From NCBI GenBank assembly GCA_964248365.1, contig CAXTYC010000019.1, positions 35,037 through 99,036 of the forward strand: a DNA stretch of 64,000 nt. The letters run 5' to 3'. Of this stretch, positions 1 through 64,000 are shown piece by piece (within the stretch, counting starts at the first letter, position 1; every line of letters begins with the position of its first letter). The translations under genes were made by a program, and so were the position numbers. The DNA comes from an uncultured Chroococcidiopsis sp. (GTDB lineage Bacteria; Cyanobacteriota; Cyanobacteriia; Cyanobacteriales; Chroococcidiopsidaceae). The notes beneath the pieces were generated by a model. It saw only the letters and a list, made by a program, of their open reading frames with translations, did not search any database and had not been told where the DNA came from.

Positions 1-557
1 TCCGAAAGATCTAGCGTAAAACCTGGCAGTACATTTTCCCCTGACAAAAGGGTAATATTTTCTAACGCCTCAACTTCTTGTCCTGGTCGGTAAATTTCTA
101 CTGTTTTACGTTGGGGGTCAATCAGCCAACCTAAACGAACACCGTTATCACGGTATTCTTCCATCTTAGTTTGAAGGATTTTAAGCCTGTCAGAACTCGA
201 ACGCAATTCTATCACAAAGTCGGGTGCAAGAGGCAAAAACTTATCAGGGTCGGGGTTAATTGCTTCAATTCTTTCTCGTCTAACCCAAGCCGCGTCTGGG
301 GAACGCTCTGCACCGTTGGGTAAAGTAAAACCAGTAGAGGAGTCAAAAGCAATACCCTCTTTATTTTGGCGACTCCAAGCTTTGAGCTGATAGATTAATT
401 CGGCGTTGCGTTCCCCTGTTCCCCAACCTGCTGGAGGCATAATAATTAAATTTCCTTCTTTATCCCGTTCTAAACGTAAATCTCTATTGGCAGCCGCAAG
501 TTGTTGAAACTGTTCTGAGGTAAGTTTTGTGATTGGGGACAAGTTTAATGTAAGCAT
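1..557 (-). CDS. Uma2/DUF820 family putative endonuclease (3' end runs off window)
   Basis: Manual minus-strand translation from ATG at 557: MLTLNLSPITKLTSEQFQQLAAANRDLRLER...FDSSTGFTLPNGAERSPDAAWV...APDFVIELRS...GVRLGWLIDP...LSGENVLPGFTLDL, typical Uma2 motifs. Confidence 0.9.
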   Translation of the reverse strand, partial: MLTLNLSPITKLTSEQFQQLAAANRDLRLERDKEGNLIIMPPAGWGTGERNAELIYQLKAWSRQNKEGIAFDSSTGFTLPNGAERSPDAAWVRRERIEAINPDPDKFLPLAPDFVIELRSSSDRLKILQTKMEEYRDNGVRLGWLIDPQRKTVEIYRPGQEVEALENITLLSGENVLPGFTLDLS

Positions 558-594
558 AGTTTTTGCTGGGGTGAACAGCTAGGATTTGTTTATC

Positions 595-847
595 TTCAAC
601 CGATGAGTTGCACCCCCGCGCGTATCGGGGGATGAATCACGGGCAAGAACTTGACTTCACAACCCGTTGTATGAGAATATACTCCTAAACTATCCCTGGA
701 AGTGGGGAAAGTTACGCCTGCGGGAGATACACGTTAAGTGGAGGCTATCCGAAAGATAGTGCTTCGTGTATGCATGACGAATAAGACCGGAGGATACTAA
801 CGGCAAGTCAGCCCAGGAAACCCCCGCGCGTATCGGTGGGTACTTCA
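595..847 (+). mobile_element. Non-autonomous IS200/IS605-family derivative (PATE-like) with probable TnpB omegaRNA-like right end
   Basis: Two copies of the hairpin core CCCCCGCGCGTATCGG (613-628, 821-836); right end finishes GGGTACTTCA; the internal GGAAAGTTACGCCTGCGGGAG...CAGGAAACCCC resembles cyanobacterial tnpB 3' ends; no ORF. Left boundary approximate. Confidence 0.65.
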
Positions 848-870
848 CCCAAGTAGGGTAGAGAAGCACC

Positions 871-1182
871 TCACGCCCTTACTTTCATCAGCAATTCGGA
901 AACGATGTGTTCCCATTCTGAATCTAAGCTAGCTGTAAACTCTGGCTTTCCGCTGCGCTTATACCAGTAATGGGCATTAACTAAGTCACCTTCCTTGCGG
1001 TGCAAATAAGCATGAACCCAAGCACTATCGGCATCATTGCTACTTTGCGATATTTCGTGCGCCATGTCCCAATCGCCTTTTTTGGCGTACCATAGTGCTT
1101 GTAGTGGTTTTGTCAGCGACGACGGACATTGTTCGTGTTGTGCGATCGCTTGTATAAATTCGTCTTTAGTCATGTTCTCCAC
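871..1182 (-). CDS. Conserved hypothetical protein (helical, GDWDxAH...WVHAYLHRKEGD...YWY family)
   Basis: 103-aa ORF 7 bp downstream of the ADH gene; recognisable conserved motif. Confidence 0.8.
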   Translation of the reverse strand: MENMTKDEFIQAIAQHEQCPSSLTKPLQALWYAKKGDWDMAHEISQSSNDADSAWVHAYLHRKEGDLVNAHYWYKRSGKPEFTASLDSEWEHIVSELLMKVRA

Positions 1183-1189
1183 TCAACCT

Positions 1190-2218
1190 TTATATATCTG
1201 GATGGATGGCGACTTTAATTACTCGCCGCTGCTTCATATCTTCAAACACCTGCTCTAAATCTTGCAACGGTCGGTGTTGGCTAATCAATAATTCAAAAGG
1301 AATGACTCGACTTGCTAACAAAGATAACGCGGCGCGTACATATTCTGGAGTGTTGTGAAATACTCCCTTAAGAGTGAGTTCACTGTAGTGCAGTTGTTCT
1401 GTATCTATGGTAATTGTCGTATCTCTGGGACAACCGCCAAATAGATTTACTGTTGCACCTGGACGCGCACAGGCGATCGCAATTTCCCAAACTGAAGGTA
1501 CACCAGTTGCTTCAATCACCACATCTGCACCCCAGCCCTCTGTATATGCTTTGACAAGGGCGGGGATATCTGTATGCTGATGATAATTATAAGTCCGATC
1601 TGCACCCAATTTTTCCCCCATTTGCAACCGCCGATCATTCCCACCAAATAATAATACTTGAGTAGATTGGTGGGCTAATACTGCCACAAACATCAACCCG
1701 ATCGCACCATCTCCTAGCACCACAACCCTATCTGCTGGCTGCACATTTGACCGTGCTACCCCATGCAGCACACAAGCTAGGGGTTCAGTCATAGCTGCTA
1801 CCTCATCCGGCACAGCGCCAATGGGTAACAAATTGTGTTGCACAATCGGGGCAGGAATTTTTAGGTATTGGGCAAAAGTACCATTATTCCAGGTCAAATT
1901 TGGGCAGAGAGAATATTCACAACGTTGACAAAAAAAACATTTCATGCATGGAGCAGAATTATTCGCTACCACGCGATCGCCTATCTGCCAACCCTGCACA
2001 CCTTCCCCCACAGCCACAATTTGCCCAGCTGCCTCATGACCAAACAAAGTAGGGGGTTGAAGCATTTTTGCATGACCCCCCCGCCGCCATACTTTGAGAT
2101 CTGTACCACAAGTCGTTGCTGCTACGACTTTTATCACCACCTCACCCATAGCTGGCGTGGGATCAATAACTTGTTCTAAACGTAAGTCTTCTTGCCCATA
2201 AAGTAGTGCAGCAAGCAT
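1190..2218 (-). CDS. Zinc-dependent alcohol/sugar-alcohol dehydrogenase (MDR family)
   Basis: CGTD, GHE, CxxCxxCx7C structural Zn site, GDGAIG Rossmann motif. Confidence 0.92.
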   Translation of the reverse strand: MLAALLYGQEDLRLEQVIDPTPAMGEVVIKVVAATTCGTDLKVWRRGGHAKMLQPPTLFGHEAAGQIVAVGEGVQGWQIGDRVVANNSAPCMKCFFCQRCEYSLCPNLTWNNGTFAQYLKIPAPIVQHNLLPIGAVPDEVAAMTEPLACVLHGVARSNVQPADRVVVLGDGAIGLMFVAVLAHQSTQVLLFGGNDRRLQMGEKLGADRTYNYHQHTDIPALVKAYTEGWGADVVIEATGVPSVWEIAIACARPGATVNLFGGCPRDTTITIDTEQLHYSELTLKGVFHNTPEYVRAALSLLASRVIPFELLISQHRPLQDLEQVFEDMKQRRVIKVAIHPDI

Positions 2219-2264
2219 TGTTTAACTAGTTCCTAACCATTCCCCGATGATTGTACCAGGTGAA

Positions 2265-2452
2265 GGGGCTAGGGGTTGGGGACTAGGGGCTAGGGGAAGA
2301 GGAACCAGAGGAACCAGAAAAACCAGGGAATTTTGGATCCATAGATTTTGGATAAGAGATTGGGTTTTCTCCTTTGCCCCTTATCCCCAAGTCCCCAAGT
2401 CCCCTGCGTCTTTTTCCCTAGCCCCTAGCCCCTAGCCCCTAGCCCCTAGCCC
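2265..2452. repeat. STRR-type heptamer tandem repeats (GGGGCTA/CCCCTAG) in inverted arrangement
   Basis: ggggctaggggttggggactaggggctagggg ... cccctagcccctagcccctagcccc read directly. Confidence 0.85.
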
Positions 2453-2629
2453 TTAAAGCTTTACAGGTTGTTCGCGTACGTTGGCCGCTTCTGTACGAGG
2501 CGTTTGACTGACTGCAAACAGTGGCACTTCTTGCCAGCAAGAGGTACAGAACCAATAAACTCCACCTTGGCGGATATGACGCAACAAAGAATCACCGCAA
2601 CAAGGACAACTGTTAGTTCTCATAGTCAT
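2453..2629 (-). CDS. Small Cys-rich Zn-ribbon-like protein (58 aa, below the ORF-track cutoff)
   Basis: Manual translation MTMRTNSCPCCGDSLLRHIRQGGVYWFCTSCWQEVPLFAVSQTPRTEAANVREQPVKL*; CPCC...CxxC; 29 bp downstream of GT4 on the same strand. Confidence 0.75.
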   Translation of the reverse strand: MTMRTNSCPCCGDSLLRHIRQGGVYWFCTSCWQEVPLFAVSQTPRTEAANVREQPVKL

Positions 2630-2658
2630 GTTTTTATGTCCAAATTCAAAAAAGTTGA

Positions 2659-3729
2659 TTAAAACGAAACTTTGGCTGAAATAAGATGCCCGTTTGAAGC
2701 TATTCGACTTTTGAGCAACTGTTGATAAGCTGCCTCGTATCCGTCTACCATTTGCGTAACACTAAAGTTGTTTTTTACATATTCTCGACAAGTCCGACGA
2801 TCCAATTCCAAAGCAGCTGGAATCATGGTTGCCATTTCTTCGTAACTGTTGCAGATAAACCCACTCTTGCCATGATCGATTACCTCTGGTACAGAACCTA
2901 TATTCATCCCCAGCACTGGTGTGCCTGTTGCCATTGACTCGATCATCACTAAGCCAAACGGTTCATTCCAGTTAATCGGAAACAATGTGAGTGCAGCATT
3001 ACCCAGTAATTCAACTTTCTGCTCGTGGTTGACTTCACCCAGGTATTCAATTTGCTTACCATCTATGTGGGGGGCAATTTCTGTCTCAAAGAACTGCCGT
3101 TCGACTGCGTCAATTTTGCCTGCCATCTTCAAATGCCAACCTGTCTGCTTGGCAATGGCGATCGCGTGTTGTGGTCCTTTTTCCGGTGATAGACGACCTA
3201 AGAAGGCAAGATATGGTGGCTGTGCTTGGGGAGAAGCACAGAAGCTATAATTTTCTAAATCAATGCCGTTATAAACAGTACGCAGATAATTTAGATCTAG
3301 TTGCCGCTGAGCATTACTAATACTGATATATGGCTGTTTGCGATGTAACTGAAATACTTTGCTAGTATCTGCTTTAAAGTTATTGTGCAGCGTGTGGATT
3401 GTTGGCGTTTTTACCAATTCTGCTATTGTCAGCGGTGCTATACCTATGTGAGAATGGATAATGTCAAATTCCGCTGCTTGTTTGTATACCTGACTTACTT
3501 CCAGCGTTTCGTAGACCGAATAATCTTTGATCTGCTGGTCTAACCGGATAGCACGGGGATATACTGCTTCTAAGCGAGCTAGAGTTTGAGAGTCGCCAGA
3601 AGCAAACAAAGTTACTTCGTGACCCCGACGCACTAGTTCATCAGTTAAATGACTGACAACTAATTCAATGCCGCCGTAAGTTGGTGGAGGAACTCGCTCC
3701 CATAAGGGCGCAACTTGAGCAATTTTCAT
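2659..3729 (-). CDS. Glycosyltransferase family 4
   Basis: MKIAQVAPLWERVPPPTYGGIE, GRLSPEKG, EPFGLVMIESMATGTPV. Confidence 0.93.
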   Translation of the reverse strand: MKIAQVAPLWERVPPPTYGGIELVVSHLTDELVRRGHEVTLFASGDSQTLARLEAVYPRAIRLDQQIKDYSVYETLEVSQVYKQAAEFDIIHSHIGIAPLTIAELVKTPTIHTLHNNFKADTSKVFQLHRKQPYISISNAQRQLDLNYLRTVYNGIDLENYSFCASPQAQPPYLAFLGRLSPEKGPQHAIAIAKQTGWHLKMAGKIDAVERQFFETEIAPHIDGKQIEYLGEVNHEQKVELLGNAALTLFPINWNEPFGLVMIESMATGTPVLGMNIGSVPEVIDHGKSGFICNSYEEMATMIPAALELDRRTCREYVKNNFSVTQMVDGYEAAYQQLLKSRIASNGHLISAKVSF

Positions 3730-4145
3730 CTTGTTTTTGTTGGTTCAGTAGATAAAATAGTAGAAACTAGTGTTTAACACCTGGTAACACCTGCTTCAGC
3801 CAAAGGCTAAGGTATGTATACCTAAATTGAAAAACACTAAATTAACCTTAACTCCTGAAACAGCAGTAGTTTGGTTAACCGTACTACTATCAACCCATCA
3901 GATTTATAATCTATAACTTGTTCTTATGTAGCCTCATCTATCCTGGGGATCATCTACAGGTGGGGCTTGTAGGGATTTTCATCAGCTCCAGATCTTGCAT
4001 CTGCGTTTGTTGTCAGAAGGCTCTTGCCTCCTACGCCTCGTTCCCTAGCCCCTCCTGGGAACCAAAAGATAGAGAAGAGCCTCTTTTAAATACTGGTGCA
4101 AGATATGAGACAAGCAAAGGTGTATGCCTAGTGACAAACCGCAAC

Positions 4146-4200
4146 AACAAAAGCGATCGCACCCCGAATTGCTGCCCTAAGGGGTGCGATCGCTTTTGTT
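4146..4200. terminator. Long inverted repeat with HIP1 in both arms, downstream of moeB
   Basis: aacaaaagcgatcgcacccc ... ggggtgcgatcgcttttgtt. Confidence 0.6.
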
Positions 4201-4271
4201 GACATCCTGTGCGTCTTATGCAATTTATCTGAGCAAAATCACCAAGACACAAAAATTATTCCAGGTAATAC

Positions 4272-5444
4272 TTAATACTCAGGCACAGACGAATCAACTT
4301 GTTGACTCCAGGCAGTAATTCCTCCCTTCACATTCGTACCTTCAATTCCCGCTTGCTTCAAAATACTCAAAGCCTTCGCCGATCGCCCACCTAGCTTACA
4401 ATGAGCAATTAGGCGATGACCGTTGAGAATTTCCTTCACCTTGGCTACACCTTCACCATTTTCAATATCTGGTAAAGGCACTAAAACAGAACCAGGAATC
4501 TTGGCAATTTCATACTCATTCGGGTTACGCACATCTAGCAGCACAAAATCATTCGCACCGCTATCAATCAATTCCTTCAATTCCTGCACAGTCATTTCGG
4601 ACATTTCCATCTGTCGTTTTGCCTCCTCTGCCTTAGCTTGGGGAATACCACAGAAAAATTCGTAGTCGATTAACTTCTCAATGACAGGACGTACCGGATT
4701 AGGACGTAATTTCAATTCACGGAACTTCATTTCTAGAGCATTGTATAACAACAACCGCCCGCTTAACGTCGTCCCTTGTCCTAAAATAATTTTGACAGCT
4801 TCCGTAGCCTGGATTGTGCCGATAATGCCGCACAGCACACCTAGTACACCACCTTCAGCACAAGAAGGAACCATCCCAGGTGGTGGTGGTTCTGGATATA
4901 AATCGCGGTAATTGGGACCACCTTCGTAGTTAAATACTGTTGCTTGCCCTTCAAATCGGAAAATCGAACCGTAGACATTGGGCTTGTTTAACAACACGCA
5001 GGCATCATTAACTAGATACCTAGTAGGAAAATTGTCTGTGCCATCTACAATCACATCGTAAGGTTCCATGAGAGAGAGGGCATTTTCAGAAGTTATCCGA
5101 GTTTCATAAAGATCCACCTGACAATCAGGATTAATCTCTAAAACCCGATTTTTAGCAGATTCAATCTTGGGCTTGCCTATCCAAGAAGTACTGTGGATAA
5201 TTTGACGATGCAGATTAGAATTATCTACAACATCAAAATCTACAATTCCAATACGTCCTACTCCGGCTGCTGCTAAATATAACAGCAAGGGAGAACCTAG
5301 CCCACCTGTACCAATACAAAGGACGCTGGCAGCTTTCAGGCGTTTCTGCCCTTCTAGCCCTACCTCTGGCAAAATGATGTGGCGGGAATACCGTGCGTAT
5401 TCTTCTTTAGTTAATTGGATTTCATCCAAATTGGGATTGAGCAT
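4272..5444 (-). CDS. moeB: MoeB/MoeZ-type E1-like adenylyltransferase with C-terminal rhodanese domain
   Basis: RYSRHIILPEVG, GTGGLG, SNLHRQ, DGTDNFPTRYL, SCAEGGVLG, rhodanese CKLGGRS. Confidence 0.92.
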   Translation of the reverse strand: MLNPNLDEIQLTKEEYARYSRHIILPEVGLEGQKRLKAASVLCIGTGGLGSPLLLYLAAAGVGRIGIVDFDVVDNSNLHRQIIHSTSWIGKPKIESAKNRVLEINPDCQVDLYETRITSENALSLMEPYDVIVDGTDNFPTRYLVNDACVLLNKPNVYGSIFRFEGQATVFNYEGGPNYRDLYPEPPPPGMVPSCAEGGVLGVLCGIIGTIQATEAVKIILGQGTTLSGRLLLYNALEMKFRELKLRPNPVRPVIEKLIDYEFFCGIPQAKAEEAKRQMEMSEMTVQELKELIDSGANDFVLLDVRNPNEYEIAKIPGSVLVPLPDIENGEGVAKVKEILNGHRLIAHCKLGGRSAKALSILKQAGIEGTNVKGGITAWSQQVDSSVPEY

Positions 5445-5535
5445 AGCAGTTTGATGGGAGGGAGCGGATTTAATATCCTAAGCTAAAAACAAGATCCTTT
5501 TGTAAGAGAGTTTTAAATAATTTAATTTAAATTAT

Positions 5536-6015
5536 TTAAATTAGCTTTTCCACAATAATTTCTTCTGGTTGGAACTGGTGGTTATCATCAAGACTCCAGC
5601 TCTTCAGTTCCCCAGCTTTGCCTTGTGGTACAGAAACAATGATATATGAATAGGTTTGCCAAGCACACACTCGATCAAAATGAGATGGTATTGCCGGATG
5701 ATCTGGGTGAGAATGATAAATTCCAATTATATCAAGCTGGCGATCGCGTGCTTGTTTTTGTACTTGCAATATTACCTCTGGGGCGATCGTGTAATGGCTG
5801 TTTTTATCCGCACCCGAATCGATTGATGCATCAATTTGGGCAAAAGACTCAACCGCCTCGCCACTCCAAGCGTTTTCGGTTGCTATCACTTCCACCAACA
5901 TTTTCCCATTCTGACTGTTTTTACCCAACAACAACCCACAGCACTCATGAGGATAAGTACTTTCGGCATGGGCGCAAATCGCCCTAAGATGTTCGACAGC
6001 AAGTTTAAGAGTCAC
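5536..6015 (-). CDS. M67/JAB (Mov34) metallopeptidase
   Basis: YPHECCGLLLG and YHSHPDHPAIPSHFD JAMM motif; upstream of moeB. Confidence 0.9.
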   Translation of the reverse strand: MTLKLAVEHLRAICAHAESTYPHECCGLLLGKNSQNGKMLVEVIATENAWSGEAVESFAQIDASIDSGADKNSHYTIAPEVILQVQKQARDRQLDIIGIYHSHPDHPAIPSHFDRVCAWQTYSYIIVSVPQGKAGELKSWSLDDNHQFQPEEIIVEKLI

Positions 6016-6143
6016 AATTTAATGAGGGGCTAGGGGCTAGGGGCTGGAGGAAAGCTGGGGGGGAAAATACCCTCTTCCCTTAACTGGTAACTGGTAACTG
6101 GTAACTGATCTTTACCCTTTCCCTAGCCCCTAGTCTCTAACCC

Positions 6144-6878
6144 CTAGCCCCTCTCTTTAAGCGCACCGAGATATAATTCTGCTACTTTGGGATCGTTGAG
6201 TAGTTCATTGCCTGCACCGGAAAAGCGATCGCGTCCAGTATCCAAAACATAAGCTCGATGTGCCATTGCTAAGGCTTTACGGGCATTCTGTTCTACCAAG
6301 ACAATTGCACATCCCCCCTGGTTTATTTGTTGAATTTGTTCAAATACACCATTTACCAACAGGGGGGACAACGCTGCACTCGGTTCATCTAGTAGCAATA
6401 AGTTCGGTTCAAGCATCAAAGCTTTGCCCATTGCCAACATCTGACGTTCACCACCCGAAAGAGTGCCTGCCTTTTGACTGCGTCGATTAGCTAGGGCAGG
6501 AAAAGTTGTGTATATTTTATCTTTAAGGGGAGTTAAAGCACAATTGCGAATATAAGCTCCCATTTCCAAATTCTCTTCTACACTTAGGGATGGGAAGACG
6601 TTAGATATTTGCGGTACATAGCACATCCCCCGTTGAACAATTTGGTTCGACTTTAATTTGATAATATTCTCACCTTTGAACGTAATTCTACCTTTGTGAG
6701 GAGTGAGTAACCCAAAGATAGTTTTGGCGAGGGTGGACTTACCAGCACCATTGGGACCAATTACTGCTACTAGTTCTCCTGGTACAATGCGAAAATTCAC
6801 GCCTTGGAGGATGTCTAGGTCTTTGATGTATCCAGCCCAGACATCTTCAACTTCTAATAATGGAGGGCGATCGTTCAT
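6144..6878 (-). CDS. Branched/neutral amino-acid ABC transporter ATP-binding subunit (LivF/NatE-like)
   Basis: GPNGAGKS, LSGGERQMLAMG, LLLDEPS, LVEQNARKAL. Confidence 0.9.
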   Translation of the reverse strand: MNDRPPLLEVEDVWAGYIKDLDILQGVNFRIVPGELVAVIGPNGAGKSTLAKTIFGLLTPHKGRITFKGENIIKLKSNQIVQRGMCYVPQISNVFPSLSVEENLEMGAYIRNCALTPLKDKIYTTFPALANRRSQKAGTLSGGERQMLAMGKALMLEPNLLLLDEPSAALSPLLVNGVFEQIQQINQGGCAIVLVEQNARKALAMAHRAYVLDTGRDRFSGAGNELLNDPKVAELYLGALKERG

Positions 6879-6950
6879 AGTCAGCTTTCAGCTTGAGAGC
6901 AATCAGCATTTAGCTTATCCTATACACGAAAGCTACTAAACCTATTACTT

Positions 6951-7178
6951 TCATTTTGGTGTCTTTTGTAGATCGGGTCTCTCTTCTGGTACTATAGCCT
7001 CTTCTACTGGGCAGACTTGTAGACAAATGCCGCAGTCTATGCAAGTGGTAAAATCAATCCAGTACCAGTCATTACCCTTAACATTTTTCCCAGGACCTGG
7101 GTGAATGCAAGCTACGGGGCAGGCATCAACGCAATCAGCAACGCCTTCGCAAATCTCGGTAACAATTGTGTGTGGCAT
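6951..7178 (-). CDS. Dicluster ferredoxin, likely [3Fe-4S][4Fe-4S] (copy A)
   Basis: CEGVADCVDACP (CxxVxxC) and CIDCGICLQVCP. Confidence 0.9.
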   Translation of the reverse strand: MPHTIVTEICEGVADCVDACPVACIHPGPGKNVKGNDWYWIDFTTCIDCGICLQVCPVEEAIVPEERPDLQKTPK

Positions 7179-7472
7179 ATTGTATCTCTTGGAATCTTTT
7201 TGACAGTAGCGTTAATGCATTTTTTCTAGTTTAGCTAAAAATACTGGGCTATTTAGGTACGCTGAAAATCTACCTATCAAATGTGTTAAAATATCCTATT
7301 TTAAATCTAATTCTTGGCTTTTTTACTGTTTACCTAACTCCACTTATGTGTATTATGAGTTGAAATTTTCCTTGTAGGATTGAATACACATAAACCCCTT
7401 TTTTAGGTTTTATCATAAACTTTACTGTTCACTGATAACTGATAACTGATCGAAGCACTCTAAAAATGGAAA

Positions 7473-7715
7473 TTAGGAAAATTTCTGCATAACCGTTTTC
7501 TGTAGATCCGGTCTTGCTTCTGGAACAATTGCCCCTTCAGTTGGACAAACTTGTAGACAAATACCGCAATCTATACAGGTAGAGAAGTCAATCCAGTTCC
7601 AATCATCACTACCCTTGGCGTTTTTACCTGAACCTGGATGAATGCAGGCAACAGGACAGGCAACAATGCAATCAGCAACGCCTTCGCACATATCAGTAAT
7701 AATTGTGTACGGCAT
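7473..7715 (-). CDS. Dicluster ferredoxin, likely [3Fe-4S][4Fe-4S] (copy B, tandem paralog)
   Basis: Same Cys motifs; closely similar to copy A. Confidence 0.88.
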   Translation of the reverse strand: MPYTIITDMCEGVADCIVACPVACIHPGSGKNAKGSDDWNWIDFSTCIDCGICLQVCPTEGAIVPEARPDLQKTVMQKFS

Positions 7716-7994
7716 AGGTTGTTTTCACATTTTTGCAGGATTTAATTACTTTTCCCAGAATATAATCTTGTTACTATGTCGCTATCTACCTACGGTGTGA
7801 GCCAAATGTTAAGTTAGTTGGTGTTAATGAGAACAAGAAGGAATTCAAAATTCCAATTAGGAATTAAACAGCAGCTATAAATTACCTTTTGTAGGTAATT
7901 TATTCAATTGTTATTTATACCAATAAGATATCATTATTTTGTGTTTCATATTATCCATCTGGTTAATTACGAATTACGAATTATGAATAACGAA

Positions 7995-9227
7995 TTATTT
8001 CGTTAATGGTTCAATTGCTGGTAAACCTTCTGCTGTAATCCAAGCAATTTGTTGGATGCGGCGACTACGGGCGTAGTCACGGATAGCATCGGGTTGGCGA
8101 TCGCCTAAATCCATTTCCACCCGCACTAGATGATGAGAATTTCTCAATTTCTCAGCATAGGCGAAGGCTGCGGTATAAGCGCCAGCTAATGGTACAACAA
8201 GCCAGTTAATCACTGGTGTAACTTGTGGTAGCTGATTGGTAGATAACAGAACTTGTTGTAAATCTTCGATATTGAGGACAAAGCCAATACCAGGAATAGT
8301 TTGAGCTTGGGGATGATAGAGGGCAAGCAGTTGATCGTAGCGACCGCCTTGCCCTAATATACGTGGTTGATGCTCATTGCTTACGACTTCAAACACGATG
8401 CCAGTGTAGTAGTCAAAGGTTTGGAGCAAGCTAAAGTCTAGGATCAAAGGGAAATTTTTAGCACAACCCGATACAGCTAAGGATTGATCTAGTAATTCAA
8501 TCAGTGATTTGAGATGATTGAGCGCATCTTGCTGAGATTTGTCAAGATCAAAGCTAGCAACTTTTTGTAATACATCAGCAGGGTGTCCACGCAAATCGAG
8601 CATCAGCAGCGCTCTAGAGCGTAATTCATCACCAAGAGGCAGAGTTTCCAGGGTAACACGGTCAAGATGAGCGATCGCAGTTCGCACCTGGTTTTGTAAA
8701 TGGGGGGGAAACGGCGATAAAAGCGATCGAGCAATTCCAGCCTCTCCTAGAATCAAACACCATTGATTCAAACCCAGTTGATTTAGACACTCGGCGAGCA
8801 ACAGCAGTACCTCAGCATCAGCCAGCCAGCCACCACCACCCAGTAACTCTACCCCAGCTTGATAAAACTCCAGCTGACGATTATAACTGTCAGTGTCAGA
8901 TATACGGCGAAACACATTGGCATTGTAGTAGAGACGTTGGGGGTAGGTAGCTCCCGCCATGCGGGTGACAGCTGTTCGTGCAATAGAGGCTGTCAACTCT
9001 GGACGTAGCCCTAATTCTTCCTCTTGTGCATCGTCAATTCTAATTACAGTTGAGCGCCCAATAGCTCCGCCAGCCATTAGCGTATCTAATCGTTCTAAAG
9101 TGGAAGTGATAATCTGGTGATAACCCCAGCGCTCGAACACTTGCTGTAATCGCTCTTCAACAGTGCGTTTTTGAGCCACATCCAGGGGTAATAAATCTCT
9201 TGCACCAGCAGGCGGTTGATAAACCAT
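7995..9227 (-). CDS. hisZ: ATP phosphoribosyltransferase regulatory subunit
   Basis: PAGARDLLP, LRPELTASIAR, EFYQAGVELLG, YYTGIVFE, GGRYDQLL (HisRS-like fold). Confidence 0.92.
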   Translation of the reverse strand: MVYQPPAGARDLLPLDVAQKRTVEERLQQVFERWGYHQIITSTLERLDTLMAGGAIGRSTVIRIDDAQEEELGLRPELTASIARTAVTRMAGATYPQRLYYNANVFRRISDTDSYNRQLEFYQAGVELLGGGGWLADAEVLLLLAECLNQLGLNQWCLILGEAGIARSLLSPFPPHLQNQVRTAIAHLDRVTLETLPLGDELRSRALLMLDLRGHPADVLQKVASFDLDKSQQDALNHLKSLIELLDQSLAVSGCAKNFPLILDFSLLQTFDYYTGIVFEVVSNEHQPRILGQGGRYDQLLALYHPQAQTIPGIGFVLNIEDLQQVLLSTNQLPQVTPVINWLVVPLAGAYTAAFAYAEKLRNSHHLVRVEMDLGDRQPDAIRDYARSRRIQQIAWITAEGLPAIEPLTK

Positions 9228-9316
9228 CAAATGTAGAAAAGTAGGGAGTAGGGAGTAGTGAATACTTAATACTTCCCACTAAAGTACAACAAAAGTGATT
9301 AATTTAAAGAGTCTAT

Positions 9317-10252
9317 TTATTTTTTATTCCCACCAAATAAACCACCAAACAAACCGCCACTCTTAGGCACAGATGATTGTTGACTTGTAGTAGTCTTAGT
9401 TGAAGTGGTTGACACACCAGCAGATGTTTGAGTTGACTTGTCTAATTGCTGTTTAATTTTTGTGGCGATCGCATCAGTAGGATCTAATTGCAGAGCTTTA
9501 TTAATATGCACCTTAGCCATAGTGGTCTGATTTTGTTTTAAATAAACTACTCCAATTAAACTATGACAGCGACCGTTGTTTGGTTCAAGTTTCAGAGCAT
9601 CTTGTAACTCTACCCTAGCCCCAGCATAATTGTTTTTCTCAATCAAAGCTTGGGCGCGACGAAGATATGGCTGGGCTGCTGACTCTGGTTCTGGTTGGGA
9701 GGGTGGTGGCTGTTGGTTGCCCTTATCTGAAGTTTGGACAGCGGTTGACGGAGGTGATGAAACTTGTAACCCACTAGCCCCCTTATGCATCAAGTAAACC
9801 ACATTCAACTCGCTGATTTGGGCAATTAGTGGTAGCACTTGCTCTAGAGATTGGTATTGTCTTAGAGCCAGAGAGTTAATTGAAGTTCTGTAGGCATGAT
9901 CGATATTCTTGCTTTGTTTTAGCTGCTGTGCCAGTTCACTTTTGAGTTGAATCGAAGCGGATTGCCCACTCAAGCGCTTACTCATCTCCCTTAGCAATAC
10001 CATATATTCGGCACGACTGCGCTCAAGCGAGAATTTTTCGTAAGCTGGGTTAACAAGCTTGGACAACAGCACACTTGCCTGTTGTTTATCAGCAGCACTT
10101 GCAGCCTTACAGGTATCAGGATGTAGACAACGGGCAATTTGCAGATAGCGTTTGCGTATTTCCTTAAAATCTGCATCGAGGGGAACACCTAAAACGGCAT
10201 GGTGATCGATAAAATCAAATAGGAACAATCCACTATCAATGTTAAAAAACAT
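9317..10252 (-). CDS. J-domain protein with C-terminal TPR repeats
   Basis: HAVLGV...IRKRYLQIARCLHPD J motif; TPR-like helices; start reassigned to ATG 10252 (MFFNID). Confidence 0.85.
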   Translation of the reverse strand: MFFNIDSGLFLFDFIDHHAVLGVPLDADFKEIRKRYLQIARCLHPDTCKAASAADKQQASVLLSKLVNPAYEKFSLERSRAEYMVLLREMSKRLSGQSASIQLKSELAQQLKQSKNIDHAYRTSINSLALRQYQSLEQVLPLIAQISELNVVYLMHKGASGLQVSSPPSTAVQTSDKGNQQPPPSQPEPESAAQPYLRRAQALIEKNNYAGARVELQDALKLEPNNGRCHSLIGVVYLKQNQTTMAKVHINKALQLDPTDAIATKIKQQLDKSTQTSAGVSTTSTKTTTSQQSSVPKSGGLFGGLFGGNKK

Positions 10253-10360
10253 AAAACCCTGACCCAGCTGCTTTTGACTTTTGTTGTTTGAGGGAATCAC
10301 TACCAATTGAACTAGTAACCCCAATGGTTATTATTCCCAACAGCTGCTCAGGGATTATAA

Positions 10361-11182
10361 TTACCCCAAGTCCGATAGTGGAACTTGCATTAGCTCATGA
10401 CTGAGGCTGGCATGAATGTGACCATTTGTAGCCAAGATTCTGCCCGAATCAATGCATAAAGGACTGCCATCGTAGGCTGTTACCTTGCCTCCGGCTGCTT
10501 CTAACAGTACTATGCCGGATGTAATATCCCAAGGGGCAATTCCCCGTTCCCAATAGCCATCTACACGCCCACAAGCAACATGAGCTAAATCTAGGGCGGC
10601 GGAACCACTACGCCGCACTCCCTGTGTTAGGTGGGTGAGGTGACAAAATTCGGCATAGTTATTGTCAGATGTTTCGCGGCGATCGTAGGCAAAGCCTGTA
10701 ACTAAAAGACTTTTACCCAACTCGGACGTAGTGGAAACTTGAATTTGTTGGCGGTTACAGGTAGCAGGCGATCCTTTGGCAGCACGAAATAGTTCATTGT
10801 GGAAAGGGTCATAAATCACTCCCACTTGGGGTACAGTGGCAATTTGTAACCCAATCGAAACAGCAAAAAACGGGTACTGGTGAGCATAATTTGTAGTACC
10901 ATCCAATGGATCGATCACCCAGCAAAACTCACTGTCTGTATTACCGAGTTTGCCTGATTCTTCAGATAGGATGGCATGACTGGGAAAGTGTCGCTGTAAA
11001 ACTTCCAAAACTACAGCCTCAGACGCTTTATCAGCAACAGTAACTAAATCTCCAGAACGTCCTTTTTCTTGAATTGCGTCTAACTTACCCCAATAACTTT
11101 GTAAAATCGCACCACTCGCCAGCGCCGCCTCGGTAGCAATATCCAAAAAAATTTGTAGCTGTTGGGATGAAGTGGGTAGCAT
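10361..11182 (-). CDS. suhB: Inositol monophosphatase family protein
   Basis: WVIDPLDGTTNYAH, RRSGSAALDL, PWD. Confidence 0.85.
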   Translation of the reverse strand: MLPTSSQQLQIFLDIATEAALASGAILQSYWGKLDAIQEKGRSGDLVTVADKASEAVVLEVLQRHFPSHAILSEESGKLGNTDSEFCWVIDPLDGTTNYAHQYPFFAVSIGLQIATVPQVGVIYDPFHNELFRAAKGSPATCNRQQIQVSTTSELGKSLLVTGFAYDRRETSDNNYAEFCHLTHLTQGVRRSGSAALDLAHVACGRVDGYWERGIAPWDITSGIVLLEAAGGKVTAYDGSPLCIDSGRILATNGHIHASLSHELMQVPLSDLG

Positions 11183-11203
11183 TTTAATTCATAATTGGTA
11201 GTT

Positions 11204-11382
11204 GGTAGGGGCGTTCTTTAAACCAAGTAGGGGCGCACTTTAAATGAGTTATCTTGCGCCTCACAAGTATGTCTGATAAACCCGCCCGTACTGAAGGTTC
11301 ACAAGTATGTCTGATAAACCCGCGCGTACGGTAGTTGGTGAAAGGGTAAAGGCGGGCATGGTAAAGGCGGGCATGGTAAAGG
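11204..11382. repeat. Cluster of GTAGGGGCG/AAACCCGCCC REP-like units with local duplications
   Basis: Duplicated tcacaagtatgtctgataaacccgc and ggtaaaggcgggcat. Confidence 0.6.
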
Positions 11383-11386
11383 CAAT

Positions 11387-12031
11387 TCATAATTTCTCCC
11401 CCAGCCTCCCCTGCTCTCTTCTAGCCTCTAATTTACGAAACTCAGCTGGAGTTAGACGCATAGGTTTATCCCAATTCCAAATCCCCTGCCCCATAAGTTT
11501 AGCCCATGCTTGGGCATTCTCAAGTCGCTGGTCGTATTTATGATTAGGCGATCGCGCTACCCACAGCACGTATCCCTCTTTCACCAGTTGTTCATTCAAC
11601 AACACACCATTTTGCCATACATAAGCCAGATGTCGCCCAAAAGCATCTTTCTGTTGTCTGTCATACTCTAGCAAAACAGGAGTACCATTAATCATCGCCT
11701 CCAGCCGCTGTTTGGCGGCAAATCCCCAAGGCTGTTGCTGCAAATCAGGTGCATCAATTCCCACTAGCCGCACCTTTAAGGAGGAGTGAGGGAAGCTTGA
11801 AGTCAGCTTCGTCGAGCCAGCTATGTCTTCCACTTCCAAAGTTTGCCCACTTAACACACGGGCAACTCTGACCTGCATTCCTTGAGGTATAGTTTTAGAT
11901 TGACATCCTTGTATCCAAAAGGAAAGCATCAGGATTAGCAAAAGCAGCACGAATAGAGACAAAGATTTTCTAGTTCTTTTCTCTTGCGTCGATCCTCTTG
12001 CCCTTTGCCTCTTGCCTGCCCTATTCTTCAT
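11387..12031 (-). CDS. Thermonuclease (SNase-like), probable lipoprotein
   Basis: VRLVGIDAP, DAFGRHLAYVW, NEQLVKEG, GIW; hydrophobic stretch plus IQGC. Confidence 0.88.
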   Translation of the reverse strand: MKNRAGKRQRARGSTQEKRTRKSLSLFVLLLLILMLSFWIQGCQSKTIPQGMQVRVARVLSGQTLEVEDIAGSTKLTSSFPHSSLKVRLVGIDAPDLQQQPWGFAAKQRLEAMINGTPVLLEYDRQQKDAFGRHLAYVWQNGVLLNEQLVKEGYVLWVARSPNHKYDQRLENAQAWAKLMGQGIWNWDKPMRLTPAEFRKLEARREQGRLGEKL

Positions 12032-12389
12032 CTAAAGGCAAACCCACGCTAACTTTACCCTTACCAAAGTAGCGACCAAACTGAAGTTCATAGACTTCAT
12101 CTTCGTCTTGGGTTTCTACCTTCAGATTGGAACGGGGATAACTCACACATAATAGAGCATAGCCTTGCCGACGTAACTCTAACGACAATCCCATTGCTTC
12201 TGGCTGATAGATTTCTCCGCTCAGTACCCGTACAGCACAGGTAGTACAAGCACCATTCCTACAAGAAAAGGGTAGTTCTACGCCTTGGTTTTCTGCACTA
12301 GTAAGAATGTAACGGTCTGAAGGTACTTGTATAGTATGGGTTTTACCCCTTTTGCGATCCCAAATCTCGATAGTGTAATCACAAGTCAT
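12021..12389 (-). CDS. [2Fe-2S] ferredoxin with C-terminal extension (Fed2/FdC2-like)
   Basis: LPFSCRNGACTTC...LLCVSYP; C-terminal DEDEVYELQFGRYFG. Confidence 0.88.
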   Translation of the reverse strand: MTCDYTIEIWDRKRGKTHTIQVPSDRYILTSAENQGVELPFSCRNGACTTCAVRVLSGEIYQPEAMGLSLELRRQGYALLCVSYPRSNLKVETQDEDEVYELQFGRYFGKGKVSVGLPLDEE

Positions 12390-12467
12390 GAGTTTTTTAA
12401 GGTTTTAAATTAAATTTCAAATTCCCATCTGAATGATTCTATTGTATAATCGTAGATCGTGACACCT

Positions 12468-12552
12468 GGAGAGGTGGCCGAGTGGTTGAAGGCGCAGCAC
12501 TGGAAATGCTGTTTAGGGAAACCTAACGTGGGTTCGAATCCCACCCTCTCCG
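12468..12552 (+). tRNA. trnS: tRNA-Ser(GGA)
   Basis: GGAGAGG/CCTCTCC acceptor stem, anticodon loop CTGGAAA, long variable arm, GGTTCGAATCC, discriminator G. Confidence 0.97.
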
Positions 12553-12895
12553 TTGAATCAGTTATCAGTTATCAGGCGCGCAGTTATCAGTTATTTTCTA
12601 GTTTTTGCGTTGGAAGTGAGAGTTATCCACTTGTCCTATAAATTGGTTGATTTCAATTAGGTTTAAATATCCATCTGACACTTTTGGTAACTGGTAACTG
12701 ATATCTGTTAACTGACAAAAGGCATCTAAATAATTTATCGTAGGTAATTCATCAGTATTTTTACGTGAAATCTTCATTCTTTTAGGAAATTTAATGAAGA
12801 TTGTATAAACACCTATAGGAATGGTTAGACAACTACCTAGCTGTTCTTGTATGTTTTTATACATACAGTCAACATTATTAGAATCAATAACTACT

Positions 12896-13900
12896 ATGGA
12901 TGTTCAAGAAATTAAAAGTGCAGTTAGAATTCATGAATATATTGGACAATTAGAAAGATTAACTAAATTATCACTTAAAGACTCTCCAATAATCTTAGGT
13001 TCTCCCACTAGAAAAATTGTATATGATATACCTATTTCAAGCAAACCTTGCTCGGAGTATGTAGAACAGCTATATGAAGATATTAGTGAGCATGATTTAT
13101 TGCTTCAAGCATTAAGAACAGGCTGGCATTATATAAATTCAAACCAAAATATCATTCCAACTACTAAAGAAAAATATTTTCAGCAATTGAATTCATCTCA
13201 GGCTTTTACAAAAGCCAAACAATTGGGCTACCAACTGCCAGCAAATTGTTTAAAAGCAAAACAATTCTGTTATGGACAGTATGAAGCTTATTCTGCTATT
13301 CATGAACTCTTGCAGGGCAGAGCTCTGGGAGTTTGGTCGTCCAACTGTAAGAGCAATTTTATGCATAGCTATGCCGAATTTTACAAAACAGTTAAACTAA
13401 TAACTTCTCAATTTATAGTTCCTAGCTCAGGTTATCAATTTTCCATTCCTTATATTTTTGACCAGTTATGGGTAATTTCTCATGGAATAAATCAAGTGAG
13501 ATTGCTAGGATTAGAGGTAGCAGGTGAACAGCATTTCCTTAACGGAGGACAAAGTAAAACTTTAGGTAATGAAAGATATTTAGAAGAATTAGGTTATGAA
13601 ACGTATCATGTAGCAAGTTGGTGGTGCAGGGTAGATCCTTATCGTGTCATCAGCGAATTTTTAACTGAATCGGGTATTTTTCCCCAAGCAAGCGATTATT
13701 TAATCGGGGCAGAACTAGATAGTATTGATAAATATGTGTGTGGAATTTGTCATGCACCTATGGTAAGATTGGGTTGGGATTGGATACAAAAATGTCAGAT
13801 GGGCGGTGAGACAATATTCGCTCATAAACACTGTGTCAGTCGTAAAATGACTGAGGCAAATCAGATTAGAGGAATAGCCTTGCGATCGCAAAGATGCTAG
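12896..13900 (+). CDS. Hypothetical protein, possible DUF559/Vsr-like nuclease domain plus C-terminal CxxC/HxxC Zn site
   Basis: Long AT-rich ORF; FDQLW...LEVAGEQH...LEELGYETYHV; CGIC...HKHC; start chosen at ATG 12896. Confidence 0.6.
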   Translation: MDVQEIKSAVRIHEYIGQLERLTKLSLKDSPIILGSPTRKIVYDIPISSKPCSEYVEQLYEDISEHDLLLQALRTGWHYINSNQNIIPTTKEKYFQQLNSSQAFTKAKQLGYQLPANCLKAKQFCYGQYEAYSAIHELLQGRALGVWSSNCKSNFMHSYAEFYKTVKLITSQFIVPSSGYQFSIPYIFDQLWVISHGINQVRLLGLEVAGEQHFLNGGQSKTLGNERYLEELGYETYHVASWWCRVDPYRVISEFLTESGIFPQASDYLIGAELDSIDKYVCGICHAPMVRLGWDWIQKCQMGGETIFAHKHCVSRKMTEANQIRGIALRSQRC

Positions 13901-15188
13901 CACTTAGCACAGCACTGATGGGAACTGTAATTAGCCATGCCCCTGCGATTCCTTGCAAAGTTTTAAATTGAATTGATTTTATATTTTGAACTAAACCAAT
14001 TCCAACTACACCACCTACAAGGGCGTGGGATGTGGAGACAGGTAAACCGAGTCTGGAAGCAAGCAAAATTGTAGTAGCAGTTGCTAATTCAGCGCAGAAA
14101 CCGCCACTTGGTTGCAGGGGAATAATCCCAGATCCAATTGTAGCAATAACTTTTTTGCCCCACATGGCTAAACCTGTGACGATGCCAGCGCCCCCAAGTA
14201 CTAAAATCCACAAAGGAATGGTAATGCCATTTAAGGGAACGTCGCCTGTGCGACTAATGTACACAATCGCCGCTAAGGGAGCGATCGCATTTCCCACATC
14301 ATTAGAACCATGAGCAAAAGCGACAAAGCAAGCACTCAGTAGTTGGTATCGTGCCATGATTTGCTCTACGAGTGAATGAGGGGCTAGGGGCTGGGGGCTA
14401 GGGGCTAGAGGATTTTGGATTTTGGATTTTGGATTTTGGATTATATCTCCTCTGCCCCCCTGCCCCTTTGCCCCTCTGCCTTCCAACTGTCTCCAGCTAG
14501 TAAGAGTGAGCGCAACGGCGGCGATCGCCCCTAAGATTAACGGTACATCGTGGGCTGGAAGATGAAAGCCCCAACGTTCTGCTAATAAAGCATATATTGG
14601 CTGACTTACAAAAGGCAGCACAATTACACCAAACACACTTATCAGTGCTGTACTTAACCAAGGAATCCACTGGGCAAGTTGCCCCAGTGGATTTTGCTCT
14701 TCTAAAATCCAACGCTTTACCAAACTGTATAATAAAGCCGAAATTATACCACTTACTACTGGTGTAATGATCCAGGCAAAAGTTATTTTACTAATCGATG
14801 ACCAGTCAATTGCCTCGAAACCAATAGCCTCCGCACCAATACCAGCGATCGCACCTACAACAGCATGAGATGAGGATACTGGCAACCCCCTAAATGTAGC
14901 AATTTGTAACCACACTCCCCCAGCCAACAGCACACAAACCATACCAACTAACAATAGCTGGGGGGTGGTTGCGAATAAAGCCGGATTCACAATTTCTGTT
15001 GCCAGCGTTTGGGAAACCTCTTGCCCAAACAGCACAGCGCCTGTAAATTCTAATATTCCTGCAATAATCAGCGCTTGCCGCAGGGTGAGTGCCTTAGAAC
15101 CTACTGACGTTCCCATTGCATTAGCAACGTCGTTTGCCCCTAAATTCCAGGCTACATAGAACGATAAAAGGGCTACTAGAAATATCAT
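13866..15188 (-). CDS. PiT-family inorganic phosphate transporter
   Basis: GANDVANAMGT, PVSSSHA, HGSNDVGNA, PVSTSHA. Confidence 0.93.
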   Translation of the reverse strand: MIFLVALLSFYVAWNLGANDVANAMGTSVGSKALTLRQALIIAGILEFTGAVLFGQEVSQTLATEIVNPALFATTPQLLLVGMVCVLLAGGVWLQIATFRGLPVSSSHAVVGAIAGIGAEAIGFEAIDWSSISKITFAWIITPVVSGIISALLYSLVKRWILEEQNPLGQLAQWIPWLSTALISVFGVIVLPFVSQPIYALLAERWGFHLPAHDVPLILGAIAAVALTLTSWRQLEGRGAKGQGGRGDIIQNPKSKIQNPLAPSPQPLAPHSLVEQIMARYQLLSACFVAFAHGSNDVGNAIAPLAAIVYISRTGDVPLNGITIPLWILVLGGAGIVTGLAMWGKKVIATIGSGIIPLQPSGGFCAELATATTILLASRLGLPVSTSHALVGGVVGIGLVQNIKSIQFKTLQGIAGAWLITVPISAVLSASIFAIARLFL

Positions 15189-15697
15189 TCAGGGAGTAGG
15201 GAGTAGGGGGGACAAGGGGACAAGGGGACAAGGGTACAAGGGGAGAATTGTTAATTACGAATTACGAATTACGAATTATCATGACTTGTTCTAATCTATC
15301 TACTGGCTGCTATAAATTTTAAGTTTTATCAAATTTATCAGAAATTCTTATGCTTACCATTGAATATCTTAATTTAAGATTTATAAACAATCTTAGGAGT
15401 TTTTGTCCTCACGACTGTACGTAAAGCCACTTAAATTTTAAGTTTTATAAAAAATTTCGGGAATTTCTGTACTGACGATTGAAGAAATCTTTATTAAGCG
15501 CAAGTAAATCGAGGTAAAGCTTTGATGAAGACATTTGTAATATCTTGACAACGACTAGGGTAATTGATTATTCGGTAAATTCTATGAGGGTTCTATACTC
15601 ACTAATAAGTTGGAAAACAACTTGCTTTTTTAAAAAAACCTCCCGATTCGGAGAGAAAAAGGTCTTGGGAAACATTGGGTTTTTCCCATTATCTGTA

Positions 15698-15711
15698 GTA
15701 AATCTGATTAC
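15698..15711 (+). promoter_or_regulatory. Possible NtcA site (GTA-N8-TAC) upstream of the HetC-like exporter
   Basis: GTAAATCTGATTAC within the TTATCTGTA/TACAGATAA inverted repeat; no canonical TAN3T box at 22 nt. Confidence 0.3.
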
Positions 15712-15806
15712 AGATAAATAATTGGCTTGGCTTAAAGCTAGAATAGCCTTTTGTTAAAGAAAATTAAATCTGAAAATTTAGTAAAGTAATTTTGAGAGGC
15801 TGAGCA

Positions 15807-18800
15807 ATGAATCAAAGCTTGGACAGTTATAGTCTGCATCCATCAGGAACATTGCCCAACGCATCCCCAAGTAGTGAGGCTATCCTCAGCTTTTTAAGGA
15901 GCATTCAAGCAGACAATAGCGGGGCTTTAGCCTTTAGTCAGGCATTTGAGATTCTAGATTTTCAAATCGGTGATGAGCTTGCTGATTATACTAGTACCGC
16001 TATAGCACAAAATTCCGTTCAATCTGAACAAAGTACAAGATACTACTACATAATTTGCACAGGTAGGGTACGGCTGCTGGGATTCGATTTGCAACAGCAG
16101 CGGCAAGTTTCGGCGATCGTGCTGGAGGCTGGGGAGACATTTGGCGCAGAACATTTATTTAGCAATCAGCCAGGATTAACCCTAGCGATCGCAGCTAGTA
16201 CAGGGCAAGTTGCCCGTATCCCCATTGGTGAGTTAAAGCGATGGTTGGAGAGAGTGCCGAATCTAGGAGAATATTTACTTCAACAAGCCAGAGAGCGGCA
16301 ATGCCTGGTATTCTTTAAAACTGCTACCCTTTTGCGATCGCTTTCAAGCCATGAACTGCGGCAACTGTTACCTTACTTAAACGAAAAACGCATCGAGCGA
16401 GGCGAGTCAATAATTGCCGCAACTGAGCCTGGTAGTGGTTGCTTTTGGCTAGCAAGTGGGCAGATTCAGAGTCAGTCGAGCGCATTATTACCACCAACTA
16501 TAGGACAGAGTTGGGGAGAGCCAGCACCCATCGGGACAGATTGGGTTGCCGAAACAGACTTATTGGCTTACCAACTAAAGAGAGAAAATTGGCTAGATGC
16601 TAAAGCGATCGCGCCAATGTTGCCAGATTTATCTGCCCACGAAGGCAATGGAGTTCTAGATAGCAATGGCAACGGACACAAAAGGAGGTCCGCTACTTCA
16701 GCCAGAAATTATTCTCCACCAGTCCAATTAAGAGTCAATCAAAAGCAACAACCCCAACCTGAACAAAAGGTTCCTTTCTCCCAGTCTGAACCTGCAAAAA
16801 TTGATTTTCCTAAACCAGTCATCCAAATCATCAGTAAAGGGATTTGGCAAGCTCTACCCTACATTGAGCAGCAAAGTTCATCTGATTGTGGTGCTGCGTG
16901 TTTAGCCATGATCAGCAAATACTGGGGAAAAAACTTTACCATCAACACTTTACGCTCTTTGGCTGATGTAGACAGATCTGGTGCTTCCCTCAAAGGAATA
17001 GCCCAAGCGGCCGAAACCTTGGGATTTCACGCCCGTCCAGTCCGAGCAAGCTTGAGTCGCTTGGAGTCACTGAGCAATCCTTGGGTTGCTCACTGGGAAG
17101 GAAATCACTACATCGTTGTCTACCGAGTAGGGGGCGATCGCGTTTTGGTTGCTGATCCAGCTATTAGCAAGCGGTGGCTGTCGCGCCAACAGTTCATCGA
17201 TGGCTGGACTGGTTATGCCCTACTCCTCGACCCTACCTCGCGTTTGCAAGCCACCCCAAACGAGAAAGTTTCCCTGGGTCAATTCTGGAATGCGGTTTTG
17301 CCCTATCGCTCCCTGATCTGGCAAATCGTCGGTATGTCCCTCCTGCTTCAGGTTTTTGGCGTTCTTACCCCCTTGTTCACCCAGATCATTCTCGATCAGG
17401 TAGTGGTGCAAAAAAGCTATGTCACCCTGAATGTATTTGCGATCGGGCTACTATTATTTAGTGTCTGGCGCATTGGCTTGACAGCAACGCGCCAGTATAT
17501 GCTTGACTACTTTTCCAATCGCTTTGACCTGACGCTGATCAGTGGCTTTATCAACCATACCTTGCTGCTGCCGCTGAAGTTTTTTGAATCCCGTCGCGTG
17601 GGGGATATTATTACCCGCGTGCAGGAAAACCAAAAGGTACAAGTATTTATCACTCGTCAGGCAATATTGTCTTGGTTAGATGCTTTTACGGCAGTTGTTT
17701 ACATAGGACTAATGTTCTACTACAACTGGCGGCTTGCTTTTCTGGTAATAGGCTTAATTCCCCCAATTGTCATCTTGACTTTGGTAGCTACTCCTTGGTT
17801 GCGACGAGTATCAAGGGAAATTTTTAATGCATCGGCGGCGGAAAACTCCTTGCTGGTAGAAATGCTAACTGGCGTAGCTACCGTTAAAGCAGTGGCGGCT
17901 GAACGAGAAATTCGCTGGCGTTGGGAAGACCGCTTTACCAGCGCTCTAAACGCGCAATTCCGAGGTCAGAAGCTGGCAAATGGCTTACAAGCAATTGGTG
18001 GATTAATTAATACCTTGGGTAGTACAGCCTTGCTATGGTATGGCGCGACGCTGGTGATTCAAAACCAGCTAAGTATTGGGCAGTTTGTAGCTTTCAACAT
18101 GATGATTGGTAATGTCATCAACCCAGTTTTGTCTGTCGTGGGTCTTTGGGATGAGTTGCAAGAAGTGCTGATCTCGGTTGAAAGGCTCAATGATGTCTTT
18201 AGCGCGCAAACCGAAGAAACCCCTGGACAACCAATGCTAGTTTTGCCTCGCCTAGGGGGAGAGGTGCGATTTGAGAATGTTACGTTTAAATACGATCCAG
18301 ACTCTGAACGTAACACGCTGCAAAACATTTCTTTTGATGCAACAATCGGGCAAACCGTTGCTATTGTTGGGCGCAGCGGTTCTGGTAAGAGTACCTTGGT
18401 AAGTTTATTACAAGGACTTTATCACCCTACCAGTGGTCGAATTTTGATCGATGGGCATGATATTCGGCATATTTCTCCCTCTTCGCTACGTAGTCAATTA
18501 GGGGTAGTGCCACAAGAGTGTTTCTTGTTCTCCGGTACTATCCAAGAAAACATTACCTTGTATCGATCTAATTACACCCTAGAAGAAGTGACAGAGGTTG
18601 CCAAATTGGCAGAAGCTAATGCTTTTATTCAAGATATGCCTTTGGGATATAACACACCAGTGGGGGAACGGGGAACATCGCTGTCTGGGGGACAACGGCA
18701 AAGAATTGCGATCGCCCGTGCTTTGTTGGGCGATCCGCGCATTCTCGTGTTGGACGAAGCAACTAGTTCCCTTGATACCGAATCCGAACGCCGCTTTCAG

Positions 18801-18989
18801 CAAAATCTCAATCGGATCAGCCGCGATCGCACTACTTTCATCATTGCTCATCGCCTATCAACGGTACGTCATGCTGACTGCATTCTAGTCTTAGATCGAG
18901 GTATTTTGGCTGAATCCGGCACTCATGAGCAACTGATGGCTCTCGAAGGTATTTACTACCACCTAGCCCAACAGCAGCTCGATCTCTAA
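15807..18989 (+). CDS. Peptidase-containing ABC transporter (cNMP-like + C39 + TMD + ATPase), HetC-like
   Basis: QQSSSDCGAACLAM (Cys), HYIVV (His), VADP (Asp); GRSGSGKS, LSGGQRQR, LDEATS; N-terminal cNMP-like LEAGETFG. Confidence 0.93.
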   Translation: MNQSLDSYSLHPSGTLPNASPSSEAILSFLRSIQADNSGALAFSQAFEILDFQIGDELADYTSTAIAQNSVQSEQSTRYYYIICTGRVRLLGFDLQQQRQVSAIVLEAGETFGAEHLFSNQPGLTLAIAASTGQVARIPIGELKRWLERVPNLGEYLLQQARERQCLVFFKTATLLRSLSSHELRQLLPYLNEKRIERGESIIAATEPGSGCFWLASGQIQSQSSALLPPTIGQSWGEPAPIGTDWVAETDLLAYQLKRENWLDAKAIAPMLPDLSAHEGNGVLDSNGNGHKRRSATSARNYSPPVQLRVNQKQQPQPEQKVPFSQSEPAKIDFPKPVIQIISKGIWQALPYIEQQSSSDCGAACLAMISKYWGKNFTINTLRSLADVDRSGASLKGIAQAAETLGFHARPVRASLSRLESLSNPWVAHWEGNHYIVVYRVGGDRVLVADPAISKRWLSRQQFIDGWTGYALLLDPTSRLQATPNEKVSLGQFWNAVLPYRSLIWQIVGMSLLLQVFGVLTPLFTQIILDQVVVQKSYVTLNVFAIGLLLFSVWRIGLTATRQYMLDYFSNRFDLTLISGFINHTLLLPLKFFESRRVGDIITRVQENQKVQVFITRQAILSWLDAFTAVVYIGLMFYYNWRLAFLVIGLIPPIVILTLVATPWLRRVSREIFNASAAENSLLVEMLTGVATVKAVAAEREIRWRWEDRFTSALNAQFRGQKLANGLQAIGGLINTLGSTALLWYGATLVIQNQLSIGQFVAFNMMIGNVINPVLSVVGLWDELQEVLISVERLNDVFSAQTEETPGQPMLVLPRLGGEVRFENVTFKYDPDSERNTLQNISFDATIGQTVAIVGRSGSGKSTLVSLLQGLYHPTSGRILIDGHDIRHISPSSLRSQLGVVPQECFLFSGTIQENITLYRSNYTLEEVTEVAKLAEANAFIQDMPLGYNTPVGERGTSLSGGQRQRIAIARALLGDPRILVLDEATSSLDTESERRFQQNLNRISRDRTTFIIAHRLSTVRHADCILVLDRGILAESGTHEQLMALEGIYYHLAQQQLDL

Positions 18990-19444
18990 CTTACCCTCCC
19001 AGCTTGCCAGATCCTCTGGCAAGCTATCCATCAACTACAAACTGTAATTCGATAACAGAAACTCGCCCAAAAAAAAATTGCCCATATAGCAATTTAAACC
19101 TAATGTCAACTCTGGTAGAACCACTGAAACTTAGACAAGTTATAGTGAAAATGCAACTTATTAAACTTATGGAAATTAACGTAATTGAGTTGTGAATTTA
19201 TGTGTAAGTTTATACAACCTAACCGCTGATTATTGATTTGTCTGAATTGGGCAAATGTGGTAGGGTGAATTGAATATAGATGAAAAGCTAATTCATAGAA
19301 ATTACTGAAAGAATTTGTGCAAACAATAATAATGTTTATAACTTACCTATATAGAATAGAAATACTTAATCTAAGTAACAATTTATGCTAGTTTATCGAA
19401 GAGTTGGATTGCTAGATCAAATGTATTAAATTGGGGTCACTGTT

Positions 19445-21034
19445 ATGCCAAAGCAAACTGTACCACTGCCGATCGCTCGCACTAAAGTTGATTCTCACCC
19501 AGCTAATCCAAGCTCGAAAAGAGAAATTAACTCACAGCCAGTTACAGAGTTACCAAATAAAGCAAGTGCTGGCTTGTCATCGGTTAAATCTGAAAGCAAT
19601 TGGTCGCCCGCTGTACAGAATGTCTTAGAACAGCCGCCCGCATCCTTTCCAAGACAGTTACTCATGGGAGGATTGATTTTCTGTCTTGCATTTATTGGTT
19701 GGGCTTGGCTGGGGAAAATTGAGGAAGTAGGTCATGCCCAGGGGCGGCTAGTACCGCGAGGAGAAGCATACAAAGTCAACCCTCTTGATCTGGGCAAGAT
19801 CATGCGAATCAATGTTAAAGAAGGTGACACAGTTAAAGCTGGACAGGTACTGGTTGAACTGGATACTCAAATAGCCACTAGTGAAGTCGATCGCCTCAAG
19901 CAAACGCTTGCTGGGTATCAAGATCAGTTAAAGCAGAAGCAAGCACTAATTGAAAAAAACCGTCAGGAAGCTAATAGCCGTTCCTTGTTAGCTAAAACTA
20001 ATCTACAGATACAAGATGCCCTGATCAATGCTGCCAAGTCAAAGGCTGCAACTAGCCAGGAATTGCTGGCACAAATGCAAACAGAGAAAGCTGCTAGTCA
20101 AACGAGAATCCAAAGGCTAAAACCACTTACATCTGTGCGTCAAGAGCGACTAGCACAACTAAAATCAGATGTGGCGGCGCATCAGGAAAGAGTTAATCGG
20201 CTGAAAAAACTAGTAGCAGATGGGGCGCTTTCTAAGGAATATTTATTTAGAGCGCAGCAAGATCTAAGCGCTAGTCAAGCAGCAATTACCCAAACTAAAT
20301 TACAAGAAGGTGCGAACACTGACGATCGCCTGTATGAAGCCGAAAAAAACCAGCGCGATCGTACCTCAACTATTACCCAACAACAAGGGGAACTAAAACA
20401 AGCCTTGGTAGAAATTCAAAGTCTCCAAGCACAGTTAAACCAAAAAATAGCTGAATCAAATATCGATCAGCTAGAAGCACAGCAGCGAATACAGCAATTA
20501 GAAGTCGAAAAAACTCAGCTAAAATCCCAAATTGCTGAAACGCAAAATCTACTAAACAGAGCGAGAACGCAATTAGTACAAAAGTTTCTCTATGCTCCAG
20601 TTGACGGCGTAGTATCATCGCTCAACGTTCGCAACGTAGGTGAAGTCGTACAGCAAGGACAAACAATTGCAGAAGTAGCTCCCACAACCGCACCTCTGGT
20701 TCTATCTGCTAGCTTACCTAATTCCGAAGCTGGTTTTATCAAACCAGGTCTGCCAGTGCAAGTTAAATTAGACGCTTTTCCCTATCAGGATTTCGGTATC
20801 GTTAGTGGCAAAGTCACTTCTATCTCTCCTGATACTAAACAAGATGAGAAGCAAGGTCTAGTCTATAAAGTTGAAGTAGCGCTTGATCGTAATTATGTCA
20901 ATACTAATGGGCAAACCATCCAATTTAAGGCTGGTCAAACTGCTACGGCAGACATTATTATCCGTCACCGTAGCATTGCTGATGTATTGCTCGATCCACT
21001 CAAGCAGCTGCAAAAAGGCGGTATGAATTTATAA
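19445..21034 (+). CDS. HlyD-family membrane fusion protein (type I secretion)
   Basis: Single TM, VKEGDTVKAGQVL, long coiled coil, APVDGVV, KLDAFPYQDFG. Confidence 0.92.
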   Translation: MPKQTVPLPIARTKVDSHPANPSSKREINSQPVTELPNKASAGLSSVKSESNWSPAVQNVLEQPPASFPRQLLMGGLIFCLAFIGWAWLGKIEEVGHAQGRLVPRGEAYKVNPLDLGKIMRINVKEGDTVKAGQVLVELDTQIATSEVDRLKQTLAGYQDQLKQKQALIEKNRQEANSRSLLAKTNLQIQDALINAAKSKAATSQELLAQMQTEKAASQTRIQRLKPLTSVRQERLAQLKSDVAAHQERVNRLKKLVADGALSKEYLFRAQQDLSASQAAITQTKLQEGANTDDRLYEAEKNQRDRTSTITQQQGELKQALVEIQSLQAQLNQKIAESNIDQLEAQQRIQQLEVEKTQLKSQIAETQNLLNRARTQLVQKFLYAPVDGVVSSLNVRNVGEVVQQGQTIAEVAPTTAPLVLSASLPNSEAGFIKPGLPVQVKLDAFPYQDFGIVSGKVTSISPDTKQDEKQGLVYKVEVALDRNYVNTNGQTIQFKAGQTATADIIIRHRSIADVLLDPLKQLQKGGMNL

Positions 21035-21099
21035 AACTCAATTTTTCTGTGCAGCGATATAGCATCTACCCAATGAAATCGACTTTTTAAATCAAAAGG

Positions 21100-21513
21100 G
21101 TGAAACTTATGACTGGGCGAATTCCTTTTTCAGATACCAGAGTTAACAAAACTATTCACGACGAGCAACTAAATCAGATCATTGAAGCAATTTTGGCTGG
21201 AAAGTATTCCTGGGCTTGTTTTTTACTCCTACGCTGTACTGGTTACGATCCATTACATTACATACCCTATCGCACATACAACCGATTGTTGAAAGAAAAC
21301 TGCCAACATGGCAAATCAAGGATACAAACAACCGATAAGATCAAACTTGATAACCAACGTGAAGTTAATAATAGTAGATCTTCACAAGGATGTTTAAGCA
21401 AGATTAAAGACCTGGGTTACTTAGAGGTTGTTGGTAAGCAAAAAGCACAGGTGCGCGGTGGTATTCTAAGTCAGTATCCGCTGTTTAACAAAGTCTTCAC
21501 AGCACTCAAGTAA
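21100..21513 (+). CDS. hetP: HetP-family protein (start may be ATG 21109)
   Basis: [14 protein letters not shown]...[17 protein letters not shown] is the HetP signature; orthology to the heterocyst hetP not established. Confidence 0.8.
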
Positions 21514-21564
21514 ACTAGATTTAGAGCTACCATTGATTGTTTTCTAAAAGCTACAACAAACAGG

Positions 21565-21600
21565 CTCAATCTAATTATTAATAGATTGAGTCAACTTTTT
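21565..21600 (+). terminator. Intrinsic terminator-like hairpin after the hetP-like gene
   Basis: ctcaatcta...tagattgag followed by a T-run. Confidence 0.55.
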
Positions 21601-21694
21601 TATAGCAACCTAACTCCTACCTAGTTCATTTGGATAGGTTTTTATATTGACTAAATCTGAAGTTATCTTACAAAAGTACTGGAATTAAAAATAC

Positions 21695-21707
21695 TGCCAA
21701 AATGGCA
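21695..21707 (+). promoter_or_regulatory. Palindromic candidate operator TGCCA-AAA-TGGCA (copy 1)
   Basis: Identical 13-mer also at 23928-23940; both lie upstream of leader-peptide genes. Confidence 0.5.
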
Positions 21708-21805
21708 ACATACCTCTAAAGCAGTTAGTTATAGTTTAAACATAGCAACTAACAAATGTTGTTTCAGGCAAACAAATTCTTTCTAGTTATTGTAGGAGAC
21801 AAACA

Positions 21806-22024
21806 ATGATTATTTCTGATTTGAATCATCTAGAAGTTGTATCGGAAGCATCCAGCGTTGTCGGTGGCGGAAACAATTCTCTCGATTTCTACCTAAAAAT
21901 TACCAAACAGGCTAATGTTTCCGTAATCAAACAGGAAGCTAATGCTGCTGCTGTCACTTTTAAGGGAAATGCAACAGCTACAGCAACCAATAAAGCAACA
22001 GTAGTGCAGCTTAACCAAGCTTAA
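21806..22024 (+). CDS. Double-glycine leader peptide 1 (curlin-like core)
   Basis: MIISDLNHLEVVSEASSVVGG leader; AGGAG RBS. Confidence 0.9.
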   Translation: MIISDLNHLEVVSEASSVVGGGNNSLDFYLKITKQANVSVIKQEANAAAVTFKGNATATATNKATVVQLNQA

Positions 22025-22168
22025 CGATTGCTGTAAGTATCATCTAGATATGTTTAGCAATAATATTGCTGCCTGGGCAACATTATTGCCAGGAGCAATT
22101 AAGGTGTTGCTCACAACAACCAAGACAAATTGCCGTAAACACACAAACTATTTTGTAGGAGACAAACA

Positions 22169-22387
22169 ATGATTATTTCTGATTTGAATCATCTAGAAGT
22201 TGTGTCGGAAGCATCCAGCGTTGTCGGTGGCGGAAACAATTCTCTCGATTTCTACCTAAAATTTACCAAACAGTCTAATGTCTCCGTAATTACCCAGGTA
22301 GCCAATGCCGCTGCTATCTCCACTAAGGGAAATGCAAAAGCTACAGCAACCAATACAGCAACAGTAGTGCAGCTTAACCAAGCTTAA
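22169..22387 (+). CDS. Double-glycine leader peptide 2
   Basis: Identical leader; AGGAG RBS. Confidence 0.9.
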   Translation: MIISDLNHLEVVSEASSVVGGGNNSLDFYLKFTKQSNVSVITQVANAAAISTKGNAKATATNTATVVQLNQA

Positions 22388-22531
22388 CGATTGCTGTGAG
22401 CAGCATCTAGATATGTTTAGCAATAATATTGCTGCCAGTCTAGCAAGATTATTGCCGGAGCAATTAAGGTGTTGCTCATAACAACCAAGACAAATTGCGG
22501 TAAACACAAACTATTTTGTAGGAACAAGACA

Positions 22532-22768
22532 ATGATTATTTCTGATTTGAATCATCTAGAAGTTGTGTCGGAAGCATCCAGCGTTGTCGGCGGCGGCGGA
22601 AACAAAAATAACAAATACAAACCTGTCAAAATCGACCTAAAAATTACCGATCAGTCTAATGTCTCCGTAATCTATCAGGAAGCTAATGCTGCTGCTGTCA
22701 CTTCTAAGGGAAATGCAACAGCTACAGCAACCAATACAGCAACAGTAGTGCAGGTTAACAAAGCTTAA
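22532..22768 (+). CDS. Double-glycine leader peptide 3 (78 aa)
   Basis: Identical leader; start reassigned to ATG 22532 after AGGA. Confidence 0.9.
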   Translation: MIISDLNHLEVVSEASSVVGGGGNKNNKYKPVKIDLKITDQSNVSVIYQEANAAAVTSKGNATATATNTATVVQVNKA

Positions 22769-22912
22769 CGATTGCTGTAAGCAGCATCTAGATATGTTTA
22801 GCAATAATATTGCTGCCAGTCTAGCAAGATTATTGCCGGAGCAATTAAGGTGTTGCTCATAACAACCAAGACAAATTGCGGTAAACACAAACTATTTTGT
22901 AGGAACAAGACA

Positions 22913-23149
22913 ATGATTATTTCTGATTTGAATCATCTAGAAGTTGTGTCGGAAGCATCCAGCGTTGTCGGCGGCGGCGGAAACAAAAATAACAAATACA
23001 AACCTGTCAAAATCGACCTAAAAATTACCGATCAGTCTAATGTCTCCGTAATCTATCAGGAAGCTAATGCTGCTGCTGTCACTTCTAAGGGAAATGCAAC
23101 AGCTACAGCAACCAATACAGCAACAGTAGTGCAGGTTAACCGAGCTTAA
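22913..23149 (+). CDS. Double-glycine leader peptide 4 (78 aa, differs from peptide 3 only by K/R near the C-terminus)
   Basis: Near-exact 381-bp duplication of unit 3. Confidence 0.9.
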   Translation: MIISDLNHLEVVSEASSVVGGGGNKNNKYKPVKIDLKITDQSNVSVIYQEANAAAVTSKGNATATATNTATVVQVNRA

Positions 23150-23296
23150 CGATTGCTGTGAGCAACATCTAGATATGTTTAGCAATAATATTGCTGCCTG
23201 GGCAGCAATATTATTGTCAAACTTAGTAATTTGATTGCTCACAACAACCAAGAGAAATTGCAGCAAACAAGCAATCTATTTTGTAGGAAGAAAACA

Positions 23297-23524
23297 ATGG
23301 TTATTTCTGATTTGAATCATCTAGAAGTTGTGTCGAAAGCGTCTAGCGTTGTCGGCGGAAAAGTAGGTATCGACCTAGATTTAAAGCAGAAGCAGAATCA
23401 AAAGCTGAGTATCAAAGGAGCCAATATTGGCATTATCAATCAAGTTGGTATTGCTACTGCTGTAGCTGTAAACTTGAATGGTAAAGCAGTTGCAAAAGCA
23501 GATGTTGAAAATAACATTAACTAA
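23297..23524 (+). CDS. Double-glycine leader peptide 5 (divergent core)
   Basis: MVISDLNHLEVVSKASSVVGG; core includes ANIGIINQ...AVAKADVENNIN. Confidence 0.87.
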   Translation: MVISDLNHLEVVSKASSVVGGKVGIDLDLKQKQNQKLSIKGANIGIINQVGIATAVAVNLNGKAVAKADVENNIN

Positions 23525-23565
23525 TATTGGTTCCTACAGTAGGTAACAGCAACGGTAATCCTCAT

Positions 23566-23830
23566 AGGCTATGTTTGAAAAGTCAGTTTGCTGGGCTTGA
23601 AGGTATGAAGATTCAATAGAGGTATAACCTGACTTGTTAATCCGACCTCACCGATGCCCAATGGCGCGAGTTGGAACCCCTCATTGATTCCCTTGGTACT
23701 ACGTGGGGGGTGAGCGCTTGAACATTAACAACAGAAGTTCAACAGTACTGTTTTCTATACGATCCCATGACTTACCTCCTTGGCAGACCGGAGATTATTG
23801 GTTTTGCTGTTAGCAACAACATGGGGCTAA
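23566..23830 (+). mobile_element. Degenerate IS5-family transposase remnant
   Basis: Fragments translate as SDLTDAQWRELEPLI and PHDLPPWQT; IR-like TAGGCTATGTTTGAAAAGTC at the left. Confidence 0.7.
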
Positions 23831-23927
23831 AGATTACCAAAATTTGCTTAAACGTTGCTTTCCCCTGTTTTTTAACCTTGCGAAGATAAGCATATTTATT
23901 ATATTTATCGGTTTAAACGAAAGTATC

Positions 23928-23940
23928 TGCCAAAATGGCA
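23928..23940 (+). promoter_or_regulatory. Palindromic candidate operator TGCCA-AAA-TGGCA (copy 2)
   Basis: Exact match to 21695-21707, about 85 bp upstream of peptide 6. Confidence 0.5.
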
Positions 23941-24024
23941 ATAAAAGTTGGATTATACTGGTTTAATTTAGGCTAGTTAGATCTCACACTAAAAACGAAC
24001 TATTTGAATGGAGAGAGCAATCAA

Positions 24025-24258
24025 ATGATTATCATTTCAGACTTGAGCTATGTAGAAGTAGTTTCTGCATCTAGTATTGTAGGTGGAGCCAGCCAAGTTA
24101 ATTCGGCAGAGTTTAGCACCACCACTAACACTAATGACTCGTCGGTTACAACAGGAGGAGCTTTTAATCTAAGTCCGTCTCACTCCACGCCCACACCCCT
24201 AGCAAACAGCACGATTTTACCTAATAACATCAAGCTCGAACAAGCGTTAGCTTTATGA
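24025..24258 (+). CDS. Double-glycine leader peptide 6 (Ser/Thr/Asn-rich core)
   Basis: MIIISDLSYVEVVSASSIVGG; GGAG RBS. Confidence 0.8.
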   Translation: MIIISDLSYVEVVSASSIVGGASQVNSAEFSTTTNTNDSSVTTGGAFNLSPSHSTPTPLANSTILPNNIKLEQALAL

Positions 24259-24711
24259 ACAAACGATCTGCGTGCTGACTCAAAAGGCTTCAAAGAGCTA
24301 GATGTAAATTTTAAGGTTTGGAATGTAGTAGCCGCTGGTAAGTTAAGAAGCTTTCAGCGGTTTTATTCTTGCAACAAGATTCTGATTCACAGCTTTCGCA
24401 AATATAATAATAGTTAATTTATCTAGTAAAAGTATACCATTTGTATCAAATTATCCTCCAGCAAATGTCTTGCCACCAGCAATAAGTATCAATTCACGAT
24501 TAATTGAACATTATTTTTAGAGAGCTTTCTAAGTAGTTAGAGATAAAAATATTACATAAATAACTATAATTTACTAAACTAAGTTACAATTTATTTTTGT
24601 TAAAATAGAGAGAAAAATTGAAATATAGATACTATATTTGTAATTACAGGGAACTAAAATTGTCCTGCTCTATCTCGCTTACAAAAATTAATTGCACCGA
24701 GGGAGAAACCT

Positions 24712-24975
24712 ATGATTATCTCCGATCTCAACTATTTGGAAGATGTTTTTGAAGCAACCACTATTGGAGGAGGATTAAACTATAACATTGACTCGCTTAT
24801 TACATGGGCTAACAACCTTGTCGAGGACGTTGACAAAAATCTAAAACTTAATAATGCTTCAGTCAATCAGGAGAAACCAGCTTTAAAAGTTGGAAAAGTT
24901 GAAAAGAAAGTTGAAAACAAAGCCTCTGGTAGTTATGCCATAGCTTATTCTAGCGTGACCTACTCTACAACTTAG
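24712..24975 (+). CDS. Double-glycine leader peptide 7
   Basis: MIISDLNYLEDVFEATTIGGG; GAGGGAG RBS. Confidence 0.82.
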   Translation: MIISDLNYLEDVFEATTIGGGLNYNIDSLITWANNLVEDVDKNLKLNNASVNQEKPALKVGKVEKKVENKASGSYAIAYSSVTYSTT

Positions 24976-25236
24976 TAGAGTAGCCAAGGTATCAAAATTT
25001 AGCATTATCTTGAAACAAGAGCAGTAACTTTGCACGTCAATATTAACTTCCGATTGAAGTTACTGCTTACATTTATTGAGCTTTTTGATTGAGGTTATTT
25101 CATTTAGGTGGAGTATATTTTTTATTTACTTAGTCTTTCTATAGAGCAAGACGTTTATTAGAAGCTCAATAATTTAAGTAGCTTGTTTTTAGTATACTTA
25201 TAGTGGTTTGCCACTTGCAAAACAAAGGCTATACGA

Positions 25237-25977
25237 ATGTCCAGCTTGCAAAATATACAGGTTCAGCCAGAGCAAATTATAGAATTTTTGCAGAAAAATA
25301 TACGTTACAAAGAAATATATCAAGAAACTTTGTATCAGCAAGTGATTACTCAAGCTGCTGGGGAGAGAGGGATAACTGTCACTGATGAAGAAATTCAGGC
25401 AGAAGCAGATCGCCAACGTCTTGAAAAGCGGCTAGAGAAAGCTGCGGATACGTTGGCATGGCTAACAGAGCAGATGATAACTCCAGATGATTGGGAGGCA
25501 GGAATTCGTGATAAAATTTTGGCTAAGAAACTAGCTAACCATTTATTTGCCCAAGAAGTAGAAAAATTTTTTAATCAAAATAGGCTTGATTTTGATCGAG
25601 TCTTACTCTATTCTTTTGTTGTTACCGATCAACAGCTTGCTCAAGAAATTTTCTATCAAATTGAAGACAAGGAAATCACCTTTTACGAAGCTGCTCATTT
25701 GTATGACATTGACAAGAAGCGCAGACTTCAATGCGGTTACGAGGGAGAGCTTTATCGTTGGAGCTTAAAGCCAGATATAGCAGCAGTTGTATTTAGTGGC
25801 AGACTAGGAGAAGTGTTTGGTCCCTTTAGTACCGAGCAAGGATTCCATCTGTTGATGGTTGAAGAGTTTATTCCGGCTGAATTAACACCCCAAAGGTATC
25901 AAGAAATTCTTGATAGGGTATTTCAAGAATGGCTGGTTAATGAACTCAACTATTTACTCTATAATCAAGTCAGTTGA
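25237..25977 (+). CDS. PpiC/parvulin-like peptidyl-prolyl isomerase (foldase) of cyanobacterial peptide-export clusters
   Basis: SurA-like helical N-part (GITVTDEEIQ), rotamase-like FYEAAHLY...GEVFGPFSTEQGFHLLMVEE. Confidence 0.85.
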   Translation: MSSLQNIQVQPEQIIEFLQKNIRYKEIYQETLYQQVITQAAGERGITVTDEEIQAEADRQRLEKRLEKAADTLAWLTEQMITPDDWEAGIRDKILAKKLANHLFAQEVEKFFNQNRLDFDRVLLYSFVVTDQQLAQEIFYQIEDKEITFYEAAHLYDIDKKRRLQCGYEGELYRWSLKPDIAAVVFSGRLGEVFGPFSTEQGFHLLMVEEFIPAELTPQRYQEILDRVFQEWLVNELNYLLYNQVS

Positions 25978-26067
25978 TATAATTTTTTAAATAGTCGTCT
26001 ATTAGTGCGATCGTAGGAGCGGTTATATATATTGCGATCGCACAAGAGTTAAGGGAGAATCTTAGTA

Positions 26068-26253
26068 ATGAACTACTCTAAAGTCTTTGTCAAACGCACA
26101 TCACAAGATGGAGAGGTTGTTACACAAGCAAAAAGTGTGGTAGTTACTTCTGGTAACTCACAATGCACAGTGAGTCAAACCGTTACTGTTGAATCCTCGG
26201 AAAATAGTTATAGCAGTAGCTCAACATCTAGCTCTACTACTGTAAGTATATAG
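26068..26253 (+). CDS. Small Ser/Thr/Val-rich hypothetical protein without GG leader
   Basis: 61-aa ORF with GGGAG RBS; beta-strand-like alternation. Confidence 0.65.
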   Translation: MNYSKVFVKRTSQDGEVVTQAKSVVVTSGNSQCTVSQTVTVESSENSYSSSSTSSSTTVSI

Positions 26254-26264
26254 TAGATAATTTA

Positions 26265-26385
26265 GTAGGGTGGGCATTGCCCACCATGATCAAAAGGAGT
26301 AGGCAATGCCCTAAATCATTGGTGAACAGTGAGCATTGCCCACCATTATCAAATATCAAATTGGTGGGCATGGGTGGCATACTAG
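26265..26385. repeat. REP-like GGTGGGCATTGCCCACC palindrome cluster (also near 36435-36485, 45332-45357, 52036-52097)
   Basis: gtagggtgggcattgcccacc recurs in several intergenic regions. Confidence 0.8.
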
Positions 26386-26399
26386 GGTAATCTTTCAGC

Positions 26400-27242
26400 T
26401 CACCTTGAGCTAAAACCTTTTCTTTTCATTTTATACCCCATACCCATTACCCATAAGAGTGAACCTAAGATAGTTGAAGGTTCAGGAACACTAGCGCTTT
26501 CCTGTGCATTAACTTCGGCATAATTTGTCTTAACTTCTACTAAAGTTAGATTGGTTAAGACATCAAAAGTACGTGAAAAAATCCCCCCTGTTGATGCTTG
26601 AGCAATTTCTTGCTGATTTCCAAAACTAGTTTCTAAAGTAGTTTTCCTTAGATTCAAGGTGAAGCCGTTACTAGTTTTGTAATTAAGATAATCATTGTTA
26701 CCCATAGTGGCTAAATTACCCTTGAGGGTAAAGGAATCCAAGTAAATCCAATTATCCTGATTAGAGGTTTCATACAACTTTAAAGAGATATCACCAGTAG
26801 CATTTGCAGCTTCAAATTTGGGGTTGTCTATTGATGTAGCTAGGTTTAAGCCAGCGTTGAAGTTGAAAGAGAAAGTTTCACCACTATTTACACGAAAGTT
26901 ATAGCCTACAACGGCGGCTTTACTTTGTGCTAAACCAGAGTATTCGCTACCATTTCCATTAGTTCTACTAAAGGATGAATTGTCAGCATAAAATGGAGTG
27001 TCTACGACGATTAAATCATTTACTGCTGAAGCCGTAACCGTTCCATTACTAGCAAATGTGTCAGCATAAGTCTCAGCCAGAATCAAAACATCTGAAGGAT
27101 CGTGACTAAAGTTACCAATTTGTACTATTGACTGGGAATTACCTAAAGTAGCAGCTAGAAGGGGTGAAGTAGTTAAACCTAAAGCAAGCGGTGCTATAGG
27201 AGTAATTAGTAATAAAAAACTCTTAGCATTGATATTTTGCAC
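26400..27242 (-). CDS. PEP-CTERM sorting-domain secreted protein
   Basis: Signal peptide; C-terminal VPEPSTILGSLLWVMGMGYKMKRK. Confidence 0.88.
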   Translation of the reverse strand: MQNINAKSFLLLITPIAPLALGLTTSPLLAATLGNSQSIVQIGNFSHDPSDVLILAETYADTFASNGTVTASAVNDLIVVDTPFYADNSSFSRTNGNGSEYSGLAQSKAAVVGYNFRVNSGETFSFNFNAGLNLATSIDNPKFEAANATGDISLKLYETSNQDNWIYLDSFTLKGNLATMGNNDYLNYKTSNGFTLNLRKTTLETSFGNQQEIAQASTGGIFSRTFDVLTNLTLVEVKTNYAEVNAQESASVPEPSTILGSLLWVMGMGYKMKRKGFSSR

Positions 27243-27945
27243 TACAAAAATTCTCCTTGTATTTATTTATAAGCCAGTCTGGCTAATTAGCTTCAACTAT
27301 TAGCTCAAAGAAAGCAACTTAAAGGTTGCATGATTATTAACCCAACTCTTTTTTTGAGCAAGTGTCTTTAAAAATTAAGGCTGTAAAATTATGTATTAAA
27401 AATAAATTCACATATTGCACCAGTTTCAATAACCGCCCCTTACTCCTTTTTTGGGCTAATAGCTCAAGTCCATTGAAATGGACTGCAACCCAATGTTAGT
27501 CTTTTTAAGAAGACTTTGGCTTGAGAGCCTGTTAATTAATTAGCAGGCGGACTAAGGAATAGGTGCAAGATCTAAGATAAATAGATGGTGCAAATGTTGG
27601 CAGTGTAGCTCCACTACCAAGTGATTAATTATACGAAACACATAAATATCAATATATAAGACCTGAGAAGATACTTGCAGATCTATACTTTTAAAATCTG
27701 CAAACACGATGGTTACAACGCACGGTATACAATGTATATCTTAGGGTAAATTTGATAACTTTTAGTTTACGACCACTTTCAGGTTATTCAGTATTAAACT
27801 ACTTAATAAAGATTTATCGTTACAAACTATTTTATGTTAAAAATAACACTATTAACATAAAAAATACGTAAATTTACTGATATTTATTGGAAGGATTTAT
27901 GAAGCTTGCAAGGTAGGGTGCGGTTATTAACACACCCTACCTTGC

Positions 27946-28632
27946 TTATGCTTTGGCAATGGCTGATTTTGCTAGGGGTGAATTGTCATACTGAGCTAGC
28001 AGATCTGCTGGATCGTCATAGATAGCGATCGCATCCTTCAGTTGACTATCATCAAAGCCACCACAACGAACAGCAATTACACCAACTCCAGCCTTGGCAG
28101 CCGACTCGATATCATAAGGCGTATCACCCAGCATCAGCACCTCGTCGGGTTGCAGCCCAATCTTGCCTAATGCAGCTTCTACCAAATCCGGTTCTGGTTT
28201 CGATTTTTCGGCATCGCTGGAGGTGGTTGCATCATCCTGACTCAGCAGATCGTCAACAGAGGCGGCTTTTAGCAACACTGAAAGTTCTTGACTCGTCGCT
28301 GAACTGGCAATGAGCAACCGTAACCCCTCACCCTGCATCTTCTGTATCAATTCCCGTGCGCCCTTTGCTGGGGCTAGATTTGAGCCAAATTTGTTGATAA
28401 TCAATTCTTTGCGGCGATCAGCAATTTCTTTGCCCTTCCCTTCGTTACCAGAAAGTCCAGGCGCGAACTTAGGCACAATCTGATCGCCCCCCATACCAAT
28501 CAAAGATCGCACATCTTCAAACTTAACCTCGTAGCCAAATGCTGCAAATGCTTCTACCCAAGCTTGGGCGTGGGCATCATTGCTCAAAACAAGTGTCCCA
28601 TCTACATCCAAAAGCACACCCTGTAATGCCAT
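27946..28632 (-). CDS. HAD-family hydrolase
   Basis: DVDGTL, SKPEPD, GDTPYD. Confidence 0.92.
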   Translation of the reverse strand: MALQGVLLDVDGTLVLSNDAHAQAWVEAFAAFGYEVKFEDVRSLIGMGGDQIVPKFAPGLSGNEGKGKEIADRRKELIINKFGSNLAPAKGARELIQKMQGEGLRLLIASSATSQELSVLLKAASVDDLLSQDDATTSSDAEKSKPEPDLVEAALGKIGLQPDEVLMLGDTPYDIESAAKAGVGVIAVRCGGFDDSQLKDAIAIYDDPADLLAQYDNSPLAKSAIAKA

Positions 28633-28892
28633 TAAAAACCCCTGTAGCTCAGTTTTATTGACAATTAATAATTCGGAATTCCAAATTATTATTCATTACT
28701 CTACCCTACCCAGAAGCTGATGTAATTACCTCTTCCGCAGTTGTTATTTCTAATGGCAGAATTCTTGTAAAAGACAATAGGGGCAGGTTATGCGAAATCT
28801 TCAATTTCAACAAATATCCCTGCAAAACCCGCCCCTATTTTAATATTTTCAATTTTGAGCATTTATTTATAAAAGTTTATTTATAAAAAATT

Positions 28893-28922
28893 AAGGCTCA
28901 CTCCAAAAGAAAGTGAGCCTTA
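28893..28922. terminator. Hairpin terminator
   Basis: aaggctcact...agtgagcctt flanked by A/T runs. Confidence 0.55.
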
Positions 28923-28952
28923 TTACCTATGGCTGAATAGCACCATTATTTG

Positions 28953-29282
28953 CTACCACCAAACTCTATTTCCGTTTTCGTCCATTCGTGCTAGACGAAC
29001 CACATCGGAAATTTGTTTAGCATCGCGCACATGATGAAGTGCTTTCCTTTGGCCATTCGGGTAGTCCACAATAAAGTAAGTGGGAACTTTAATCCAGTCA
29101 CCTGTAATATCAGGAGAATCTACAGCAACCTGCTTTGCTTTTTCTTCAACTGATTTTGACTCGTCTTTAACTATGTCGCCTGGATTGACTGTTAAGTTTT
29201 TTTCCTTAGCTGTTGGTTCTTCGCGGGAGTGCCAATCTTGACTTACTGGTTGACGTATTTCCTTCTCTTTTTGCTTAGGCAT
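28953..29282 (-). CDS. Conserved hypothetical protein
   Basis: 109-aa ORF; DITGD..VPTYFIV...KALHHVRDA..ISDVVR. Confidence 0.75.
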   Translation of the reverse strand: MPKQKEKEIRQPVSQDWHSREEPTAKEKNLTVNPGDIVKDESKSVEEKAKQVAVDSPDITGDWIKVPTYFIVDYPNGQRKALHHVRDAKQISDVVRLARMDENGNRVWW

Positions 29283-29511
29283 AAATATTTAGAGGGATTT
29301 ACTAATCTCGCTTCTAAAGATTAATCTAAACAATCAAAAATATAGTTGTTTCTTTCTTCAGAGTGAGTTTATGATGTTCAACAATAGTTCTACCTTGCTA
29401 TGTAAACCTTTGTGTTGATAATGTTTGGACTAAGCTCTATCGAAAGAAGTAGAGGCTGGTTTTTTGAATTATCTGTTTTCCCATAGATACGTTGATTAAA
29501 CCCGCCCCTAC

Positions 29512-31074
29512 TCAAATTACAAACGGTTGCATTTCGTAATTGTGCCAGGATCTATGATATCTTTCGGCAACAATAGGTCGGACAATGAATTTAGGTGGAT
29601 TACCGTCTTTAACATCTATCCGTAGACATGAGTAAGGTCGTCGCTTGTCGGAACCTAGACCGTTGCGACCAACAAATAGGTGCGATCGCGCGACTAACCG
29701 CTTACCATCATCCCCAATTTCCATCAAATCCGATCCCTCTGGGCGCTGGCGACGTAAACTAAATCCGCTGCCACCGCAAACAATCCAATGAATATTAGAA
29801 TCAGCCGATCCCGTATCTAAAGTCTGAAGATGCTCTAGGCAATGAGCATGACCATTTAAGACTAGATCAACCAGGGGACGACCTTGAGGCAAGGATCCCA
29901 CCTCCCTAGCCACCGCATCTAAAACACCACGCAAACGACCACGAATTGCCAAAGTTTGTGCTTGTTGCCACTTTGTCGCCTCGGTTACGTAGGGGGGATG
30001 GTGGAAATAAACCACTCGTCCTCGCACATTTGGATTATGCCAAGATTCAATTAACCGCTGATGAAGCCAGTCCAGTTGTTCGATATCAGTCACCGTTGGT
30101 TTATCAGTAGCTAATTGCTTTTCAATATCGACAATAATTTCCTCAATTTGTGAAACTTTGGCTTGCAGGTCGTCGAGCCGCTCGGTATCATCAGCGTCAT
30201 TAGGATTGAGTTTTTCTGATTCTGCTAAGATTTGTAGCTTTTCCTGCTCCAATTCATCACGCTGCTTTTCCACTATCCTACGACTGGCTTGTCCTTCTTG
30301 GCTTGTTGTCGATAGTGGCAGAGGATCGTTAAATGTATTGGAATCTAATGCAAAGAAGTCGATCCCACCGTAGCGGAAGGTATAGTAACGGTTGGGCAGA
30401 CGGGTAAAGTGTCCTGGTTCGTAGCGCAAGCAGTAACCTGTGTCTGTCTTGGCTGTGTAGTGTTTGTCCAAGTGACTCTTTAGCTCTTGGGGCTGATACG
30501 CCTTGAGATAGTCCAAAAAAGCCTTGGCATAAGCATCGCCCGTTCTTGAGCCGTGCAAGCCAACGTCAATATCTAGCCTTGATTGGAGTAGGCGACGAAT
30601 TGGCAATGTTGTCAACGATACCAAGCTATAAACAAGCGGTAAATTATAGTAATCGTGATTACCAGGTACGGGTAGGATAGGCAGGTTGAAAACCATGCGA
30701 TCGTAAGCAATATCCTGCGGATGCTCCCCGTTTAAAAGAAACTCTCGGTAAGGCTTGATAAAGTTCTGGGAGTAATACTCGCTCGAACCGAGTAAATAAA
30801 TCACGTCGCCCGTATGCAGCATGAAACGGCATTCGTCGTGATGGGGCAGCATGAGTTTAGCAATCTGGCGTTGGGGATTGTGTTGGCGGTGCGATCCAGA
30901 CCCACTGTCTCCAACAACCAAAAACGAGAATTCTGACTCGTCTGCTTTTCCATCATCTAGTTCCAAGCGAGTTTGGTCGATGTCCCGTTCTATAATTACG
31001 GGATCTTGCCACCGCACCCGCTGCTTCATCTTGCGAATTTTGTCGGCGATCGCCGGATCGGACACGAGTTTCAA
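29512..31074 (-). CDS. Metallophosphoesterase with coiled-coil insertion
   Basis: GDSG, TGDVIY, PGNHDY, HHPPY, GHAH. Confidence 0.9.
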   Translation of the reverse strand: MKLVSDPAIADKIRKMKQRVRWQDPVIIERDIDQTRLELDDGKADESEFSFLVVGDSGSGSHRQHNPQRQIAKLMLPHHDECRFMLHTGDVIYLLGSSEYYSQNFIKPYREFLLNGEHPQDIAYDRMVFNLPILPVPGNHDYYNLPLVYSLVSLTTLPIRRLLQSRLDIDVGLHGSRTGDAYAKAFLDYLKAYQPQELKSHLDKHYTAKTDTGYCLRYEPGHFTRLPNRYYTFRYGGIDFFALDSNTFNDPLPLSTTSQEGQASRRIVEKQRDELEQEKLQILAESEKLNPNDADDTERLDDLQAKVSQIEEIIVDIEKQLATDKPTVTDIEQLDWLHQRLIESWHNPNVRGRVVYFHHPPYVTEATKWQQAQTLAIRGRLRGVLDAVAREVGSLPQGRPLVDLVLNGHAHCLEHLQTLDTGSADSNIHWIVCGGSGFSLRRQRPEGSDLMEIGDDGKRLVARSHLFVGRNGLGSDKRRPYSCLRIDVKDGNPPKFIVRPIVAERYHRSWHNYEMQPFVI

Positions 31075-31634
31075 AGCTACTCACTCCAAGAAAGATTGCA
31101 ACTACTACCCATCGCTGCTTTTTGATTTTACTTAATAGAGCTATAGCTCAAACATCTATCGTTATGGCAATTTTTTTGAGGCGAGCTAACGTGTGTCTCT
31201 ACAAACACATTCACGACAAAGTAAAAAACGCATGCTTGGGTTTAACCCCAGCCCCGCGTTCTCTAATGAATCATATATTTATATATTCAGGGTCTTTATA
31301 TGAGCTGACCCCGATTTATCACATATATTATTAATATAAATAAATTACCCAGCAGCTACCTCTATCTCAATACTTATATGTTTGCTGATTTTTTAATAAT
31401 TTTTTTATTTCTTTAGTTGTAGGCAATTGCTTCCTTGATAGAAGAGAAGATAAATTTTGTCATCCTCTTGACTTTCCAGTGTTCAGCATTGGGAAAGACG
31501 AATTTACTGCTGTAATCAGTAATCCTAAAGATATTGAAAGAATGAATTGTCTGTGCGGGTTTTTTAGAATTATCTGTCTTGCATAGATATGTTGATTAAA
31601 CCCACCCTCCTACAGAAACATAGAGAATGCTGGT

Positions 31635-33188
31635 ATGGAAAGTATAATAAATATCTTTCTGGACAGCATCACTGATGGTGTTGTTATTAGTGACAGTGAG
31701 TTACGCTTGATCTTTATAAACCAAAGGGGGGCAGTAATTCTTGGTCAAACGCGAACAGCTTTGATGGGCAAAAATTTGCCCACGCTGTGTACAGACACAT
31801 TTAGCATCAATTTTTACCAAGAGTGCTGTCGGGCTATTGCCCATAAAGTCCCTGTCAAGTGGGAAGGGTTTTGCGATCGCCTTGATATTTGGCTAAAAAT
31901 TCATGCTTATCCTTCAAGCGCGGGGTTAATTGTACTATTTCAAGACATCTCCCAATACAAGCAAAACGAAGTCCTTTTGCAACAAGCTTGCGATGAATTG
32001 GAACATCAGCTGCTACGCCAAACAGTTAAATTGAAGCAAACCAATGTCTCGATCATGAATCACATGATCGAGCGCCTCCAAACAGAAGCAGCCCTACGCA
32101 ACACCAATGCCCACCTAGCTCAGATTTTGGAAAGCATAACCGATGGCTTTATTGCCCTAGATGGCGAGTGGCGCTACAGTTACATAAATCAAAAAGCTGA
32201 ACAAATTTTGTACAAGGCTCAGGGAGAGCTACTAGGCAAAAACATTTGGGAGGTTTACCCACAACTAGTTAATACCTTGTTTTACTGTCAGTGTCTTGCA
32301 GCAGCCAAAACTGAAACACCCATTGAATTTGAATATTTTTATACGGGGCTAAACCGCTGGCTGGAACACAAAGTTTATTCTTCTAAGAGCGGAATTTCTA
32401 TCTACTTTCAAGACATTACAAAGCGTAAGCAGATAGAAGTGGAGTATCAAGAGCTAATCAAGCAGGAGCAAACAGCCCGTATTCAAGCCCAAAAAGCACA
32501 AGCTAGCTGTGCCTTTTTGTCAGAAGCAAGTCGAGTGCTGGCTATGTCGCTCGATTATGAAACTACGCTGTCTACCCTAGTGCGATCGCTTGTGCCATTT
32601 TTAGCGGATTATTGCCTAATTCATAAATTAGACGCTAATGGACGGTTTCAAGCTGTAGCAGCAATGCATTGTGTCCAAGAAAAACAACAACTCGTTGAAG
32701 AATTGTCTAGTCGCTATGAAAACAGGATTGAAAATCCTAATAGCTTCATAGCGCAAGTGTTGCGAACTCAAAAACCTATTTTAATTCCAAACTCTACTTA
32801 CGAGCTTGCCACCTCAATTACACAGGACACTCGCCTAGTGGAAATTTATCAAGAACTTGCACCAAAGTCATGTCTGATTGTGCCATTGATTGCCAAGGGG
32901 CAAATATTTGGTACGCTGTTTTTAGCAACCGCACAGTCAGGGCGTTGTTATACAGAATCGGATTTGACGCTAACAATTGACTTAGCTTCTCGTGGGGCGA
33001 TCGCTATTCATAATGCCCTACTTTACCAGCAGGCGATCGCATCCAACCGCCGCCAAAACGCTCTTGCTATCCTATCCCAGAAATTACACAACCCTTTGCA
33101 TACAATTTGGGGTTGGGCGCAGATGCTTTTGAAAAACTCATATGAAGAACTCAGACAAAAAGCGCGCTCTTCCAAGGCATTCAAGTAA
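31635..33188 (+). CDS. PAS-PAS-GAF sensor with degenerate, truncated HisKA domain
   Basis: Two ITDG...LxGKN PAS domains, a GAF (IVPLIAKGQIFGTL), C-terminal LSQKLHNPL; no HATPase. Confidence 0.8.
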   Translation: MESIINIFLDSITDGVVISDSELRLIFINQRGAVILGQTRTALMGKNLPTLCTDTFSINFYQECCRAIAHKVPVKWEGFCDRLDIWLKIHAYPSSAGLIVLFQDISQYKQNEVLLQQACDELEHQLLRQTVKLKQTNVSIMNHMIERLQTEAALRNTNAHLAQILESITDGFIALDGEWRYSYINQKAEQILYKAQGELLGKNIWEVYPQLVNTLFYCQCLAAAKTETPIEFEYFYTGLNRWLEHKVYSSKSGISIYFQDITKRKQIEVEYQELIKQEQTARIQAQKAQASCAFLSEASRVLAMSLDYETTLSTLVRSLVPFLADYCLIHKLDANGRFQAVAAMHCVQEKQQLVEELSSRYENRIENPNSFIAQVLRTQKPILIPNSTYELATSITQDTRLVEIYQELAPKSCLIVPLIAKGQIFGTLFLATAQSGRCYTESDLTLTIDLASRGAIAIHNALLYQQAIASNRRQNALAILSQKLHNPLHTIWGWAQMLLKNSYEELRQKARSSKAFK

Positions 33189-33298
33189 TTGAGAACAAAA
33201 CCAATTATCAATTATCAGTTATCAGTTATCAGTTACCTACTACCAATTACCTACTACCAATTACCACTAGGAGTATTATATCTAAATATTAAAAAGCA

Positions 33299-34684
33299 AT
33301 GAAACAGATAAAAGAAGCGTTACGCAAAAAACTTTGGTTTCTCTATCAAATAGCAGTAGAAAGAATAGCTACAGCCCGTAAAAATAACCAACAAGAGAAT
33401 CGGCAGCGGGGGGCAAAAACCCAATCCTTCAAAAAAGCCTCTTTGTTTATTGACGGCAAGACTAATATTGCTGCATTGTCGCAAGTTCTGCGTGGCGTTG
33501 CTGAAGTTTTATCTCAAAAAATGGACTTACCTTGGAAAACTGAAGAAAGCGGTACTCTGAGTTACGAAAAAAAAGTATCAGGTGGTAAAGGAAAAATCTG
33601 TTACTACGTGACAGACAAGCCAGAAAAACAGCATCCAGAAATACTAGCTGAAGAAGCAGCTTGGGCTGCGATCGAACAATTTGATCCAAGAGCGTGTGCT
33701 ATTCACTTAATATACTGCGCTTTGGTAGCAAACCTTGAACAGCCTTGGAAAGATAATTTTATCATTGATGAAAAGCAACTAATTGAATACACAGGTTTGA
33801 ATAAACGTAGAGATTTATCCAGGCATGATCAGCTATTAATTTTGTATAATCTTACCCGACAACCTGCTCAAATACTAGCTTCTATTGCTCAGTCTAAACG
33901 AGGAAAAATAGGAGCTTTTACTGTTGCAGATATTCAAATTTGGGATATTGCTATTGTGCGAGAAATTGATACTGATGAGAACGGTAATAGCAAGCTGATA
34001 GGATTAAAAGTAATCGGCAAGCCAGGAGCTTGGACAAAATACTTTCTTAACAAATCAGAATACTACCGTCATACAGGAATTATTACTAAAAAAACTGTAC
34101 AAAAACTCTTTAGTATTGGTAAACAAAATGCTGGTGCAGCAAGGTTGTTGATTTGGCTTACTTTTCAGATCCAACCTGGATATCAGGATCGTGTGAGTGG
34201 AAAAACACTAATGGAAATTGCCTACGGTGAGGACAGAGTAGCACTAGCTCAAAAAGACAGGCAACTAAGGCGACAACTTGCTGATGACTTTGAAACTGAC
34301 TTGAAAGTAGTTAAAGAAGCCGAATGGCAGGTAGAGCTTGAAAATGAACCTGCTTGGTTAAAAGTTAATCATACTAAAAGACCGATAGGCTTTTGGGATG
34401 AGTTGCTAAATACTAGATGGCATTTTGATCTACCAACAGATATACAACAGTCTTTAATGCAACAAAGCCAGCCAAGAGTAAGCAATATCCAGAAGAAAAG
34501 TTATATCCAGCCCCCATCAGGTAATGTAATCAGAGAAGCTAGAAAAGCAAAAGGCTGGTCTAGGACAGATTTTGCCACATTGATGGGTAAAAGTGTATCC
34601 TGGGTTGATGCGATCGAGACTGGTCATCGGATGGTTTCTCAGAAAGACTTACCTAAACTGCTCAATACGCTGGAACTCAACTAG
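33299..34684 (+). CDS. Large cyanobacterial regulator with C-terminal XRE-type HTH
   Basis: IREARKAKGWSRTDFATLMGKSVSWVDAIETG. Confidence 0.8.
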   Translation: MKQIKEALRKKLWFLYQIAVERIATARKNNQQENRQRGAKTQSFKKASLFIDGKTNIAALSQVLRGVAEVLSQKMDLPWKTEESGTLSYEKKVSGGKGKICYYVTDKPEKQHPEILAEEAAWAAIEQFDPRACAIHLIYCALVANLEQPWKDNFIIDEKQLIEYTGLNKRRDLSRHDQLLILYNLTRQPAQILASIAQSKRGKIGAFTVADIQIWDIAIVREIDTDENGNSKLIGLKVIGKPGAWTKYFLNKSEYYRHTGIITKKTVQKLFSIGKQNAGAARLLIWLTFQIQPGYQDRVSGKTLMEIAYGEDRVALAQKDRQLRRQLADDFETDLKVVKEAEWQVELENEPAWLKVNHTKRPIGFWDELLNTRWHFDLPTDIQQSLMQQSQPRVSNIQKKSYIQPPSGNVIREARKAKGWSRTDFATLMGKSVSWVDAIETGHRMVSQKDLPKLLNTLELN

Positions 34685-34866
34685 GGGCTTGGTAATTGGT
34701 AGTTGATAACTGATAACTGGTACACACGTAGCAGTGCTACGTCTCTAGTGATAACTGATAACTGGTAATTGGTAATTGGTAACAAGTTTATTCCCAGAGT
34801 TGGATTAGCCAGACTCTGGGAACATGAACAGCTAATGTATTAGCGCAAAAGCAAGATTAACTCAAT

Positions 34867-35403
34867 TTAAGCAGGTTGATTCTCAGGCTGATTTTGGCTT
34901 ACTTGTTGCCTATTGCTTTGATCCCCTGACTGAATTTGCCCTTGCTGGCTTTGTCCCAGGTTAATCGTAACAACTTTATTCTTTTCTTGTTCTGCCTTGG
35001 GCAAAGTTAGGCACAACACGCCGTTTTTGAATTCGGCTTGTACCTTGTCGTTTTGAATTCGAGCTGGTAGAGGAATGATTCTTTCGAATCTACCATAACG
35101 GAATTCTGAACGACGCATACCTTTTTCATCGCTCTTAGTTTCTAGTTTGCGTTCGCCAGCGATCGCAACTGCTTCCCCTGTCACTTTAATATCAAGATCC
35201 TTGGCTTCTATGCCAGGAACTTCCATTTTGAGTGTGATTTGATCGGCAGTTTCGTGCATTTCTGCTGCGGGGATAAAAGAAGAGCCACTGATGATCTCAG
35301 CGCGATCGCCCTCATTAGGAATCATCATTTGCTCAAACAAACGATTCATTTCCCGTTGCAGGCTTTCAATTTCCCGGAACGGTTGCCAACGAACTAGTGC
35401 CAT
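34867..35403 (-). CDS. hspA: Small heat-shock protein Hsp20
   Basis: MALVRWQPFREIESLQREMNRLF, SEFRYGRFERIIPLP, FKNGVL. Confidence 0.92.
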   Translation of the reverse strand: MALVRWQPFREIESLQREMNRLFEQMMIPNEGDRAEIISGSSFIPAAEMHETADQITLKMEVPGIEAKDLDIKVTGEAVAIAGERKLETKSDEKGMRRSEFRYGRFERIIPLPARIQNDKVQAEFKNGVLCLTLPKAEQEKNKVVTINLGQSQQGQIQSGDQSNRQQVSQNQPENQPA

Positions 35404-35891
35404 GTTTTCACCTTCCGAAAGACTTGGTGTTCCTAAATATGATTAAGCAAAAGCTTTCTGCGCTCTTGCTATTATTTAATTACTAGTTTTAAAATTCAGT
35501 TAGAATTTCCTCCTCTACCTATAGGTAGGAACAATTAGATTTTTTTCCTCTATCTACTGGAGCGTGAATGTATAGCTGAAAACAAGCTTTTTTACAATCG
35601 GCAGTATATAGGATTACAAAGATTGTTTTGCACTATGCAAACTGTATTTACTATTAATAACTAATTACACTACATTAAGTTACTAGTGTGTACATTTACT
35701 TATCTAGGAGTCTACAAGGAGTGATACCCGAAAGCGCTAATTGCCTGCAACAGATGATCCCCCCAACAGAGTTAATAAGGGGGCGGGGGGATCGGATATG
35801 TAGCAGTGTTAAAGCAAATTGGTATGAATAGGGGAATGGCAGTGCAATGCCCGTACCATGTGAGTAGTGAGTTAAGCAAGGAGGAATTTCT

Positions 35892-36383
35892 ATGCGTGGG
35901 GGTGCAGAGAATCAGCCGTCGCAATGGTGGGAGTGGTTTGATCAAGAGCGAATTATTGATAACTTAGAAAAAATTCAGAACCTGATTGTGATTGCTTTGT
36001 CCATTGGTCTATTTTTTATCATGGTTCTGCGGCTAGGTGACTTGTTTCTGTCTCTATTTGTACCGCTGAGGTTCCAGAATGTCACCTGAGATATTTTATT
36101 TATTCTGATTTTGATAGAACTGTTTAGATTACTAATTATTTATCTGAAAGAGCAACGCATTTCTATAGGTGTATCAGTAGAAGTTTCAATTGTATCTGTA
36201 CTACGAGAAGTTATTATTCGAGGAGCATTGGAAATCTCCCCGCAACAAATTTTGGCTGTCTGTGCTTTTTTATTAGTTCTAGGAGGATTGCTGTTAATTC
36301 GGGCTTGGATGGCACAAATATTTAGCACAATTGAAGTTGATAAAAAACAAGATTTGCTAGATGAGGAAGTAATACCATTTTAG
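35892..36383 (+). pseudogene. PsiE-family membrane protein interrupted by one in-frame TGA
   Basis: ORFs 35892-36089 and 36111-36383 are in frame: NVT*DILFILILIELFRLL; EVSIVSVLREVI motif. Confidence 0.8.
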
Positions 36384-36495
36384 ATTTTAAATTTTAGATT
36401 TAAAGATTGGGAAATGCTCATCATGATTACCAGTATGCCACCCATGCCCACCAATTATATAAAACGGTGGGCATGGGTGGCATACGCTTGGGTTT

Positions 36496-38718
36496 TTAAA
36501 CAATTACTCTGGCTAGGCTCGGTGTTGCGATCGCCTCACACCCAGGCGCGTATACTTGAGTGACATAATCAGCAATCATCCGATCTGTATTGAACAGCGG
36601 TGCATTCGTCTTAATCGATGCCTTCATCATTTGAATCCAGCGGTGGGGAATGCCGTTAGCATCCCAGTCGTAATATAGAGGAATAATTTCTTCCTCCAAC
36701 AACTGATATAGGGATTGAGAATCAATTCGATCTTGCAATTCTTGATCGCTTGTATGGGCATCTTCACCTATAGCCCAGCCATTCATGGGCTTACCATCTG
36801 CTCCAACTTTATAGCCTTCGCACCACCATCCGTCTAAAACACTGCAATTGATCCCGCCGTTGAAGCAGACTTTCTGCCCACTCGTACCAGAAGCTTCTAA
36901 GGGGCGACGGGGATTATTTAGCCACACATCCACACCTTGGACGAGTTTTTGACCTGTGTAGATGTCGTAGTCTTCAATCAAGGCAACTCGGTGCTGGATT
37001 GCTGAATTTCGACACCACTCCATCAAGCGTTGGATAATTCGCTTACCTTCTTCATCAGCTGGGTGAGCTTTGCCAGCGAAGATGATTTGTACTGGACGAT
37101 CTAGACTACCAAAAATCTTCAATGCCCGCTGTGCATCGCGCAAAATTAGATCGCCTCGCTTGTAAGGCGAAAAACGACGGGCAAAACCAATGGTCAAGGC
37201 TTTGGGATCTAATAGCTTTTCAGTTGAGGCAATGCGATCGCTCGGTTCACCTCGTTCTGTTCTAGCTTTTTTCAGTTTATAGCGAGTATGGGCAATTAGC
37301 CGCTCTTTCAGCACTTGATGCCGCCACCAAATTTCCTCATCTGGAATCGAGTCAACTTCCGCCCACATCTGGGGATCAACTGCCCTCGTTTTCCAGTCTG
37401 CACCCAAAAACTGCGTATACATATCAGCCATTAGAGGAGCAGTCCAAGTAGGTGCGTGTACACCATTGGTAATGTAACCAATTGGCACAGTGTCTTCTGA
37501 ACGATTGGGATATAGAACTGTCCACATCTGGCGGGAAACTTTACCGTGTAACTCACTCACGCCATTGGCTGTTCTACACATCCGTAATGCCAGGACAGTC
37601 ATACCAAAAGGTTCCCAAGGATCGCCCAGCCTTCTAGCACCCAAAGCTAGGAATTGCTGACGCGACAGCTTCATTTGCGTCCAGTAGTGAGCAAAGTAGG
37701 AATCCATCAAATCGGGTGAGAAGACATCATGACCTGCTGGTACTGGCGTATGTGTGGTGAAAACACAACGCTTTCGTACTTCTGCTTCAACGTCGTAGAA
37801 AGATTTGCCAGTTTGCTCAATTTCTCGCCGCGCAATTTCCAAGGTACAAAACGCCGCATGACCTTCGTTGAGGTGGTAAATCGAAGGGTTAATGCCCAAA
37901 GCGTGTAGCGCCCGTACTCCACCGATCCCCAGTAAAACTTCTTGAGCTATCCGAGTATCCTGATTACCGCCGTAGAGGTGTCCCGTCAGCCAGCGGTCAA
38001 TCGGATCGTTGTCCTCGCGGTCTGTATCTAGCAAATAGAGACTCACGCGCCCAACTTGTACGCGCCAGATTTGGACTTTGACTATGCGCTGACGAGTTGC
38101 AAGTTCAAATGTCAGTGGTTCCCCTCGATCATTTTTGATCAGTTCTTGGGGCATCTGGTGAAAAAGATTGTCAACGTAGTAATCTTCTTGCCAACCATTT
38201 CGGCTTAATCGCTGACGGAAGTAGCCTTGACGATATAGCAACCCGATCCCAACTAGTGGCACACCTAGATCGGATGCAGACTTGAGGTGATCCCCAGCCA
38301 GAATGCCTAAGCCACCTGAGTAGATGGGTAGGGATTCATGGATGCCGAATTCTGCACAGAAATAAGCTATTGGGCGATCGCGTGATATTTGAGGCGCTAC
38401 CTGACTCACCCAAGTATCTTGCTGCGTCATGTAAGAGTCTAGCTGTGCTGCCAAATCTGCAACTTGCTGGATGTAAAAGGGATCTTCGGCTATTTGGGTC
38501 AGACGTTCGTAAGATACAGATTCTAGAACGGCTACAGGGTTATGTCCGTAGCGTTCCCATGCCTGGGGATCAATGTTTTGGAATAAGGAAATCCGTTCTG
38601 TTGTCCAACTCCACCAGTAGTTATATGCTAGATCAGCTAAACGCTTTAGCGGCAAAGGCAACTTCTGACTCAGATGAAGCGCTTGTGCGATCGAACCATT
38701 ATTTGTCATAAATTTCAA
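36496..38718 (-). CDS. glgP: Alpha-glucan (glycogen) phosphorylase
   Basis: AEFGIHESLPIYSGGLGILAGDHLKSASD, EASGTSGQK. Confidence 0.95.
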   Translation of the reverse strand: MKFMTNNGSIAQALHLSQKLPLPLKRLADLAYNYWWSWTTERISLFQNIDPQAWERYGHNPVAVLESVSYERLTQIAEDPFYIQQVADLAAQLDSYMTQQDTWVSQVAPQISRDRPIAYFCAEFGIHESLPIYSGGLGILAGDHLKSASDLGVPLVGIGLLYRQGYFRQRLSRNGWQEDYYVDNLFHQMPQELIKNDRGEPLTFELATRQRIVKVQIWRVQVGRVSLYLLDTDREDNDPIDRWLTGHLYGGNQDTRIAQEVLLGIGGVRALHALGINPSIYHLNEGHAAFCTLEIARREIEQTGKSFYDVEAEVRKRCVFTTHTPVPAGHDVFSPDLMDSYFAHYWTQMKLSRQQFLALGARRLGDPWEPFGMTVLALRMCRTANGVSELHGKVSRQMWTVLYPNRSEDTVPIGYITNGVHAPTWTAPLMADMYTQFLGADWKTRAVDPQMWAEVDSIPDEEIWWRHQVLKERLIAHTRYKLKKARTERGEPSDRIASTEKLLDPKALTIGFARRFSPYKRGDLILRDAQRALKIFGSLDRPVQIIFAGKAHPADEEGKRIIQRLMEWCRNSAIQHRVALIEDYDIYTGQKLVQGVDVWLNNPRRPLEASGTSGQKVCFNGGINCSVLDGWWCEGYKVGADGKPMNGWAIGEDAHTSDQELQDRIDSQSLYQLLEEEIIPLYYDWDANGIPHRWIQMMKASIKTNAPLFNTDRMIADYVTQVYAPGCEAIATPSLARVIV

Positions 38719-39168
38719 CGCTCGTGTGCTTTTTACTCTCTCTCGAATCGACTGCGATATTGATTACGCTGCAATTACCACAGACCTTGGCAGTTTTTGT
38801 CAGTTCTTACAGTCAAAGGTGGGTTATAACTTTTGTCCCTGGAGGAACCTGTTTATAGCTTTTACAGCATATTTCAAATTATTGGTCTTTTTTTACACTC
38901 TTTACAGATTTTTTAATCAAGTTAGTTGAAGCTATATTTAACAAAGTTTTGCTCTTTGTAAACTTTAGTGTACAGATAAAATTTTAGTAAAAAACAATAC
39001 AACATTAGAAAAGGGTTTAATAGGAATACTTATAGGAGAACAGGAAATTTTGCATCCTGCGCCCCTAGCTCGAAAACTTTGCCTTATGCGGTTAAATTGG
39101 TAAAAAGAACTGGTAATTCCCCTTACTAGTCTTGACTTATCATGTAATTAAAAAGTGTTGTTGAGCTT

Positions 39169-40452
39169 ATGAACCCTGCCCTAACTAAATTTGGCGCTCA
39201 AATGTCTCACCTGACAGGTGTCAGGGCGATTATGAAGGACATTATTGAAACGCTGCAAGCAGGGGAGGGAAAAGAATTTATCAATTTGAGTGCGGGTAAT
39301 CCCTTGATTTTGCCTCCTGTAGAGCAGCTATGGCGGGATTGTACAGCCCAATTGTTAGCTAGCTCTGAGTATGGGGATGTAGTTTGTCGCTACGGTTCGA
39401 GTCAGGGTTATGGACCGTTGATTAGTGCGATCGCACAGGATTTCAACCGCCGCTATGGATTGAATTTGAGCGAACGCAACATCCTAATTACCCCAGGAAG
39501 CCAAACCCTCTACTTCTACGCAGCCAACGCCTTTGGTGGCTACACTGTGGGCGGAAACTTGAAGCAAATCGTGCTGCCCCTAAGCCCAGATTATACAGGT
39601 TACGGCGGCGTAAGCTTGACACCAGAAGCTTTGATTGCCTACAAACCCAGACTGGATATTGACGAATCAGCCCATAAATTCAAATACCGCCCTGACTTCA
39701 GCCAATTAGCAATCACAGAAGATACAGGCTGTGTGATCTTTTCTCGTCCCTGTAACCCTACAGGTAACGTCCTCACCCAAGAAGAAGTACAAAAGATCGC
39801 CGCCCTAGCTGCACCTTACAACGTGCCAGTGATAATTGATTCAGCTTATGGTCCTCCCTACCCAGCATTGAATTTTACCGAAATGACACCAGTGTTTGGA
39901 GAAAACATTCTCCACTGTATGAGCTTATCCAAGGTAGGATTACCAGGAGAACGGATCGGAGTAGCGATCGCAGATACTAGATGGATTCAAGTGCTAGAAT
40001 CATTCCAGACAAATTTGTGTATCCATCCGTCCCGATATGGACAAGCGATCGCAGCTCGTGCAATCAACGAGGGTGCATTAGCTGATATCTCCACGTCTGT
40101 AATTCGACCTTTCTACCAAGATAAATTCTCCGTTCTCGAAACAACCCTTAACCAAACAATGCCCCTCGACTTACCTTGGTTTCTGCATCGTGGTGAAGGG
40201 GCAATATTCGCTTGGTTATGGCTAAAAGATCTACCGATTACTGACTGGGAATTTTATCAACAACTCAAACAGGTAGGCGTAATTGTTGTCCCAGGTAGTT
40301 CCTTCTTCCCAGGTTTACAGGAAGACTGGACACACAAACAGCAATGTCTGCGCATCAGCTTAACAGCCAGCGATGAAGAAATTGTAACTGGAATGCAACG
40401 CTTAGCAAAGGTAGCACAACAAGTTTATCAGCGATCGTCGGTGAGTGTTTGA
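39169..40452 (+). CDS. avtA: Valine--pyruvate aminotransferase
   Basis: NLSAGNP, SRPCNPTGN, DSAYG, SLSKVGLPGERIG. Confidence 0.9.
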   Translation: MNPALTKFGAQMSHLTGVRAIMKDIIETLQAGEGKEFINLSAGNPLILPPVEQLWRDCTAQLLASSEYGDVVCRYGSSQGYGPLISAIAQDFNRRYGLNLSERNILITPGSQTLYFYAANAFGGYTVGGNLKQIVLPLSPDYTGYGGVSLTPEALIAYKPRLDIDESAHKFKYRPDFSQLAITEDTGCVIFSRPCNPTGNVLTQEEVQKIAALAAPYNVPVIIDSAYGPPYPALNFTEMTPVFGENILHCMSLSKVGLPGERIGVAIADTRWIQVLESFQTNLCIHPSRYGQAIAARAINEGALADISTSVIRPFYQDKFSVLETTLNQTMPLDLPWFLHRGEGAIFAWLWLKDLPITDWEFYQQLKQVGVIVVPGSSFFPGLQEDWTHKQQCLRISLTASDEEIVTGMQRLAKVAQQVYQRSSVSV

Positions 40453-40551
40453 CTTAAAGGAACAATCGCACCAAGCGCTAAGAACCTTCACACCTTAGCG
40501 CCTTTGCGTCTTTGCGTGAAACAAATCCAGGCATTGACTTCCTAGTAGATT

Positions 40552-41109
40552 ATGGCTTTGGACGACTGGTTAGAAATCGGGAAAATTGTAGCAGCTCAAG
40601 GATTGGATGGGGAAGTAAGGGTATATCCTAACTCAGACTTTCCCGAACGATTTGTGCAGCCAGGAAAACGTTGGTTGCTGCGTCCTGGTGAAACCCAACC
40701 CCAACCGATTGAATTACTGGGAGGTAGGTATATAGAGGGTAAAGGTTTGTATGTAGTCGAACTAGCTGGCATAGACGATCGCAACAAAGCTGAGGATCTG
40801 CGCGGTTGTTTGCTAATGGTTCCCTCAAGCGATCGCCCTCCTTTAGCAGAAGACGAATATCACGTTTTAGATTTACTTGGCTTAGAAGTATTTATGCAGG
40901 AATCAGGCGAACTTGTTGGTACTGTGGTAGATGTGATCCCAGCTGGGAATGATTTGCTGGAGGTAAAGCTGCACCAATCATCTGCCAATGACAAAGTACA
41001 AAAAGTTTTGATTCCGTTTGTCAAGGCGATCGTGCCAGTGGTAGATCTGGTTGCTAAGCGAATTGAGATTACGCCGCCGCCTGGATTGCTAGAAATCAAT
41101 TCTTGTTGA
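40552..41109 (+). CDS. rimM: Ribosome maturation factor RimM
   Basis: [33 protein letters not shown]...PPPGLLE. Confidence 0.95.
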
Positions 41110-41361
41110 AAAATATCAATTTGTTACTCGACACCCGCCTGAGAATCTATCTACAAAAATCTTTTAGCCCTTGTCAGATCCCCCCTAGCCCCCAAGGATC
41201 GGGGGGTTGGGGGGATCTGATCGATTGTGCATTGAGATAGCTTTTTACTGTTTGAAATGAAAACAGATAAAATTGCTCCCGCCTTATAGCCAGCAGAACG
41301 AGGATATAAGGCGGGAACAATCTTTTTGGTTTGCTATTTTACTAAAAAATTAGCTCAATTC

Positions 41362-41814
41362 TCAAGAATTGTTACCTACAATATCTTGCTTGAATGATTG
41401 AATTTTTGCTGCTAATTCTTGCCGAGTTGAAGCTTGGAGTAAATAGCGGTAAACAAACCAAGTTGCATATCCAATACCAATCACTTCAAAAAATGAAGAG
41501 AACAGAGGGATACCATTGAGAGCATCTACGACGGCAAAGACTACCCTTAACGCTACAATTGTCGCAAAGATCAGACCTAGGCTAATAAGTGGAAGTTTGT
41601 ATGTCTCAAAAAACCTACTCAAGTATACGGGTAACTGATCCAAAAAGTTAGAAATTTTGGCGCTCACTTGCTGCAATTGTGCATTAGTTTCACTAGTAAT
41701 TTCACTAGCAGAAGGTAGCGAGGAAAGATTTTCTGCAACTGTTGCTTCGTTTGTTGCAGTTGGATCTTCGGCAGAAGGAGCGATGTAGGTTTCGGTTTTT
41801 ACTTTAGTTTCCAT
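41362..41814 (-). CDS. CAAD-domain (CURT1/CurT-like) thylakoid membrane protein
   Basis: DALNGIPL...FEVIGIGYATWFVYRYLL...RQEL. Confidence 0.85.
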   Translation of the reverse strand: METKVKTETYIAPSAEDPTATNEATVAENLSSLPSASEITSETNAQLQQVSAKISNFLDQLPVYLSRFFETYKLPLISLGLIFATIVALRVVFAVVDALNGIPLFSSFFEVIGIGYATWFVYRYLLQASTRQELAAKIQSFKQDIVGNNS

Positions 41815-41932
41815 AATTCTCCGTTTTTTGTGATTACAAAACTTTTGCTACTGGACTTTTTTGTTATTCGTCCCCTTGTTTCCAGGTTGAGCCTGTAAAT
41901 AAGGTAACTATTGAACTTTTTGGTAGCCAGCT

Positions 41933-42394
41933 TTAGCTTTTTGGCTGCTTAACAGTGGCTTTTACAACCACATTTTTGACTCCTTTAATTTCACGAGCCA
42001 AAGGATTAATCTTCTGCAATTGGGCAGCAGCTGGAACTGTTCCTGATACCGTGACAGTGCCGTCATCTGTTGCATTAACTGTTAGTTGACCGTTGGGTAT
42101 GTTAGCTTCTAACTTGGAGCGGACTTCACTTGCCAAATCGCCTTCAGCTCTTTGTGTACCTCCTCCAGCTACATTATTTCGCTCTTCCCGCGCTCGAATA
42201 TCAGAATTTAGCTGTCTTCTGCGTGTTTCACTTTGAGCATCATTTTTAGCAGCTTGTGTTTCTCCTTTGCTTGGTGTTTGGGCAACTGTGCTGGTATTAT
42301 TAGTTGCTGATTCACTGGTCTTAGCACTATGATTACAAGCAGCAGCACCAAAAACTAAAAGGCAAGTTATTAATAACCCAGTTAGCTTTTTCAT
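41933..42394 (-). CDS. BON-domain lipoprotein
   Basis: Lipobox AAAC; GTVTVSGTV...IKGVKNVV. Confidence 0.88.
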   Translation of the reverse strand: MKKLTGLLITCLLVFGAAACNHSAKTSESATNNTSTVAQTPSKGETQAAKNDAQSETRRRQLNSDIRAREERNNVAGGGTQRAEGDLASEVRSKLEANIPNGQLTVNATDDGTVTVSGTVPAAAQLQKINPLAREIKGVKNVVVKATVKQPKS

Positions 42395-42535
42395 AGGAAA
42401 TGCGATAATTGATAATTGGTAATTGGTAATTGGTAATTGGTCAATTCAAAATTAAGAATTCATAACCCATGAGAACTTTATCGAATTGCTGCTTTCGTTA
42501 CCAGACGATCGCCTGGTAACGAGAAGGGCGATCGC

Positions 42536-43807
42536 TTATACTGTTTCGTCCCGACGGTCAATGATAATTACAGCAGGATCGTTGCTATCGACTGCTGGGT
42601 AATTGGTGTGAGTGGAATTAACTTGGTAGTCCATACCTGCGCGATCGCTATTTGAATTGGCATCATAAATGGTAAAGTCTTCAATACCGCGCCGTCTGAG
42701 GATTGCTTGTGCACGGTCAAGTTCGGCATCCGTACCTTCGACCATTACCAGATAGTGACCTCTAGAGAAGCGATCGTTATATACTCTCGCTTGCTCTTCG
42801 GGAATGCCTAACCCAGCTAGTCCGCCCACTATACTGCCAGCTGCTGCACCAATTACACCACCAGCCAAAGCTGTAGCCAAAGTTGTTGCTACTTCCCCAG
42901 CTAGAATTACAGGACCTACCCCAGGAATTGCCAAAGCACCAAGACCGACTAGCAAGCCTGTTAAACCACCTAATGTACCGCCTGTAATTGCTCCTGATTT
43001 TAACCCAACATCTGCTTTATTGCCATGACCATGATGCCGATCCTCAATGTCAGTGCGAGAATCTTTAGCAATTAGTGACACTTGATTCATCGAGAAGCCA
43101 GCAGCTTGCAATTCTCCCAGTGCTACTTCTGCATCTTCACGGCGAGAAAATACCCCGATTGCGCGTCTTGTTCTTTGTACAGGTGTGTATGTGGAGGCTG
43201 TGGTATTGGTGTAAGCAACAGGCGCAGCGGCAACAGTTGTAGTAGCGACATTGGCGTGTCTACTATTGGGGTGATCGTAGATGCCATAATCTTCAATTCC
43301 CCGATGATGTAAAATCCTTTCTGCCCTTGCGAGTTCTTCATCTGTGCCATCTACAATAACTAAGTAGTGTCCGCGTTCTACTCGTTCGTTGTAAGCTCTG
43401 GCTCGTTCTTCGGGAATTCCTAAACCAACTAATCCACCCAGCAAACCACCAGTTACCGCACCAATACCCGCACCAGCCAAAGTTGTAGCAAGGGTAGTTG
43501 CTGTTGCTCCAGCAAGCATAACTGGACCTATACCAGGAATTGCTAAAGCGCCAAGACCGACTAATAAGCCAGTCAAGCCACCTAAAGCACCACCAGAAAG
43601 TAACCCAACTGTAGCACCTTCGTCAGCTTTATTGCCTACTTGTTCGCCCACCTGAGCGCCAGCGATATTGTCATTGCGGTCTGCATCCCGCACTACTACA
43701 GATACTCTATCCATCGGAAAGCCGGAATCTCTTAATTCATGTAGCGCTTGTTCCGCATCCCGACGATGTGTAAATACTCCTACGGCACGCCTATGTACGC
43801 CTACCAT
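42536..43807 (-). CDS. General stress protein with two tandem YflT/glycine-zipper domains
   Basis: Two copies of RRAxGVF...GGLTGLLVGLGALAIPG...GLGIPEE; start reassigned to ATG 43807. Confidence 0.85.
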   Translation of the reverse strand: MVGVHRRAVGVFTHRRDAEQALHELRDSGFPMDRVSVVVRDADRNDNIAGAQVGEQVGNKADEGATVGLLSGGALGGLTGLLVGLGALAIPGIGPVMLAGATATTLATTLAGAGIGAVTGGLLGGLVGLGIPEERARAYNERVERGHYLVIVDGTDEELARAERILHHRGIEDYGIYDHPNSRHANVATTTVAAAPVAYTNTTASTYTPVQRTRRAIGVFSRREDAEVALGELQAAGFSMNQVSLIAKDSRTDIEDRHHGHGNKADVGLKSGAITGGTLGGLTGLLVGLGALAIPGVGPVILAGEVATTLATALAGGVIGAAAGSIVGGLAGLGIPEEQARVYNDRFSRGHYLVMVEGTDAELDRAQAILRRRGIEDFTIYDANSNSDRAGMDYQVNSTHTNYPAVDSNDPAVIIIDRRDETV

Positions 43808-44416
43808 CCTTCGTTCTCCCAAGCCGAAAAAATCTTCCGAACGCAAACTTGTTATTGATTCTTTGTAATACTATTTCTACAATATTGCGATTAACTTTTC
43901 CTCAATCCCTTGGAAGAGGTTTTTATCTATCAACAGTAATAGATTAATTCCTATAAGTGAATGTCTAGAAAAGCAGAAAGCAAAAATCCTGCTTTCCCCT
44001 GTTCATTGACCGACTGTAGGCCAGGAACGAGGGGTTAAGGAAGGTTAGAAAAATTCCCTTACATTGTTTGATGTTGTTCTGCTTAAATGTAAGGTTGAAG
44101 TAAATAATTTAAATTAGCCTACTTTTAAGATTTCACTTATTTTTAGACTTTACACATATTACTATAACCGCACCTTCACTTGCTAGCAAGTAGTCACATT
44201 ATGCTAGAAAGTAGTCACAGTTTTTGCCGTTAGTAACTGTGTACCAGTTAGCTCCTTATTCGCCTTACATTTTAGAATCACAAAGCGAAAATGCATCAAC
44301 TGCATTCGCATCTTTCATAGCCTCAAACTGCGTCAATTCCTTCTTTAGAAAGATGGATTTTAACTGTTAATTTTATAACTTGCATAGGAATGGTAATAAT
44401 TTTGAGGAACATAATA

Positions 44417-45310
44417 ATGCCACTACAGAGAATCGGTGAATTCGATCCAGACTACACTCAGGCTCTTCAGGGTAATGACCTCAAAGGCATGAGTGTCTAT
44501 ACTCAAGGCACTAACGATAAAATTGGCAGCATCAGCGATGTTGTAGTAGACCATGATGGTAAGTTCCGCTATTTCATTCTTGACTTAGGCTTGTGGAATA
44601 TGGGCAAGAAGGTTATGTTACCTGTTGGTCGAGCACAGATCGACTCTGCTGCAAACCGTGTATCTGTTGGTCTGACAAAACAGCAAGCGGAAAATTTACC
44701 AGAATATACAGATAGTCATCCTCTTGATTATGACTATGAAGAGCGAGTACGGGGCGTGTATCGCACAGCGCCCCTAGAAGCATCTGCACCTCTAGAAGCA
44801 TCTGCACCCCTAGATACAACCCCTGCTGGGCGTAGCACTTCGACTTACGATCGCAACACCTACACCTACGATCAAGATGCGGATCTCTACAACGTTGGTA
44901 CACAGGGAGATCAAACGATCAAACTTTACGAAGAACGGCTAATCACCAGCAAACAGCGCCGGAAAACAGGAGAAGTAACAATTGGTAAGCACGTTGAAAG
45001 TGAAACAGAGCGTGTTTCAGTACCACTTGAAAAAGAGCGCGTGGTAATTGAGCGAGTAACCCCAACAGATGCTGGTAGACCTGTTGCACCTGGGGAAGCT
45101 GCTTTCCGTGAAGGTGAAGTTGCGCACATGGAAATTTACGAAGAAGTTCCTGATATTCACAAAGAAGCCTTTGTGCGTGAAGAAGTGAGAGTCAATAAAG
45201 TAGTGGAACAGGAAACTGTTGAAGCTCAAGAAACAATTCGCAGAGAAGAGTTAGATATTGACACACAAGGGCATCCGACTGTAAATCGTCCTCCTAACGA
45301 TCGCATTTAG
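44417..45310 (+). CDS. PRC-barrel + DUF2382 (YsnF/AvaK-like) stress protein
   Basis: KIGSISDVVVD...GKKVMLPVG; LYEERL...GEVTIGKHVE...IRREEL; GAGG RBS before ATG 44417. Confidence 0.88.
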   Translation: MPLQRIGEFDPDYTQALQGNDLKGMSVYTQGTNDKIGSISDVVVDHDGKFRYFILDLGLWNMGKKVMLPVGRAQIDSAANRVSVGLTKQQAENLPEYTDSHPLDYDYEERVRGVYRTAPLEASAPLEASAPLDTTPAGRSTSTYDRNTYTYDQDADLYNVGTQGDQTIKLYEERLITSKQRRKTGEVTIGKHVESETERVSVPLEKERVVIERVTPTDAGRPVAPGEAAFREGEVAHMEIYEEVPDIHKEAFVREEVRVNKVVEQETVEAQETIRREELDIDTQGHPTVNRPPNDRI

Positions 45311-45439
45311 TATCCCATTTCCATCTCGTTCGTAGGGTGGGCATTGCCCACCCTACTATTATTCCTAGGTTCCAGCTTGGGAATGAGGAGTTAGAAGAAA
45401 AATAACAGGGTGTAATTGAATTTGATTGAGGAAAATATT

Positions 45440-48400
45440 ATGTTTCAAAGTGAAGAAATTGCTTTGAAATTGTGCTTGATTCCGCTCAAATTAGCACAGT
45501 TTCCAGTAGAACGAGAATTCTTAACTCCAGAAGAAGCATCACTTGTCTTTTCAGGTCCCAAATTTTTGGTGGCATTACTGGCAGGTGTGTTAATGGCATT
45601 TGCCTTTCAATTACTATTAACAAACCTCTCAGTTGCGGTTGGAATTTCAGCCTTGGGCGGAGATTCAGGCTCTGACGAAAGATCAGAAAGCTTGGGGGGG
45701 ACGATTCGTAAAGTAGAATCAGCAGCAGGGCTTTGGGCGTTAGTAACCGCTACTATTGCCTTATTCAGTGCCAGTTTTCTAGCGGTAAAACTTAGCCTAA
45801 TTGAAAGTGCATTTCTCGGCGCAATCATTGGCGTAGTTATCTGGTCAACCTACTTCTCACTGTTAATGTGGCTAGGTTCATCAGCAGTAGGTTCCTTAAT
45901 TGGTTCTCTCGTCAGTACGGCTAGTTCTGGCATTCAAGGACTGATGGGTACAGCAACAGCTGCAATTGGCGCTAATGTGGCAAAAAATCAAGCTGTTTCT
46001 ACCGCTGAGGAAATTACAGCCGCAGTTCGGCGGGAATTAACTTCAGGTATTGACCCTGATAGCATCCGAAATACGCTACAAAGTTCTTTGAGTTCTATAC
46101 AATTACCACAACTGAATCTCAAAGAAATTCGCAATTCTTTTGACCAGTTGCTCAAAGAATCAGATTTGAACGATATCGCCGATAGTGATCTGCTGAAAAA
46201 TATCAATAGAGAAACATTTGTAAATTTGATCAGCAGTCGCACAGACTTTTCTAAAGAAGATATTAATCGAATTGCAGACCAACTTGAAGGCGCTTGGAAT
46301 CAAAATGTAAATCGGCAAAACCCGACAGAGCAAGTAATTAATTTGCTCAAACAAGCCACTCCAGAACAACTGAATTCAGAGCAGTTGAGTCAAACAATTG
46401 GGCAACTGGTTACAGCTGGAATTGGCGGCAGCCAAAGCAATGGTCTAATGAAGCAAGTTGTTCAATCTGGCTTAGGCGCTGCAATGCCTGCAGTATTGGA
46501 TCGGGTAAACATCAAAGATCTTGATGTCGATAAAATTACCCAACAGTTGCAACAGCTAAAAAGTAAGTTTCAGGATGTAGATGTCGATAAAATTACCCAA
46601 CAGTTGCAACAGCTAACACAAAAAGCAACTGAACAAATAGCTGACAAACTTCCCTCCCTACCTGCTCAAAACACTATCAAGGCAGATGTAGAAGACTACA
46701 TTTTGGGTGCGTTACCTTGGCATTTCAATCGCATCACGCTCAAAGATGAATTTAAAGACGTGATCTACGATCCGAATGCAGATCCAGGAACGATCAGACG
46801 GCAGTTGGAAGAACTCGATTCTGACTATTTTACTAACTTGCTGACGCAGCGAGGTGACATCACGCCAGCTAGGTTAAAAGAAATTGCCCAGCAGATGGAA
46901 AGCGTACGCACGGAAATTTTAGAAACTGTGGGTAAGGCGGAATCAAGAGAAAAATCGCAAAATCTACGCAGTCGAGTTGAAAACTATCTGCACTCGACTG
47001 GGAAAGAAGAATTGAACCCAGAAGGTATTGAGCAAAATTTTGCCACCCTGCTGGAAGATCCAGAGGCTGGGATTGAAGATTTAGGCGATCGCCTATCCCA
47101 ATTCGACCGTGATACCCTAGTGCAACTGCTCAAACAACGGGAAGATATCAACGAAGAGGAAGCTAATAATATTGTTAGCTCTCTCGAAAGTACCCGCGAT
47201 AATGTCTTGAATCGAGCTAAAGAACTGCAAGAGCAAGCAACAGCAAAAGCTCAAGAATTGCGGCAAAGGGTAGAAGAATATCTTCGCAATACCAACAAAG
47301 AGGAACTTAACCCCGAAGGTATTGAGCGCGATTTTAGAAAGTTGCTAGAAGATCCCCAGGCAGGATTGAGCGCTTTAGGCTCAAGGTTATCACAGTTTGA
47401 CCGTGATACCTTAGTAAAATTGTTGTCTGCGCGTGGGGATTTGAGCGAGGAGCAAATTAATCAAACCCTCGATCGCTTGGAAGGAGTACGTAATAGCATT
47501 CTGCAAGCACCGCAAAAAGCAGCAGAAAAGGCAAAACAGCAGTACGAGCAAACCACAAGTACGATCGCCCAATATCTGCGTAATACCAATCTGGAAGAAC
47601 TCAATCCAGAAGGTATCCAACGCGATTTGTCTAAGTTACTCGAAGATCCCAAAGAAGGCGCTCTAGCACTGCGCGAACGCCTCTCGCAAGTGGATCGGGA
47701 AACCTTGGTTAAACTACTTTCCCAGCGGGAAGACTTGAGCGAAGAGCAAATTAATCGTACAATCGATACCTTGCAAGAGGGAATTGGAAACATTGTCAAA
47801 GCGCCACAACGCTTGGCAACGAGGGCAACTCAACAAGTTGCCGATTTTGAATCCAAGCTCGAAGACTACCTGCGTAACACCAACAAAGAAGAACTCAACC
47901 CCGAAGGAATCAAGCGCGATCTGCAATTGCTGCTACGAGATCCTCGTGAAGGAGCGGGAAGTTTAGTCGATCGCCTTTCCAAGTTCGACCGTTCTACGAT
48001 TGTGGCTTTGCTATCTCAACGGGAGGATATTTCCGAAGAGGAAGCCAATAGAATTGTGGATCAATTTGAATCTGTCCGCAACTCGCTTGTCGAGCAAATT
48101 CAGCAAATCCAGCAAAGAGTGCAGTCTGTACTTGATGGAGTTTTTGGCAGAATTCGCAACTATCTCAACTCCCTGGATCGTCCTGAACTGAACTACGAAG
48201 GCATTGGGCAAGACTTTAAGAAAGTGTTTGACGATCCACAAGCGGGATTTGATGCATTGCGCGATCGTCTGGGTCAATTTGATCGTGGTACTCTGGTTGC
48301 CATCCTTAGCTCTCGACAGGATATTTCCGAAGAGCAGGCGCGGAGGATTATCGATTCTGTTGAACGAGCGCGGGATAATGTACTGCACCAAGCCGAACGT

Positions 48401-48577
48401 ATCCAGCAGGAAACTCAAAGACGCTTGAACTCGATCAAAGAGCAAACGAAAAAGCAAGCTCAAGAAGCCAAAAAAGCCGTTGCAGATGCAGCTTGGTGGC
48501 TATTTGGTGCGGCTATTACTTCACTAGCGGCAAGTGCTTTAGCTGGTTTCATCGCTGTAGCTGGCACACCTTTTTAG
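45440..48577 (+). CDS. Large membrane-anchored protein with about six ~100-aa helical repeats
   Basis: N-terminal TMs, repeated YLRNTNKEELNPEGI...LLEDP...FDRDTLV, C-terminal TM; GAGG RBS before ATG 45440. Confidence 0.85.
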   Translation: MFQSEEIALKLCLIPLKLAQFPVEREFLTPEEASLVFSGPKFLVALLAGVLMAFAFQLLLTNLSVAVGISALGGDSGSDERSESLGGTIRKVESAAGLWALVTATIALFSASFLAVKLSLIESAFLGAIIGVVIWSTYFSLLMWLGSSAVGSLIGSLVSTASSGIQGLMGTATAAIGANVAKNQAVSTAEEITAAVRRELTSGIDPDSIRNTLQSSLSSIQLPQLNLKEIRNSFDQLLKESDLNDIADSDLLKNINRETFVNLISSRTDFSKEDINRIADQLEGAWNQNVNRQNPTEQVINLLKQATPEQLNSEQLSQTIGQLVTAGIGGSQSNGLMKQVVQSGLGAAMPAVLDRVNIKDLDVDKITQQLQQLKSKFQDVDVDKITQQLQQLTQKATEQIADKLPSLPAQNTIKADVEDYILGALPWHFNRITLKDEFKDVIYDPNADPGTIRRQLEELDSDYFTNLLTQRGDITPARLKEIAQQMESVRTEILETVGKAESREKSQNLRSRVENYLHSTGKEELNPEGIEQNFATLLEDPEAGIEDLGDRLSQFDRDTLVQLLKQREDINEEEANNIVSSLESTRDNVLNRAKELQEQATAKAQELRQRVEEYLRNTNKEELNPEGIERDFRKLLEDPQAGLSALGSRLSQFDRDTLVKLLSARGDLSEEQINQTLDRLEGVRNSILQAPQKAAEKAKQQYEQTTSTIAQYLRNTNLEELNPEGIQRDLSKLLEDPKEGALALRERLSQVDRETLVKLLSQREDLSEEQINRTIDTLQEGIGNIVKAPQRLATRATQQVADFESKLEDYLRNTNKEELNPEGIKRDLQLLLRDPREGAGSLVDRLSKFDRSTIVALLSQREDISEEEANRIVDQFESVRNSLVEQIQQIQQRVQSVLDGVFGRIRNYLNSLDRPELNYEGIGQDFKKVFDDPQAGFDALRDRLGQFDRGTLVAILSSRQDISEEQARRIIDSVERARDNVLHQAERIQQETQRRLNSIKEQTKKQAQEAKKAVADAAWWLFGAAITSLAASALAGFIAVAGTPF

Positions 48578-48606
48578 TGGAACCAGTTGGCTAGGTGAGG
48601 TATATT

Positions 48607-48663
48607 CTCGCTCCCAGGATACTCCAGGGATCTTCTCGCTCCCAGGCTCAGCCTGAGAGCGAG
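48607..48663. repeat. REP-like CTCGTTCCCAGGCTCNGCCTGGGAACGAG family (variants near 4037, 34790, 41876, 42496, 45361, 49501, 52801, 55033)
   Basis: Recurring imperfect palindromes in intergenic regions. Confidence 0.75.
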
Positions 48664-48896
48664 ATTTTATTATTCAAGCAAGTAGGATGGTTGACGCGTG
48701 TGAATTGCAAGAGATTTAGTAGAACGTATCAAGCACAAGGGGCGATCGCCAACAATAGCCCCGACACCCAATTCTCTTGTGCTAGATTTGAACTGAGGTA
48801 GTTATAATACAAAGCTGTAGTATGGGTTCTGTATGCCCAACTGGTGCGCCTACTTATAGTATGAGCGTATACCGCGTGTGCTATGACTATTTCACC

Positions 48897-48969
48897 GTTT
48901 GATTAGCTCAATTGGAAGAGCTTCTGCCTCAAGGGCAGGATGTTACAGGTTCAAATCCTGTATCAAACT
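48897..48969 (+). ncRNA. tRNA-like RNA 1 (CAA anticodon but short variable loop)
   Basis: Full cloverleaf: GTTTGAT/ATCAAAC, GCTC/GAGC, TCTGC/GCAGG with loop CTCAAGG, ACAGG-TTCAAAT-CCTGT. Confidence 0.8.
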
Positions 48970-48971
48970 CC

Positions 48972-49047
48972 CGAAAGTTAGCTCATTTGGTAGAGCGATC
49001 GGTGTATCGCCGATCGGTAACAGGTTCGACTCCTGTACTTTCCACCA
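48972..49047 (+). ncRNA. tRNA-like RNA 2 (aberrant anticodon arm, C1:C72 mismatch, encoded CCA)
   Basis: GAAAGT/ACTTTC, GCTC/GAGC, GATCGGTG-TAT-CGCCGATC arm lacking U33 and purine 37, ACAGG-TTCGACT-CCTGT, ACCA end. Confidence 0.8.
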
Positions 49048-49049
49048 AA

Positions 49050-49500
49050 ACACCCTAGTCCTGGGTTACGGACACCTTGTTAGGGACAAGGCAACTTCAC
49101 AGCTTAATTAACTGGTGTTGGGAAAAAAACCCAACTGGGAAAAACCCAATACTGATGTTTGTTTTATCACTCTGTCATGCAGGTGTTTTATAACAGTCAA
49201 GGAGCCAGCGCAAATGCAATTCTCCCTAACTTGAGTATGTCCTTCGTTTTCCAAATCCGTCTCTTTACGGAGATTGCTGGAACTGGCAAACTGAACGGCA
49301 TATTTGAGCGTTGTTTGCTGTTTGAGCGATCGCTCAAACAGTAGGGCAATCTTAATCCAGTTTTGGAGAACCTTTTGTCCGCACCGAACTGTAAAACCTT
49401 GCATTGGCAGAGTAAAAAATAGTTTGTATTATAATGTAGTATATTGAAGTAGGATTTGAGCGGGGATTACAAACCGCAAGGCTTGTAGCTATTGGCTGTT
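49050..49500 (+). ncRNA. Putative long structured RNA between the tRNA-like pair and the slipin gene
   Basis: Nested complementarities 49169-49197/49388-49413 and 49204-49225/49269-49287, palindrome 49318-49341, several local hairpins. Confidence 0.5.
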
Positions 49501-49634
49501 CTCGCACTCAGGCTGTGCCTGAGAACGAAAATTTAGAGGCTCAGCCTCTTTTGGCAAAGAAGCTATCAAAAAGACAAATGTTTTTATCCATTTTGAGTTG
49601 GGTGAAGCTACCCAAATTATCTATTCAAATTTCT

Positions 49635-51161
49635 ATGTGGAAAACCTTTTATATTAAACCTAACGAGATTGGAATTTTATATCACCGCAGCGATTTTAAG
49701 AAAATTTTGCAGCCTGGAACTTACACTTATTTTGGTCGCCATTGGCAAGTAATAACTTATGACCTCAACCTGCCAGAAGCTAAAATTGATAATTTAGAAT
49801 TGTTGCTAAGAACCCAAAGCGACGTACTGCAAGAATATCTATTGATTGTTAGAACAACTTTCAATCAAGCTGCTTTAGTACGCTGCGGTCAAAATTGGGT
49901 AAGCGTCGCACCAAATCAACTTCGCGCTTTTTGGCGTGGTTATATTGATGTTGAATCCCACATTTTCAATTTAGAAGAAAGCTTAGAATTACCTACTCAG
50001 TTCGTCCAGCAATTGCGTGGAATCGCCTTAAACGGACTGAAAAAATTCCAAATTTCCGAATCTGAAATTGGTTTACTATACATTCAAAATAACTTTGTTC
50101 GACCTCTTGAAACAGGGGAATATGCTTTTTGGAGTGTAAATAAAGATGTTACAGTGAGGACTCTCAGCCGGATTGTGCCTAACCCAGACTTTCCCCTGGA
50201 AGATGTACTAATTGAAAAACATCCTGATTTTGTCAGCGCTTATTGTGTAATTGTACAATTACAAAATCAGCAAGTGGCAATTGTGCGGTATTTGGGTAAG
50301 GTTATTTCTATTTTGCCACCGACAAGCCGTAAGTTATTTTGGCAAGGTGTGGAAGTGGAAGTTATCGACATCAGCAGCAATGCCAAGTTACCACCTGAAG
50401 GGGTGGCTCAATTACTTTCGGGTTCCAAAGAAGTTCTATTACTGGGTCACAATAGTTTGCATATTTGCGAAGTACCCGCGCAGCACGTTGGCTTGTTATA
50501 TGTCAATCAAGAGTTTCAAGCGCAACTACAGCCAGGAATACACGCTTGGTGGTTGTTTGGACGCTCGTTTCAAACCGAAGTATTTGACTTGCGTTTGCAA
50601 AATATTGAAGTATCCGGTCAAGATATCCTCTCGAAAGATAAAGTACCTCTGCGCTTAAATTTAACTGCTGGTTTCCGTATTCAAGATCCACTCAGAGCAA
50701 AAAACAGTTTGTCAGATATTTCTGGTTTCTTGTACAAAGAAGCTCAATTTGCTTTACGCGCAGCAGTTGGCGAAAAAACTTTGGATGCCTTATTAGAAGA
50801 TAAAGGCGCGATTGATAAAAGTGTAGCTGAATATATTCGTACCAAAAGCGCAGACTATGGAATTGAAGTAGATTCCGTAGGGGTGAAAGATATTATTTTA
50901 CCTGGCGAAATTAAGACTATCTTGAGCAAGGTAGTAGAAGCAGAAAAAGCCGCTCAAGCAAACGTAGTCAGACGTAGAGAAGAAACCGCAGCTACCCGCA
51001 GTATGTTGAATACCGCCAAAGTGATGGAAGATAACCCCGTCGCATTGCGTTTGAAGGAACTGGAGGTGTTAGAGCGAATTGCTGAGAAGATTGATAAGAT
51101 TCAAGTTAATGGGAGTTTGGATAGTATTTTAACCGAGTTGATTCAGATTAATCGGCAGTAG
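49635..51161 (+). CDS. Slipin-family SPFH/Band 7 protein
   Basis: DLRLQNIEVSGQDILSKDKVPLRLN; RREETAATRSMLNTAKVMEDNPVALRLKELE; start reassigned to ATG 49635 (MWKTF). Confidence 0.9.
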   Translation: MWKTFYIKPNEIGILYHRSDFKKILQPGTYTYFGRHWQVITYDLNLPEAKIDNLELLLRTQSDVLQEYLLIVRTTFNQAALVRCGQNWVSVAPNQLRAFWRGYIDVESHIFNLEESLELPTQFVQQLRGIALNGLKKFQISESEIGLLYIQNNFVRPLETGEYAFWSVNKDVTVRTLSRIVPNPDFPLEDVLIEKHPDFVSAYCVIVQLQNQQVAIVRYLGKVISILPPTSRKLFWQGVEVEVIDISSNAKLPPEGVAQLLSGSKEVLLLGHNSLHICEVPAQHVGLLYVNQEFQAQLQPGIHAWWLFGRSFQTEVFDLRLQNIEVSGQDILSKDKVPLRLNLTAGFRIQDPLRAKNSLSDISGFLYKEAQFALRAAVGEKTLDALLEDKGAIDKSVAEYIRTKSADYGIEVDSVGVKDIILPGEIKTILSKVVEAEKAAQANVVRRREETAATRSMLNTAKVMEDNPVALRLKELEVLERIAEKIDKIQVNGSLDSILTELIQINRQ

Positions 51162-51198
51162 GATTAGTTAGTAAAATCTTGGCTCTCTGGCGATATTC

Positions 51199-52029
51199 AT
51201 GAAAATATGGCAGGCTGATTTTTATCGCCGTCCGTTGCGAGATGCAGCAGGACAGTCTTTATGGGAATTGTTAGTTTGCGATTCGACGCGCCAGTTTACA
51301 TATGCAGCGTTTTGTCCCCAGTCGCAAGCAAATGCTAAATGGCTAGTTGAACAGTTCCAGCTAGCAGCGGGTTCGCAACCGCCGGATATAATTCAAGTTT
51401 TCCGTCCTCAGTCACTGAGTTTGATTACAGCAGCTGCACAACAGCTAGGAATTACGGTAGAACCAACTCGGCGTACAACAGCTTTGAAACAGTGGTTAGA
51501 GGAACGCATAGCGTTTTATCGCAGCGGGGAAAATTATACAGGTGAAACTTACAATCCTTTGGTGGATAAACCACCCCCCACGCCATTACCTGAAAATCTG
51601 TGGGGAGAACAGTGGCGCTTTGCTACACTGGCGGCGGGAGATGTTGAGGAGGCTTTTAGGGAACGTCCGATTCCAATTTTGTCAATGCCAGATTTTATCC
51701 TACCATTAAATTTGGGTATAGCATCAACAGTTGCTATTCCTGGTGTGGTAATTTATGGTGGTAGGCGATCGCTACAATTAGCGCGTTGGCTACAACAAGC
51801 TCAACCAGTAGCACTCAATTCGGTTGCAGGTGAGCCATCTGGACTAGTATTAGAAGCAGGCTTGGTAGATCGGTGGATTGTTGCTACATTTGCAGATCCA
51901 GAAGTAGCAGCAGCTGCAAAAGTTTATGAACAGCGCAAACAGCAAAGTCTTGGATTGCACTTTTTACTGGTGCAACCCGATGATTCAGGAATGACTTATA
52001 GCGGCTTTTGGTTGTTGCAGGAGGATTAA
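51199..52029 (+). CDS. Tab2/ATAB2-family RNA-binding protein
   Basis: WQADFYRRP...WELLVCD, PLPENLWGEQWRF, GLHFLLVQPDDSG..YSGFWLL. Confidence 0.9.
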   Translation: MKIWQADFYRRPLRDAAGQSLWELLVCDSTRQFTYAAFCPQSQANAKWLVEQFQLAAGSQPPDIIQVFRPQSLSLITAAAQQLGITVEPTRRTTALKQWLEERIAFYRSGENYTGETYNPLVDKPPPTPLPENLWGEQWRFATLAAGDVEEAFRERPIPILSMPDFILPLNLGIASTVAIPGVVIYGGRRSLQLARWLQQAQPVALNSVAGEPSGLVLEAGLVDRWIVATFADPEVAAAAKVYEQRKQQSLGLHFLLVQPDDSGMTYSGFWLLQED

Positions 52030-52118
52030 GATTAAAGGTGGGCATTGCCCACCCTACTTAATAATTCAAATTTCGGTTGTGGGCATGGGTGGCATACAAT
52101 TCAAATTTCGGTTTGAGA

Positions 52119-52742
52119 CTATTTAATCATCTGAGATAATTGCCCCATTTTATTAATTTCAGCACTCTGACTTTTAATAATAGAGGAAGCTAGTTTGCGA
52201 GTTTCGGGGTGTACTGCACCGTCAACAACCATACCAGCCATCATTAATGCCATTTCGTGATGGCTAATCATTTGCCGGAGAAATTCTCGCTCAAAGTTAG
52301 AAGCATTTTTTAACGCTACCATCATCTCTTGATCCATCATTTCTTGGTAGTGCATCACCTGCATCATTTCCTGGCCCATACCGTGATGCACTTGCATATT
52401 CATTCCCGTGATTGGGACTTCAGCACCATACCATTGTTTGTACCAAGTTCGCATTTGCCCAATTTCTCGCTTTTGATCTTTAATAATAGATTCAGCCAGC
52501 TTCTTAACTTCTGGATTTTTAGCTTTATTTACAGCCATCTGTGCCATTTCTACAGCTCCTTGATGGTGGGGAATCATCATTTCAATAAATGATTTATCTA
52601 CTTCGGTATTTCTGTCAATAGCTGAACGAGGAGCCTGTGTTTGATTTTGTTGTTGAGCCTTAGTAGTATCTGTAATTGAGACTGTGATAGTGCTTGCTGT
52701 AAGTAAAGCAACAAGACTATAAATTGTGAGTTTTTTGTTCAT
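52119..52742 (-). CDS. DUF305 secreted protein (CopM-like)
   Basis: Signal peptide; FIEMMIPHHQGAVEMA and MISHHEMALMM; Met/His-rich. Confidence 0.88.
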   Translation of the reverse strand: MNKKLTIYSLVALLTASTITVSITDTTKAQQQNQTQAPRSAIDRNTEVDKSFIEMMIPHHQGAVEMAQMAVNKAKNPEVKKLAESIIKDQKREIGQMRTWYKQWYGAEVPITGMNMQVHHGMGQEMMQVMHYQEMMDQEMMVALKNASNFEREFLRQMISHHEMALMMAGMVVDGAVHPETRKLASSIIKSQSAEINKMGQLSQMIK

Positions 52743-52863
52743 TTACTTCTATTCAAAGGTACAAGTAGTTTACTATTAAAATGAGACATCTGATATTTTT
52801 ATTCCCAAGCTGATCCTGGGAACGAGGCGAGAGCCATGATTCAGGTTAGCGGCTTAGATTTAC

Positions 52864-52945
52864 TTATGCCATCGACATAGACATCTGCCAACAAAACTGA
52901 GCGCAACGGCGACGACACATATCAGCTGCAAGTGCGATCGCACCA
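52864..52945 (-). pseudogene. Probable remnant of a Cys-rich four-helix copper-binding protein (DUF326/Csp-like C-terminus)
   Basis: Manual translation AIALAADMCRRRCAQFCWQMSMSMA*, directly upstream of the CopM-like gene. Confidence 0.4.
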
Positions 52946-53309
52946 AAGATCGTTCAAGCACATCATGGTAGCTTGCAGGTGCTTGAGCGAATTGGGTAAA
53001 GGCAGCATCACTATTCGATTGCCTCTTAATAGGGGCTTGGGGCTTGGGAGCTATATGAATTTTATGTATTTATTATTAATATTTATTGTTAATTTATTAA
53101 TAGTTATATAACTAGGTATTAAACAAAATTTAATTGCTTTTTTTTAATTATACCAGATTTAGGGTAGAACGAGTGATTCAGTTTTTTACCTAAGTTATTA
53201 TTAACAACTATTAAGAATATTTGGGATAAGACTGAAGATAGATACATCTACCTACATACAGTTTTAAGTTAAGAATGTCTAATAAAAAAGCTTTTTGAGG
53301 AAAAAATTT

Positions 53310-53690
53310 ATGGCAAACGAAGCAAGTTCTAAAAACAAAACTACTAGAAACGATGAAATGGATACCTCAACAGCAGATAGAGGAATTGTCCCAGCTGAGG
53401 TAGCAGCACGGATGGATAGAGAGGGTGATGATTACAGGGAAACTGCTGATGAACAAGCAGGCGCTGAAAGTCTTGATGTTACAGGTGGTGCAACAGTAGA
53501 TCAAGAAGGTTTAGCAAATAACTATGCTATTGAACCTGAAATGTACTATGAAACACCAGGAGACATGAAGCAACAAGAGGAAGAAGATGCTGCTGCAAGA
53601 TCTCAGGAATTAGCACAAGCAAATGAAGATAAACAGGGAGAGCTGACAATGGAGGGCGATCAGCGGGGTAGAGGACCAGGAATTGTTTAG
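53310..53690 (+). CDS. Acidic hydrophilic hypothetical protein
   Basis: GAGG RBS; GATVDQEGLANNYAIEPEMY motif. Confidence 0.8.
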   Translation: MANEASSKNKTTRNDEMDTSTADRGIVPAEVAARMDREGDDYRETADEQAGAESLDVTGGATVDQEGLANNYAIEPEMYYETPGDMKQQEEEDAAARSQELAQANEDKQGELTMEGDQRGRGPGIV

Positions 53691-53887
53691 AATTGAATAA
53701 TAGTGCTAAAAGCTATTTTTAGCTTTGCCAAATAACTAAACATCTCATAGTAAAACTGCTCCTCAAGCTTTTCAAAGCAAAAATAAGAGCGGTTTTTTTA
53801 TGAGAAAAAATGGATGCGGTTCAGCCTTTATTGATAAACGATCGCTAATAATTGATAATTGATAATTGATAATTGATAAATGATAAT

Positions 53888-54760
53888 ATGACACAAGCAA
53901 AAATTGGCATTATTGGCGGTAGCGGGCTTTATAAAATGGAAGCCCTCAAGGATGTAGAAGAGGTAAAAATTGATACGCCGTTTGGTTCGCCTTCAGATGC
54001 TTTAATAGTTGGAACTTTGGAGGAAACGCGGGTAGCTTTCCTTGCTCGTCACGGTCGCAATCATACACTTTTACCTTCCCAGTTGCCATTCCGTGCAAAT
54101 ATTTATGCGATGAAACAACTAGGTGTGGAGTATATAATCTCTGCTTCCGCAGTTGGTTCACTCAAAGAAGAGGTTAAACCCTTAGATTTGGTAATACCGG
54201 ATCAGTTTATCGACAGAACAAAAAATCGGGTTTCTACCTTTTTTGGTGAGGGAATTGTAGCTCATATTGCTTTTGCCGATCCGGTATGTCATCAACTAGC
54301 AGGAGTTTTGGCTAGTGCGATCGCCGATCTTAACTTACCAGATGTTACCCTGCATCGCGGCGGAACCTATGTTTGTATGGAAGGTCCAGCGTTTTCAACA
54401 CGAGCTGAATCTAATCTCTACCGCAGTTGGGAAGCAACAATAATTGGTATGACGAATTTACCAGAGGCGAAGTTAGCTAGAGAAGCAGAAATTGCCTACG
54501 CTACGTTAGCATTAGTGACAGACTACGACTGTTGGCATCCCGATCATGCCAATGTCACCGTTGAGATGGTGATTGGTAATCTGCAACGCAATGCAGTAAA
54601 TGCCCAAAAGGTGATTCAAGAAACGGTACGGCGCTTAAGTCAAAATCCTCCAACTTCAGAGGCTCACTCGGCTTTGAAGTATGCTATTCTTACTCCTCTA
54701 GATCGGGTGCCTGCATCTACAAAAGAAAAGTTAGGATTGTTATTAAAGAAATACCTATGA
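53888..54760 (+). CDS. mtnP: S-methyl-5'-thioadenosine phosphorylase
   Basis: [34 protein letters not shown]. Confidence 0.93.
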
Positions 54761-55026
54761 AAGAGCAAATTATCAAATGGCTAAATCAGGCTTTAGTAGC
54801 AGATTTTTTTCTGGTTCTATTTGCCTTTTTTTGGTTAGCGATCGCTGTTGCTGGTCATGTACTTCACTTACCACTCGGTTTAGACTTGTGGTATAAACTA
54901 TGGCAACCAGTATTTACGCCAGCGCTCGGTATTCTGATGGCTGGTTCGATTATCAGTGGGTTGAGTAGTTGGATCTCCAAGCGTTTCAATTCCCAGCAGA
55001 TTAACGACAAGCAGAGCCTATCATAG
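54757..55026 (+). CDS. Small membrane protein
   Basis: Two hydrophobic segments; overlaps the mtnP stop (ATGA). Confidence 0.75.
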
Positions 55027-55092
55027 GCGCTTCTCGTTCCCACAGCGATGCCTGGGAACGAGTCACTAAAGCTAGTGTTAGACTGTCAAACT

Positions 55093-55847
55093 TCAAAGGT
55101 GAGCGCCGCCAGACGCTTCAATACGCTGTCCTGTAACCCATCAACTGTCATCAGAAGCTAGAAACGAAGCTACATCTGCTATGTCATCGGGCATTCGATT
55201 CGCTTGATAGCAGAAGTCGCCATTGTTTGCGATCGCCCCTCTTCTGAACGTAACCAACCCGCATTCAAGTCAGTGTCAATCGCACCAGGAGCAATGGTAT
55301 TCACAGTTATACCTCGTTCGCCCAGTACAACAGCTAGATATTGAGTTAGCACATCAACCGCACCCTTGGAAGCAGCGTAAACAGCGTAAACAGGATAGGA
55401 AAAGCGTGTTAGTCCAGTCCCCAAGTTTATAATGCGTCCATTGTCATTCATGCGTGGCATCGCCATCTGCGTCATGAAGAATACACCCTTTACATTCAGG
55501 TTGAACTGATAATCAAATTCCTCTTGGGTCCACTCCTCGATTGGTTTTGCAATAGCAGTTCCAGCATTGTTTACGAGTACATCAAATCTTGCGGTTCCGG
55601 TTCGCTGCGTCAATTGTGCATCAAGCTGTTCATACATTGCCTTAATACTTGTGACTTCAGAAACATCAGCTTGTATAGCAAAAGCTTCTCCACCAAGAGA
55701 GCCAATTTTAGCAACTACCTCTTCTGCCGCTGCTTGATTTTTACCATAGTGAACAGCAATCATCATTCCGTCTTTGGCTAATCGTAATGCGATCGCCTGT
55801 CCCAAACCACGACTAGCTCCAGTCACGAGTGCTACTTTTCGCTTCAT
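55093..55847 (-). pseudogene. SDR oxidoreductase with C-terminal frameshift and nonsense codon
   Basis: TGASRGLG, NNAG, YAASK; the shifted frame continues MPDDIADVASFLASDDS*WVTGQRIEASGGAHL*. Confidence 0.85.
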
Positions 55848-56013
55848 GCGTCTGCTCCTAGCTTCTACATCTTCTGATTATTGACAAAGATAAATCGAGA
55901 GTGTTACAATCGCAAAACTCTTCCCGTAGTTACAAATCCTGAGAGATTCATCCGCCAGCTCGACAACCTCAAAGTACTACCCTACCGATAATTCCAGCAA
56001 TCTAGCTACTTGT

Positions 56014-57018
56014 TTAACGCGCCAACACAGCCCGATAGCGCACTTTACCGCTACGGACGTGTTCAACAGCTTGATTCACATCCTTCATATCAAACTGCTC
56101 GCACATCGGTGCGACACCATGATTAGCGCAAAACTCCAACATAGCGGCGGTATCGCTAGGCGCACCCGCACGACCACCACTGACCGATCGCTGGTCGTGA
56201 ATCAGGGGAAATGGAGTTATTTTCAAATCGCTTTCGGGTATACCCACTATACACAGCCTACCTTCGGGAGCAAGTGCAGCAACATACTGATTCCAATCCA
56301 CGTCTGCCGAAACAGTTGAGATGATAAAGTCAAACCGATTTGCAGCTTTGGCGAGTTCGTCAGTGCCACGTGTAGCAATAAAATCAGTTGCCCCTAGCCT
56401 CCGTGCCTCTTCTTCCTTGTTGCGAGAAGAACTGATAGCGGTGACATCCGTGCCAAACTTTGCCAGAAACTGCACTGCTAAATGTCCTAGCCCACCTACA
56501 CCAAGGACAGCCGTTTTCATACCAGGACTTACACCGTAATGGGTCATCGGTGTCCAAACAGTTGTACCAGCGCACATCAAAGGACCTGCAATGGAGGGAT
56601 CTAATTTGTCAGGAATGGGAACGACGAAACGTGCCTGAGCGCGAACCGAATCAGCCCAGCCGCCATGCCGTCCGACAATTGTTTCCTCTTGATGAACTAC
56701 GCACAGATGCTCTTTCCCACGACGACAATAGCGACAGGTTTGGCAAGAGCCAGATTGCCAGCCGACACCTACCCGTTGTCCGACTTTGAGATCGCTAACT
56801 TGCTCTCCTAGGGCTGTGACTTCACCGATTACTTCATGTCCAGGTACAAGAGGATATTGGCTCATTCCCCAATCGTTGTCTATCATTCCCAGATCGCTAT
56901 GACAGACACCACAGTACTGAACGCGCACCTCTACTTCTTGTGAACCCAACGATGGTGCATCATACTCAAATGGCACTAGCTCTGACTTAGAGGACATGAC
57001 AGCGTAAGCTTGAACCAT
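56014..57018 (-). CDS. NADPH-dependent aldehyde reductase/Zn alcohol dehydrogenase (Ahr-like)
   Basis: CGVCHSD, PGHEVIG, PLMCAG, GVGGLGHLAVQF, GKVRYRAVL. Confidence 0.9.
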   Translation of the reverse strand: MVQAYAVMSSKSELVPFEYDAPSLGSQEVEVRVQYCGVCHSDLGMIDNDWGMSQYPLVPGHEVIGEVTALGEQVSDLKVGQRVGVGWQSGSCQTCRYCRRGKEHLCVVHQEETIVGRHGGWADSVRAQARFVVPIPDKLDPSIAGPLMCAGTTVWTPMTHYGVSPGMKTAVLGVGGLGHLAVQFLAKFGTDVTAISSSRNKEEEARRLGATDFIATRGTDELAKAANRFDFIISTVSADVDWNQYVAALAPEGRLCIVGIPESDLKITPFPLIHDQRSVSGGRAGAPSDTAAMLEFCANHGVAPMCEQFDMKDVNQAVEHVRSGKVRYRAVLAR

Positions 57019-57038
57019 AACTGTTTTTCTTCCTTTTA

Positions 57039-57676
<638 letters not shown>

Positions 57677-57899
57677 CAATCTTCTCCTTTTGGGATAGCG
57701 TAGCAATCCGAAATCTTTGAACCAGTGACACCTAACTCAAGTGATTGTCTACTTCTTCGCCTATGTTGTTGTAATCGTACATGAAGTCAATTAATTGGAC
57801 GTAGCTTGCCCAGATCTTGACGCAGCTAAACATTTGAGTTAGCTTACCAGACAATGTATTGAGCGTCACCTAGAAAAATGGCTAGGGCTGGGGTTGTAT

Positions 57900-58825
57900 T
57901 ATCCGGTACGATGTGGAGCTTTGATGTTTTTGAAGATACAACGATAGTGGGGAACGTGAAAAAGTTTTGCTGTCAAAATCTCGCTTGCCAAAGCTAATTA
58001 AACGGAACACTCCTACAGCAAATATTGCTCCACTGGGGGGAGGAATGCAGTAGAGCCACTGATCGTGCCAGAACCAGCGTTCCTAAGCAGGTCCAAAGCT
58101 GCGGGCAGGATTTAAACTTGTACCTGAAATTGGGGATTCTAGCTTTGACCATTGTTGCTACTAAAAACCAGGTCATCAATGGTGTCCAGCTTGGAGGCGA
58201 TCGCTACTGACAAAAATAAAAATCGCCAGTACCAGCATAAAAGTTATGATGATTTCAGCTAAAAACACGTACCACAAAGCATAATTTTGTCCTGGTAAAG
58301 TCATACCATTATTGACATTAGCTGCATACTTTCCCCATACAAATACCAGCAACACTGCACCAATAATTGCGCCCAGGAATTGTCCAATAATGTAGCCGCC
58401 CTTATGCGTGACGGTGCATTTTACCCTGCATCCAAAAAGCAAGTGAGACACAGGGGTTGATATGAGCGCCACTCAACGTTCCGCGCCAGGAGGCTGGCGC
58501 GGCTGCGTTGAGCAAGCTCAATTTACCTAGTGGCGCTCATAGCAACTAGCGATCCACTTCCAGCAAAAATCAGTCCTGTAATCAGTAAACGGATGCTTTT
58601 ATTAGGTATAAGTTGCTCCATCAGCAAGCCCTGACCAGAGTTGAAGACGACCGCACTCAGCCCAACAAAGATCATAAAGGCGGTTCCGAGCATTTCTGCA
58701 CCATATTCAGACCAGTGTAATTGTCTCCACCATTTGAGATTAGCCATGATTTTCGCTGTTTTTGTGGGTGGTAGTTGGGGATCATTTGATCGCCTTGGCT
58801 GCGACTCGGCTTGTGCCAATTGCAA
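57900..58825 (-). pseudogene. MIP/aquaporin-family pseudogene
   Basis: AEMLGTAFMIFVG, SGAHINP in a shifted frame, GQFLGAIIGA, AEIIITF; multiple frameshifts and a hairpin insertion; 3' limit approximate. Confidence 0.8.
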
Positions 58826-58878
58826 AGTATGACCGGATATGGTAAAATAGATATTCCGTTTTTGATCCTAACAATTAG

Positions 58879-59826
58879 TTAAGATAAGGAATCGTAGGCT
58901 TCATTTAGCTTGGCAGCGGACTGTTTTAGCAAGCGTTGTTCTTCATCATTTCTCGGTAACAACAGTTTGCGCTCAATTCCCTGCTGACCAACGATGCACG
59001 GTAGTCCGAGTACAACCTCGTTACCAACTTCATAACCTGGCTCGGCTCTCACCGATACTGTGAATATCTGCTTTTTATCCCGCAAGATGGAATCAACTAA
59101 TTGAGCTACTACGGTTGCTACCGCATAGTTCGTGTTTCCTTTTCGTTGTGAAATTGCATAACCCCGTTTACGAGTTAACTCGGTGTAGTCTTGCTTGATT
59201 TGGGCAAGTGAAATTCCCTCTGCTAGGGGGAATGAGGCTAACTCAATTGTTCCAATAAATGCATTCGACCAAACCGGAAATTCGCTATCACCATGTTCGC
59301 CAATTACATCAATGTGAATGTCTCTGTTATCGACGTTGAGTTGCTTACCCAGTTGATATCTTAGTCTTGCCGTATCTAAAACAGTGCCTGAACCGAAAAT
59401 TAAGTTTTCAGATCTTGAAGAAGTGGCGATCGCAATTCGTGTTAATACATCGACGGGATTGCTGACAATAATTACAATCGCATTCGGTGCAACTCGATCC
59501 AATTCCTTGATTACTGAGCGAATAATCTCTGCATTTTTCCCCAACATATCTAATCGGGTTTGCCCTTCTTTTCGTTGTGCGCCAACCGTAATCACAATGA
59601 CATTAGAATCAGCTAAATCTTCATAGCTATCTGTGGGTATTACATCCATTTGAGATAGTAGTGGAATGGCATCTTCAATATCCCACGCTTCCCCTTCAGC
59701 CTTTGATAAAGTTCGGTCAAATAGGACAACGGTTACACATTTAGCCAGTAGAACTAAAGCATTCGCTACTGCTGCACCCACATTACCCGCACCAATCACC
59801 CCAACCTTGGACGTGCTACCAATCAT
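58879..59826 (-). CDS. ldh: L-lactate dehydrogenase family protein
   Basis: GAGNVG, QRKEGQTRLD, VSNPVD, SGTVLDTARL, GEHGDS. Confidence 0.88.
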   Translation of the reverse strand: MIGSTSKVGVIGAGNVGAAVANALVLLAKCVTVVLFDRTLSKAEGEAWDIEDAIPLLSQMDVIPTDSYEDLADSNVIVITVGAQRKEGQTRLDMLGKNAEIIRSVIKELDRVAPNAIVIIVSNPVDVLTRIAIATSSRSENLIFGSGTVLDTARLRYQLGKQLNVDNRDIHIDVIGEHGDSEFPVWSNAFIGTIELASFPLAEGISLAQIKQDYTELTRKRGYAISQRKGNTNYAVATVVAQLVDSILRDKKQIFTVSVRAEPGYEVGNEVVLGLPCIVGQQGIERKLLLPRNDEEQRLLKQSAAKLNEAYDSLS

Positions 59827-60190
59827 GTCTACCTCTTTATACGAGTTGTGAATTTAGTTTTCTTCTTTTGCCCATTCGGTTAAAATCAATGAACAAGTTT
59901 ACTCCCCATCGGTGAGACTGTGCTGGTCAAACAGATTACTTTCGACAAAAATAACTCCTTTCGCTTTTAAGTCATCTATAGCAGTCCTATTTGATTAGCG
60001 AAAATAAACCTTGAGTAAACGTAGACACGTAGCGGAACCTGCGCAGGCTTGCGCACAAAGGCGCAAGCCTGGGGTTTAAACCCCAGGGAAACACAGAGGA
60101 AAAACACAAAAGAGATTTTTACAACTGATTTAAGATTGCTGTAGTTGCGGCTTTGTGTCAGATTGAACTAGTCCTTTGACATTCATCCTT

Positions 60191-60860
60191 GTTAGGGTCG
60201 AGAGAGAATAGTAATATTCTCTCCCTCCCATCCGAAACCGTGCTTGCGATTTTCACCGCACACGGCTACTCAATGTGTTTCCTTTTGACATTACAGGGCT
60301 TCTACTACCGTCTTCGGCAGTTTTTTCATCATGGCAGTGTCGATGTAATAGTTGTAGATTTTCCCATTTATCCTTACCGCCAATAGCTCTGGGGATTTTG
60401 TGGTCTATTTCCATTACATCCCATTCTTGGAAGTGTAGTCCGCATTCCTGACATTTCCCCTTTTGTTGCTTAAGCAACTTTGCCTTTCGACTAGGCATTT
60501 CGGGGTGAGTCCCTCATCTTATACTCCAATAAACTGTATCGCCGTCGAATGGACTTTTATCGCCTTTAACTTTCACATAATTATTGCTACTGCAAGCTGT
60601 TTCATCATGTGTTAGTAACCGAAGGGGGTTTGAGTTCCCTTGCCCGGTTGCGAATACCCAGTTTTTACCGCCAATGCTTGTCCAGTATTTTCTGTGACCA
60701 TCGTTGATGTTTCCACATCGGCGTTTTGCCCATTTGCGAAGTTTCAGGTACATGAGATTGTCTTGTTTTCTTGCTTGTGCGACAGTTTTAATGTCAGAGT
60801 TTGCGTAATAGGAAGTCCATCCCCTGATTACAGGGTTGAGGTCTTTAATAAGTTCCGCTA
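60191..60860 (-). mobile_element. 3' fragment of a group II intron (maturase X domain + HNH, domains V and VI)
   Basis: LNPVIRGWTSYY...YWSIR*GTHPEMP...CQECG...DHKIP..GG...NLQLLHRHCH; DV TAGCCGTGTGCGGTGAAAATCGCAAGCACGGTTTCGG; DVI ending CCCTAAC at 60191. Confidence 0.92.
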
Positions 60861-61258
60861 TGTATGAAAAAACCTCCAGCCGCGCCTTCACTTTGGACAG
60901 CACGATAAAAGTCTTGAATATGCTTTGGATTAATATAACCCCGATAACGTTTTGCCTGGATCGCATATAGCTTCCCTGGGATCAACACTCGCCCATCGAT
61001 ACCCCCGTCGTTATTGTAACGGAAGTTCCGCTCAATTTCCCAGCCTCGGTCAAAACAGCACGTCAACAGTAATTCCTCGAATGCATATGGATTCATTTTA
61101 CGGAGGATACCGATCGCCCTTGGTAGCCCGATTGAGGTAGACTCGCTCCGAAACCGATAAAGTACTAATTGGCTTTGACGAATATACTTTTGATGCTTTG
61201 GGTTAGGAATTTGAGCCTGGAGCCTGTTAAGTAGGGAAGCAAAAATAATTACACTCAA
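60861..61258 (-). pseudogene. Mrr-like restriction endonuclease fragment, 3'-truncated at the intron junction
   Basis: AFEELL...NDGGIDG...AIQAKRY...GFFIHSG. Confidence 0.75.
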
Positions 61259-61377
61259 GCCTTTATGTCCCCTCTAGTTGTAGCGGGGCTTTTTCGCGTA
61301 ATTTGTTGAAGGCTTGAGTGTAATTATTAGTGTAATGGTACTTACTAATCGCTCGTTGATAGTGTGCTCAAAACGTT

Positions 61378-62088
61378 GGTAGGCTATATAAGTAGGAGCT
61401 TAAAAGATAGGGTCAAGTGAGTATTGGGGGTTTGCTGATGGCCGTTTGGCTTCCTGTTCTGTGTCCAGATTGTAGCTCGGATGACATTATTAAGCATGGT
61501 AAATTGGCCACAGGCAGGCAACGTTATCTCTGTCAGAATCCGGAGTGTCTTCGCCGCACTTTCGTGCTTAATACACAACAGCCAGGATGGAAGCGGGAGA
61601 TCAAGCAAAAAATTGTTGAGATGGCTCTCAACGGAAGTGGCGTTAGAGATACCGCTCGCGTGTTGTACGTAAGTCCGGCAACAGTCATTAGAGAGTTAAA
61701 AAAAATTGCCACAGCTCAAACCAATAAATCAGAAGCTATTAGAGACGCTCAAACCTGAGCAAGTAGAGGTAGAAATTAGGCTAGTTGAAGAAGAGGTAGA
61801 CAAAGGAATTGAAGAATCGGAACTGGACCAGATGTGGAGCTATGTCAGTAAGAAAACCAATCAACGGTGGCTTTGGCATGCCAAAGTTGAACGCCGGACA
61901 GGACAAGTTCTAGCTTACGCATTCGGACAGCGAAAAGACGAAGTTTTCATGCAGCTCAAAAAGCTATTAGAACCATTGAGTATTAAGAAGTATGCATGCA
62001 GATGGCTGGGGAGCTTATCAACGCCATTTATCTGCACAAGAGCATGAAATTGGGAAAAGAAAAACGCACAGAATTGAACGGAAACATC
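61378..62088 (+). mobile_element. IS1-family element (InsA/InsB), degenerate and 3'-truncated
   Basis: InsA CPDC...GRQRYLC...NGSGVRDTARVL; A8 slippery site near 61698; InsB ELDQMWSYV..QRWLW, DGWGAY after an additional frameshift. Confidence 0.9.
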
Positions 62089-63052
62089 CAGGGTGTATTT
62101 TCGGAAACTGTAATTTTATCTGTTGTAATCTCCCAGAATCTAACCGTTCTCCGCTGCCCGAAAACTATCTCTCTAATAAATCTTTCTTCAGATTTGCTAT
62201 TCGATAAAACACGGTCAAATTTCTTCCATCGCCTATACCTTACTCTAGCACCTGAAGGCATCAAGACACCATGATTACTACGAAACTTTAAGAGGCGGGG
62301 ACACCTCGCCTCACGTTTCTTACGAATAGCAACGATATAGTTGAGTTGGTACTTGTCCAGGGCATTGATAAATTCGCTATCACCAGATAAACTATCTGCT
62401 AAAACTAATTCAAAATTAAAACCAAGAGTTCGTAGTGCTTCAATTATTTCTACTGCTAGTTGTGGTTTGCTCTTGTACTTATCTTCCTCTTGCCATCTTT
62501 TTTTGGGTGGAAATACTTTAAATACCAGTGGGATAATTCCTGGGAAAATACCATAGGCATTAACTGAAACTATACCGTTTTCTATCTTCCCCTTTCCTAT
62601 ATACTGGCGGTCTACATAGTCAGTCGTTGTACCTTTCTTTTTATCCCCTGTCTCATCAATACACAGCATAAATGATGCTCCATTTAATGCTCTCAGTAAT
62701 AGCTTTAATCTTCTATTTCTTAGTTGTTCCACATCCCAAGGAGATTTTGATAAAAAATGGTGTAGAGATTGACTATCAACTAATCCAACTGCACGAGCAA
62801 TTGCTGGTAGCGTTTTTCTTTTGATTTCAGAAATCATCCCCAAATGTAAATATTTAAAACACTCAAAACTTCTGACTTCTGGAAATAAATCTTGGTACAA
62901 TTTACAGTACTCATCAATAAACGATACTGTTTCAATTGCTGGTCGCGCTTTGTGTTGCAGTACTTCAAGTGGTACATCCATGATGACTTGCCGCTTTCAA
63001 CGTTCCAAACACACCCTTTCTTATATTTTACTTCTTGGAGAGTAACTAAAGA
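62089..63052 (-). mobile_element. IS701-family transposase fragment, 3'-truncated
   Basis: SLHHFLSKSPW, IDETGDKKKG.TTDYVDRQYIG, VLADS; boundaries approximate. Confidence 0.88.
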
Positions 63053-63066
63053 GGGATAACAACACT

Positions 63067-63950
63067 TTGAGAACACCACCTAAAGAAGCAATAGTAGCTT
63101 ATCAGCAAGCTGTCAATACCCTCCAGTCGCTTCGCTACGATTTAGTTGCCATTAATCCACAGGCACAGTTTGACTTTCGAGAACAAGTTGAACCAGTTTA
63201 TCGGCAGCTAGTCGAGTTACTTTTGCAGCCACAGGGGAACTCCCAACCAAGTGAAGATAATCTCCGTCAAGCTCGTGACACGATTGAAGCGCTGCAATTG
63301 GCAGAACTAACAACTTCTTTCGGGAAGCCTGTTTAGGTTCATTATCCCAAATTGACCAAATTCTCGACCAAAAAGACCAAACAGCAGCAGTTATTTATCC
63401 AATTATATTACCAGACCGACTTGAAGTAATCGTCAAGTTGCCACGAAAACCTTTAGTGCACTATGCTACTGCTATCCCTCAAAAACAAGTCGAAAGCATT
63501 TTATATAAACTCAGACAAAACTTGGTAGAACCAAGTAGCACAGCGATCGCAGAAGCTAAGTCTATATCTCAACAGCTATACAACTGGTTAATCAAACCTG
63601 CGGCAACTGAATTAACCCAAACGAAAATCAGAACACTGGTGTTTGTACTATATGGTTCCTTACGGAATGTTCCAATGGCAGCTCTTTACGACGGCAAACA
63701 ATATCTGATTGAGCAGTATGGGATTGCACTTACCCCTGGTTTGCAACTGATTAATCCCAAACCGTTGCAGAAGCAAAAATTAAGGGCAATAGCTGCCGGA
63801 TTGTCCCAACCACTTCACGGATTCGCTCCTTTACCCAACATTAAGCGTGAATTAGAAGAAATTCACTCGCAGATCTCCAGTAACATACTTCTTAACAATC
63901 AATTCACTAGCAAGGCTCTGCAAAACAAGATTAATTCTCAGCCTTTCTCT
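63067..63950 (+). pseudogene. TPR-CHAT domain protein fragment (5'-truncated by IS701, frameshifted)
   Basis: FREQVEPVYRQLVELLL, IEALQLAEL, frameshift near 63310, LRNVPMAALYDGKQYLIE..IALTPGLQL. Confidence 0.82.
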
Positions 63951-64000
63951 ATAGAACCCAAATGGGATCTATGCATTTGCTAGCCGTTTGAGCATCAATC

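Follow-up and report, generated by a model that had tools for sequence, protein, structure and literature searches.

Through sequence comparison, we favour, with modest confidence, a reading in which RNA 2, the second of two tandem tRNA-shaped RNAs located upstream of a slipin gene in an uncultured Chroococcidiopsis sp., is a docking RNA for a type XIII reverse transcriptase (RT) and not a decoder. A retron link is the best explanation of the odd anticodon arm of this RNA: the arm matches the msr hairpin of type XIII retrons, such an apex is rare in the genome, and the arm goes together with the RT across the cyanobacteria. On either side of the pair lie further conserved non-coding RNAs, and together they form a cluster ahead of the slipin gene, called the cassette below. 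It is probably a variant of the predicted Band-7-associated tRNAs, the new element being the specific retron link. Features found in the window, which is the whole analysed stretch of 64,000 nucleotides, are listed in Table 1.

Table 1. Features of the cassette and its flanks in the window
Feature	Position	Strand	Remarks
Possible C-terminal remnant of a short type XIII RT	48719..48739	+	VERIKHK vs. VERIKQK in a congener, syntenic place
Predicted extended -10 promoter (TGnTAGATT)	48780..48788	+	Conserved in the upstream alignment
RNA 0, folded RNA of ~100 nt	48795..48896	+	Terminal stem, 3' ACC tail, two-hairpin head; alignment of 38 leaders
TrcR-like direct repeat inside RNA 0	48803..48822	+	Match to a repeat pattern modelled on published boxes; not kept in all relatives
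RNA 1, tRNA-like	48897..48971	+	Acceptor stem fixed, closed anticodon arm drifting, 3' end U73-C-C
RNA 2, tRNA-like	48972..49047	+	1:72 mismatch, CCA encoded
RNA 2 closed anticodon arm	48997..49015	+	8-bp stem and 3-nt loop, matches the type XIII msr hairpin
Predicted compact H-type pseudoknot	49052..49073	+	Directly behind RNA 2; stem ACCC/GGGT
245-nt folded RNA	49169..49413	+	Long terminal duplex, two variable hairpins, G at 49208 in YAGC; candidate retron template
Predicted slipin promoter with TrcR-like direct repeat (49425-49441)	49404..49441	+	
Slipin (Band 7/SPFH) gene, long N-terminal region	49515..51161	+	PF01145, E 2e-29; orthologue of Anabaena alr0740

Structure of the tRNA-like pair

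The two cloverleaves described in the original prediction are real. ARAGORN called both at its default threshold over the spans in Table 1, as 'Leu CAA' and 'Ile TAT', and the Rfam tRNA model gave 61.6 bits for RNA 1 and 47.3 bits for RNA 2 (gathering score 29). Both units fold as cloverleaves (z -3.2 and -3.1) with D and T arms intact and of canonical consensus; only the D-arm spacing had to be corrected, a single base and not two separating TGG from AGAGC. Two nucleotides lie between position 73 of RNA 1 and position 1 of RNA 2, as described, and position 76 of RNA 1 is position 1 of RNA 2. Further ARAGORN calls obtained in the genome at low threshold were discarded as noise.

tRNA-Leu is identified by a long variable arm and A73. 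RNA 1 has the CAA anticodon without this identity set, its variable loop being of 5 nt and its position 73 a U, and a normal 85-nt tRNA-Leu(CAA) is present on contig C21 of the same genome. RNA 2 likewise shows the anomalies reported for it, namely C1:C72, an encoded CCA, and G33 instead of U33 in an anticodon arm that forms an 8-bp stem with a 3-nt loop. With G33 and C37 the loop is closed (pair probabilities 0.996 and 0.90), and the open 7-nt loop with U33 and purine 37 is absent. RNA 2 is the only one without U33 among the 42 ARAGORN calls of the genome. RNA 1 also closes to a 3-nt loop (C32:G38 probability 0.998, U33:G37 0.81); formal closure by 32:38 and 33:37 alone is not rare, being possible in 14 of the 42 calls, RNA 1 and RNA 2 included.

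Kinship with the YrlA-type Y RNAs, which had been brought up for this pair, did not hold. These RNAs (RF02553) share tRNA mimicry with the pair, and the YrlA of M. smegmatis is cut by RNase P and gets CCA (PMC4201824); a TROVE protein is encoded in our genome, and a weak match of 20.7 bits runs across the T arm of RNA 1 and the D arm of RNA 2. However, this score is far under the cut-off of 69 bits and spans two tRNA units, and any two tRNAs in tandem would be expected to give such a match. In YrlA the tRNA-like order is circularly permuted, a Ro60-binding stem is present, and the RNA adjoins rsr (PMC4201824), whereas the window units have the normal tRNA order and no adjacent Ro60 gene. As had been noted, rtcB and Ro60 are absent from the window, the two rtcB copies and the TROVE gene being on other contigs, and a better YrlA candidate (35.6 bits) adjoins the TROVE gene on C21. 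A Y RNA binding Ro60 is thus an extremely unlikely identity of the pair. The C21 candidate itself (L183:2597-2864) has a long closed stem; upstream of the TROVE gene, it overlaps a tRNA-like element of 140 nt.

The RNA cassette upstream of the slipin gene

The cassette is ordered as predicted extended -10 promoter, RNA 0, RNA 1, RNA 2, pseudoknot, variable hairpins and 245-nt RNA, and this order, with three other conserved RNA elements around the pair, is fixed in many families. The strict extended -10 motif was found in 61 of 90 cassette leaders and the RNA 0 core motif in 103 of 112 cassettes; the RNA 0 fold has z -2.6 in the window, and -0.3 and -0.9 in two homologues. The second stem of the pseudoknot covaries among 66 pattern matches (GTCC/GGAC, GCCC/GGGC, GCCT/AGGC).

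The 245-nt RNA is single-copy in the genome and has a fold z of -6.45. Its alignment, made of 34 of the 82 distinct copies, is 93.1% paired with 15 pairs showing double changes, which none of 500 shuffles equalled, and the G at 49208 is invariant in all 107 copies. Of 41 relatives, 9 have the long slipin, and it is these 9 and no others that have this RNA. Behind it, TGTAKYA was found within 45 nt in 78 of 107 cassettes, compared with a background of 1%. RNA 0, the pseudoknot and the 245-nt RNA were assigned to no family by the Rfam search at E<=10, and a viral scan for RNA 0 gave 0 matches. GOLLD and ROOL, considered as possible leads, gave no match and were dropped.

The placement of the tRNA-like units fits punctuation between structured RNAs, and they are candidate processing handles.

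Several observations were made around the cassette. Nostoc loci such as L074:3477-5795 contain tandem cassettes, one with open CAU loop and one with closed arm, with a short RT between them. L034, L035 and L042 have a third tRNA-like unit behind RNA 2; its anticodon arm is short, and after it the pseudoknot motif is repeated. In 41 of 89 loci the neighbourhood of the cassette includes a gene for a 192-aa protein (L099:4358-4936), which the genome of the window has on another contig (G000:C32:40130-40705); the protein matched nothing in Pfam, NCBIfam or PADLOC. Upstream of the cassette, a short sequence at window 48634-48667 also matches other contigs of run X21 and is probably a dispersed repeat.

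Conservation of the pair among relatives

We collected 89 slipin-gene loci, with the locus of the window counted and a few records in duplicate. Comparison of the regions upstream of slipin homologues, one of the checks proposed originally, revealed tRNA-like units and the downstream 245-nt folded RNA in 81 of the 85 loci having at least 800 nt upstream of slipin. The proposed covariation check was also positive: in the RNA 2 alignment (36 of 64 distinct copies), 99.3% of cells are paired, 7 pairs show double changes, and 0 of 500 shuffles were equal, though relatedness inflates this shuffle control. The compensatory changes are in the acceptor, anticodon and T stems. Pairs 2-7 of the RNA 2 acceptor are formed in 86 to 88 of 88 copies, pair 1:72 is formed in only 13, and CCA is encoded in 73. 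In RNA 1, the acceptor pairs are kept in 54 to 67 of 67 copies, and odd arms are seen in 13 of the 67. The evidence supports that the pair represents conserved tRNA-shaped RNAs under selection and tied to slipin, not decayed ones.

It is highly unlikely that the units are functionless decaying tRNA pseudogenes or an integration scar. The drifting arm of RNA 1, its absence from some cassettes and the loss of the adjacent RT in the window speak for decay, but the compensatory changes in three stems and the fixed order with three other RNA elements speak against it, and for RNA 2 the covariation largely refutes a pseudogene.

The commonest anticodon loop is CUCAUAA, present in 42 of 67 RNA 1 copies and 56 of 88 RNA 2 copies; UGUAUCG occurs in 19 RNA 2 copies, and there are many singleton loops besides. 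The claim that the elbow is preserved while decoding is lost would apply to the two RNAs of the window and is not supported as a trait of the family, in which CUCAUAA prevails. Since most relatives keep the ordinary CAU loop, the loss of decoding is lineage-specific. Of the situation that the original prediction had named as contrary to it, canonical orthologues with random decay here, the random decay was not borne out. G3:U70, the alanine identity pair, was observed in 45 of 88 RNA 2 copies (e.g., L051:5288-5362), and RNA 2 of the window has A3:U70.

We might also consider supernumerary yet working tRNAs, of the kind of the stress-induced, TrcR-repressed L-array of Anabaena PCC 7120. The default ARAGORN calls, the good Rfam scores, the encoded CCA and the TrcR-like boxes agree with this. 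In the L-array, likewise a set of extra tRNA genes under translational-stress control and with alr0740 in the same regulon (PMC8421152, PMC10272220), 23 of 26 tRNAs are charged in vivo (PMC8421152). The L-array tRNAs are mostly charged and serve many amino acids (PMC8421152), however, whereas the window pair has closed loops on a fixed acceptor stem. Across the copies of the cassette, the anticodon varies freely on that fixed stem and C73 is the commonest discriminator; with G33 and the closed loop of RNA 2, with U73 and no long variable arm in RNA 1, and with a regular tRNA-Leu(CAA) on C21, working tRNAs are a very unlikely reading.

It is also quite unlikely that the pair serves as decoys, or as repair substrates, for anticodon nucleases that translational stress induces. 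In favour are the intact elbow of the window RNAs and the canonical CAU or UUU loops seen in many relatives, and operon tRNAs have been discussed as sponges for toxin RNases (PMC8421152). However, both loops in the window are closed to 3 nt and RNA 2 has no U33, so the usual target is missing, and the RT association would be left unexplained. The closed anticodon loop thus speaks against the ribotoxin decoy proposed for the window pair; the open-loop relatives may have such a role.

The closed arm and the msr hairpin

The apex of the closed arm of RNA 2, GGUG-UAU-CGCC, resembles the hairpin of cyanobacterial type XIII msr, GGUG-GAU-CGCC, the first loop base being U in RNA 2 and G in msr. Among 24 copies of the first msr hairpin, GGTG-GAT-CGCC is the commonest apex (9 copies), and TG-GAK-CG fits 21. 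Counting both strands, the genome contains 6501 hairpins of this build, with 8 pairs closing a 3-nt loop, and only two have this apex: the msr of the retron itself on contig C3, and RNA 2. The match was found post hoc, and all counts are inflated by kinship.

As in msr, the closed arm has a fixed UG-NNU-CG core, outside which the paired bases vary together (GCTG/CGGC); different families and scaffolds share this core, and it persists through the compensatory changes. The closed arm is also seen on the RNA 1 scaffold (L045, L075). Units behind full-length RTs (L034, L042, G416, G358, G316) carry the exact GGTGGATCGCC msr apex; these same units have lost the D- and T-loop consensus and kept the hairpin.

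For Ec86, the ligand of region Y of the RT is an isolated stem of 8 bp capped by a 3-nt loop; region Y has been studied in two retrons only (PMC6868368). By extrapolation from Ec86 and Ec73, the msr hairpin would be the region Y site in type XIII as well. The type XIII clade comprises Mx162, Mx65, Sa163 and Ne144 (PMC7736814, PMC6868368), and the accessible parts of PMC7736814 and PMC13712802 describe type XIII retrons without tRNA-like parts. No earlier description of an msr hairpin carried by a tRNA scaffold turned up in our literature search, with most subscription papers outside its coverage.

Association with type XIII reverse transcriptases

An RT recurs in 25 of the 89 slipin loci and scores best as RT_XIII. 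Of 112 cassettes, 109 have enough flank for this comparison. An RT or RT fragment ending no more than 350 nt upstream is present for 20 of the 24 that have a closed arm vs. 5 of the 85 others, and three of these five carry apex variants. The RT beside the cassette is often a fragment. The arm pattern gave 28 matches in 401 genomes; 7 of them were dropped as chance matches with no cassette there, leaving closed arms in true cassettes of 21 genomes. Twenty of the 21 have an RT at E<=1e-90, compared with 99 of the 401 overall, and the remaining one has an RT fragment. The 21 genomes belong to 6 families, 9 of them to one family, so the counts are not independent.

Five congeners have a short RT directly before the cassette, at the place of the doubtful remnant in the window, whose match is weak (6 of 7 residues, E 0.47). 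The contig of a relative has 1032 extra bases where the RT is missing, with no match to the RT of one congener at 80%. The short RTs form one clade in a quick tree (SH-aLRT 97). They retain the catalytic motif as YADD or YVDD, and mostly also VTG; conservation among them is highest in region Y (70% vs. 53-63%). When RTs were classed as short or full-length by frame length, all 8 short RTs among the best 30 RT-anchored loci had the 245-nt RNA within 1.5 kb and none had the ordinary msr-msd, whereas 13 of the 22 full-length RTs had msr-msd and none the 245-nt RNA within 1.5 kb; other full-length RTs do have the 245-nt RNA. No msr-like pattern match was obtained in the five congeners with short RT, with positive controls run, and no SWIM gene was found in the three congeners tested; SWIM is linked to the cassette in L042. 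A metagenome scan with the short RT as query revealed one locus, and it had no usable cassette.

The 245-nt RNA usually occurs with open loops (76 of 107 cassettes). On the tree of this RNA the closed arm is scattered, with 8 changes of which 4 are forced, and the two are therefore not a fixed pair. A further 80 genomes included 7 with the 245-nt RNA; in 5 of the 7 we detected no type XIII RT, and all five have open-arm cassettes. These genomes fit the docking idea but show that the cassette is also used independently of the RT.

An alternative independent of the RT is that the RNAs are Band-7-associated tRNA mimics that act only as processing punctuation or as cofactors of slipin in RNA repair. 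The msr-like arm would then be a recombination relic from a neighbouring retron, kept since a closed loop bars the ribosome. Cassette and slipin are tightly linked in occurrence (81 of 85 loci, and an identical set of 9 among 41 relatives), the five genomes have the cassette without a type XIII RT, a Band-7-associated tRNA has been predicted earlier (bioRxiv 10.1101/312249), and the orthologue alr0740 is co-regulated with rtcB (PMC10272220). However, any closed loop would suffice for this purpose, yet the UG-NNU-CG core is kept and tracks the RT; all five RT-less genomes are open-arm; and no rtcB was found among the scanned neighbour clusters of 30 representatives. We regard this alternative as one to be taken seriously, although on balance unlikely.

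The published b7a-tRNA is a tRNA-like RNA beside a Band-7 gene in an RNA-repair context, a prediction still unvalidated (bioRxiv 10.1101/312249); no other paper in the collection searched uses the term. The window pair resembles it in adjoining a Band-7 gene. It differs in that the published RNA lies beside rtcB, which the window genome has on other contigs only, and in being a tandem pair within a larger RNA cassette; the accessible part of the published description includes no retron hairpin.

Retron components elsewhere in the genome

A type XIII retron exists in this genome in two places. WGR, SWIM and msr-msd are on C3 (G000:C3:47402-52537), and an intact RT of 467 aa stands alone on C24 (G000:C24:41805-43205; L111:8806-10209) with YADD and RT_XIII E 1e-200. 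An intact clade 10 RT is thus available in trans only, while in congeners the RT adjoins the cassette; linked SWIM and WGR/ARM genes are likewise not at the cassette but on C3 with their own msr-msd. The RNA of cyanobacterial type XIII retrons with SWIM and WGR is taken here as the ordinary msr-msd. The separation of RT and msr-msd may be common among type XIII retrons, since 9 of 22 full-length RT loci have no msr-msd within 1.5 kb.

The ordinary msr-msd on C3 weakens the 245-nt RNA as a candidate for the cognate RNA of the C24 RT. The two RNAs show no global similarity (z about 0.1), and no profile match was obtained. Their junctions, YAGC-GCAA-NUGY in the 245-nt RNA and YAGC-CUU-GCAA-hairpin-UUGY in msr, share only YAGC..GCAA..UGY. 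The 245-nt RNA has the size of an msr-msd, the Mx162 precursor being of 241 nt with the priming G in TAGC, CAGC or GAGC (PMC6868368), and it has a terminal duplex and a candidate priming G in such a context. The recognition hairpin 3' of the priming G is absent from the 245-nt RNA and present on RNA 2. The cassette resembles type XIII retrons in its associated RT and in the arm of RNA 2; it differs in that the hairpin is on a tRNA scaffold, away from the candidate priming G, and in that the gene downstream is slipin and not SWIM or WGR. The 3' end of RNA 2 was also considered as a retroviral-type primer and was rejected, with no covarying binding site seen by eye.

Upstream of the C24 RT (L111:8750-8800), we found AGTAC-N3-AGTACT, which we take to be like the cyanobacterial LexA box, and a similar sequence is at the WGR gene on C3. 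In L159, L163 and L164, the type XIII RTs have a longer N-terminus (TPR in L159) and the msr-msd is behind the gene.

The slipin gene and translational stress

The gene downstream of the pair encodes a Band_7 protein, so it is a slipin gene as described, and the protein is 81% identical to BAB72697, which is alr0740 of Anabaena PCC 7120. alr0739 and alr0740 have been named as YdeI and slipin (PMC9938897). When TrcR is missing, alr0740 goes up 42-fold, and a shift by TrcR has been seen with the alr0739 promoter (PMC10272220); alr0740 is also among the chloramphenicol-responsive genes (PMC8421152). Modelled on published boxes, of which the TrcR site is TGTAGTAT (PMC10272220), the repeat pattern has 40 matches in the genome, two of them at 48803 and 49425 of the window. 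From these two repeats and the TrcR and chloramphenicol response of the orthologue, we infer that the cassette would be induced by stress in this genome.

The N-terminal 300 residues of the slipin (window 49575-50500) look like repeated beta-rich units, and this region had no match in Pfam or PDB. Vault-like repeats were considered for it and set aside, as PDB sequences and the Atlas gave no support. A gene for a Tab2/Atab2 RNA-binding protein lies 37 nt behind slipin (window 51199-52029); it is not among the recurrent neighbours of slipin loci.

Proposed mechanism and significance

Under the docking reading, we infer that the cassette is transcribed as one unit, that RNase P cuts it together with a 3' enzyme, that the RT binds, and that priming occurs at the G at 49208. 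Translational stress would start a single precursor from the extended -10 promoter, comprising RNA 0, RNA 1, RNA 2, the pseudoknot and the 245-nt RNA. RNase P and a 3' trimming enzyme would cut this precursor at the tRNA-like units, RNA 1 likely being a processing handle only. Region Y of the RT would then bind the RNA 2 hairpin, and this docking would put the RT onto the 245-nt RNA, on which a recognition hairpin is lacking; with its retron-like terminal duplex and YAGC guanosine, the 245-nt RNA could be primed at the invariant G. Support is much stronger for docking than for templating.

In the genome of the window, the adjacent short RT has been lost, so the partner would be the intact RT on C24, and the ordinary msr-msd would have RNA 2 as a competitor for it. 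RNA 2 could here be a decoy for the C24 RT or a relic beside it.

The wider arrangement that we might speculate on, and hold only tentatively as a rather doubtful one, is a split retron. The recognition hairpin would be on a tRNA mimic, the 245-nt RNA would supply the priming guanosine and the template, and msDNA would be made only when both meet. Slipin would be the effector, and damage or processing of the tRNA-shaped RNA under translational stress would be the switch.

The proposal is sharply testable with one hairpin, one protein domain and natural open-loop controls, and a model organism is at hand, the orthologous gene alr0740 being already known as induced by translational stress. If the two-piece msr-msd is true, it would bear on retron engineering, as recognition and template could be supplied separately. 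If the docking is true, a tRNA mimic would use its anticodon arm to bind a bacterial reverse transcriptase, and this would join two fields that have so far been apart, the predicted Band-7-associated tRNAs of RNA-repair loci and the type XIII retrons.
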